In this document: positions 1-10,891 of the stretch, in pieces | How positions within the stretch are numbered: the first letter of the stretch is position 1 | How the letters are laid out: every line of letters starts with the position of its first letter | Virus genome (UHGV): UHGV-0104605 | From: a virus | Length of the DNA stretch: 10,891 nt | Reading direction: 5' to 3' (one strand) | Made by a program: the position numbers and the translations under genes | Notes under the pieces: model-generated | The model's input: the letters and a program-made list of their open reading frames with translations, nothing else | The model's database searches: none | Told to the model about the DNA's origin: nothing

Positions 1-341
1 ACATACAGATATGGGGTTCGCCCACTATGCATGGTAAAGCTTTCAGGAAGCTCAATCTCGATAGCTGCTCGCGATGCCTGCCACGTTTGCCAGTGGCCTT
101 GAACATCGTCCATCACGTATTGACCACCAATATTACCGCTGCCAATTTCATGGTGATTTTCAGGGTAACGGATAAGGTCTGAAGATTCGCCCCCACGTCG
201 TAACCAACTCTCTTCAAACTGGCATCTGCTTTCGTCATCTTTCATAAGGCAGTCACATTCAATAAAAATCGGCTCTCCCCAAGAAGTAGAACCTCCGCTA
301 TCACACATTCCTGTGTTATTGCACTTTTGGCACTTGCTCAC
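1..341 (-). CDS. Hypothetical Cys-rich protein, nin-region position; 3' end runs off the window
   Basis: Minus-strand frame open from 341 to the window edge. Likely GTG start at 341-339 with GGAGG 5 nt upstream (read as complement of 346-350). N-terminus MSKCQKCNNTGMCDSGGSTSWGEPIFIECDCL has clustered Cys (CxxC, CDC), suggesting metal binding. Sits immediately downstream of the small membrane ORF. Family not recognised. Confidence 0.45.
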   Translation of the reverse strand, partial: MSKCQKCNNTGMCDSGGSTSWGEPIFIECDCLMKDDESRCQFEESWLRRGGESSDLIRYPENHHEIGSGNIGGQYVMDDVQGHWQTWQASRAAIEIELPESFTMHSGRTPYLY

Positions 342-353
342 ATTAACCTCCGA

Positions 354-560
354 TTAACTCACAAAACGCCACGCCATTTTTGCTACAGCGACAGGCATAA
401 CACCGATAATCACCCAGACAAATGCAGCGCCAAACAACGTATACCATGGGTCTTTACCGTCATTCACAAGACGAATGTAGCTATGCAGAACAATAAAAAA
501 CGTCAGAAGAATCCATCCAACGCCAACGCATTTGAATGCGACGAGCATAAACTCAGCCAC
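354..560 (-). CDS. Small membrane protein (68 aa, two predicted transmembrane helices)
   Basis: Matches the track ORF 354..560. GTG start with a G-rich RBS upstream (complement of about 566-574). Two hydrophobic stretches (WILLTFFIVLHSYI and FGAAFVWVIIGVMPVAVA). Located just past the terminator that follows the helicase gene. Confidence 0.5.
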   Translation of the reverse strand: MAEFMLVAFKCVGVGWILLTFFIVLHSYIRLVNDGKDPWYTLFGAAFVWVIIGVMPVAVAKMAWRFVS

Positions 561-575
561 GATTTACTCTCCCCC

Positions 576-607
576 AAATAAAAAGGCCTGCGATTACCAG
601 CAGGCCT
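576..607 (-). terminator. Intrinsic terminator downstream of the helicase gene (tR2-like position)
   Basis: Perfect 8-bp inverted repeat aggcctgc (584-591) and gcaggcct (600-607) with an 8-nt loop. On the minus strand it is followed by a U-run (plus-strand A-run 576-583). Lies 26 nt past the helicase stop codon. Confidence 0.5.
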
Positions 608-632
608 GTTATTAGCTCAGTGACGTAGATGG

Positions 633-2009
633 TCATACGTCAGCCCCTTGTGCATATCGTCTGCCACGCGCAGCGGGCGCATTTGATGCTGTGCAAATCT
701 GTCTGGCTTCATCCTGGTCACATGCAACAAAGTGTCCGTTGCAGAACCGCTGGTAAACCGTACCAAGCGAGCCAAAACGGTTTTTTGTCACAATGATTTC
801 AGCAAATGGTGCGGCGCTACTGTTCTCGTCATATACCGCTTCCCGATAGAGCATGATGATTGAGTCTGCGTCCTGTTCAATGCTTCCTGAATCACGCAAA
901 TCTGCGTTTGTCGGGCGTTTGTTTGGTCGCTTCTCAACATCGCGCGAAAGCTGACTCAGGGAGATAACAGGCGTTTTCAGGTCTTTCGCCATCGCCTTCA
1001 GGCTTCCGGAGATGTGAGCAATTGCGAGGTCGTTGCGGTCTGCTTTCGGCTTCTCAATCAGGCCAAGATAATCCGCCATGATGAGTGACAGGTTTGGATT
1101 TTCCTGTTTGTGCCGTTCTGCGATTGAGCGTATTTCTTCGACCGATAACCGCGAGGCATCGACTACCCATACATCCAAATCTGCAAGCTGACTCATGCCG
1201 TTAGCAACACGCGCCCAGCCTTCGTCATCCATCGATGCAGGATTTCGCAGCACGCTAACCGACATCCTCCCGGCGTTGGCAATGCTTCGCTCTGCAATCT
1301 GCAATGCGCTCATTTCCATCGAGAAAATCAACACTCCGCGCCGGACGTCAGAACCAGGAATAGTGCGGCTTGCAACGCCTTCGGCAATCTTCAGCGCCAG
1401 CTCGGTTTTCCCCATACCAGGACGAGCGGCGATAATCACCAGGTCTTCTGCGTTCATCCCTCCGGTGATGGCGTCAAGTTCTTCGATTCCGGTCTTCAGG
1501 GTATCTGACTCTTCTCCGTTCCTCAGACGCCTGTCAAGCGTGTCGGTGTAGTCAGTGATGATTTCCCCTAACCGTACAGGTTTAACCTCGTCACGGGGCT
1601 TTCTGATGGCTGAGAGACGCTTTACAAGCTCATCCATCGCCTGACTCGATGCGTCGATGGTTCCGCTCTGAATTGGTTCACGCATTTCATCCATGATTTC
1701 CAGCACCAGGCGGCGGTGATAGTTATCCGCGACCATTCCGGCATATCCCTTCAGGTTTGCGGCACTCGGGCAGTTCTTACTGGTCATCAGGATTGACGTG
1801 AAATGCTCCTCTCCGCACGCCTCGGCAACCATCAGCGCGTCGATTAGGTTTCTGTTTCTCGCCTGCTTACGGATAACTTCGAAGGCTTTCCTGTAGAGCG
1901 GAATTGAAAACGCTTCCGGCTCAAGCGTTGCCAGAACGTCACTGGCGGTTGGAGTTAATCCACCAATCAGCAGGCCACCGATAACGCTCGCTTCGATATC
2001 CTGTCTCAT
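633..2009 (-). CDS. Replicative DNA helicase, DnaB family (P22 gene 12-like)
   Basis: 458 aa. Walker [18 protein letters not shown], Walker B region [10 protein letters not shown], and DnaB-type motifs [12 protein letters not shown] and [16 protein letters not shown]. Start ATG overlaps the stop of the upstream O-like gene (ATGA at 2006-2009), indicating translational coupling. Confidence 0.9.
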
Positions 2010-2827
2010 GCAATCCCCCTGTCTGCAAACTTCCCTTCCCGAACTCCCGTTAACGAGTCTTCCCTCAGCAGGTAATCAAAATCTGCCGTCCAGCCCGTGT
2101 CGTTGTCTCCGAAGTAAAACGGCTTGGCCTGATGCACAAACGCCCTGACATACGCTCTGAAACCGTCCACGTTTGGCGTTTTCAGTTGCGGGATGATTTT
2201 CTTCAGGCGGCGTTTGCGTTTCTCGTTGACCGCAACAGCATGTGGAAGTCTGTCACCGACTTCGGTGTTGTAGGCGTTCAGGAAGGATTCGTAGTCGATT
2301 CGTTCTGCCTTGCGACGTTCAGGTTTAACCTGCCCATCGCCGCCCCCGTTAGGGGGTAAGGGGGTATTTGTATTTATTGTCTTTTGTATATTGTCTTTTG
2401 TGTTTAGCTGACTTGGCTTATACCCATTAGCCGACTTGGCTAATGTTTTATTAGCTGTTTTAGCTAATGTTAAGCTGTCCTGGCTAATCCACTGAGAAAC
2501 CACCTTGTTCACTCCGATTTTCACGCCATCAGCAATGAGGAATTTACGCTCGATAAGCTGGCGCTTGGCAGCGCAAACATGAGTGTGATGAATACCTGTC
2601 ATGGCTGCTATCTGCGTGTTTGTGAGTCGATCCATCGGCTTATTGAATCCGTATGTCTTGCGCATGATAGCGAGCATCACCTTCATCTGCCGGACGGTTA
2701 AATCAGCCATCAGCAGACTGTCGGTAATCTCGTTAGCAACGCGCATGAAACCATCTTCGGTATCTGCCACGCGATGCTCCACGACCTCCAGTTGAGGCCT
2801 GTAATCAGCTAACTTAACGACGCCCAT
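2006..2827 (-). CDS. Replication initiation protein: lambda O-like N-terminal domain with a different, conserved phage C-terminal domain
   Basis: 273 aa. N-terminal segment [28 protein letters not shown] resembles lambda O (RQFKVLLAILRKTYGWNKPMDRITDSQL, from memory). The middle of the gene carries the iteron origin. The C-terminal part ([13 protein letters not shown] ... [18 protein letters not shown]) differs from the lambda O C-terminus, consistent with pairing to a DnaB-type helicase rather than lambda P. Confidence 0.85.
2366..2487. other. Phage origin of replication inside the O-like gene: four about 17-bp iterons plus an adjacent AT-rich region
   Basis: Iterons at 2404-2420 (ttagctgacttggctta), 2427-2443 (ttagccgacttggctaa), 2451-2467 (ttagctgttttagctaa) and 2471-2487 (taagctgtcctggctaa), each with internal dyad TTAGC...GCTAA. 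AT-rich segment 2366-2402 contains the direct repeat ttgtcttttgt twice. The layout (iterons then AT-rich in the direction of O transcription) mirrors lambda ori. Confidence 0.65.
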
Positions 2828-2975
2828 GTTTCACTCCTGCTTTGGCTAGTCTGTAAACACCAACAAGGCGCTCTGCGAACGCCCTGTTATTTGCTGCGGC
2901 TACCACTAATCCCTCAGGTGAATCAGGGTGTCGAATCTCTTCTTTTTCCTGGTATTTCTTACGACGTTTTGTCAT
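2814..2975 (-). CDS. Small basic ORF (53 aa) between cII and the O-like gene
   Basis: ATG at 2975-2973 with GGGAG 5 nt upstream. Translates to [53 protein letters not shown]. Its 3' end overlaps the O start by about 14 nt in another frame. Below the length cut-off of the supplied ORF track. No family recognised. Confidence 0.4.
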   Translation of the reverse strand: MTKRRKKYQEKEEIRHPDSPEGLVVAAANNRAFAERLVGVYRLAKAGVKHGRR

Positions 2976-2979
2976 AATT

Positions 2980-3052
2980 ACTCCCGTGGATTGATCCAGT
3001 CTTTCTACATTAGGCCTCGAAGAATTCGCCGTTCTTCGGGGCTTTTTCTTTT
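2980..3052 (+). ncRNA. oop: oop-like antisense RNA, convergent with the 3' end of cII (5' end approximate)
   Basis: Strong plus-strand intrinsic terminator embedded in the last codons of cII, the same arrangement as lambda oop. A possible -10 (cataat, 2973-2978) lies upstream. The promoter and the 5' end are inferred, not demonstrated. Confidence 0.45.
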
Positions 3053-3288
3053 GTCAGCATTCTGGCTACTTGCTTAGCCAGTTCCGCCAACTCCTCGTCT
3101 TCAACACCCCATTCAAGAACAGCCAGAAGCATTCCCATTTTGGGGATGAAGCTGTCTTTCCATCGCGAAATTTGCGATTCATTAACCCCTAACGCGTCGG
3201 CAACCTTTCGCTGACCACGTACAGCAATTCGATTCAGGATGTTGCTTGTAATTGCATTCGCTTTCTTGCGAGTACTTGTAAGTTGCAT
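3010..3288 (-). CDS. cII: cII-family transcriptional activator (P22 C1-like)
   Basis: 92 aa from ATG 3288 (AAGGA RBS upstream). The track ORF 3010..3348 is trimmed to this start. Motif GVNESQISRWKDSFIPKMGMLLAVLEWGV matches the cII helix-turn-helix and tetramerisation region (lambda GVDKSQISRWKRDWIPKFSMLLAVLEWGV, from memory). Sits between the Cro-proximal nutR/tR1 and the replication genes. Confidence 0.85.
   Translation of the reverse strand: MQLTSTRKKANAITSNILNRIAVRGQRKVADALGVNESQISRWKDSFIPKMGMLLAVLEWGVEDEELAELAKQVARMLTKEKAPKNGEFFEA
3014..3052 (+). terminator. Rho-independent terminator on the plus strand (oop-type)
   Basis: Stem gcctcgaagaa (3014-3024), loop ttcgccg, stem ttcttcggggc (3032-3042), followed by tttttctttt (3043-3052). 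On the minus strand the same region has no U-tract, so it should not terminate the cII-O transcript. Confidence 0.7.
3242..3255 (+). promoter_or_regulatory. cII-binding site of a pRE-like promoter (TTGC-N6-TTGC), directed toward cI
   Basis: ttgcttgtaattgc read directly on the plus strand inside the 5' part of the cII coding region. In lambdoid phages cII binds TTGC-N6-TTGC flanking the -35 of pRE at this position. The -10 is not confidently placed. Confidence 0.55.
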
Positions 3289-3299
3289 ATGTAAGTATT

Positions 3300-3399
3300 T
3301 CCTTAGATAACAATTGATTGAATGTATGCAAATAAATGCATACACCATAGGTGTGGTTTAATTTGATGCCCTTTTTCAGGGCTGGGATGTGTAAGAGCG
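3300..3399 (-). promoter_or_regulatory. nutR (boxA and boxB) and tR1 region between cro and cII
   Basis: On the minus strand, boxA CGCTCTTA (complement of 3392-3399) and boxB GCCCTGAAAAAGGGC (complement of 3368-3382) lie immediately after the cro stop. The following segment (aaaccacacctatggtgtatgcatttatttgcatacattcaatcaattg) matches the lambda tR1 region as I recall it. Confidence 0.8.
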
Positions 3400-3407
3400 G
3401 GAATGTC

Positions 3408-4760
<1,353 letters not shown>

Positions 4761-4809
4761 TCCCCACCTCAATCTCGATAACCAAAAACAAACTATTTTT
4801 CATTTAAAA

Positions 4810-4885
4810 ACAATGGAGTTTGTTTTTCACGCCCCTTTTTACAATATTTCTTGTTTACAACATACAATCTTTCTTGTAATTTTAA
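4810..4885 (+). promoter_or_regulatory. Left operator OL1-3 and pL, 434 type
   Basis: Three ACAA-N6-TTGT sites at 4810-4823 (acaatggagtttgt), 4841-4854 (acaatatttcttgt) and 4864-4877 (acaatctttcttgt). A plausible -35/-10 pair (tttaca about 4854-4859, taattt about 4877-4882) overlaps the sites and is oriented toward N. Confidence 0.75.
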
Positions 4886-4921
4886 GCCATCAGCAGGACG
4901 CACTGACCACCATGAAGGTGA

Positions 4922-4952
4922 GGCTCTTAAAAATTAAGCCCTGAAGAAGGGC
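4922..4952 (+). promoter_or_regulatory. nutL (boxA-like element and boxB hairpin)
   Basis: ggctctta (4922-4929), a 7/8 match to boxA CGCTCTTA, followed by boxB gccctgaagaagggc (4938-4952). The flanking sequence matches lambda nutL as I recall it, with one possible substitution in boxA. Confidence 0.85.
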
Positions 4953-5220
4953 AGCATTCAAAGCAGAAGGCTTTGGGGTGTGGTGAAGCCAGCTAGTCAC
5001 TGGCAAGTGCTTACCTACTGTTGAGCGGTGAAGCGCTCCCAACGCTAGCAATAGCGTGGACGAGATGGGGAGCCGCGGGCGATAAGGCCGCCATAACGCG
5101 CACGTTGTCGCATGGAAAAATCGCTGGGGTGCCGGTTATACCCCTCCGAATGAGACTCAACAAGCTGGAGCTAGACTACCAGCCACCACACCACCAAAGC
5201 TAACTGACAGGAGAATACAG

Positions 5221-5547
5221 ATGGATGCACAAACACGCCGCCGCGAACGTCGCGCAGAGAAACAGGCTCAATGGAAAGCAGCAAATCCCCTGTTGGTTGG
5301 GGTAAGCGCAAAACCAGTTAACCGCCCTATTCTCTCGCTGAATCGCAAACCGAAATCACGAGTAGAAAGCGCACTGAATCCGATAGACCTTACGGTACTG
5401 GCTGAATACCACGAACAGATTGAAAGCAACCTGCAACGTATTGAGCGCAAGAATCAGCGCACATGGTACAGCAAGCCACGCAGTGAAATGGGGGTGACTT
5501 GTGTAGGTCGCCAGAAAATGAAATTAGGCAGCAAACCACTTATTTGA
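5221..5547 (+). CDS. N: Antitermination protein N, lambda type
   Basis: 108 aa. MDAQTRRRERRAEKQAQWKAANPLLVGVSAKPVNRPILSLNRKPKSRVESALNPIDLTVLAEYH matches lambda N including the Arg-rich boxB-binding motif; the C-terminal 25 aa or so differ at several positions. RBS AGGAGA 6 nt upstream. Preceded by a roughly 270-nt leader after nutL. Confidence 0.92.
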   Translation: MDAQTRRRERRAEKQAQWKAANPLLVGVSAKPVNRPILSLNRKPKSRVESALNPIDLTVLAEYHEQIESNLQRIERKNQRTWYSKPRSEMGVTCVGRQKMKLGSKPLI

Positions 5548-5555
5548 GGTGAGAT

Positions 5556-5642
5556 ATGGAAGAAGAATTTGAAGAGTTCGAAGAGCATCCGCAGGATGTG
5601 ATGGAACAATACCAGGACTATCCGTATGACTACGACTATTGA
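5556..5642 (+). CDS. Small acidic peptide (28 aa), possible lambda orf28 counterpart
   Basis: RBS GAGGTGAG then ATG 5556. Translates to MEEEFEEFEEHPQDVMEQYQDYPYDYDY. Overlaps the ral start by 17 nt. Below the ORF-track cut-off. Assignment rests on position and length only. Confidence 0.35.
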   Translation: MEEEFEEFEEHPQDVMEQYQDYPYDYDY

Positions 5643-5826
5643 TAAGAATCAATGGTGTGGACAATTCAAACGATGCAATGGATGCAAGCTGCAATCGGAA
5701 TGCATGGTTAAGCCTGAAGAAATGTTTCCTGTGATGGAAGATGGGAAATATGTCGATAAATGGGCAATACGAACGACGGCAATGATTGCCAGAGAAATTG
5801 GTAAACAGAACAACAAGGCTGCCTGA
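5626..5826 (+). CDS. ral: Restriction alleviation protein Ral (lambda-like)
   Basis: 66 aa, MTTTIDKNQWCGQFKRCNGCKLQSEC..., the expected size and position (downstream of N in the pL operon). The sequence matches my recollection of lambda Ral, with a CxxxxxCxxC cluster. Confidence 0.6.
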   Translation: MTTTIDKNQWCGQFKRCNGCKLQSECMVKPEEMFPVMEDGKYVDKWAIRTTAMIAREIGKQNNKAA

Positions 5827-5865
5827 TGGTGGCCTTTATTTTTGGCATAAACAACAGAGGCTAAC

Positions 5866-6162
5866 ATGGGATTTAAAGGTACTGAAGGTAAGTGGGAAAT
5901 AATGATGGATGGCGATGATATTAAAATCATCCAGGCAGACTCTCTTGAAAATGGCGCAGGCTGGCGTTCGTATATTGCAATCTGTGAGGAAGTTCAATGC
6001 ATTGAAGATGCCAATCTAATAGCGGCAGCACCTGACCTTCTCGAAGCACTTCAGTTATTACTTAAGCAATCCAAAAATAGAACAACGACAACATATCCAG
6101 AATGGTATGGAGCTGTTAATAAAGGTCTTGCAGCAATCAGCAAGGCTCTGGTAGGTGAGTGA
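5866..6162 (+). CDS. Hypothetical protein (98 aa), pL-operon accessory gene
   Basis: Track ORF with RBS AGAGG upstream of ATG 5866. Acidic N-terminal half. Occupies the position of ea10 or P22 gene 17 in related phages, but no sequence assignment is possible. Confidence 0.5.
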   Translation: MGFKGTEGKWEIMMDGDDIKIIQADSLENGAGWRSYIAICEEVQCIEDANLIAAAPDLLEALQLLLKQSKNRTTTTYPEWYGAVNKGLAAISKALVGE

Positions 6163-6362
6163 TGTGCGAGTTTTATGAAGCAGATATCAAACGCCCAGAA
6201 ATGGCAAGTGATGCGACATTACGTGATTACTTCGCGGCAAAGGCTATGCAAGCAATGATTAGCAATCCATCGATTATCGATAATGATTCTGATGGAGCTG
6301 TTAATTATGCAGCAAGCGCTGCATATAAGTTTGCAGACGCAATGCTCAAAGCTCGCGAATAA
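6159..6362 (+). CDS. Hypothetical protein (67 aa)
   Basis: Track ORF. The start (GTG 6159 or ATG 6162) overlaps the stop of the upstream gene. Ala-rich and acidic. Followed immediately by a hairpin. Confidence 0.45.
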   Translation: MMCEFYEADIKRPEMASDATLRDYFAAKAMQAMISNPSIIDNDSDGAVNYAASAAYKFADAMLKARE

Positions 6363-6457
6363 GCACTGTGTATTCATTCCAACGAGTGAATACACGGAGC
6401 AATGTCGCTCGTAACTAAACAGGAGCCGACTTGTTCTGATTATTGGAAATCTTCTTT

Positions 6458-6482
6458 GCCCTCCAATGTGAGGGCTTTTTTA
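6458..6482 (+). terminator. Rho-independent terminator within the pL operon (tL2/tL3-like)
   Basis: gccctc (6458-6463), loop caatgt, gagggc (6470-6475), then tttttt (6476-6481). Lies between the 67-aa gene and the cIII-like gene and would need N-mediated antitermination to be read through. Confidence 0.75.
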
Positions 6483-6547
6483 TATGCATACCAATAACGC
6501 TTCACTCGAGGCGTTTTCGTTATGCAATCAAACAGAAGGAGCATCCT

Positions 6548-6718
6548 ATGCAACAGTTCGCTATTGCAGGGGCGGCATCGGTTCGCCCTTTCAACCCGAT
6601 TTTATCGGTACAGCATTCACGAAAAAACATTTTAACCGGAGCAGACTTTAAACAACCAAGAATGAAAAGTTTGCTCGAAAAGCTTTGGGATATTTTGAAA
6701 CAACAAGGCCGTCCATGA
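6548..6718 (+). CDS. cIII-like small protein (56 aa), candidate FtsH inhibitor
   Basis: RBS AAGGAG then ATG 6548. MQQFAIAGAAS...KSLLEKLWDILKQQGRP resembles lambda cIII (MQYAIAG ... ESLLERITRKLRDGWKRLIDILNQPGVP, from memory) at both ends. The upstream part of track ORF 6443..6718 crosses the terminator and is discarded. Confidence 0.45.
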   Translation: MQQFAIAGAASVRPFNPILSVQHSRKNILTGADFKQPRMKSLLEKLWDILKQQGRP

Positions 6719-6822
6719 GTTTTACAGATAACTGGTCAGACGAAGAATTCATTCGTCAGATGAACAAAATGCTCAATCAGCACAAAGAACAGGAGAAAGA
6801 TGATGATTCTGACTCTGAATGA
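6715..6822 (+). CDS. Possible small ORF (35 aa, acidic C-terminus)
   Basis: ATG overlaps the cIII-like stop (ATGA). Translates to MSFTDNWSDEEFIRQMNKMLNQHKEQEKDDDSDSE. Overlaps the next gene by 23 nt. It could be a Kil-position peptide or spurious. Confidence 0.25.
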   Translation: MSFTDNWSDEEFIRQMNKMLNQHKEQEKDDDSDSE

Positions 6823-7111
6823 TAAGCGTGAAATATCGCAAATAATCGCAAGTTTTACTGATGAAGATTACGAGCGAATCAACAGTGAAGTTGATCGCCT
6901 CTGCAAACGTTGCGACCCAATAAGCGAAATGCTTCGCTCATATAAACCAGATGAACACACTAAGGACGCTATCGACTGGCTGGAAGATGATGACTGTAAC
7001 TATCAGGAAAAAGCCGCTGAATGGTTCTGGGATGCAATAACCGAAAGAGTTAAGGCTGAATATGCCTTCGCAATATTCAAACGCAGACACATTTTTGGAG
7101 AAGCTGCATGA
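6800..7111 (+). CDS. Hypothetical acidic protein (103 aa) translationally coupled to recT
   Basis: RBS AGGAG upstream of ATG 6800. The stop overlaps the RecT start (ATGA at 7108-7111). Acidic, with a DWLEDDDCNYQE segment. No recognisable nuclease motifs. Confidence 0.55.
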   Translation: MMILTLNDKREISQIIASFTDEDYERINSEVDRLCKRCDPISEMLRSYKPDEHTKDAIDWLEDDDCNYQEKAAEWFWDAITERVKAEYAFAIFKRRHIFGEAA

Positions 7112-8010
7112 GCAATATCGTTGAATTCGTTAAACAGCAGGAGCAGTTATTCTGCGGAGCATTGACTGAACAGACGGTGACATGGGCTAAGGAAAGCCAG
7201 TTTGCAATTCAGTATTTCCAGAAAAACGATTACCTGGCTAAAACAGCACTGGCAAATCCAACCAGCGCACAGAACGCCATCATCAATGTTGCGGCGATCG
7301 GCATCACCTTAAACCCGGCCAGCAAACTGGCTTATCTGGTTCCTCGCGACGGCATGGTGTGCCTTGATATCAGTTACATGGGATTACTTCATCTTGCGCA
7401 ATCGACAGGATCAATTAAGTGGGGGCAATGCAAACTGGTGTACTCAAACGACACCTATGAATCAAATGGCCTTGATTCAGCACCAACCCACAAATACAAC
7501 GCATTTGGTGAGCGAGGCTCTATTGTTGGAGGTTATTGCACGGTTAAAACAGCAGATGGTGACTACCTGACTGAAGAAATGAGTCTGGCAGAAATTAAAG
7601 CTGTGGAAGCAACGAGCAAGGCAAAGAATGGACCGTGGAAAACATTCTGGGAAGAGATGGCGCGTAAAACAATAGTTAAACGCGCCAGCAAATACTGGCC
7701 TAAAGCCCAGCGACTGGATAATGCCATTCACCTGCTTAACGAAGATGAAGGTATGCATCAGGAACCAGTTATGCCGCACAAATCAGAGGAAGATATCCGC
7801 GAAGATGAACGGAAACGCCAGCAGGAAATAATGGATAAAGCACAACTTCTTTGCGATGAAATGGCTCAGGCAGAAAACATGGATGATTTGAAGCGATATT
7901 TTGCAGAAGCATATCGCCTGACAGCTGGAATGAAATTGCAGCAGAACGTACAAGCCATTTACGCAGAATGCAAAGCGAAACTGGAGGTTGCCAGTGAGCA
8001 AACTGTATGA
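7108..8010 (+). CDS. recT: RecT-family single-strand annealing protein (recombinase)
   Basis: 300 aa. Segment NGPWKTFWEEMARKTIVKRASKYWP matches the conserved RecT core (Rac RecT NGPWVTHWEEMAKKTAIRRLFKYLP, from memory). RBS GGAGAAG upstream. Confidence 0.85.
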   Translation: MSNIVEFVKQQEQLFCGALTEQTVTWAKESQFAIQYFQKNDYLAKTALANPTSAQNAIINVAAIGITLNPASKLAYLVPRDGMVCLDISYMGLLHLAQSTGSIKWGQCKLVYSNDTYESNGLDSAPTHKYNAFGERGSIVGGYCTVKTADGDYLTEEMSLAEIKAVEATSKAKNGPWKTFWEEMARKTIVKRASKYWPKAQRLDNAIHLLNEDEGMHQEPVMPHKSEEDIREDERKRQQEIMDKAQLLCDEMAQAENMDDLKRYFAEAYRLTAGMKLQQNVQAIYAECKAKLEVASEQTV

Positions 8011-8476
8011 AATTGCCAATGAATACGCAAAATTGATGGATTCAGATTTAGAGCCAGAGATGATTGCTGACACAATAGAAGGCATGGAAGGAGAATTTAC
8101 CGATAAAATAGAGCAACTTCTTGCCATTATTAAAAATGAATCTGGTTATGCTGAACGCCTCAAGGACGAGGCAAAGTCACTGAATGAGCGAGCCGCAGTA
8201 ATTCAAAATAAGATTGACAGCATTATGGCGTATATAGCGTCATCGCTTGAAATGGTTGGCAAGAAAAAGATTCGAGCAGGTATTCACCAGGTAACAATCC
8301 GCAAACCATCAGAAACTGTAGAAATCATCGACTCAAGCGCCCTTCCTCCTGAATACGTTGAGTTTGAAACGACAATTAAAGCCGACAAACTGGCAATCAA
8401 ACACCAACTAAAAGCAGGAATAAATATCCCCGGCGCTCAACTCAAAGTTGGGAAACCTTCACTTCTTATCAAATAA
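7994..8476 (+). CDS. Mu Gam-like / Siphovirus Gp157-family protein (recombination-associated, host-nuclease inhibitor candidate)
   Basis: About 160 aa from GTG 7994 (GGAGG 6 nt upstream; the track gives TTG 7988). N-terminal coiled-coil-like region and a basic C-terminal domain (KKKIRAGIHQVTIRKPSETVEII). Overlaps the recT 3' end. Family assignment is from recollection of architecture and genomic context. Confidence 0.5.
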   Translation: MSKLYEIANEYAKLMDSDLEPEMIADTIEGMEGEFTDKIEQLLAIIKNESGYAERLKDEAKSLNERAAVIQNKIDSIMAYIASSLEMVGKKKIRAGIHQVTIRKPSETVEIIDSSALPPEYVEFETTIKADKLAIKHQLKAGINIPGAQLKVGKPSLLIK

Positions 8477-8802
8477 TGGTATCGCCTATGAAAAAGACTC
8501 CATGGGAGAAATGGGAAGTCGATTTCTTGCGCGAAGTAGCGGCGACAATGCCAGTTGAAGTTATCGCTGAAAAACTGGAAAGGACTGAAAAAGCAGTAAT
8601 GGCGAAAGCAACAAGGATTGGCGCTGACATTGTTAGCCGACTTCGTGGAAGACGATGGACAAGAGCCGAAGTATCACTTTTCGGTAAGTTCTCCGCAGAA
8701 GAAATAGCAATTGCAACCTGCCGCTCAATTTATTCAGTAAGAGCTATGCGATACAAGCTAAAAAAACTCGATGAAGAAAGAGCAGGCATACGAATAAATT
8801 AA
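8476..8802 (+). CDS. Hypothetical protein (108 aa) with an internal two-fold repeat
   Basis: Start overlaps the previous stop (TAATG). Two similar segments ([41 protein letters not shown] and [39 protein letters not shown]), each resembling a small helical DNA-binding unit. Confidence 0.5.
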
Positions 8803-8818
8803 CAAAGAGGAATTTACC

Positions 8819-8983
8819 ATGAGAGGACTTGCATACAATCCCGGCATTCTTCCGGCAGAAATGATTATTCGCCAACGCGTAAAGCCAATGCCATCAAGAG
8901 AGGAATTGCTTAAGAGAAATTCTTTTCCATCAGTAAATCAAAACAAATATCTGAATGCAATGTGGCGGAGTGGGAAGAAATGA
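8819..8983 (+). CDS. Small hypothetical protein (54 aa)
   Basis: RBS AAGAGGAA then ATG 8819. The stop overlaps the next gene's ATG (ATGA at 8980-8983). Below the track cut-off. Confidence 0.4.
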
Positions 8984-9456
8984 AACAAATGACACTAATT
9001 GAGATGGATGGATTTCTGAAAGGTAAATGCATCCCAAGTGATTTAAAGGTTAACGAAACAAACGCTGAATATCTTGTCCGTAAGTTCGGTGAACTTGAAT
9101 CAAAACTGGAAACGGCGTTGCGGGAGTGTCGTTCTGCTGGAATCACGATTGATAACCTTGAGGCTAAATGCGCGAAGATGGCTGCTGAAAATACCTCACT
9201 TAAGCAATCTGAGAAGGAATTTAATGACTTTTGTCGTGAGGAGTTTAGCGAATGGGAAGATGATGTTACTGAAACCCCAGCCACCGACGCTTTCCTAGCT
9301 GAAGTTCGAGCGCAGGGCGTGGATATGGCTCGCAACGCGATGATTGATTTTTTTGATGGTGAAGTTGGGCCAAACAAGAACGTTCCGGGGCTGATTAGAG
9401 GCGCAGAGATATGCGTAAGTATTGCTGCCCAGCTTCGTAAAGGAGGCAACCAGTGA
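8980..9456 (+). CDS. Ead/Ea22-like modular protein, paralogue 1
   Basis: ATG 8980 (the track starts at GTG 8962). Shares segments with paralogue 2: [17 protein letters not shown] and a QLRKG C-terminus. Predicted coiled-coil N-terminal part. Confidence 0.6.
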
Positions 9457-10151
9457 GCGAAATTAACTATAAAGAACTGCGCGAGGCGGCGAAACAGGCA
9501 ACGCAAGATGAATGGGTAGCATATATTTTGCCGGGTCATAACGGCATTTATCCTGCGCGCACGTCTGAGGGTAGGCATTGCGGATACTTTATTGACTGGC
9601 CTGGCGTCTGTCAGGGGCGGGAGAGCATCAGCATGAGCATCAGAACCTACGCAGTGAATTGCAATGACGCATGGCTAAACACCGAAGGTGATGACATCTC
9701 CGGCTCATACGTTAAGTACAAAGACCATCAGGAAGTGGTTGCCGCTCTTGAGGCCAAGTGTGCGGCGCTGGCAGCGGAGAGTTCGGGGATGAAGAAGTTC
9801 TGCAAAGACGCTGCATTCGATGCCGATTACGAAGCAGAGCTAGGTATGGAGCGTGGTGGATTCAGTGATGCGCTTAACGAAATCAAAACCCCAGCCACCG
9901 ATGCTTTTCTAGCTGAAGTGAAGACTGAAGCACGCAAGGAAGGCGCTTATTTTGTGGCGAACAGAATGTTGGCAGCCTGGAAAGCTGGTTTTATTGATGA
10001 TACTGCGAAGAACGCCGCGGATATTGCCCGGATGATCCTTACCTCTACTGAGTTTATGGCTAATGCGCCGGAAGGCGATTTTGATCGCTCATTCTCTGAT
10101 GGCGTTCTCGAAGATATCGCCGAACAGCTTCGTAAAGGAGTCATCCAATGA
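9453..10151 (+). CDS. Ead/Ea22-like modular protein, paralogue 2
   Basis: GTG start overlapping the previous stop (GTGA), with AAAGGAGG upstream. N-terminus [15 protein letters not shown] parallels paralogue 3 (MSKIDYQKLREIAEK). Internal modules are shared with paralogue 1. Confidence 0.65.
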   Translation: MSEINYKELREAAKQATQDEWVAYILPGHNGIYPARTSEGRHCGYFIDWPGVCQGRESISMSIRTYAVNCNDAWLNTEGDDISGSYVKYKDHQEVVAALEAKCAALAAESSGMKKFCKDAAFDADYEAELGMERGGFSDALNEIKTPATDAFLAEVKTEARKEGAYFVANRMLAAWKAGFIDDTAKNAADIARMILTSTEFMANAPEGDFDRSFSDGVLEDIAEQLRKGVIQ

Positions 10152-10594
10152 GCAAGATTGATTATCAAAAGCTTCGTGAAATCGCTGAAAAAACAAAAAT
10201 TGCTGGTGAAGCACCTGTAATGCCTTTCGATCAGCGAATTAATGCGCTTAACGATTTTATGAAGCACTTTTCGCCAGATATCGCGCTGGCATTGTTGGAT
10301 GAATGGGAAAGAAACCAGCAATACATAAAACGCCGCGATCAGGAGAACGAGGATATTGCGCTAACGGTAGGGAAGCTGCGCGTTGAGCTTGAGGCAGAAA
10401 AACAGCGGGCAAAGGATCTATTTATGGAAAATGCCCGGCTTAAGTCAGGTATAGCCCGTCTGATACACCTCGGTATTCGATATGCAGATGTTGAGGTCAT
10501 GAGAATTGCTGGAGATGCCCAGCTTTCTACCCCATGCACTGACAGCATCATAAACAGCATTGCAACAGGCATTCGCATCAAAGGAGGTGAGTAA
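10148..10594 (+). CDS. Ead/Ea22-like modular protein, paralogue 3
   Basis: ATG overlaps the previous stop (ATGA), with AAAGGAG upstream. Shares the N-terminal module with paralogue 2. Coiled-coil-like middle (ELEAEKQRAKDLFMENARLK). Confidence 0.6.
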   Translation: MSKIDYQKLREIAEKTKIAGEAPVMPFDQRINALNDFMKHFSPDIALALLDEWERNQQYIKRRDQENEDIALTVGKLRVELEAEKQRAKDLFMENARLKSGIARLIHLGIRYADVEVMRIAGDAQLSTPCTDSIINSIATGIRIKGGE

Positions 10595-10770
10595 TGCGTG
10601 TGGCATGTATCGGCTTGTTACCGTACCCGACTCGTTTTTTGGCTTCTGCGCTAATTGCAAAGCCACATGTCCTGATGGCTGACAACATCATCCCGGCACC
10701 AAAGCGCCGCCATACCGGTATTGCATCGGCACGACGAGCAGCAAAGAGACGCAGGAGAGCAAAACGATGA
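10594..10770 (+). CDS. Possible small protein (58 aa) with a highly basic C-terminus
   Basis: AAAGGAGGTGAG RBS then ATG 10594 (TAATG overlap). Ends ARRAAKRRRRAKR. Composition is unusual, so it could be a frameshifted remnant. Confidence 0.3.
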   Translation: MRVACIGLLPYPTRFLASALIAKPHVLMADNIIPAPKRRHTGIASARRAAKRRRRAKR

Positions 10771-10891
10771 AAAACCGTAAAGCAAAGATTCTGTTAGTTC
10801 GTAGAAACGCTCCTGGCGTCTGGCAGTGGGTGAGACTCAGCAACCGACGGATGGGGTTAATGAAACATTACGGGATGATGGATTGTGGTTT
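10767..10891 (+). CDS. Possible ORF, partial (runs off the window end)
   Basis: ATG 10767 overlaps the previous stop (ATGA). Begins MKNRKAKILLVRRNAPGVWQWVRLSNRR. Open to the window edge. Confidence 0.3.
   Translation, partial: MKNRKAKILLVRRNAPGVWQWVRLSNRRMGLMKHYGMMDCG

Follow-up and report, generated by a model that had tools for sequence, protein, structure and literature searches.

What occupies the short interval between the replicative helicase gene and ninB in a lambdoid prophage, and are the two small genes found there a toxin and its regulator or ordinary accessory genes? The question is raised by the stretch of DNA analysed here (the window), 10,891 nucleotides of the virus genome UHGV-0104605. 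Downstream of the helicase gene, on the minus strand, lie a hairpin, an open reading frame (ORF) for a two-helix membrane protein of 68 residues, a gap of 12 nucleotides and a Cys-rich ORF that crosses the window edge.

The window corresponds to the immunity and early part of a lambdoid prophage, and its features are collected in Table 1. Its minus strand carries the early-right operon, in the order cro, cII, an O-like gene and the DnaB-type helicase gene. A prophage of Escherichia coli EH01-18-04-A is 100% identical to the window's first 700 bases, and there the helicase gene is followed by two genes annotated as 'hypothetical' and then by ninB, ninE, ninF, ninG, ninH, a phosphatase gene and Q. 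The region under study opens the nin (N-independence) region of the prophage, which is a lambda/P22 hybrid. An earlier, sequence-only reading had placed the two genes where the nin genes would otherwise stand; in EH01-18-04-A the nin genes follow them at once. Parts of the 700-nt query are present in 2046 of 5426 complete E. coli genomes. An Rfam scan of positions 1..1200 returned no match, and svsR, a small RNA of lambdoid prophages, was considered as an occupant of the region and rejected, since it maps to the 3′ end of cI.

Table 1. Features of the window, with strand and the basis of each assignment
Feature	Position	Strand	Basis
Cys-rich mosaic protein gene, first 113 of 130 codons in the window	1..341	-	Translation; GTG start at 341
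Segment encoding the putative CxxC-x21-CxC knuckle, residues 4–31	249..332	-	Cys conservation in homologous modules
Shine–Dalgarno GGAGG, 5 nt before the GTG of the Cys-rich gene	347..351	-	Sequence
Gene for 68-residue two-helix inner-membrane protein (phrog_1165), GTG start	354..560	-	Profile match, homologues, dN/dS, AlphaFold2
ninA, 27-residue hydrophobic ORF spanning tR2	553..636	-	Sequence; same ORF annotated ninA in HK620, HK630 and SPN9CC
Shine–Dalgarno GGGGGAGAG of the 68-codon ORF	567..575	-	Sequence; identical to lambda element
Intrinsic terminator tR2	576..607	-	Terminator scan; lambda identity; HK620 annotation
DnaB-type replicative helicase gene, upstream neighbour of the studied region	633..2009	-	ORF list; 'replicative DNA helicase' in the 100% identical genome
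Lambda-type boxB of nutR, early-right transcript	3368..3382	-	Exact match to GCCCTGAAAAAGGGC; none expected by chance
cI-like repressor gene	3727-4359	+	ORF list
boxB of nutL	4938-4952		Exact boxB sequence
Antitermination protein N gene	5221..5547	+	Translation begins MDAQTRRRERRAEKQAQWKAANPLL; 'antitermination protein N' in the source genome

The hairpin behind the helicase gene has the form AGGCCTGC-TGGTAATC-GCAGGCCT followed by the T-tract TTTTTATTT. Its stem comprises 8 bp, six of them G–C pairs (607..600 with 591..584), the loop is 8 nt long, the T-tract occupies 583..576, and the predicted energy of the fold is −15.2 kcal/mol. Comparison with the ren–ninB spacer of lambda (40.6 kb) reveals identity at 32 of 32 bases over the hairpin and T-tract, and the HK620 record labels the homologous element 'terminator tR2'. 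The site also lies between the replication genes and ninB, as it does in lambda. We identify this predicted structure, previously described as 'tR2-like', as tR2 itself. Exact copies are present in 86 of the loci fetched, and in the allele alignment the element is invariant even beside strongly diverged flanking genes. In lambda, tR2 stops about 90% of transcripts in vivo, an efficiency of ~0.9 (PMC4824070).

The hairpin had been described simply as lying ahead of the membrane protein gene. It occupies no non-coding gap but sits within an ORF, ninA, which was absent from the earlier description. The ATG of ninA overlaps the stop codon of the helicase gene (ATGA), and its TGA end overlaps the start of the 68-codon ORF by 8 nt. 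The 'ninA' labels in deposited records were considered as a name for the 68-codon ORF and rejected, because the records show a 27-residue ORF that shares only this 8-nt overlap with the tblastn match. The NinA peptide encoded here differs from that of HK620 at a few positions. The alignment places an exact mosaic junction at the ninA ATG, with at least seven different genes found upstream of it. In HK022-type phages the hairpin is kept and the ninA start is not, and at one locus (L032) the tR2 loop is inverted with the stem intact and the NinA peptide altered; these cases suggest that it is the RNA structure, rather than the NinA peptide, that is constrained. The NinA start site in lambda was found by experiment to be 'not weak', and NinA translation through tR2 cuts termination there by only ~10% (PMC4824070). 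We rejected ninA translation through tR2 as a new control device for that reason, the effect having already been measured and being this small.

The segment shares with lambda the 32-nt hairpin and T-tract, the Shine–Dalgarno sequence, the ATGA-coupled 27-residue ORF and the location after the replication genes; tR2 with ninA is annotated in HK620 and P22-like phages as well. It departs from lambda on either side. The upstream gene is ren in lambda and the DnaB-type helicase gene here, and the Shine–Dalgarno sequence GGGGGAGAG that follows tR2 belongs in lambda to ninB, whereas here two extra genes intervene.

Both of these genes have the GGAGG-type ribosome-binding sites that had been proposed for them, GGGGGAGAG before the GTG at 560 and GGAGG before the GTG at 341. 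A scan of positions 1..2200 on both strands against the sigma-70 consensus gave no promoter-like site. Taken with the position of tR2, the presence of an N gene and the nut boxB sequences, this indicates that the two are most likely N-dependent delayed-early accessory genes. The junctions along the gene chain are, in order, ATGA, an 8-nt overlap, a 12-nt gap and a 3-nt gap, in agreement with the tight packing described for nin genes (PMC8022706). In the scheme that we propose, a transcript from the early-right promoter would pass through the helicase gene and reach tR2 embedded in ninA, beyond which only RNA polymerase modified by N at nutR would continue efficiently. Since their stops and starts overlap or are closely spaced, the chained genes would be translated as one delayed-early block during lytic growth, and not from the repressed prophage.

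The product of the first gene belongs to phrog_1165, to whose profile positions 1–68 its residues 1–68 align with an E-value of 5.2e-39. It is a typical member, sharing its length, its two helices and its slot after the replication genes with HK022 gp58, orf70 of Stx2 phage 86 and Kapi1_027. A search of 5.8 billion proteins yielded 61 relatives, nearly all of them 68 residues long and from Escherichia and Salmonella, and a profile search against 1.84 billion representatives recovered no more than 27 matches, some of 60–66 residues, the remote ones lying in other genomic contexts. Conserved positions are Trp16, the Lys36-Asp37 loop, Gly53, Pro56-Val57, Lys61 and Trp64. The relatives of 60–66 residues, all of which fall within phrog_1165, retain Trp16, an N-x-G-x-D-P turn, Trp49, Gly53, Pro56-Val57, Lys61 and Trp64. 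The family is a narrow orphan one, its length held at 60–68 residues and its sequence under purifying selection.

Evidence for this selection comes from the alleles. Between the two deep alleles, dS over codons 2–48 is saturated and dN/dS is 0.16–0.21. Codons 49–68 are nearly identical in DNA while codons 2–48 have diverged, which points to a mosaic joint inside the gene. Between some pairs of close alleles non-synonymous changes exceed synonymous ones, so that constraint on the gene may be relaxed. These data bear on the proposal that the 68-codon ORF is a chance open frame in a spacer, the real feature being only the terminator or an 84-residue antisense ORF (327..581, plus strand). The HK620 and H-19B genomes were deposited with the ORF unannotated, the antisense frame is open in most alleles and an allele with a nonsense codon exists, all as that proposal would have it. 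Against it, the length is fixed at 68 codons, the start and the Shine–Dalgarno sequence are kept in 47 of 48 distinct sequences, dN/dS is ~0.2 with dS saturated, and remote relatives of 60–66 residues carry the same motif in other genomic contexts; the antisense frame, for its part, is interrupted in several alleles and makes no sense as part of an operon. A chance frame is barely credible on this evidence.

The sequence-only reading of the first gene as encoding a membrane protein with two helices is borne out by structure prediction. The AlphaFold2 model of the monomer is a helical hairpin (helices 2–33 and 38–67) with a mean pLDDT of 90.1, and the GenBank record of the Kapi1 homologue gives DeepTMHMM helices at 11–25 and 46–59. 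The hairpin is predicted to lie almost wholly in the membrane. Its charged residues include Lys10, Lys61 and Arg65, set against a net charge of −1 on the turn; together with hydropathy and the monomer model, the positive-inside rule suggests that the N- and C-termini are cytoplasmic and that a short turn faces the periplasm. Comparison of the model with the PDB using Foldseek returned generic helical hairpins only, at E-values above 4 (best ~5).

Class II holins and pinholins, such as phage 21 S68, likewise have two transmembrane helices in about 68 residues, and the short basic C-terminal tail would also suit a pore-former or holin-like factor that sets the timing of lysis. The setting and the details of the protein argue otherwise. 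The gene belongs to the early operon, outside the lysis cassette and some 4 kb upstream of the phage's own holin–endolysin (holin, lysozyme) genes. It has a single GTG start with no dual-start motif, and the tail, KMAWRFVS, is only 8 residues long with a charge of +2. No Pfam holin family matches the protein, and the Foldseek search produced nothing better than E ~5. We regard a holin-like function as highly improbable.

Wider searches were similarly unproductive. When the membrane protein and the Cys-rich protein were scanned against Pfam, NCBIfam and PADLOC, the outcome was noise only, namely T4SS_pilin (E = 0.027) and an antiporter subunit G model (E = 0.019), both far below the cut-offs, and full-text literature searches on peptide motifs and family names gave nothing relevant. 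The sequence-only reading had allowed that the second gene might prove to be a known Nin protein and the membrane ORF unconserved; in the event neither protein matched the Nin models of Pfam and NCBIfam (NinB, D, E, F, G, H and X) at E-values up to 10, and the membrane ORF is conserved. The description of the sequence is thus confirmed, and it survives the refuting condition that had been set for it.

An allele with TGA at codon 15 of the membrane protein gene is found in H-19B and in six tabulated loci, and lambda does without the gene. We infer from the circulation of this nonsense allele and from the example of lambda that the gene is dispensable. The nin genes have been described as a large, mosaic pool that is non-essential in the laboratory (PMC5630979; PMC8022706).

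The Cys-rich gene, of which the window holds 113 codons, can be completed from the 100% identical source, where it comprises 130 codons (L005 7360-7752) and ninB begins 3 nt later. In the PGAP annotation of the source genome the gene is given as 98 residues from an internal ATG. We favour the GTG at 341, because coding for the putative knuckle is conserved upstream of PGAP's start and because GGAGG lies 5 nt before the GTG. The protein matches phrog_343 (E = 1e-20), and a protein 98% identical to it (P0062) carries the Pfam domain PF26207 (Phage_phiTE_015), for which precomputed matches are listed for about 115 relatives. Our local Pfam scan gave no PF26207 match for the Cys-rich protein, and the same was true of proteins that are listed with PF26207. 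By these matches the protein is assigned to PF26207/phrog_343, a family built from interchangeable cassettes.

The constant pieces of the family are MDESRKQFEE, WQxWQASRAAIE and IRAAGxKVK, and two variable cassettes lie between them. In the 67 genes that could be parsed there are about five types of first cassette and six of second, in 26 combinations. The protein encoded here shares the SRxQFE helix, the WxxWQASRAAIE helix and the IRAAGxKVK tail with family members such as HK022 gp59 and gp32 of Salmonella phage Skate. Its combination of cassettes is rare, and it has in addition an N-terminal four-Cys knuckle that most members lack.

This putative knuckle had been noticed as a cluster of Cys residues. 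Only Cys4, Cys7, Cys29 and Cys31 are conserved, in the modules of E. coli, Aeromonas and Pseudomonas phages; Cys13 and Cys40 are not. The knuckle is an N-terminal addition that 8 of 90 related loci have, and the majority of PF26207 genes in this slot lack the module. With 60–67% identity the module heads otherwise unrelated proteins, of 180 residues in Seuratvirus and of 425 residues in Pseudomonas phage LSL4. To judge from this distribution, the knuckle is optional and mobile. Its first half reads C-QK-C-NNTG, recalling the CxxCxGxG motifs of DnaJ-type proteins; it differs from these in having a single CxxC and a single CxC without any repeat, and no profile matches it significantly. A relative gave a weak match (E = 0.057) to the Cys-rich C-terminal domain of GRXCR1/2. 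The AlphaFold2 model of the whole protein is poor (pLDDT 59.7, and below 50 for residues 1–35, the putative zinc knuckle). Sequence searches of the PDB with the PF26207 alignment and with the knuckle alone found no relative, and a Foldseek comparison of the poor model with viral models returned only a relative by sequence, from phage Skate.

Do the two genes form a pair? The 12-nt gap between them was correctly noted from the sequence, and a PF26207-type gene lies directly after the membrane protein gene, at fixed spacing, in 68 of 90 related loci, although the 80 IMG/VR loci are the best-scoring ones and make this a biased sample. Approached from the PF26207 side, the same adjacency is found in Cronobacter prophages and in further E. 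coli prophages. Five loci that encode distant relatives of the membrane protein were informative; four of them have a PF26207 gene within 1.2 kb, which in one is directly adjacent. Neither order nor spacing is constant among the distant loci: the PF26207 gene of L098 lies upstream, and that of L091 is separated by a distance of four genes. Each gene is also found without the other. In 14 of the 90 loci, including HK620, HK630 and Kapi1, the membrane protein gene is followed directly by ninB with no partner; conversely, Skate, Seuratvirus and locus L111 have PF26207 genes but no membrane gene. Six further loci have a different membrane protein first and a PF26207-like match ~0.7 kb downstream. 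The pairing is thus frequent and separable in both directions, and co-occurrence is not obligate. The frequent adjacency could reflect a functional pair rather than a shared history, and conserved gene ends serving as recombination joints could explain the linkage. A functional pair of these genes is possible on the comparative evidence.

One form of such a pair would be a dedicated two-gene module in which the 68-residue protein is a toxic or exclusion membrane effector that its zinc-binding neighbour regulates or neutralises. A small protein with two transmembrane helices fits this description, as do the fixed spacing in the 68 loci and in Cronobacter prophages and the proximity of a PF26207 gene in four of the five distant loci. 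T4 Imm, HK97 gp15 and P22 SieA (PMC10883804) are likewise phage proteins of small size, helical and embedded in the membrane, with little soluble mass, although they have no sequence or profile similarity to the protein studied here. HK97 gp15 and P22 SieA are, moreover, expressed from the prophage, whereas the 68-codon gene lies behind tR2 in a lytic early operon; a gene behind a strong terminator is the opposite of what is expected of an exclusion gene active in the lysogen, and the sigma-70 scan offers no promoter for prophage expression. The zinc knuckle, as a mobile module confined to 8 of the 90 loci, makes a poor candidate for a regulator, and a zinc-dependent one is unlikely. The 14 loci in which ninB directly follows the membrane gene have no partner to supply regulation, and the PF26207 genes of Skate, Seuratvirus and L111 have no membrane gene to regulate. 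A nonsense allele of the supposed toxin circulates, and neither PADLOC nor Pfam nor NCBIfam gave a defence or toxin match. A zinc module controlling a toxin or exclusion role is not what the comparative data favour. The functional interpretation is speculative and agrees with these data only in part, and we consider this dedicated module quite unlikely.

A functional pair might also be built without the knuckle. The PF26207 cassettes would then set specificity for a protein of the host or of a rival phage, and the hairpin would anchor the partner or transmit its signal, the zinc knuckle being irrelevant to the pairing. Recurrence of the two genes in Escherichia, Salmonella and Cronobacter, and in part among distant relatives, is in keeping with this, and combinatorial exchange of cassettes is typical of proteins under diversifying pressure. 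The variable order and spacing at L098 and L091 and the occurrence of each gene alone weigh on the other side, as does the lack of any visible correspondence between cassette type and the two deep alleles of the membrane gene; recombination at conserved gene ends could moreover account for the linkage. We judge such a pair unlikely. Its more elaborate version, a two-part lytic-phase module in which the cassettes choose a target in host defence or a rival phage, the hairpin acts at the membrane and the specificities are swapped among lambdoid phages by recombination at conserved gene ends, would be an improbable extension.

The reading that we prefer is that the tR2/ninA segment of lambda is followed in this prophage by two accessory nin-region genes that are N-dependent, dispensable and not an obligate toxin–regulator pair, and we put the probability of this account as a whole at roughly 0.7. 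Relative to lambda, the two genes are inserted between tR2 and ninB, and each would provide a dispensable accessory function. Under this account the 68-residue hairpin may act through intramembrane contacts with a membrane protein of the host or of the phage. A more specific role, such as blocking the entry of later DNA or tuning the physiology of the envelope, is offered tentatively and is clearly less probable than not.

Because nin genes are already known as a large, mosaic and non-essential pool (PMC5630979; PMC8022706), the locus is an ordinary instance of its kind: both genes are ordinary accessory genes of the nin region, from catalogued families, with no demonstrated toxin–regulator pair, and nothing suggests a new type of mechanism. 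Both families are also present in Stx-converting phages, and should the membrane protein or its cassette partner turn out to influence exclusion, the evasion of defence or induction, that would be relevant to many pathogenic strains. The analysis also improves the annotation. Lambda tR2 and ninA are identified in this prophage, a likely reading of 130 residues is restored for a gene that PGAP shortens to 98, and the unannotated gap in HK620 and H-19B is seen to hold a conserved gene for a small membrane protein.

The gene for the 68-aa two-helix membrane protein is itself a mosaic, with a joint at codons 48/49. Over codons 1–48, synonymous divergence between alleles is saturated, and the final 20 codons are nearly identical at the DNA level; in the SPN9CC allele, the pattern is reversed relative to this joint. 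In one allele, found in phage H-19B, in locus L079 and in five similar IMG/VR loci, codon 15 has changed from GGA to an in-frame TGA, from which we conclude that the gene has been inactivated in an Stx1-phage lineage. In the original GenBank records of HK620 and H-19B, the 68-aa ORF is not annotated; the interval that holds it, bounded on one side by ninA or ren and on the other by the following gene, has the look of a spacer. An antisense ORF of 84 aa facing the membrane gene is open in most alleles and interrupted in several, and probably arises incidentally from the codons that make up the hydrophobic gene.

Upstream, the helicase stop and the ninA start are coupled by ATGA, and the 3′ end of ninA, a 27-aa hydrophobic ORF spanning the tR2 terminator hairpin, overlaps the start of the next ORF by 8 nt. 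The ninA ATG is exactly the point at which the mosaic is joined, and the genes found upstream of it are of at least seven kinds. In one comparison locus (L032), the tR2 loop is inverted, reading GATTACCT in place of TGGTAATC, with the hairpin stem unbroken and the NinA peptide altered; in another (L037), the hairpin is partly duplicated.

The downstream Cys-rich gene, of the PF26207 family, is built of two variable cassettes set between constant linkers. These occur in 26 combinations among 67 genes, and the downstream genes of the 90 related loci (L001–L090) encode 57 distinct proteins. In the source genome, the RefSeq (PGAP pipeline) start is an internal ATG giving a protein of 98 aa, as against the longer frame listed in the table, and the four-Cys knuckle is lost from this call, although a GGAGG and a GTG of its own precede it. 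The same 30-residue knuckle is also N-terminal in otherwise unrelated proteins of Seuratvirus coliphages and Pseudomonas phage LSL4, and so behaves like a mobile N-terminal module. In six loci (L029, L033, L039 and L040 among them), the 68-aa gene is followed after approximately 13 nt by a gene for another protein, of 108 aa and with a hydrophobic helix at its N-terminus (MADWQIPIIILAGASLVAGFILL...), and a PF26207-like match lies some 0.7 kb downstream.

Features in the window and in comparison loci (L-numbers)
Feature	Sequence	Position	Strand	Remark
Cys-rich gene	window	1–341	-	PF26207
Antisense ORF	window	327–581	+	84 aa
Membrane gene	window	354–560	-	68 aa
ninA	window	553–636	-	27 aa
Hybrid region	window	2006–5547		
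Three consecutive ORFs	window	8962–10594	+	164, 232 and 148 aa; early-left region
Unannotated 68-aa ORF	L007 (HK620)	2501–2707		
Unannotated 68-aa ORF	L002 (H-19B)	3077–3283		
Nonsense allele	L002 (H-19B)	~3119–3121		codon 15 TGA
Inverted tR2 loop	L032	~2954–2985		
Cys-rich gene, longer frame	L005 (source genome)	7360–7752		
Cys-rich gene, PGAP call	L005 (source genome)	7456–7752		98 aa
Knuckle-headed protein	L092	1495–2037		
Knuckle-headed protein	L093	1495–2034		
Knuckle-headed protein	L094	1468–2745		

The phage is a hybrid: its N gene and nut sites are of the lambda type, whereas its replication genes, encoding a replication protein and a DnaB-type helicase, are closer to those of P22-like phages than to lambda O and P. 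In the early-left region, the 164- and 232-aa ORFs have in common an 11-residue motif and, at the C-terminus, QLRKG; they may be Ea22-like genes that arose by duplication or are mosaic.

Follow-up and report, generated by a model that had tools for sequence, protein, structure and literature searches.

A predicted oop-like antisense unit and a gene of the HK97 gp53 family at the cII-initiator junction of a lambdoid phage

The immunity and replication region

The window analysed here, a stretch of 10,891 nucleotides from the virus genome UHGV-0104605, comes from a lambdoid phage and shows its immunity and replication region in reverse orientation. Its minus strand encodes a DnaB-type helicase (633-2009), an O-like replication initiator (2006-2827; Pfam Phage_rep_O, E=4e-33), a basic protein of 53 aa (2814-2975) located between the initiator and cII, a cII-type transcriptional activator of 92 aa (3010-3288, with its stop codon at 3010-3012; Pfam Phage_CII, E=1.8e-42) and a 434-type Cro (3408-3623). 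The plus strand encodes a 434-type repressor (3727-4359) and a lambda-type N protein (5221-5547). The cII gene corresponds to those annotated as gene 41 in Sf6 and cII in mEp213. Over positions 2700-3400 the window is 99.0% identical to phages HK446 and HK544, and the same segment has matches in 160 phage records, among which are Sf6, mEp213, ES18 and numerous Stx-converting phages.

Two further features of this region were observed. The initiator gene contains four ori iterons (2406-2488), which are AGCYGAYTTGGCTAAT-like and spaced at about 23 bp; a terminator-like match reported by the scan at 2425-2445 is the palindrome of an iteron and not a terminator. Directly 3' of the 434-type repressor gene lies an ORF of 158 aa (4284-4760, plus strand) with a hydrophobic N-terminal stretch and no match in Pfam, which could be a prophage-expressed accessory gene in the rex position.

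An oop-like unit with its terminator inside cII

The initial annotation had placed a strong plus-strand intrinsic terminator in the last codons of cII, and this placement holds. The terminator scan recovers at 3012-3053 on the plus strand an element, here termed the oop terminator (tO), with a stem of 14 pairs (3012-3044) followed by TTTCTTTTGT and a T-run at 3045-3053, such that hairpin and T-run together are encoded by approximately the 14 final codons of cII. The 68 nt from 2986 to 3053 fold with a predicted energy of -27.1 kcal/mol (z = -5.4), which none of 200 shuffled sequences equalled. On the minus strand the hairpin is not followed by a U-run, and hence it should terminate plus-strand transcripts only. 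The number of terminator-like sites between 2400 and 3800 (4 observed against 1.6 +/- 1.6 expected) is in itself unremarkable, unlike the tO hairpin at 3012-3044, which is remarkable.

The helix is also distinguished by its pattern of substitution. In an alignment of 17 distinct homologues to a covariance model, 93.9% of the cells in the tO helix are paired, 6 of its 14 pairs have changed on both sides, and its covariation score of 0.395 exceeds that of shuffles (0.177 +/- 0.02, with none of 500 reaching 0.395) and of slid-partner controls (at most 0.109); these counts are somewhat inflated by the fitting of the alignment to the model structure and by the relatedness of the sequences, but the signal is still clear. 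The covariance-model alignment was used in place of a plain MAFFT alignment of the oop sequences, on which RNAalifold had failed because of misaligned stems. In one homologous locus (L092) the codon changes CCG>CCA and TTC>TTT are both silent in cII and mutually compensatory in the tO stem. These patterns argue that an intrinsic terminator in the coding end of cII has been kept by selection.

Upstream of this terminator we identified a putative pO promoter (2950-2978, plus strand), with the -10 element CATAAT at 2973-2978, a TG at 2970-2971 that makes it an extended -10, and a weak -35-like element TGGTAT at 2950-2955. The assignment draws on three lines of evidence: the segment TTTGTCATAAT is identical in lambda pO, the -10 lies at the same offset in all homologues, and the P22 record carries the annotation 'promoter: oop' at the equivalent place. 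A simple promoter scan of the window missed pO. Within the -10, CAT is complementary to the ATG of the 53-aa ORF, whereas the last base, T2978, falls between this ATG and the ribosome-binding site and belongs to no codon; the promoter as a whole overlaps codons 1 to about 9 of that ORF. The homology predicts an active pO in this phage; against it stand the weak -35, the miss by the scan and the fact that in P22 and BTP1, where the RNA has been detected, the sequence upstream of the -10 is of the orf48 type and not of the gp53 type.

The homology with lambda extends into the transcribed part. The window sequence TTTGTCATAAT-TACTCCC-GTGGATTGATCCAG aligns with lambda TTTGTCATAAT-GACTCCT-GTTGATAGATCCAG, a block which comprises the extended -10 of pO, the start G of oop (lambda 38675) and the first bases of oop. 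The full alignment of the -10 and the oop 5' block pairs window TTTGTCATAATtACTCCcGTgGATtGATCCAG with lambda TTTGTCATAATgACTCCtGTtGATaGATCCAG, and 27 of the 32 bases are the same over TTTGTCATAAT...GATCCAG. This alignment places the predicted start site at G2986. The resulting oop-like RNA of about 65-68 nt (2986-3053, plus strand) would consist of a 5' hairpin (2986-3008) and the terminator hairpin, and would be antisense to 44 nt of cII including its stop codon (3010-3053) and to the 23-nt stretch 2986-3008.

A covariance model built on this terminator unit (R1) scores the window at 98 bits and also recovers lambda oop at its known coordinates (596-676 of the lambda locus, L004). The 5' hairpin and the terminator fold in all ten homologues, drawn from phages of Escherichia, Salmonella, Cronobacter, Erwinia and Enterobacter, as well as in lambda. 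A scan with Rfam gave no match at E<=1 in the window, in lambda or in P22; since lambda itself lacks a match, Rfam evidently holds no oop model and the scan is uninformative. The RNA itself has been recorded in two relatives. In P22 a small-RNA study of 2026 reports an oop read GAUUGAUCCAG...CUUUUCUUU, also given as GAUUGAUCCAGUCUUUCUACAUCAGGCCUC...CUUUUCUUU (PMC13397905), and this read corresponds to the window from 2989 to about 3051. In BTP1 the RNA OOP-BTP1 was annotated from transcriptome data (Owen et al. 2020, PMC7067206), and its body differs from the predicted RNA of the window at 2 of 68 positions (97% identity). The P22 RefSeq record (NC_002371) additionally has the annotations 'promoter: oop' and 'terminator: oop' together with orf48 and gene 18, arranged as in the window, and the closest records, HK446 and HK544, leave the oop unit unannotated. 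The alignment with lambda, the R1 model and the detection in P22 and BTP1 thus bear out the initial suggestion of a short oop-like antisense RNA ending near 3052, with a predicted length of about 65 nt, and support the identification of this unit as a homologue of lambda pO-oop-tO.

In the most divergent members of the family (L094 and L095, 1928-2001) a gap of 72 nt separates the small ORF from the upstream gene, which matches Phage_CII in L095 and has no Pfam match on record in L094. In both, the antisense strand has one hairpin with a T-run in the spacer and another inside the 3' end of the upstream gene, which suggests either a longer oop-type RNA or two alternative ends.

The promoter and the start of the RNA coincide with a conserved lambdoid 'boundary sequence' (2968-3000 of the window, without assigned strand), located by mapping the misc_feature bsq5 of Sf6 (L001, 972-1004) to the window. 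It is reportedly the 'boundary sequence 5' that Clark et al. described in 2001 for lambdoid phages, in HK620. The window block is the same as that of HK620, as bsq5 of Sf6 and as that in Fig. S1 of Hayes et al. 2012, with no difference. A block of 33 bp common to pO and the 5' part of oop has been noted previously (PMC3349717). In functional terms the block can be read as the -10 of pO, a ribosome-binding site and the 5' hairpin of oop.

A second conserved stretch coincides with the -35 of pO and the sequence upstream of it. Codons 8-12 of the 53-aa ORF (2941-2954 on the plus strand, TACCAGGAAAAAGA) are unchanged in five phages from four host genera and vary in three more distant homologues; the unrelated orf48 of P22 has ACCAGGA at the matching offset from its ATG. 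This invariance may reflect a promoter constraint and is suggestive only: these codons are mostly two-fold degenerate and comparable invariance occurs elsewhere in the ORF, which makes the signal weak.

The 53-aa gene and its junction with the initiator

The small ORF (2814-2975, minus strand) starts with an ATG at 2973-2975 preceded at 5 nt by the ribosome-binding site GGGAG (2981-2985). It encodes a protein with a pI of 10.7, in which lysine and arginine number 14 against 6 aspartate and glutamate residues. The protein belongs to PHROG 1331, a family of 'unknown function', with E=1.4e-37 and residues 1-53 aligned to positions 1-53 of the 53-position profile. It is 100% identical to HK97 gp53 and is the equivalent of Sf6 gp42, ES18 gp58 and epsilon34 gp49, with 94-100% identity across these phages and the same position in each; altogether we found it in 97 phage records. 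Comparison with the homologues from Cronobacter, Erwinia and Enterobacter phages gives dN/dS values of 0.04-0.12 (pN 0.10-0.18, pS 0.6-0.78, with synonymous sites near saturation). The early description of a very basic 53-aa ORF with a good ribosome-binding site over the start of O proves accurate, and by its substitution pattern the ORF is a real gene under strong purifying selection.

The family is narrow: clustering at 90% identity gives 68 clusters, and 24 representatives, all of them small proteins with no fusions among them, were retrieved when 1.84 billion representative proteins were searched with a profile. All members are small and come from phages or prophages of Enterobacterales. 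Length and gene order are conserved throughout the 24 cluster representatives, and the order cII > ORF > overlapping Phage_rep_O > DnaB helicase is found even in the remotest members. Profile searches of Pfam, NCBIfam, PADLOC and PDB gave no match for the protein, a Foldseek search of its model against viral structures returned nothing below E=3.8, and a literature search on HK97 gp53 produced nothing relevant. The AlphaFold model (pLDDT 68) has a disordered, basic N-terminal segment of 19 residues and two helices.

P22 and BTP1 carry in the same slot an unrelated basic ORF of 48 aa (orf48). We considered homology between the window ORF and P22 orf48 and rejected it, as the similarity in both translation and DNA alignment ends about 4 codons after the shared ATG. 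In the BTP1 record (NC_042346; L097, 4567-4713) the orf48 homologue is unannotated, and in the P22 RefSeq record (NC_002371; L009, 2350-2496) orf48 is labelled 'tail protein', apparently in error, since it is an early-region ORF of 48 aa.

The junction with the initiator (2814-2838, minus strand) comprises an overlap of 14 nt (2814-2827), which runs from the ATG of the O-like initiator (2825-2827) to the stop codon of the small ORF (2814-2816) 11 nt further on, and the initiator's own ribosome-binding site AGGAG (2834-2838), situated inside the 53-aa ORF. The overlap is retained in distant homologues, and its conservation makes it plausible that the two genes are translationally coupled. The idea that codons of the small ORF sequester the initiator's ribosome-binding site was rejected: the site is predicted to be paired in some homologues and overall no more than in shuffles, of which a fraction between 0.01 and 0.73, depending on the homologue, gave values equal to or lower than the observed one.

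Eighty IMG/VR loci (L010-L089) encode an identical 53-aa protein followed by initiators of at least three types, which share their start (window equivalent 2797-2827) and diverge after codon 10; one of these types has no Pfam match and is only 22% identical to the window O. In P22 and BTP1 the initiators that follow orf48 begin with MSNLATVTPIK..., and then continue with the same body. The small ORF therefore travels with about the first 10 initiator codons as a single cassette.

The slot between pO and the initiator holds a gp53-type gene in the window, an orf48-type gene in P22 and BTP1, and none in lambda, and the first codons of the slot genes would at the same time supply the antisense promoter with its upstream half. 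One might speculate, as an unlikely extension of these observations, that the interchangeable, unrelated basic proteins of about 50 aa in this slot are dedicated modulators of replication initiation or of the choice between lysis and lysogeny, made in fixed ratio with the initiator, rather than passengers.

Mechanism, alternatives and relation to known lambdoid systems

Based on these observations we consider it very probable that the interval combines two known elements of the lambdoid early-right operon, namely a plus-strand pO-oop-tO unit and a gene of the HK97 gp53 family. In the proposed scheme pO, whose -10 lies over the start codon of the next rightward gene, would produce an RNA of about 65 nt from 2986 or 2989 to about 3052 that terminates at tO inside the final codons of cII. 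Its most likely function would be that of its lambda counterpart: the RNA would pair with cII mRNA, the duplex would be cut by RNase III and cII expression would fall, a mechanism documented only for lambda (Krinke & Wulff, cited in PMC7067206 and PMC3985674). The firing of pO against pR-driven transcription may in addition cut read-through into the replication genes. The 53-aa gene would start from the ribosome-binding site and ATG position that serve O in lambda; its 14-nt overlap with the true initiator start makes coupled translation of the two probable.

The initial annotation had gone further and had the antisense RNA complementary both to the 3' end of cII and to the 5' region of the small ORF, with potential coupling of cII and small-ORF expression to initiator translation. 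The complementarity to cII stands, over the 44 nt noted above. That to the small ORF does not: from its predicted start at G2986 (the P22 read corresponds to 2989) the RNA would end 1 nt short of the ribosome-binding site and 11 nt short of the ATG, and it is therefore not complementary to the coding 5' end of the ORF. What lies over the first codons is the promoter; the predicted RNA reaches no further than the leader in front of the ribosome-binding site. A form of this proposal in which the RNA pairs with the translation start of the ORF as well as with the cII end, and represses the ORF and through coupling the initiator, could still appeal to G2986 abutting GGGAG, so that a duplex ending 1 nt away could hinder 30S binding, and to the 14-nt overlap with the initiator. 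We nevertheless regard it as improbable, as both the homology with lambda and the P22 read give an RNA that lacks the ribosome-binding site as well as the ATG, and as the initiator is provided with an AGGAG of its own, the predicted occlusion of which is inconsistent across homologues. Moreover, oop is reported to leave the stability of O-P mRNA unaltered in lambda (PMC3985674), where the geometry is the same except that O occupies the place of the ORF. The suggested coupling to initiator translation is unsupported.

A link to replication through the act of transcription is somewhat less likely than not. Here pO transcription itself, and not the RNA, would tune the flow from pR to the small ORF, the initiator and the origin, in line with the 'dual promoter' model of lambda, which is compatible with the antisense role. 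Inactivation of lambda pO is reported to raise pR read-through and to lower the replication of lambda plasmids, and oop RNA levels to have little effect (PMC3985674); furthermore, the -10 keeps its fixed offset in all homologues even where the body of the RNA differs. Against this, the covariation in tO and the retention of a two-hairpin RNA argue for selection on the RNA itself, and the distance from pO to the origin exceeds that in lambda by 148 nt. On our analysis pO interference could act alongside the antisense role, and it connects the unit to replication on better grounds than antisense coupling does. With respect to the small gene, we find it very unlikely that the ORF lacks a protein function and either arose by chance or is only a leader whose translation brings ribosomes to the start of the initiator. 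The absence of a known domain or fold, the low pLDDT of its model, the lack of such an ORF in lambda and the unrelated ORF in the P22 slot would fit such a reading, but its amino acids are conserved at the dN/dS values given above while synonymous sites approach saturation, and both length and gene order are maintained across the cluster representatives.

Under the preferred reading of two known elements side by side, the locus matters mainly for correct annotation. A model of the R1 type could annotate oop across lambdoid prophages, which would be useful given that the unit is unannotated in HK446 and HK544 and that Rfam has no oop family. The gp53-family protein is conserved, selected and tied to the initiator start in many phages of Escherichia, Salmonella and Shigella and in Stx-converting phages, Stx2a_F349 and phage 1717 of O157:H7 strains being examples of the latter.

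The unit resembles pO-oop-tO of lambda (OOP 77 nt, lambda 38675-38599), which is likewise antisense to the 3' end of cII, has a homologous 5' block, places its -10 CATAAT after TG over the start codon of the next rightward gene, and forms two hairpins of which the second is an intrinsic terminator inside cII. The window RNA differs in being ~10 nt shorter, in the sequence of its terminator hairpin, in an unrelated -35 region and in its overlap with cII (44 nt against 55 nt in lambda), and the gene whose ATG lies in the pO -10 is the 53-aa ORF in the window and O in lambda. The layout is identical to that of oop, orf48 and gene 18 of P22 (NC_002371; Backhaus & Petri 1984, as cited in PMC13397905): there too the oop terminator lies inside c1, the oop promoter lies over the start of a small ORF, that ORF overlaps the initiator start, and the RNA, with an identical 5' block, is detected. 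The differences from P22 are that orf48 (48 aa) is unrelated to the window ORF beyond ~4 codons and overlaps gene 18 by 8 nt as against 14, and that the upper stem of the P22 terminator is a different, covarying variant of that in the window. Between the window ORF and HK97 gp53, Sf6 gp42, ES18 gp58 or epsilon34 gp49 there is no substantive difference. Hayes et al. (2012) described the cII-oop-orf-O organisation, including the gp53 homologues, and pointed out that lambda lacks the orf48 present in P22; their alignment of 23 phages, HK97, Sf6, ES18 and P22 among them, is numbered with position 1 at an ATG, be it that of O in lambda, of an orf48 homologue or of a homologue of HK97 gp53 (PMC3349717). 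As this layout is annotated in P22 and published for 23 lambdoid phages, the cII-oop-small ORF-O arrangement of the window is an already known and ordinary one.

Follow-up and report, generated by a model that had tools for sequence, protein, structure and literature searches.

ORF5 as a candidate Gam-equivalent in a mosaic block between ral and recT of a lambdoid Escherichia coli prophage

The five small open reading frames between ral and recT in this prophage had been described, from the sequence alone, as a block of uncharacterised genes. They are no set of equivalents: the block is a mosaic, built from an accessory cassette, a conserved leader with terminators, cIII and the 5' portion of a recombination module. 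We prefer, at a probability of about 0.6, to read it as a mosaic section of the early-left (pL) operon in an E. coli prophage of the lambdoid kind, with the last frame, ORF5, as the Gam-equivalent of the recombination module. Judged by sequence comparison and a structural model, ORF5 most probably represents a third sequence type among Gam-like inhibitors of RecBCD. We regard it as the equivalent of Gam because of the position of its slot, the gene displacement seen there, its size and charge, a weak colinear similarity to Gam and its context. The boundaries of the mosaic, the reading frames, their family assignments, the match of the predicted fold and the exclusivity of the slot with respect to Gam and GamL were established here. 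The block can be read as three parts: an exchangeable 504-bp accessory cassette (ORF1 and ORF2) in a hypervariable slot just after ral; a conserved core, in which a structured leader with tandem terminators precedes cIII in a long variant; and the opening (5') part of the recombination module, formed by ORF4 (a micro-ORF across a 50-nt mosaic junction) and ORF5.

The window, by which we mean the whole stretch of 10,891 nucleotides that was analysed, matches a prophage of E. coli EH01-18-04-A at 100% identity, and its lambdoid context was confirmed by cI, N, nutL and Ral. A boxA-like GCTCTTA lies ahead of the nutL boxB, which identifies the pL transcript spanning the five-ORF block as one antiterminated by N. 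Together with Pfam matches for N, Ral and RecT, this lambda-identical boxB bears out the location in an N-dependent pL operon that the sequence-only reading had proposed. The features are as follows.

4938..4952, + strand: nutL boxB, identical to the lambda boxB GCCCTGAAGAAGGGC, with 0 chance matches expected
5221..5547, + strand: antiterminator N (Pfam N36, 1.5e-26; PGAP annotation)
5626..5826, + strand: Ral restriction-alleviation protein (Pfam Ral, 7e-48)
5859..6362, + strand: accessory cassette of 504 bp with ORF1 and ORF2, absent from HK140, where the flanks are conserved
5866..6162, + strand: ORF1, 98 aa, acidic, pI 4.55, Phage_P22_Y8K6 family (PF27050)
6162..6362 or 6159..6362, + strand: ORF2, 66 aa from ATG 6162 (PGAP) or 67 aa from GTG 6159, acidic, PHROGs 2201/37111/20565/30599
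6363..6547, + strand: conserved, structured leader that precedes cIII and forms four hairpins (folding z = -6.1)
6548..6718, + strand: cIII-like protein, long variant, 56 aa, basic, pI 11 (PHROG 550, 1e-22, full length)
6715..6822, + strand: ORF4, conserved acidic micro-ORF of 35 aa from ATG, or 45 aa if the start is TTG 6685
6803..7111 or 6800..7111, + strand: ORF5, 102 aa (PGAP, 6803) or 103 aa (6800), pI 4.65, all-helical with a predicted Gam-like fold, abutting recT
7108..8010, + strand: RecT single-strand annealing protein (Pfam RecT, 2.6e-33; 57% identical to phi80 RecT)
7988..8476, + strand: Sipho_Gp157 protein (Pfam, 1.5e-36; PHROG 253), labelled 'Mu Gam-like end protection' both in PHROGs and by Zheng et al. 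2025 (PMC12315714)

As had been described, five small ORFs, several with overlapping stop and start codons, are present on the + strand between ral and recT (98, 66/67, 56, 35 and 102/103 aa). The overlaps are TGATG for ORF1/ORF2, ATGA for cIII/ORF4, 20-23 nt for ORF4/ORF5 and ATGA for ORF5/recT. Good Shine-Dalgarno sequences precede ORF1 (AGAGG), cIII (AAGGAG), ORF5 (AGGAGA) and recT (GGAGAA), in keeping with the decent ribosome-binding sites claimed for several of the ORFs; that of ORF4 is weak (AAGG). A terminator-like hairpin at 5815-5836, with a T run, overlaps the ral stop codon. Chi sites number 0 in the window, where about 0.3 are expected by chance, so the count is uninformative.

All five ORFs are real conserved genes and not chance ORFs, since the number of contigs with an exact copy ranges, from protein to protein, between about 200 and more than 1000, and each has diverged homologues (identity down to 54% for ORF1, 43% for ORF2 and 34% for ORF5; 47% for the cIII variant and about 40% for ORF4). 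In RefSeq/PGAP, four of them are hypothetical proteins and ORF4 is not called. Nothing useful for the five ORFs came from Pfam, NCBIfam or PADLOC, or from sequence and profile comparisons with the PDB, and an Rfam search of the window, cIII leader included, found no family. The profile and structure searches that had been suggested for each ORF gave PF27050 for ORF1, PHROG 550 for cIII and a Gam-like predicted fold for ORF5, with no standard match between ORF5 and Gam. No source names a function for any of the ORFs, as had been supposed; ORF1 can no longer be called unrecognised, since it has a family, albeit an uncharacterised one.

ORF5 itself is called hypothetical by all sources, and the exact protein occurs on at least 1000 E. 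coli contigs. It is the gene immediately upstream of the annealase in the pL operon, as a Gam-type gene is, and its homologues (34-100% identical) abut the first gene of the recombination module at every locus examined. The linked modules are of four types: RecT with Gp157, RecT with a YqaJ exonuclease, a 167-aa uncharacterised protein with YqaJ, and a RecE-like DUF3799 nuclease with a 198-aa protein. Neither Gam nor Abc2 of Pfam was on record at nine metagenomic ORF5 loci, and neither was annotated in three phage records with ORF5 homologues. HK140 also carries a homologue.

The displacement of one gene by the other is seen in the sister phages Dewey and Louie. Dewey, whose RecT and Gp157 are 85% and 95% identical to those of the window, encodes a true Gam, with 63% identity to that of lambda, immediately before RecT; in Louie, ORF4 and ORF5 take the Gam slot. 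Similarly, ENT47670 encodes RecT and Exo proteins 81% and 86% identical to those of phi80, with an ORF5 homologue replacing gamL. On 79 IMG/VR contigs with a phi80-type recT, the abutting ORF was GamL on 56, lambda Gam on 12 and an ORF5 family member on 10; one contig had none there. The ORF5 family therefore fills about 13% of phi80-type RecT modules. Two of these genes in one slot were seen on 0 of the 79 contigs, so that they occupy it in a mutually exclusive way, as they also do in Dewey and Louie.

Sequence similarity between ORF5 and Gam is colinear but weak. BLASTP of Dewey Gam against ORF5 gave 48% identity over 23 aa (pairwise E 1e-4), a stretch that spans the motif DDDxx[YF]QE[KR]xAE, and hhalign of ORF5 against an 8-sequence Gam profile gave E 4e-4 at a probability of 34%. 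The ORF5 HMM scored 6.7-14.8 bits on Gam sequences; composition-matched shuffles scored 1.3 at the median and 10.2 at the 99.9th percentile. Because these controls show that the nominal HMMER per-comparison E-values (1e-5 to 1e-6) overstate the signal, we report the empirical p of about 0.0005-0.02, for which the eight Gam sequences are not mutually independent. In the other direction, the Gam HMM scored 11.2 bits on ORF5, compared to -0.3 to 5.9 on other small early-left proteins. The hhalign signal appeared only with the more diverse Gam profile; against single Gam or GamL sequences, or near-identical Gam sets, the probability was about 1%. A Pfam scan of all 42 ORF5 family members at E <= 10 gave no match, Gam (PF06064) included, and NCBIfam and PDB sequence and profile searches gave no link between ORF5 and Gam. 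Foldseek of ORF5 against the BFVD viral models returned one probable family member and no Gam, and an exhaustive representative search for relatives found only 67 clusters, all of about 100 aa and none with an annotated domain.

The predicted model of ORF5 is helical and about 100 aa long, as expected of the Gam fold, and its length (102 aa) is close to that of GamS (98 aa) and GamL (93 aa). It differs from lambda Gam (GamS; PF06064; PDB 2UUZ, 5MBV) in several respects. Overall identity is about 16-20%, with no Pfam or standard profile match; a long isoform bearing an N-terminal extension is lacking; and the N-terminal region is modelled as two helices (5-16 and 20-34), whereas lambda Gam has a single long N-terminal helix that enters the RecB channel. 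The comparison with phi80 GamL (PHROG 1050, 'gam-like host nuclease inhibitor') is of another kind. GamL, reported as a second sequence type with the Gam fold (PMC12315714), sits at the equivalent place before an orthologous RecT-Exo pair, yet has no detectable sequence similarity to ORF5 (hhalign probability <1%, HMM about 0-3 bits); in phi80 its partner is a 322-aa modifier (agt/mog), which the window lacks. A relation of the arf-like proteins HK97 gp42 and Sf6 gp29, which end in PCPF, to GamL, which ends in ICPF, was considered and rejected (HMM about 0).

If our reading is correct, ORF5, small, acidic and helical, would have the fold of lambda Gam and bind RecBCD as a mimic of a DNA end, like Gam and phi80 GamL. 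Such binding would protect linear phage DNA and let the phage RecT take over recombination. We infer the RecBCD target, dimerisation and the DNA-mimic mechanism from this likeness. Lambdoid recombination modules hold other anti-RecBCD solutions, namely P22 Abc2, which binds RecC, and Mu Gam/Sipho_Gp157, where Mu Gam binds DNA ends. These have unrelated folds and mechanisms, and their genes lie downstream of the annealase gene whereas ORF5 lies upstream. The second of them, Gp157, is in the same module as ORF5. We counted this against the Gam reading, as Gp157 has been counted as an anti-RecBCD function by others (PMC12315714); Dewey carries a true Gam plus Gp157. Also counted against it was the position of P22 arf, an accessory recombination gene that likewise lies directly upstream of an annealase.

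That ORF5 is itself an accessory factor like P22 Arf or Abc1, aiding or regulating the phage annealase or nuclease and not inhibiting RecBCD, we regard as unlikely. The arf-like genes HK97 gp42/gp42.1 and HK75 gp33 hold the position of ORF5, directly upstream of erf; ORF4 begins with the same 50 nt as gp42.1 and gp33; and translation of ORF5 is coupled to that of the first recombination gene through their overlapping start and stop codons. However, the recombination genes that come first after ORF5 are of at least four unrelated kinds (RecT, the DUF3799 nuclease and unknown 167-aa proteins), which is not expected of a partner-specific cofactor. It excludes Gam and GamL and does not exclude arf, HMMs give it no relation to arf-like proteins, and its predicted fold match is Gam. 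The replacement of Gam or GamL one-for-one in otherwise orthologous modules argues that ORF5 does the same job, and its strict tie to recombination modules sets it apart from the variable accessory slots of ORF1 and ORF2. Both points make it distinctly unlikely that ORF5 is a DNA-mimic or helical inhibitor of another host target (SbcCD, a restriction enzyme or another defence nuclease) whose likeness to Gam reflects merely a shared small helical architecture. Such a target would suit a small, acidic, helical protein of weak sequence similarity to Gam, encoded in an early-left operon rich in host-takeover genes such as Ral and cIII, and phi80 GamL is annotated as an inhibitor of both RecBCD and SbcCD.

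ORF4 raises related questions. Its first 50 nt (6715-6764), or first 17 codons, are identical to the start of gp42.1 of HK97 and gp33 of HK75, which belong with P22 Arf to PHROG 2123; beyond this discrete block the tails differ among the phages, that of ORF4 being unrelated, and immediately upstream of it there is no identity with HK75 or HK97. HK75 gp33 matches PHROG 2123 at 4e-40, whereas ORF4 covers only positions 1-20 of its 52. Some of the small ORFs, chiefly ORF4, might therefore be no functional proteins at all, and ORF4 a mosaic by-product or a leader that couples ribosomes from cIII/kil into ORF5, given its weak Shine-Dalgarno sequence, the lack of a PGAP call, its 3' overlap with the ribosome-binding site and start of ORF5, and its absence from five ORF5 loci (L016, L017, L288, L290 and L292). 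We consider this very unlikely. ORF4-like ORFs (33-39 aa, about 40% identity) with the core W-S/T-D/E-D/E-x-F-x-R-x-M are kept in seven of ten diverged ORF5-type loci, which argues for selection on the peptide, and HK75 Gp33, which shares the N-terminus of ORF4, is reported to trigger P2 OLD, an abortive-infection system that keeps RecBCD under surveillance (bioRxiv 10.64898/2026.07.10.737580). A rather unlikely extension of the Gam reading is that ORF4 and ORF5 form a two-part RecBCD-manipulating device, in which ORF5 would be a third Gam-fold DNA-mimic lineage and the ORF4 core WSDEEFIRQM the active part shared with HK75 Gp33.

In the conserved core, a hairpin at 6458-6475 with a U run behind it forms an intrinsic terminator of the leader, which Sf6 annotation names tL2A; another of the leader hairpins lies at 6496-6515. 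The 56-aa ORF behind the leader had been called cIII-like, and its PHROG 550 match supports this, although Pfam Lambda_CIII gave no match at E <= 0.1. Its ends, MQQFAIAG and LLEKLWDILKQQGRP, align with those of lambda cIII (PF02061, PHROG 550), the common features being MQxAIAG at the N-terminus and LxxILxQxGxP at the C-terminus, and like lambda cIII it has its place after a tL2-type terminator and a strong ribosome-binding site. The middle is replaced by one about 11-15 residues longer. The central amphipathic helix of lambda cIII spans approximately residues 14-37 and is needed for FtsH inhibition, whereas the window variant has a different, longer middle there. By homology, the variant would be an FtsH inhibitor that stabilises cII. 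A 47%-identical homologue of it is present at locus L016. In sister prophages, a short cIII overlapped by a Kil gene stands where the window has the long variant, which no kil gene follows; none of the five ORFs matches Pfam Lambda_Kil, and the block is without Kil. The earlier suggestion that any of the ORFs could inhibit a host nuclease, protease or division function fits ORF5 in its nuclease part.

The accessory cassette is replaced by only 9 bp in HK140, which is 98.9% identical to the window over the flank at 6363-6547. ORF1 is a member of the uncharacterised Phage_P22_Y8K6 family, assigned through precomputed PF27050 matches on homologues 54-97% identical to it, and carries the conserved motifs FKGTxGxW, AAPDLLEALQ and AAISKALGEE. 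Its relatives include P22 orf78 and ST104 orf18; the slot of ORF1, from ral to the cIII leader, is also that of the family in P22, ST104 and Sf101. Members of the family differ in their N-terminal domains, which are swapped, and in a hypervariable middle. Nothing relevant was found in the literature on PF27050, Y8K6 or P22 orf78. A kinship of the ORF1 AAPDLLEAL motif with the N-termini of downstream Ead/Ea22 proteins was rejected (hhalign probability 0.1%). ORF2 is identical to Sf101 gp33 and belongs to a family of small proteins common across viral contigs, with the core LRDYFAAKAMQAMI, a variable stretch and then AYxFADAMLKAR. By their position, ORF1 and ORF2 may have an anti-defence role. 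On a rather unlikely reading, the Y8K6 proteins, whose ends are fixed and whose middle is hypervariable, could act against defence by binding specific targets.

Beyond ORF5, the block is ordinary lambdoid mosaicism, and its value is a defined list of small, widespread, uncharacterised early genes. RecBCD is a hub of phage-host conflict. It is inhibited by Gam, GamL, Abc2 and gp5.9, and its inhibition is sensed by the retrons Ec48 and Se72, P2 OLD and Gabija. Gam also reduces the MIC of ciprofloxacin by about four-fold (PMC5218532). A recent survey covering 246 recombination modules of lambdoid phages distinguished four types of anti-RecBCD function, left 43 modules without one and listed HK140 with only Gp157 (PMC12315714). 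If ORF5 is of the Gam type, it would be a fifth anti-RecBCD type, or a third lineage of the Gam fold, and would fill part of this gap. A two-part device of ORF4 and ORF5, were it real, would explain some of the lambdoid modules scored as lacking an anti-RecBCD gene and would naturally either trigger RecBCD-guarding defences such as OLD and the retrons Ec48 and Se72 or determine their evasion. A Gam-type ORF5 would also predict which prophages trigger the defences that guard RecBCD, and would offer an alternative RecBCD blocker for recombineering.

The chromosome of E. coli EH01-18-04-A carries a prophage 100% identical to the window, and lambdoid phages such as HK140, mEpX1, E212, Gally and Louie are 90-98% identical to parts of the stretch tested (5800-7200). 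The sequence-only reading had placed a block of small ORFs within an N-dependent pL operon. The gene order shows that this context is correct, since nutL boxB, N, Ral, RecT and Gp157 are all present in the expected succession.

Early-left features in window coordinates
3727-4359, +: cI
4449-4760 (longer ORF from 4284), +: gene in the rex position, just 3' of cI; PHROG 2651
4938-4952, +: nutL boxB, identical to that of lambda
after nutL, +: N (Pfam N36, 1.5e-26)
after N, +: Ral (Pfam Ral, 7e-48)
5866-6162, +: ORF1, 98 aa, first of five small ORFs between Ral and RecT
6159 (GTG) or 6162 (ATG) to 6362, +: ORF2, 67 or 66 aa
6548-6718, +: cIII-like gene, 56 aa
6715-6822, +: ORF4, 35 aa
6800 or 6803 to 7111, +: ORF5, 103 or 102 aa
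after the five ORFs, +: RecT (Pfam, 2.6e-33)
after RecT, +: Sipho_Gp157 protein

On the minus strand a nutR-type boxB, GCCCTGAAAAAGGGC, occupies 3368-3382, downstream of cro. This counterpart of nutL confirms that N specificity is of the lambda type. The N-terminal 20 residues encoded by the rex-position gene (4449-4760) resemble a signal peptide, and this gene may be an exclusion or conversion gene expressed by the prophage. Three Ead/Ea22-like genes of 164, 232 and 148 aa stand in a row at 8962-10594 (+), each stop overlapping the next start; the first two have internal motifs in common, one of 11 letters plus [RK], and a QLRKG end. One protein from the homologue search (P0022) is a chimera of an ORF5 N-terminal half and an Ea22-like C-terminal half.

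The five ORFs are real genes, not chance ORFs, and all were found at the claimed lengths of 98, 67, 56, 35 and 103 aa. The exact protein of each occurs on hundreds to more than 1000 contigs, labelled hypothetical by every source, and each has diverged homologues; PGAP annotates four of the five as hypothetical and does not call ORF4. Stop and start codons overlap, as had been proposed, at four junctions: TGATG at ORF1/ORF2, ATGA at cIII/ORF4 and ORF5/recT, and about 20 nt at ORF4/ORF5. The Shine-Dalgarno sequences, described beforehand as decent, are good for all but ORF4.

At the position where the window has 504 bp (5859-6362) HK140 has 9 bp, its ral running almost straight into the cIII leader, and beyond this the two agree at 98.9% over 185 bp (6363-6547); ORF1 and ORF2 thus form an inserted accessory cassette. 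They are no obligate pair: Sf101 has an identical ORF2 behind a different Y8K6-family protein, and unrelated small genes follow ORF1-type genes in mEp043, SI8 and ST104. Some part of the tested stretch is matched in 2286 of 5426 complete E. coli genomes and at least 80% of it in only 20 of the 5426, so that the combination of genes in the window is rare. An IS5-like ISKpn26 element breaks up the homologous block in E. coli TST3 and TBE6.

ORF1 homologues carry Pfam PF27050 (Phage_P22_Y8K6), whose members include P22 orf78 and ST104 orf18; the assignment was made through these homologues, as the local Pfam copy did not contain the model. In the Y8K6 alignment FKGTxGxW, AAPDLLEALQ and AAISKALGEE are conserved, N-terminal domains are swapped and the middle segment is hypervariable. 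Y8K6 genes occupy differing places in early-left operons, and the copy in phage Dewey (L186:3319-3561) overlaps the start of gam. ORF2 matched four PHROGs with no assigned function and one annotated only as a transcriptional regulator. Its IMG/VR relatives are 58-99 aa long, a few reading frames being longer, with a core of GMTLRDYFAAKAMQAMI, a variable stretch and AYxFADAMLxAR, and showed no informative fusion or domain. Often, and in typical members, an N-terminal GGPAFP motif precedes the core; the window copy lacks it and has a different N-terminus. The family is widespread in metagenomic viral contigs (L295-L374), its variable centre lying between two conserved helices.

The leader RNA (6363-6547; also delimited as 6355-6560) folds far better than its shuffles do (z = -6.1). 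It forms four hairpins, tandem terminator-like elements among them; the hairpin at 6458-6475, with a U run behind it, is an intrinsic terminator, and a second one stands at 6496-6515. The leader is almost identical in HK97, HK140 and Sf6 and matched no Rfam family; the records of mEpX1 and HK97 mark a terminator here, that of Sf6 tL2A. A further terminator-like hairpin (5815-5836) overlaps the end of ral. By analogy with lambda, polymerase modified by N can be expected to pass these terminators. The gene behind the leader had been tentatively called cIII-like, and the call holds: it matches PHROG 550 (1e-22) and its product aligns with lambda cIII at both termini, although the middle is different and longer and Pfam Lambda_CIII gave no match to the 56-aa protein. 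The same long type occurs in metagenomic prophages (homologue 47% identical), and by homology the protein would be an FtsH inhibitor. In sister prophages this place is taken by a short 44-aa cIII that overlaps with kil; kil is missing from the window.

In ORF4 the first 50 nt (6715-6764) match the beginning of HK75 gp33 and HK97 gp42.1 without a difference; directly upstream there is no identity, and downstream the sequences diverge, a typical mosaic junction. Despite this junction the peptide is conserved: in 7 of 10 diverged IMG/VR loci the ORF5 homologue is preceded by an ORF of 33-39 aa whose core is W-S/T-D/E-D/E-x-F-x-R-x-M; no such ORF is present at other ORF5 loci. HK75 Gp33 (PHROG 2123), which has its N-terminus in common with ORF4, is reported to be sufficient to trigger P2 OLD and has been proposed to inhibit or manipulate RecBCD (bioRxiv 10.64898/2026.07.10.737580, 2026 preprint). 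For ORF4 this connection may serve as a lead, not an assignment, and a purely coupling or junction role is the main rival.

The position of ORF5 in the gam slot was predicted from gene order alone. The family is small (65 proteins by profile search of a 5.8-billion-protein set; 67 clusters by exhaustive search), its members all about 100 aa and all named sources enterobacterial. In every locus examined the homologue adjoins the first gene of the recombination module, which is RecT+Gp157 (type 1), RecT+YqaJ exonuclease (type 2), an unknown 167-aa protein+YqaJ (type 3) or a RecE-like DUF3799 nuclease with a 198-aa protein (type 4). Neither Pfam Gam nor Abc2 is on record in nine metagenomic ORF5 loci, and neither is annotated in three phage records with a homologue.

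The gene DISPLACEMENT evidence on ORF5 came from Dewey against Louie, ENT47670 against phi80, and 79 IMG/VR contigs. Dewey has a Gam 63% identical to that of lambda directly upstream of a RecT and a Gp157 85% and 95% identical to those of the window, so one module can contain both a Gam-type gene and Gp157. Louie, the sister phage of Dewey, has ORF4 and ORF5 in place of this Gam. Cronobacter phage ENT47670, with RecT and Exo 81% and 86% identical to those of phi80, carries an ORF5 homologue in place of gamL. On the 79 contigs with phi80-type recT, GamL abuts recT in 56, lambda-type Gam in 12 and a member of the ORF5 family in 10; 1 contig has none, and two Gam-slot genes never occurred together (0/79).

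The family nearly always ends in [E/D]-A-A, and at 7094-7111 the end codons of ORF5 (GGAGAAGCTGCATGA) double as recT Shine-Dalgarno and start codon, so the constraint may act at the DNA level; alternatively, Ala-Ala may mark the protein for degradation. Proteins of the Sf6 gene 33 type (Sf6, L009:1243-2211; Sf101; mEp043; Louie) are all 322 aa, as is the phi80 agt/mog 'modifier of Gam' (L015:9844-10812). These genes lie just upstream of cIII or gam; the window has none. The annotation of Sf6 gene 33 notes a similarity to D3 Orf53, a protein tied to Gabija sensitivity in a preprint (PMC12407980).

Gam, a dimeric DNA mimic, inserts a long N-terminal helix into the channel of RecB (PMC5218532). 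Standard searches gave no ORF5-Gam link, hhalign against single Gam or GamL sequences about 1% probability, and Foldseek against BFVD did not find Gam. With a profile of eight Gam sequences from species-representative genomes, hhalign aligned ORF5 36-75 with GamS 37-80 (E 4e-4, probability 34%), and BLASTP of Dewey Gam against ORF5 paired 23 aa around DDDxx[YF]QE[KR]xAE at 48% identity. The ORF5 HMM scored Gam sequences at 6.7-14.8 bits, compared with a median of 1.3, 99th percentile of 7.4, 99.9th of 10.2 and maximum of 13.0 for 2000 composition-matched shuffles; the honest significance is therefore p ~0.0005-0.017 per sequence, not the nominal 1e-5 to 1e-6. Conversely, the Gam HMM gave ORF5 11.2 bits and other small early-left proteins -0.3 to 5.9. 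The signal is weak, yet colinear with the predicted structural match. Lambda Gam and phi80 GamL, considered 'very different' types, are detectably homologous, since their HMMs cross-match the same ORFs (E ~1e-6; IMG/VR contigs L215-L294) through a common N-terminal MNAY..DRxE..W; ORF5 is much further from either than they are from each other. Lambda gam also appeared at 97-100% identity on short contigs (L188-L205) of assemblies from unrelated taxa, among them Pseudoxanthomonas, Enterococcus, Shewanella, Chromatium, Kitasatospora and Paenibacillus. These copies almost certainly reflect contamination of the assemblies with lambda DNA.

The main rivals for ORF5 are an Arf-like accessory role in recombination and action on a different host target. 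Position, the one-for-one replacement of Gam and GamL, the predicted fold, size, charge and the weak sequence signal make it most likely that ORF5 is a Gam-like RecBCD inhibitor, whose sequence type would be the third after Gam and GamL; we infer the target, oligomeric state and mechanism. Gam, GamL, Abc2 and MuGam are the types distinguished in a recent census of lambdoid recombination modules, which entered HK140 as MuGam only (PMC12315714); HK140 carries an ORF5 homologue. The earlier interpretation is supported in part: the suggestion that any of the five might inhibit a host nuclease fits ORF5, with RecBCD the putative target. The observation of the block stands, and the bulk of it is ordinary lambdoid mosaic content with no assigned function; ORF5 is the one gene that gives a specific, testable and apparently unreported assignment.

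What the first reader, a model, noticed from the sequence alone, without database searches (positions are those of the whole stretch)
6800..8476. RecT annealase with no visible partner exonuclease, flanked by an acidic 103-aa protein and a Gam/Gp157-like protein
RecT-family annealases usually sit next to a 5'-3' exonuclease (RecE, lambda Exo or a YqaJ-type enzyme). Here the upstream, translationally coupled gene is a 103-aa acidic protein too small to be such a nuclease, and the downstream overlapping gene looks like a Mu Gam/Gp157-type DNA-end-binding protein. Either the exonuclease lies outside this window, or this module relies on host nucleases while protecting ends. The acidic protein could be a DNA mimic or nuclease inhibitor.
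Basis: partly seen in the sequence, partly recalled or inferred. Interest (0 to 1): 0.4.

Follow-up and report, generated by a model that had tools for sequence, protein, structure and literature searches.

The report
Exonuclease-less RecT recombination cassette in prophage
This E. coli prophage carries a DNA-annealing recombinase (RecT) whose usual partner exonuclease has been replaced by a probable DNA-end-binding protein (Gp157), preceded by a small acidic protein that sits where phage lambda keeps its RecBCD inhibitor Gam; it is a little-studied variant of a known kind of phage recombination module, not a new kind of system.

Summary
Window 6715-8983 is the recombination cassette of a P22-like/lambdoid E. 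coli prophage early-left operon. The order is cIII, a 35-aa Arf-like micro-ORF, a 102/103-aa acidic helical protein (p103, phrog_3486), RecT, Gp157, a 104-aa Abc1/Mu-gp9-family HTH protein, then DUF2737 (P22 orf56).

No 5'-3' exonuclease, Abc2 or lambda Gam is found in the window, in the rest of this prophage's early-left operon, or in the complete related phage mEpX1.

In relatives, p103 heads cassettes built on RecT, on Erf or on a RecE-type nuclease. The slot after the annealase holds either a YqaJ exonuclease or Gp157. The annealase's C-terminal tail changes with that partner, on both RecT and Erf cores, so Gp157 is probably RecT's dedicated partner.

Lambda Gam or Gam-like genes replace p103 in three sibling phages. 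p103 also shares a 25-residue motif with lambda Gam (hhalign P 0.0016; 0 of 600 shuffles reach it).

Most likely Gp157 holds DNA ends for RecT, host enzymes do the resection, and p103 inhibits a host nuclease. All three steps are inferred, not shown. This is a new variant of a known kind, of moderate interest.

The parts
6458..6475 (+). Terminator-like hairpin (GCCCTC...GAGGGC followed by a T run) upstream of cIII. It is presumably read through under N antitermination. It marks where the cIII-to-Ea22 transcription unit begins.
   Evidence: mEpX1 annotates a rho-independent terminator at the equivalent place. There is no further + strand terminator-like site until 9529.
6548..6718 (+). cIII homologue. 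It is the left boundary of the recombination cassette, as in P22 and lambda.
   Evidence: phrog_550 'CIII anti-termination', E 1e-22. It holds the same position as c3 in P22.
6715..6822 (+). 35-aa acidic micro-ORF (MSFTDNWSDEEFIRQMNKML...). It is Arf-like. Its start overlaps the cIII stop, and its end overlaps the start of p103.
   Evidence: - phrog_17766, E 5e-16; phrog_2123 'recombinase', E 3.5e-10 over the first 20 residues.
- It shares (W/F)SDEEFI with P22 Arf: BLASTP E 0.005, but over only 12 aa.
- Diverged protein-level copies lie upstream of p103 in Enterobacter (L015) and in Cronobacter phage ENT47670.
- It is present in all 80 IMG/VR loci.
- pI 4.3.
6803..7111 (+). p103: a 102-aa (103 aa from the ATG at 6800) acidic, all-helical protein of unknown function (phrog_3486). 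It sits in the gam/arf slot directly upstream of the annealase and is translationally coupled to it. It is a candidate host-nuclease (RecBCD) inhibitor.
   Evidence: **Family**
- phrog_3486, E 4e-59; no Pfam, NCBIfam or PADLOC hit.
- The family is small: 27 clusters at 90% identity and 54 matches among the 50%-identity representatives, most of them stand-alone proteins of about 100 aa.

**Structure**
- AF2 predicts five helices, pLDDT 75.
- No PDB fold match below E 2.

**Position**
- Always directly upstream of a recombination gene: RecT, Erf or a RecE-type nuclease.
- Replaced by lambda Gam or Gam-like genes in Dewey, HK639 and KO-TP1.

**Motif shared with lambda Gam**
- Residues 52-76 align with GamS 57-81.
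7108..7752 (+). RecT annealase core (residues 1 to about 215).
   Evidence: - PF03837, 2.6e-33, residues 31-214.
- phrog_148, 9e-92.
- PDB RecT 7ub2, E 7e-5.
- 47-49% identical to the cores of the exonuclease-partnered RecT proteins of ENT47670 and Midgardsormr38.
7753..8010 (+). RecT C-terminal tail (residues about 216-300). This is a partner-specific module that co-occurs with a downstream Gp157 gene. It is the inferred Gp157-docking domain.
   Evidence: - It does not align with the tails of exonuclease-partnered RecT proteins: BLASTP alignment stops at residue 217, and identity is 18-21%.
- tblastn finds the tail in 24 phage records, on RecT cores and on the Erf core of Pantoea phage PdC23.
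- Wherever the gene order was checked, a Gp157-family gene follows. Pseudomonas phage 15b fits on coordinates; phage 15G was not examined.
- The opposite case also holds. The Erf of L097 and the RecT proteins of Midgardsormr38 and ENT47670 share a different tail (43.5% identity over 124 aa with Midgardsormr38, E 9e-26; 37% over 128 aa with ENT47670, E 2e-23). All three are followed by a YqaJ exonuclease.
7994..8476 (+). Gp157-family protein (160 aa) occupying the slot that holds the exonuclease in related cassettes. It is a probable Mu Gam-like DNA-end binder and the annealase's partner.
   Evidence: - PF05565, 1.5e-36, full length; PF07352 (Mu Gam) E 0.0089, below cut-off.
- The Listeria LP-101 family member reaches 27.7 bits on PF07352 against a cut-off of 28.3.
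- AF2 model: a long helix (21-88) followed by a beta-rich C-terminal domain, pLDDT 78.7.
- Foldseek against PDB finds nothing. Against BFVD it finds only Gp157-family and unnamed proteins.
- The gene is adjacent to an annealase in every phage sampled.
- A diverse alignment shows no conserved nuclease-type motif.
8488..8802 (+). 104-aa basic protein with two HTH-like repeats (w105), of the Abc1 / Mu gp9 family (phrog_323).
   Evidence: - phrog_323, 5.5e-21; phrog_11492, 5e-23.
- P22 Abc1 (1.3e-23) and Mu gp9 (5.2e-29) hit the same PHROG.
- BLASTP to Mu gp9 gives E 5e-5 and shows an internal repeat. BLASTP to P22 Abc1 gives nothing.
- In Enterobacter adelaidei the same slot holds a true Abc1 homologue, 51% identical to P22 Abc1.
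- In Mu, gp9 lies directly upstream of gam.
- pI 10.
8819..8983 (+). DUF2737 protein, a homologue of P22 orf56. It is the right boundary of the cassette.
   Evidence: 75% identical to P22 orf56, E 6e-32. In P22, orf56 follows abc2.

Best explanation
**What it is.** Window 6715-8802 is the general-recombination cassette of a P22-like/lambdoid prophage. It is transcribed from pL under N antitermination. It is a two-component recombinase in which the annealase (RecT) is paired with a Gp157-family protein instead of an exonuclease.

**Shown**
- Gene order and translational coupling.
- Family assignments for RecT and Gp157.
- The true absence of any phage exonuclease, Abc2 or lambda Gam.
- The slot after the annealase holds either a YqaJ exonuclease or Gp157 in related phages.
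- The annealase's C-terminal tail switches together with that partner, on both RecT and Erf cores.
- p103 heads cassettes built on different recombinases, and it alternates with lambda Gam or Gam-like genes.

**Inferred mechanism**
1. Gp157 binds double-stranded DNA ends, as its distant relative Mu Gam does. It shields them from RecBCD and other exonucleases.
2. The RecT tail (residues about 216-300) docks on Gp157, much as the Red-beta C-terminal domain docks on lambda Exo. RecT is thereby brought to the end.
3. Single-stranded DNA comes from host enzymes or from replication, since the phage supplies no nuclease. RecT then anneals it to a complementary strand.
4. p103 acts on the host rather than on a particular phage recombinase, most likely as an inhibitor or modulator of RecBCD.
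5. The Arf-like micro-ORF and the Abc1-family HTH protein are accessory factors, like their P22 namesakes, whose roles are also unknown.
For: **Absence of an exonuclease**
-.

**The slot after the annealase holds either an exonuclease or Gp157**
- ENT47670 and Midgardsormr38: p103, RecT, YqaJ exonuclease (PF09588, about 2e-30).
- L097: p103, Erf, YqaJ exonuclease, w105-like protein.
- Window-type phages, L015, PA-1, HK639, KO-TP1 and two Aeromonas phages: RecT then Gp157. PdC23: Erf, an HNH insert, then Gp157.

**The tail goes with the partner**
-.
- The precedent is the Red-beta C-terminal domain bound to lambda Exo (PMC6393309).

**Gp157 next to annealases without an exonuclease is general**
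-.
- Steczkiewicz et al. 2021 (PMC8093625).

**Link between Gp157 and Mu Gam**
-.

**The module is functional**
- It occurs in isolated phages (mEpX1, HK140, Gally, Kapi1).
- It occurs in 265 complete E. coli genomes.
- It is kept across genera at 44-66% identity.

**p103 in the Gam slot**
- Dewey has lambda Gam (PF06064, 1.5e-50) in front of an 86%-identical RecT and a Gp157 gene.
- HK639 and KO-TP1 have Gam-like genes there.
- No locus examined holds both p103 and a Gam gene.

**p103 motif shared with lambda Gam**
- hhalign P 0.0014-0.0016 over 25-27 columns at 41-44% identity.
- 0 of 600 column shuffles reach the score: 22.0 against a maximum of 18.1.
- It is the only lambda Gam tblastn hit in the window, L001, mEpX1 and Gally.

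**Precedent for exonuclease-less phage recombination using the host**
- P22 Erf and Abc2 (PMC9836394).
Against: - No biochemical function is known for any Gp157-family protein.
- Its Mu Gam similarity is below Pfam's cut-off. hhalign against the single Mu Gam sequence is not significant (E 0.037 and 0.28).
- Foldseek finds no Ku or Gam fold in the PDB.
- A physical contact between the tail and Gp157 is inferred only from co-inheritance. Gp157-partnered RecT cores are also closer to each other (71-84%) than to exonuclease-partnered ones (47-49%), so for RecT alone the tail difference could partly be ordinary divergence. The cross-family cases (Erf cores) carry the argument.
- The p103-Gam similarity is one short motif with hhalign probability of only 16-17%.
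- p103 lacks the N-terminal helix that Gam inserts into RecB.
- The Gam-like proteins of HK639 and KO-TP1 share only that helix with lambda Gam, and nothing with p103.
- If Gp157 blocks ends against nucleases, how resection proceeds is unexplained.
Confidence: 0.55

Rival explanations
1. P22-style hijack. p103, alone or with the Abc1-family protein and the Arf-like peptide, does not inhibit RecBCD. Instead it reprograms it, as P22 Abc2 does, so that RecBCD resects phage ends and loads RecT. Gp157 would only modulate access to the ends.
For: - The cassette lies between the same flanks as P22 arf-erf-abc1-abc2 (cIII and orf56/DUF2737).
- It has an Arf-like ORF and an Abc1-family protein. A true Abc1 sits in the same slot in L015.
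- Abc2-carrying phages lack an exonuclease because RecBCD is co-opted (PMC9836394).
Against: - No Abc2 homologue is present.
- p103 also heads cassettes that carry their own exonuclease (ENT47670, Midgardsormr38, L097, SEN22). A hijacked RecBCD is not needed for resection there. This is the lambda situation (Gam plus Exo), not the P22 one.
- p103 alternates with lambda Gam, a pure inhibitor.
Confidence: 0.2
2. p103 is a cofactor of the phage recombination proteins themselves, not an anti-host protein. It could be a mediator that helps load the annealase on SSB-coated DNA, or a chaperone.
For: - It is always directly upstream of the first recombination gene and usually translationally coupled to it.
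- P22 Arf, which is in the equivalent position, stimulates Erf-mediated recombination (annotation; PMC9836394).
- There are weak, non-significant Foldseek resemblances to the T4 mediator UvsY (E 4.8-9.8).
Against: - Its downstream neighbour belongs to unrelated families: RecT, Erf, a RecE-type PD-(D/E)XK nuclease, and a 300-aa phrog_2489 protein. A specific protein contact is therefore hard to conserve.
- It is exchangeable with Gam.
- The UvsY matches are at chance level.
Confidence: 0.15
3. Gp157 is itself the missing nuclease: a divergent, unrecognised exonuclease that replaces YqaJ functionally as well as positionally.
For: - It sits exactly in the exonuclease slot and co-varies with the annealase tail, as an exonuclease would.
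- Low-ranking BFVD Foldseek matches include proteins named PD-(D/E)XK endonuclease-like (E 8e-3, TM 0.40, 120 columns of a 398-aa protein) and exonuclease (E 0.3-0.45).
Against: - A diverse alignment has only 12 invariant positions: M1 L4 Y5 D26 T27 K38 E59 L63 G142 G147 L157 I159.
- The only invariant acidic residues lie in the helical part.
- No D...(D/E)xK, His or metal-site pattern appears in the beta domain.
- The family's only detectable relative is Mu Gam, which is not an enzyme.
- The nuclease-named hits are much longer proteins that match at marginal scores.
Confidence: 0.06
4. The cassette is a decaying remnant. The exonuclease was lost, and RecT and its neighbours are on their way to pseudogenes.
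For: The window comes from a prophage. Elsewhere in the same operon there is a theta pseudogene with an internal stop.
Against: - All ORFs are intact and coupled.
- The same order is found in all 80 IMG/VR loci returned, in 265 complete E. coli genomes and in isolated phages.
- The RecT-Gp157 pair is conserved across Escherichia, Enterobacter, Pantoea, Klebsiella, Aeromonas and Pseudomonas phages, with protein-level divergence but no disruption.
Confidence: 0.03

Closest known systems
Phage lambda Red system (gam-bet-exo) in the pL operon
   Same: - Same place in the early-left operon, after cIII/kil.
- Same logic of slots: a small acidic protein, then the annealase, then the annealase's partner.
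- In Dewey, real lambda Gam sits in the p103 slot in front of an 86%-identical RecT.
- In ENT47670 and Midgardsormr38 the order p103-RecT-YqaJ exonuclease reproduces gam-bet-exo.
- The annealase C-terminal tail goes with its partner, as the Red-beta C-terminal domain does with Exo (PMC6393309).
   Different: - There is no exonuclease; Gp157 takes its place.
- The annealase belongs to the RecT rather than the Red-beta subfamily.
- p103 is not a Pfam Gam. It shares only a 25-residue motif and lacks Gam's N-terminal helix that plugs RecB.
Phage P22 arf-erf-abc1-abc2 recombination module
   Same: - Same flanking genes: c3/cIII on one side, orf56/DUF2737 (75% identical) on the other.
- No phage exonuclease.
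- An Arf-like micro-ORF and an Abc1-family (phrog_323) protein are present.
   Different: - The annealase is RecT, not Erf.
- Abc2, the RecBCD-hijacking protein that explains P22's lack of an exonuclease, is absent.
- p103 and Gp157 have no P22 counterpart.
Gp157 / Mu Gam-like genes next to erf-ssb and sak4 modules in phages of Firmicutes (Steczkiewicz et al. 2021, PMC8093625)
   Same: A Gp157-family gene lies immediately beside a single-strand annealing protein, with no canonical exonuclease. This was confirmed here for Sfi11, Staphylococcus phage 92, Listeria LP-101 and Klebsiella VLCpiS13b.
   Different: - In those phages the annealase is Erf or Sak4, Gp157 is usually upstream, and an SSB gene follows.
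- That paper reports recT as typically paired with YqaJ or DUF3799 exonucleases.
- Here RecT is the partner, Gp157 is downstream, no SSB gene is present, and the cassette carries the enterobacterial accessory genes.
Phage Mu Gam (Ku-like DNA-end-binding protein) with its upstream neighbour gp9
   Same: - Gp157 has weak full-length similarity to the Mu Gam Pfam model. Its predicted architecture is a long helix followed by a beta-rich domain.
- The neighbouring 104-aa protein is a homologue of Mu gp9 (BLASTP 5e-5, same PHROG). In Mu, gp9 is adjacent to gam.
   Different: - Scores stay below Pfam's cut-off, and hhalign against the single Mu Gam sequence is not significant.
- The order of the two genes is reversed.
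- Mu Gam is not linked to an annealase.
Rac prophage RecE-RecT and other RecT-exonuclease pairs
   Same: The annealase belongs to the same family (PF03837, TIGR00616).
   Different: No RecE, YqaJ or DUF3799 nuclease is present. SEN22 shows that the same flanks (p103 on one side, w105 on the other) can instead enclose a RecE-type nuclease plus an unclassified 189-aa protein.

Membership tests
RecT/Red-beta single-strand annealing proteins (Pfam PF03837, TIGR00616) | Sequence match to the family model above the curated cut-off | tested here: met
   PF03837: 115.7 bits against 24, residues 31-214. TIGR00616: 76.8 bits against 52.65. PDB RecT 7ub2: E 7e-5.
Two-component exonuclease + annealase recombinase (lambda Red / RecET type) | A 5'-3' dsDNA exonuclease (lambda Exo/YqaJ, RecE/DUF3799) encoded with the annealase | tested here: not met
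   None is found in the window, in the rest of the prophage's early-left operon, or in the complete phage mEpX1. Relatives with the orthologous RecT core do have a YqaJ gene in the slot that Gp157 fills here.
Siphovirus Gp157 family (Pfam PF05565) | Full-length match above the curated cut-off | tested here: met
   126.3 bits against 28.6, residues 5-162 on profile positions 1-162. phrog_253: 3.7e-53.
Mu Gam / Ku-like DNA-end-binding proteins (Pfam PF07352) | Sequence match above the curated cut-off | tested here: not met
   - Window protein: 16.4 bits against 28.3 (E 0.0089), though nearly full length.
- The Listeria LP-101 Gp157 member reaches 27.7 bits (E 3e-6), still just under the cut-off.
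- hhalign against the single Mu Gam sequence: E 0.037 and 0.28.
- Remote homology is plausible but membership is not established.
Mu Gam / Ku-like DNA-end-binding proteins (Pfam PF07352) | Ku-like fold; binding of linear dsDNA ends and protection from exonucleases | tested here: inconclusive
   - AF2 model (pLDDT 78.7, pTM 0.38): a long helix plus a beta-rich domain.
- Foldseek finds no Ku or Gam structure in the PDB. In BFVD it finds only Gp157-family and unnamed proteins.
- DNA binding cannot be tested with these tools.
Lambda Gam host-nuclease inhibitor (Pfam PF06064), considered for p103 | Sequence match to the family model, including the N-terminal helix that enters RecB | tested here: not met
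   - No Pfam hit.
- Only a local 25-column motif matches: p103 residues 52-76 with GamS 57-81, hhalign P 0.0016, probability 16%.
- No counterpart of the Gam N-terminal helix is present.
Lambda Gam host-nuclease inhibitor (Pfam PF06064), considered for p103 | Binds and inhibits RecBCD | not testable with these tools
   Only positional evidence is available. p103 shares the slot with Gam, alternates with Gam and Gam-like genes, and is small, acidic and helical.
P22-type exonuclease-less recombination module (Erf with Abc2) | Presence of Abc2, the RecC-binding protein that co-opts RecBCD | tested here: not met
   - BLASTP of p103, Gp157 and w105 against Abc2: E 3.1 for p103, no alignment for the other two.
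- hhalign of the p103 family against Abc2: E 0.099.
- tblastn of Abc2 finds no hit in the window, L001 or mEpX1.
P22 Abc1 / Mu gp9 family (phrog_323), considered for the 104-aa protein | Match to the same profile family as P22 Abc1 | tested here: inconclusive
   - All three proteins hit phrog_323: w105 5.5e-21, Abc1 1.3e-23, Mu gp9 5.2e-29.
- They match on partly shifted segments of a repeat-containing profile.
- BLASTP: w105 to Mu gp9 E 5e-5; w105 to Abc1 no alignment.
- A true Abc1 homologue fills the same slot in L015.
P22 Arf (accessory recombination function), considered for the 35-aa ORF | Sequence similarity over the length of Arf | tested here: inconclusive
   - Only the N-terminal motif is shared: 6 of 12 identical, E 0.005.
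- phrog_2123 match covers profile positions 1-20 only.
- It has the same position, after cIII/kil and before the annealase, and is acidic like Arf.

The most novel reading that the evidence does not exclude
Gp157 proteins define a third kind of two-component phage recombinase. An annealase (RecT, Erf or Sak4) is tethered through an exchangeable C-terminal tail to a Ku/Gam-like end-binding protein instead of to an exonuclease, and resection is left to the host. In the same cassette, p103 founds a new family of RecBCD inhibitors distantly related to the body of lambda Gam. The Abc1/Mu-gp9 HTH proteins are conserved partners of Gam-like end binders.
Probability: 0.3. Interest if true: 0.65.

Novelty: new variant of a known kind. 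Interest (0 to 1): 0.45.

Why it matters
**Open questions it could address**
- Annealases without an exonuclease are common in phages, but how they obtain single-stranded DNA is unresolved outside P22.
- The function of the very widespread Gp157 family is unknown. tblastn found it in 586 phage records here.

**Why this cassette is a convenient test bed**
- It is an E. coli version with cultivable phages (mEpX1, HK140, Gally, Kapi1).
- Natural sibling cassettes differ by one part at a time: Gam instead of p103, YqaJ exonuclease instead of Gp157, Erf instead of RecT.
- The observation that the annealase tail switches with the partner gene gives a concrete, testable interaction.

**If p103 proves to be a RecBCD inhibitor**
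- It would add a family to a short list (Gam, T7 gp5.9, Abc2).
- That list matters for recombineering, for cell-free expression systems, and for understanding defence systems that guard RecBCD.

None of this overturns current views. It extends them.

Tried and rejected
**Gally's label 'Anti-RecBCD protein 1 (Abc1)' for the gene after Gp157**
- BLASTP to P22 Abc1 gives no alignment, so I first rejected the label.
- The shared PHROG and a true Abc1 in the same slot in Enterobacter revived it as a remote family relationship.

**p103 as Abc2, Abc1 or Arf**
- Nothing found by BLASTP or hhalign.

**p103 fold**
- AF2 with only 5 sequences gave pLDDT 75.
- Foldseek against the PDB gave no hit below E 2.
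- Profile search of PDB sequences gave only chance-level matches.

**Gp157 fold**
- No PDB match.
- BFVD returned only its own family and unnamed proteins.
- The afdb50 library was not available.

**Gp157 against the single Mu Gam sequence by hhalign**
- Not significant.

**SEN22 189-aa protein as a Gp157 relative**
- No. It has no PDB or Pfam match.

**HK639 Gam-like protein as a bridge between lambda Gam and p103**
- No. It shares only Gam's N-terminal helix.

**Collection scans**
- Scans with the broad p103 alignments failed for lack of a conserved stretch.
- The genome scan found one locus.
- Three of four scans with single distant members found nothing.

**Other**
- No defence-system match in PADLOC.
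- Rfam found nothing in the window.
- I initially thought loci from the phage collection were missing from the scripting machine. They were stored inside multi-record files.

Full report
**1. Where the window comes from**

The window is 100% identical to a prophage in E. coli EH01-18-04-A (NZ_CP063515, locus L001). The prophage is P22-like/lambdoid.
- On the minus strand it has a DnaB-type helicase, a replication protein, cII and cro.
- On the plus strand it has a cI-type repressor, N, Ral, two small ORFs, cIII, the finding, three Ea22-like genes and, beyond the window, more small genes, xis and int.
- Terminator-like hairpins follow ral and precede cIII. None is seen on the plus strand between 6516 and 9529, so cIII to Ea22 is one transcription unit.

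**2.

The three genes are at the stated coordinates.
- The acidic protein's stop overlaps the RecT start (ATGA at 7108-7111).
- Gp157 most likely starts at the GTG at 7994, five bases after a GGAGG, and overlaps the end of RecT by 17 nt.

Family assignments:
- RecT is a clear family member: PF03837 at 115.7 bits against 24, TIGR00616 above its cut-off, PDB RecT 7ub2 at E 7e-5.
- The downstream protein is a full-length Sipho_Gp157 member (126 bits against 28.6). Its Mu Gam match is weak (E 0.0089, below cut-off).
- The upstream protein (here p103) has no Pfam, NCBIfam or PADLOC match. It is phrog_3486, function unknown.
- p103 has pI 4.65 and net charge -9. AF2 predicts five helices at pLDDT 75.

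**3. There is no exonuclease anywhere in the phage**
- In L001 the rest of the early-left operon up to int contains only small ORFs, a DUF550 protein that Pfam identifies as a dATP/dGTP pyrophosphohydrolase, and a theta pseudogene. None has a nuclease domain.
- The nin region has NinB/Orf and NinG/Rap only.
- The complete isolated phage mEpX1 carries the same cassette at 94% DNA identity and has no annotated exonuclease.
- tblastn with three YqaJ exonucleases, a RecE-type nuclease, P22 Abc2 and lambda Gam finds no exonuclease and no Abc2 in the window, L001, mEpX1 or Gally.

**4. The cassette has more parts than the finding listed**
- *A 35-aa micro-ORF (6715-6822).* It lies between cIII (6548-6718, phrog_550) and p103. 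It starts on the cIII stop, and its N-terminus (WSDEEFI) resembles P22 Arf (FSDEEFI). It matches phrog_17766 and the first 20 positions of phrog_2123. Diverged copies precede p103 in Enterobacter and Cronobacter elements, which argues that it is translated.
- *A 104-aa basic protein (8488-8802).* It follows Gp157 and has two HTH-like repeats. It, P22 Abc1 and Mu gp9 all match phrog_323. It aligns with Mu gp9 by BLASTP (5e-5) but not with Abc1. In Enterobacter adelaidei the same slot holds a true Abc1 homologue (51% identity). In Mu, gp9 is the gene next to gam.
- *The DUF2737 gene (8819-8983).* It is 75% identical to P22 orf56, which follows abc2 in P22.

So the cassette sits between the same flanks as P22 kil-arf-erf-abc1-abc2. 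It is a mosaic replacement of that module.

**5. What relatives show**

All 80 IMG/VR loci returned for p103 (the closest of 236 matching stretches) have the order micro-ORF, p103, RecT, Gp157, 104-aa protein, DUF2737, apart from those cut by contig ends. More distant or recombinant relatives are more informative:

| Element | Gene order |
|---|---|
| Cronobacter phage ENT47670 (p103 49% identical) | p103, RecT, YqaJ exonuclease |
| Erwinia phage Midgardsormr38 (p103 39% identical) | p103, RecT, YqaJ exonuclease |
| L097 | p103, Erf, YqaJ exonuclease, w105-like |
| SEN22 | micro-ORF, p103, RecE-type PD-(D/E)XK nuclease, 189-aa unknown, w105, DUF2737 |
| PdC23 | p103, Erf, HNH insert, Gp157 |
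| PA-1 | cIII, micro-ORF, p103, RecT, Gp157 |
| Dewey | lambda Gam (PF06064, 1.5e-50), RecT (86% identical), Gp157, w105 |
| HK639 and KO-TP1 | kil, Gam-like, RecT, Gp157 |
| Two Aeromonas phages | RecT, Gp157 (followed by SSB in phiA005) |

In ENT47670 and Midgardsormr38 the RecT core is 47-49% identical to the window's.

Two rules emerge.
- The slot after the annealase holds either an exonuclease or Gp157.
- The slot before it holds either p103 or a Gam-type gene, whatever the recombinase family.

**6. The annealase tail goes with the partner**
- The window RecT aligns with the exonuclease-partnered RecT proteins only over residues 1-217. The last 85 residues are 18-21% identical, against 42-66% for Gp157-partnered RecT proteins.
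- On its own this could be faster divergence of the tail. The cross-family cases are decisive.
- The Erf of L097 shares a roughly 120-residue C-terminal tail with the RecT proteins of Midgardsormr38 (43.5% identity, E 9e-26) and ENT47670 (37%, E 2e-23). All three are followed by YqaJ exonucleases.
- The window-type tail is found on the Erf core of PdC23 (53% over 53 residues), which is followed by Gp157.
- The tail was found in 24 phage records. In every one whose gene order was checked, a Gp157-family gene follows. Pseudomonas phage 15b fits on coordinates alone.
- By analogy with the Red-beta C-terminal domain, which binds lambda Exo (PMC6393309), I infer that this tail docks RecT on Gp157.

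**7. What Gp157 may be**
- The family is large: 586 phage records by tblastn.
- In the four distant phages sampled it lies directly beside Sak4 or Erf, with no canonical exonuclease. This agrees with the survey of Firmicutes phages, which however reported recT as typically paired with exonucleases (PMC8093625).
- The link to Mu Gam rests on near-full-length but sub-threshold matches to PF07352: window protein 16.4 bits, Listeria LP-101 member 27.7 bits, cut-off 28.3.
- hhalign against the single Mu Gam sequence is not significant.
- The AF2 model has a 68-residue helix and a beta-rich domain. It finds no PDB relative.
- A diverse alignment shows no nuclease-like motif. I therefore give the 'hidden nuclease' idea low weight, despite a few marginal BFVD matches to nuclease-named proteins.

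**8. What p103 may be**
- It is a small family: 54 matches among the 50%-identity representatives, most of them stand-alone proteins of about 100 aa.
- The p103 profile aligns 25 columns with the most conserved part of lambda GamS. The aligned segments are HTKDAIDWLEDDDCNYQEKAAEWFW and ASKNAISKAFDDDVEFQERAAEFIR, 44% identical, P 0.0016, probability 16%.
- None of 600 column-shuffled controls reaches the score: 22.0 against a mean of 10.9, sd 2.1 and maximum 18.1.
- An unbiased tblastn of lambda Gam against the window, the prophage, mEpX1 and Gally hits only this spot.
- p103 lacks Gam's N-terminal helix, which is the part that plugs the RecB channel (PMC5218532).
- Taken together, the Gam-slot position, the exchange with Gam genes, the independence from recombinase type and the acidic helical nature make a host-directed role the best reading, most likely RecBCD inhibition or modulation. 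I put this at roughly 45% on its own.

**9. Mechanism proposed, and its rivals**

*Shown:* anatomy, absence of an exonuclease, slot alternation, co-inheritance of tail and partner.

*Inferred:*
- Gp157 binds and shields DNA ends and recruits RecT through the tail.
- Host enzymes or replication supply the single strand.
- p103 neutralises a host nuclease.
- The Arf-like and Abc1-family proteins assist.

*Rivals:*
- A P22-style RecBCD hijack by p103 and/or the Abc1-family protein. It is weakened because p103 also accompanies cassettes that have their own exonuclease.
- p103 as a recombinase cofactor. It is weakened by the variety of its neighbours.
- Gp157 as a cryptic nuclease.
- Decay. This is contradicted by conservation in 265 complete E. 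coli genomes and in isolated phages.

**10. Verdict**

It is a variant of known phage recombination modules, not a new kind of system.
- Exonuclease-less annealases (P22) and Gp157 next to annealases (Firmicutes phages) are both documented.
- What appears not to be described in the papers I could search is the RecT-Gp157 pairing in enterobacterial phages, the partner-specific annealase tail shared across RecT and Erf cores, and the p103 family as a Gam-slot protein with a Gam-like motif.
- Interest is moderate (0.45).

Noticed in passing
L005 (Salmonella phage SEN22) 4955-5524: A 189-aa protein (phrog_11517, unknown function) follows a RecE-type nuclease in the slot where an annealase would be expected. 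It has no Pfam, NCBIfam, PADLOC or PDB sequence match. It may be an unclassified annealase or SSB-like protein.
   Followed up: partly
L096 (IMG/VR contig) 4038-4940: A 300-aa protein lies between p103 and Gp157. It matches PHROGs labelled 'exonuclease' (phrog_2489, 8e-92; phrog_7838, 3e-63) but has no Pfam or PDB match. Whether it is a nuclease or a mislabelled annealase is open. It bears on what Gp157 can partner with.
   Followed up: partly
L102 1932-2045, L008 3888-4004, L096 3671-3781, L097 3894-4004: A second, basic type of 36-38-aa micro-ORF (MK...A..L.R.A...KWAAAM..L) is conserved directly upstream of p103 in Pantoea, Erwinia and metagenomic phages. It takes the place of the acidic Arf-like micro-ORF of the window.
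   Followed up: no
L010 (phage Mu) 5482-5781 and 5801-6325: Mu gp9, a homologue of the window's 104-aa protein and a member of the same PHROG as P22 Abc1, lies directly upstream of Mu gam. Small HTH proteins of this family may be conserved companions of Gam-like end binders. The Abc1 homologue in L015 (51% identical to P22 Abc1) matches sigma-70 region 4 HTH models.
   Followed up: partly
L100 (HK639) 2044-2328; L103 (KO-TP1) 1547-1828: The 'Gam-like' proteins (94 aa in HK639, phrog_1050) share only the first 30 residues with lambda GamS, which is the helix that enters RecB. The rest is unrelated, so Gam itself looks modular.
   Followed up: partly
L001 22198-23622: The prophage is integrated next to the host gene sbcB (exonuclease I), just beyond its integrase. 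This is probably coincidence, but worth noting for a phage that lacks its own exonuclease.
   Followed up: no
L001 18835-19524 and 19873-20154: The same early-left operon carries a DUF550 protein that Pfam identifies as a dATP/dGTP pyrophosphohydrolase (4.5e-42). It also carries a DNA polymerase III theta homologue annotated as a pseudogene with an internal stop.
   Followed up: partly
window 4449-4760: A small gene between the cI-type repressor and N encodes a protein with an N-terminal hydrophobic signal-like segment ([20 protein letters not shown]...). It has no Pfam match. It lies in the position where lambdoid phages carry lysogen-expressed exclusion genes.
   Followed up: no
protein P0025 (E. 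coli), compared with window 6715-7111: A 69-aa E. coli protein fuses the N-terminus of the Arf-like micro-ORF to the C-terminal half of p103. This looks like a deletion between the two DDD-coding stretches.
   Followed up: no
proteins P0048 (3663 aa), P0070 (2283 aa), P0064, P0057: Very long proteins match the p103 profile in 5-13 separate stretches each (E 6e-11 to 1e-4). They may be repetitive helical proteins giving spurious matches, or they may contain a repeated p103-like unit.
   Followed up: no
L099 (PdC23) 3147-3611; phage Louie: In PdC23 an HNH homing-endonuclease gene is inserted exactly between the annealase and Gp157. In phage Louie an HNH endonuclease is annotated within the matched segment, which is split into four pieces there.
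   Followed up: no
window 8962-10594: Three consecutive Ea22-like genes share internal segments, for example [11 protein letters not shown](R/K) in the first two. This suggests repeated recombination among paralogues.
   Followed up: no

Follow-up and report, generated by a model that had tools for sequence, protein, structure and literature searches.

Proteins of the EaE/Oad2 and Ea22/EaD types in a coupled early-left block of an Escherichia coli lambdoid prophage, with conserved islands as putative sites of recombination

Three adjacent genes in the early-left region of a lambdoid prophage share short stretches of sequence with their neighbours, and the questions they raise are whether they are copies of one gene, how the shared stretches have been kept, and what the encoded proteins might do. 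The window, that is the whole stretch of 10,891 nucleotides analysed here (UHGV virus genome UHGV-0104605), contains the block at 8980–10594 on the + strand, where three translationally coupled genes, here called g1, g2 and g3, form part of the early-left (pL) operon in a P22/HK620-like prophage carried by E. coli EH01-18-04-A. The three open reading frames agree with the RefSeq CDSs of NZ_CP063515.1. The gene order is cI, N, Ral, RecT, Gp157, DUF2737, g1-g2-g3 and on to xis/int beside sbcB, which places the block in the 'ea' accessory region, downstream of the recombination genes (RecT and the Gam-like Gp157) and upstream of xis/int. The DUF2737 gene (8819–8983, +; Pfam PF10930, 2.6e-31) overlaps the start of g1 by ATGA, and the following stops and starts overlap as GTGA (g1/g2), ATGA (g2/g3) and TAATG (g3 and the next small gene, orf58). 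No Rfam match was found in the whole window at gathering thresholds, and promoter and terminator scans showed no excess over shuffled sequence inside the block; an embedded sRNA or an internal transcription unit behind the conserved islands described below was therefore rejected.

The products of the three genes are largely helical and are drawn from two families. EaE-type genes have a constant layout of N module, B island (LEAKCA..AAEN), V1, T island, V2 and Q island, and g1 (8980–9456, +, 158 aa) follows it, with an N0 module and a QLRKGGNQ tail. By similarity it is assigned to the EaE/Oad2 family, which has no Pfam model. BLASTP of g1 gives 2e-56 with 56% identity to HK446 gp27 (Oad2), the N-terminal 64 or so residues being nearly identical, and 3e-73 with 72% identity to HK75_28, and phrog_614 is matched by g1 at 1.3e-58 and by g2 at 1.2e-49. 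Searches of g1 against Pfam gave no match to PF13935 at E≤1 and none to any other family, only weak coiled-coil noise, and BLASTP detected no similarity between g1 and g3. Located directly after the DUF2737 gene and coupled to it, g1 has the same position as its counterparts in HK446 (gp28/gp27), HK75 (HK75_29/28), HK620 (hkaI/hkaH) and P22 (orf56/eaE), and it shares this position and the N0 module with Oad2 and the relatives HK97 gp37, HK75_28 and HK620 hkaH. The B, T and Q islands and the QLRKGGNQ end are also those of Oad2. The cassettes differ from it: V1 (9196–9273, +; type V1-0) is of the kind present in HK75, HK620 and P22 EaE, and V2 (9322–9429, +; type V2-0) is a third type, unlike both Oad2 and HK75.

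Among close relatives of g1, limited to three gap-free genes, the differences are distributed 10/2/39 over the codon positions with a dN/dS of 0–0.28, which supports the + reading frame and shows, as far as these alignments go, purifying selection. Positive selection by point mutation in the cassettes thus has no support in these three relatives, and the diversifying selection proposed in the preliminary description is not borne out. Two long ORFs on the − strand, 8910–9578 and 9947–10321, were rejected as genes because relatives differ mostly at third codon positions as read in the + frame.

The second gene, g2 (9453–10151, +, 232 aa, with a GTG start), is classed by its similarities as a chimera of the two families, having an Ead/Ea22 N-domain (about residues 1–95) and an EaE body of the P22 type (residues 96–232) made up of a B island, V1-2, a T island, V2-1 and a QLRKGVIQ end. 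The N-domain matches Pfam PF13935 (Ead/Ea22-like) at 3.8e-15 and 57.1 bits over residues 2–108, covering profile positions 1–94 of 139, that is only about the N-terminal two thirds of the full profile. The body corresponds to the B-V1-T-V2-Q part of P22 EaE (NP_059592; BLASTP 4e-57, with the final 90 or so residues nearly identical), is covered by phrog_14548 over residues 93–230 (3e-71), and g2 reaches Oad2 at 3e-11. Unlike P22 EaE, g2 carries the N-domain of about 95 residues in place of a short N-terminus and is second in the block, not directly after the DUF2737 gene.

g3 (10148–10594, +, 148 aa) is by profile and alignment an Ea22/EaD-type protein, with an N helix, a coiled-coil core, a short private C-terminal part and a GIRIKGGE tail. 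It matches PF13935, for which the gathering score of 27 bits is the membership cut-off, at 1.6e-23 and 84.2 bits over the full profile 1–139, and lambda Ea22 by BLASTP at 6e-25 over residues 1–87, and also aligns with P22 EaD; no similarity to Oad2 was found. With lambda Ea22 and P22 EaD it has in common the MSxIxxxxLRE helix, the conserved core NQQYIKRRDQENEDIALTVGKLRVELE (about 10313–10393), the GIRIKG(G)E end and the genomic region, so that both the N helix and the central core of PF13935 are present in g3, and of these g2 has the N helix only. In contrast to lambda Ea22, the C-terminal part is short (about 60 residues), and the NMR-solved C-terminal domain of lambda Ea22 has no homology to any part of g1, g2 or g3. 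A protein identical to g3 (WP_112031925.1) is found on P1-like plasmids. The block had been taken for three Ea22-like paralogues, but only g2 and g3 pass PF13935, g1 being of the EaE/Oad2 type and g2 a chimera. The modules said to be shared among the genes are real: the g1/g2 BLASTP alignment (E=3e-8) runs across the LEAKCA segment, and that of g2 and g3 (E=0.006) is confined to the N-terminal 15 residues, 8 of them identical. A small gene, orf58 (10594–10770, +), is translationally coupled to g3 and matches phrog_13831 at 1.4e-39 over 58/58 positions; it has no RefSeq annotation.

At the DNA level the shared modules correspond to three direct repeats. The 16-mer CAGCTTCGTAAAGGAG is present without mismatch at 9430–9445 and 10125–10140, as first reported, with none expected from 200 shuffles, and it is the core of a direct repeat of 65 nt (9420–9484 and 10115–10179, +, 75% identical). 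The left copy encodes the g1 C-terminus QLRKGGNQ, the Shine-Dalgarno GGAG (9442–9445), the GTGA overlap and the N-terminal helix codons of g2, and the right copy the g2 C-terminus QLRKGVIQ, GGAG (10137–10140), the ATGA overlap and the N-terminal helix codons of g3. The GGAG lies 7 nt 5' of both starts (GTG 9453 and ATG 10148), in agreement with the proposal that each junction supplies the C-terminus of one gene and the ribosome-binding site of the next. A second repeat, with none expected by chance, constitutes the T islands of g1 (9272–9305, +) and g2 (9886–9919, +). It had been described as 33 bp with three mismatches, and the repeat holds, its actual extent being 34 nt with 2 mismatches; the third mismatch is the next base outside it (9306/9920). 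The third repeat, 32 nt and 75% identical, covers the B islands at 9157–9188 (+; the start of the coiled-coil constant segment in g1) and 9747–9778 (+; LEAKCAALAAE in g2), where the resemblance had previously been seen at the protein level only. A second junction type follows g3 at 10570–10596 (+), with ATTCGCATCAAAGGAGG TGAG TAATG encoding the IRIKGGE C-terminus and the Shine-Dalgarno sequence for orf58 at the same spacing of 7 nt (GGAG 10583–10586, ATG 10594), and its GGCATTCGCATCAAAGGAG is common to lambda ea22.

Repeated stretches of 16–65 nt in neighbouring genes can lead short-read assembly astray, and the preliminary description had named an assembly artefact among the things that would undo its reading. 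That the repeats are produced by assembly or collapse of similar paralogues has, in our view, a negligible probability, since the sequence comes from a complete genome, sequencing reads are longer than the repeats, an independent metagenome-derived viral contig (IMGVR_UViG_3300029468_000058) is 100% identical to the window over 5742–10616 (4875 bp), and the g2 protein is recorded from 92 contigs. The complete three-gene block was found in one genome, and about 2455 E. coli genomes carry pieces.

Comparison with related loci indicates how the shared segments are arranged. Conservation of the islands extends to the nucleotide sequence, and the Q island comprises QLRKG together with the Shine-Dalgarno sequence, the overlapping start and the opening codons of the gene that follows; the cassettes between the islands are mutually unalignable and of unequal length, from about 15 to more than 60 residues. 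Endpoints of blastn HSPs from 239 loci pile up at 9260–9330, 9420–9520, 9740–9810, 9860–9950, 10100–10180 and 10260–10400, and cluster also at the B island of g1; 201 HSP starts fall in the bin 9420–9439, and ends accumulate in 9440–9539, mostly in 9480–9519. Because proteins of the window served as the similarity queries in collecting the loci and shared ancestry is uncorrected, the type frequencies and codon figures that follow are biased: in 190 distinct scaffold proteins, 42 combinations are made from 5 N, 18 V1 and 14 V2 types, and the two commonest V1 and two commonest V2 types occur in all four combinations (27, 4, 10 and 33). Codon homozygosity in the islands is 0.74–0.99 against 0.30–0.41 expected from the genes' own codon usage, with 0.81 against 0.39 for LEAKCA (99 unique genes), 0.76 against 0.35 for the T island (66 genes) and 0.99 against 0.35 for GIRIKG (76 genes), and in QLRKG the Leu codon is CTT in 113/113 and the Gly codon GGA in 113/113. 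The number of genes is 1, 2, 3 and 4 in 33, 79, 19 and 7 distinct clusters (n=138), the two-gene form being the commonest, as in HK620 hkaH-hkaG. There the order of DUF2737, EaE-type and Ea22-type genes and the overlapping stops and starts are the same, but the window has the extra chimeric g2 in between, flanked by the junction repeat.

The islands might instead have been kept for the needs of the protein only, the segments between them having diverged in place without any exchange of cassettes. They do lie in or beside helices of the low-confidence g1 model, the low dN/dS in close relatives points to a constrained protein, and island conservation could partly reflect protein function and not a role in recombination. 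As a full account, divergence in place is very improbable and largely refuted: the islands show much less synonymous codon variation than usage predicts, it would have to produce unalignable cassettes of such unequal length in all four of the commonest combinations, and it does not accommodate a repeat-bounded g2 indel or the homology to P1-like plasmids, which begins abruptly at 9441 (megablast, 98.7% identity). The indel is seen directly in contig L162, which is without g2 exactly between the 65-nt repeats: window 8807–9484 and 10115–10590 map to overlapping stretches that share L162 2443–2507, a single hybrid copy of the junction. Presence or absence of g2 is thus an indel bounded by the two junction repeats. 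Two relatives, P0125 and L004, are g1/g2 recombinants. Diversity arises by replacement of whole cassettes, and the proposal of a cassette system prone to recombination is sustained by the reassortment of V1 and V2, the copy number of 1–4 and the repeat-bounded polymorphism of g2. Another EaE-type relative, P0240, carries the name 'HNH endonuclease', which was set aside, and with it conversion driven by a homing nuclease, as Pfam finds no HNH domain there.

In such cassette replacement, phages and prophages residing together would cross over at the islands by homologous or homeologous recombination, and the likely agents would be the low-fidelity Rad52-like recombinases encoded by the same operons. 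Crossovers in the islands could reassort cassettes, fuse N-domains and alter the number of genes, and g2 would be one insertable unit between the 65-nt junction repeats. The block is an ordinary and well-documented kind of phage mosaicism. In temperate phages, Rad52-like recombinases carry out relaxed homologous recombination, and the fragments that are exchanged have short and partly diverged homologies at their edges (De Paepe et al. 2014, PMC3945230). The present block resembles that mosaicism in the short diverged homologies at the borders and in a RecT in the same operon, and appears to differ in that exchange points are also found within genes, so that the proteins themselves would be reassorted.

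For the function of the EaE-type proteins, Oad2 is the most informative relative. HK446 gp27 (Oad2, OLD anti-defense 2) is reported to bind the P2 OLD tetramer and prevent its activation, and the HK75 homologue, 54% identical to it, did not inhibit P2 OLD (bioRxiv 10.64898/2026.07.10.737580). We recomputed the identity of HK446 gp27 and HK75_28 as 54%, in agreement with the preprint figure and indicating that the right proteins had been identified. Besides differing in their V1 and V2 cassettes, the two have a small number of point substitutions between their constant parts. In V1, g1 is of the same type as the inactive homologue, its V2 is of a third type, and it is therefore probably no inhibitor of P2 OLD; overall it is closer to that homologue (72%) than to Oad2 (56%). 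Since that homologue is inactive and differs in the same cassettes, the anti-OLD activity is not transferable to g1. Single alleles are also rare: among 5426 complete E. coli genomes, the g1 allele is present in full in 4 and that of Oad2 in 0, so a shared name is no ground for carrying a function over from one allele to another; pieces of the g1 allele occur in 919 and pieces of the Oad2 allele in 1087 complete genomes. In the literature on EaE function, or on an earlier description of islands and cassettes, the 2026 preprint was the only item found. Searches with PADLOC-DB defence models gave chance-level matches only (E 0.027–0.033), NCBIfam nothing above chance, and a PDB sequence search with g1, g2 and g3 no meaningful match.

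A role of the block in early anti-defence or host modulation, with specificity coming from the cassettes, is likely. The early-expressed proteins would bind proteins of the host or of rival prophages, the constant helical and coiled-coil parts providing oligomerisation and a scaffold and V1/V2 the target specificity; Oad2 would be the precedent for the EaE type and the published lysogeny bias for the Ea22 type. The AlphaFold2 models are too poor for comparing folds, with a mean pLDDT of 55 for g1 (26-sequence alignment; low-confidence helices H26–52, H57–88, H102–126 and H135–153) and 38 for g2 (24-sequence alignment), and hence we only infer the fold, the oligomeric state and the scaffold-plus-cassette picture. 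The account as a whole, of coupled pL genes from two families, recombination at islands and early target-binding proteins, seems to us reasonably probable.

[quoted passage not shown] All three proteins might accordingly be modulators of the lysis-lysogeny decision and not anti-defence proteins, their variable C-terminal parts addressing different host pathways. g3 and the N-terminal half of g2 are true Ead/Ea22 members, g3 shares helix and core with lambda Ea22, the deletion phenotype of ea22 is of the expected kind, and the genes lie in the exo-xis-equivalent region; but g1 and the g2 body are EaE proteins, the one member tested in that family is an inhibitor of an immune nuclease, and the Ea22 phenotype could itself stem from interference with a host system. 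We regard modulation of this decision by all three proteins as a tentative possibility. The two functions are not mutually exclusive.

The block could also be a prophage module for defence or superinfection exclusion, expressed in the lysogen and protecting the host, as it is located in a variable accessory region and such diversity is typical of defence islands. This is highly unlikely, given that the genes are deep in the pL operon and silenced by the repressor in the lysogen, are coupled to the upstream early genes with no promoter-like site above chance, match no PADLOC model, and have a tested relative that acts against defence.

Extending the preferred anti-defence or host-modulation role, the EaE/Oad2 scaffold might be a programmable anti-immunity platform, in which different V1/V2 combinations would neutralise different variants of OLD-family (ABC ATPase-TOPRIM) or other host and prophage defences, and the B, T and Q islands would be kept as recombination linkers for quick swapping of cassettes. 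This is speculative and on balance improbable; if true, phages would have an equivalent of the antigenic variation that gene conversion produces, and tandem arrays such as g1-g2-g3 would be multi-target anti-defence batteries. The gain from the analysis is a practical more than a conceptual one. A block that had carried the annotation 'hypothetical / ead-Ea22-like' is now sorted into two families, g1 and the g2 body are linked to Oad2, for which alone among EaE-type proteins a mechanism has been reported, and the cassette map indicates the residues most likely to set an Oad2-like specificity, because the active Oad2 and the inactive HK75 homologue differ mainly in V1/V2.

For the K/R-G-E with which Ea22 proteins end, conserved but without explanation in the papers on Ea22, the Shine-Dalgarno sequence of a coupled downstream gene offers a plain account. 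The lambda protein keeps the K-G motif without such a gene, which counts against this reading, and a constraint on K-G at the peptide level is possible because GGAG is nearly always in one and the same reading frame (129/141). GGAG together with a coupled ORF is present in 127 of 155 distinct 3' contexts, and the spacer is 6–7 nt in 122/141 whether the peptide ends KGE* or KGGNQ*. From this we infer that the conserved K-G(-E/G) at the end of the proteins is mostly a side effect of AAAGGAG serving as the ribosome-binding site for the gene that follows.

Window positions 8800–10891 correspond to 994390–996481 of the E. coli EH01-18-04-A chromosome (NZ_CP063515.1) with 100% identity, and the source is a lambdoid, P22/HK620-like prophage whose integration site adjoins sbcB. 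The early-left (pL) operon lies on the + strand; it extends from the cI-type repressor gene (3727–4359) through N (5221–5547, +), Ral, RecT (7108–8010, +), a Gp157/Mu-Gam-like gene (7988–8476, +) and a DUF2737 gene (8819–8983, +) directly before g1, the first of the three consecutive genes g1–g3, and downstream of g3 more small genes follow up to xis/int. A 108-aa ORF (8476–8802, +) between the Gp157/Gam-like and DUF2737 genes matches phrog_11492 and part of phrog_323 ("transcriptional regulator, D5-like"), and has a weak winged-helix match (HTH_12) just below the cut-off.

The three genes, g1 (8980–9456, 158 aa), g2 (9453–10151, 232 aa, GTG start) and g3 (10148–10594, 148 aa), are all on the + strand and agree with the RefSeq CDSs. 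Successive overlaps are ATGA, GTGA and ATGA, followed by TAATG leading into a 58-codon ORF. Close relatives differ by 10/2/39 substitutions at codon positions 1/2/3 of the + frame, which supports these reading frames; two long antisense ORFs, 8910–9578 (222 aa) and 9947–10321 (124 aa), which overlap g1 and the g2/g3 junction, are probably spurious since the same substitutions favour the + frame, but they may mislead gene callers. The 58-codon ORF (10594–10770, +), coupled to g3 by TAATG and with a Shine-Dalgarno (SD) sequence 7 nt upstream of its start, has a full-length match to phrog_13831 (1.4e-39); the RefSeq record does not annotate it and leaves the stretch from g3 to the following CDS empty.

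The preliminary description took g1–g3 for three Ea22 paralogues. The Pfam profile Ead_Ea22 (PF13935) matches g3 over its whole length and g2 in residues 2–108 only, with no match in g1. By homology g1 belongs with HK446 gp27 (E=2e-56; the OLD anti-defense protein Oad2), HK97 gp37, HK75_28 and HK620 hkaH, with 56% identity to Oad2 and 72% to HK75_28, and the P22 EaE body makes up the C-terminal 137 residues of g2 (E=4e-57), with near identity over the final ~90. The block is therefore not a set of three Ea22 paralogues: g1 is of EaE type, g2 is an Ead/Ea22-EaE chimera and g3 is of Ea22 type. The N-terminal helix and the coiled-coil core of g3 align with lambda Ea22 (E=6e-25, residues 1–87); g3 can also be aligned with P22 EaD. 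Its C-terminal part is unrelated except for the common end GIRIKG(G)E. Like g1, the homologues in HK446, HK97, HK75, HK620 and P22 (orf56 then eaE) lie directly downstream of a DUF2737 gene; this 54-aa gene is always directly upstream of, and coupled to, the EaE-type gene in the window and these five phages, which suggests a functional pair. An EaE-type relative from E. coli (P0240/P0239, 226 aa) is named "HNH endonuclease" in its source, probably by annotation carry-over; a Pfam HNH domain is absent, and an insertion in the coiled-coil/V1 region accounts for its greater length.

Alignment of g1 with 25 database relatives and the reference phage proteins gives the order of an EaE-type gene as a constant N module, island B (LEAKCA..AAEN), variable cassette V1 (about 15 to >60 aa, differing in sequence and length), island T, variable cassette V2 and the constant end QLRKG. 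The 190 distinct scaffold proteins from ~240 IMG/VR loci and protein matches fall into 42 combinations of 5 N, 18 V1 and 14 V2 types; V1-0 is paired with 12 different V2 types, and all four pairings of the two commonest V1 with the two commonest V2 are present (27, 4, 10 and 33). The types are N0/V1-0/V2-0 for g1, N1/V1-2/V2-1 for g2, N0/V1-10/V2-11 for Oad2, N0/V1-0/V2-3 for HK75_28 and N3/V1-0/V2-1 for P22 EaE.

The 16-bp gene junction CAGCTTCGTAAAGGAG was said to recur, and it has exactly two copies in the window, 9430–9445 and 10125–10140, both at the positions first reported, with zero matches in 200 shuffles. A 65-nt repeat (9420–9484 and 10115–10179, 75% identical) has this 16-mer at its core. 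A second recurrence, described as 33 bp with three mismatches, is real but measures 34 nt with 2 mismatches (9272–9305 and 9886–9919), and a third, 32 nt long, is the DNA behind LEAKCA. An assembly artefact is excluded by a metagenomic viral contig with 4875 bp identical to the window.

When window 8700–10891 was used as blastn query against the loci, HSP endpoints clustered at the island edges (9260–9330, 9420–9520, 9740–9810, 9860–9950, 10100–10180 and 10260–10400). Mean codon homozygosity in the islands is 0.74–0.99 against 0.30–0.41 expected from the codon usage of the genes, relatedness being ignored, and in QLRKG Leu is CTT and Gly is GGA in 113/113 cases each. Hybrids occur: in P0125, a protein of g1 type, two LEAKCA copies flank an insertion of the g2 beta-domain, and in locus L004 g1(1–84) is joined to g2(41–232). 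The 138 distinct complete clusters hold one (33), two (79), three (19) or four (7) genes in about 40 architecture strings. In contig L162 g1 is followed directly by g3, without g2, and window 8807–9484 and 10115–10590 map onto overlapping L162 positions 2443–2507, so the two 65-nt junctions that flank g2 in the window are represented in L162 by one hybrid copy. With reassorted types, hybrids, one to four genes and this g2 indel, the proposed cassette system holds, and we have high confidence in the cassette anatomy and the recombination; mosaic "ea" genes of lambdoid phages are an already known phenomenon. Phage Rad52-like recombinases are known to produce mosaics where homologies are short and diverged (PMC3945230), and the operon's own RecT or Rad52-like recombinases would act at these islands.

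P1-like phage-plasmids match window 9441–10891 (98.7% identity), the match breaking off on the left at the junction SD, and the sequences indicate recent exchange between these and lambdoid prophages. They carry g2, g3 and the downstream genes, with an identical g3 protein (WP_112031925.1); an example is plasmid p1_035148 (NZ_CP029365.1; positions 4001–5439 of locus L002), of a ~90 kb class with phd/doc, humD-like and theta genes. In E. coli genomes 638 of 3603 matching places are on plasmids. Individual full alleles are rare: among 5426 complete E. coli genomes, 4 have that of g1, 0 that of Oad2 and 1 the three-gene block, while 919, 1087 and 2455 genomes respectively hold pieces.

According to the Ea22 papers (PMC7093339, PMC10834534) every Ea22 protein ends in K/R-G-E, the significance of which they call unknown, and they make no mention of a ribosome-binding site. 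The DNA encoding this motif is AAAGGAG, and at both junctions in the window GGAG stands 7 nt upstream of the next start codon, so that the junction supplies the ribosome-binding site of the next gene, as had been proposed. Distinct 3' contexts of Ea22/EaE-like ORFs number 155, and 127 of them combine a coupled downstream ORF with GGAG in the final 15 nt plus stop codon, compared with GGAG in only 105/373 coupled junctions of uncurated control ORFs. Counted separately, 141 contexts have GGAG ahead of the next start, and in 122 of these the spacer between the two is 6–7 nt; it is the same for ...KGE*, where the start lies 4 nt beyond the stop, and for ...KGGNQ*, where the two overlap. The motif thus tracks the start of the next gene and not the end of its own protein, with the caveat that the GGAG reading frame is nearly constant (129/141), as expected for homologous junctions. 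As a second caveat, lambda retains AAAGGAGAGTGA without a coupled gene, there being no coupled ORF downstream of ea22 but a 191-nt gap to ea8.5, and this may be a relic SD left after deletion. The lambda ea22 end ...GGCATTCGCATCAAAGGAGAGTGA (NC_001416, 29847–29870 region) is the same junction DNA as in g3.

Ea22 of lambda and Stx phages is described as a tetrameric protein in which a coiled coil separates an N-terminal part from a variable C-terminal domain; it biases development to lysogeny, with no partner known (PMC7093339, PMC10834534). A July 2026 preprint (10.64898/2026.07.10.737580) names HK446 gp27 Oad2 and reports that it binds the P2 OLD tetramer, blocks OLD tRNase activity, rescues OLD toxicity and abolishes OLD defence; it is related to P22 EaE and in some cases fused to EaD/Ea22 proteins, and an HK75 homologue 54% identical to it does not inhibit OLD. 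Exactly 54% identity was recovered here between HK446 gp27 and HK75_28, so the proteins of the preprint are correctly identified. As the main differences between these two are in V1 and V2, besides a few point substitutions in constant parts, OLD specificity most likely lies in the cassettes, and for the same reason inhibition of P2 OLD should not be presumed for g1.

The g1–g3 products would be early proteins binding host or rival-prophage proteins, with V1 and V2 as specificity determinants, and the choice between lysis and lysogeny may be influenced by the Ea22-type parts. This reading, the best supported, draws on the early-operon position adjoining recombination and anti-RecBCD functions, on homology to Oad2, on the scaffold-plus-cassette anatomy and on the extreme allelic reassortment; its anti-defence part is held with moderate confidence. 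Searches of PADLOC, NCBIfam, PDB sequences and Rfam found nothing, and AlphaFold2 modelling of g1 and g2 gave no reliable structures (pLDDT 55 and 38). Downstream of the ea block there is a DNA polymerase III theta (HolE/Hot-like) gene, at 15473–15754 in the prophage locus L001, where an internal stop makes it a pseudogene, and at 6927–7178 in the P1-like plasmid locus L002; in the prophage a DUF550 (MazG-like) gene also follows the block.
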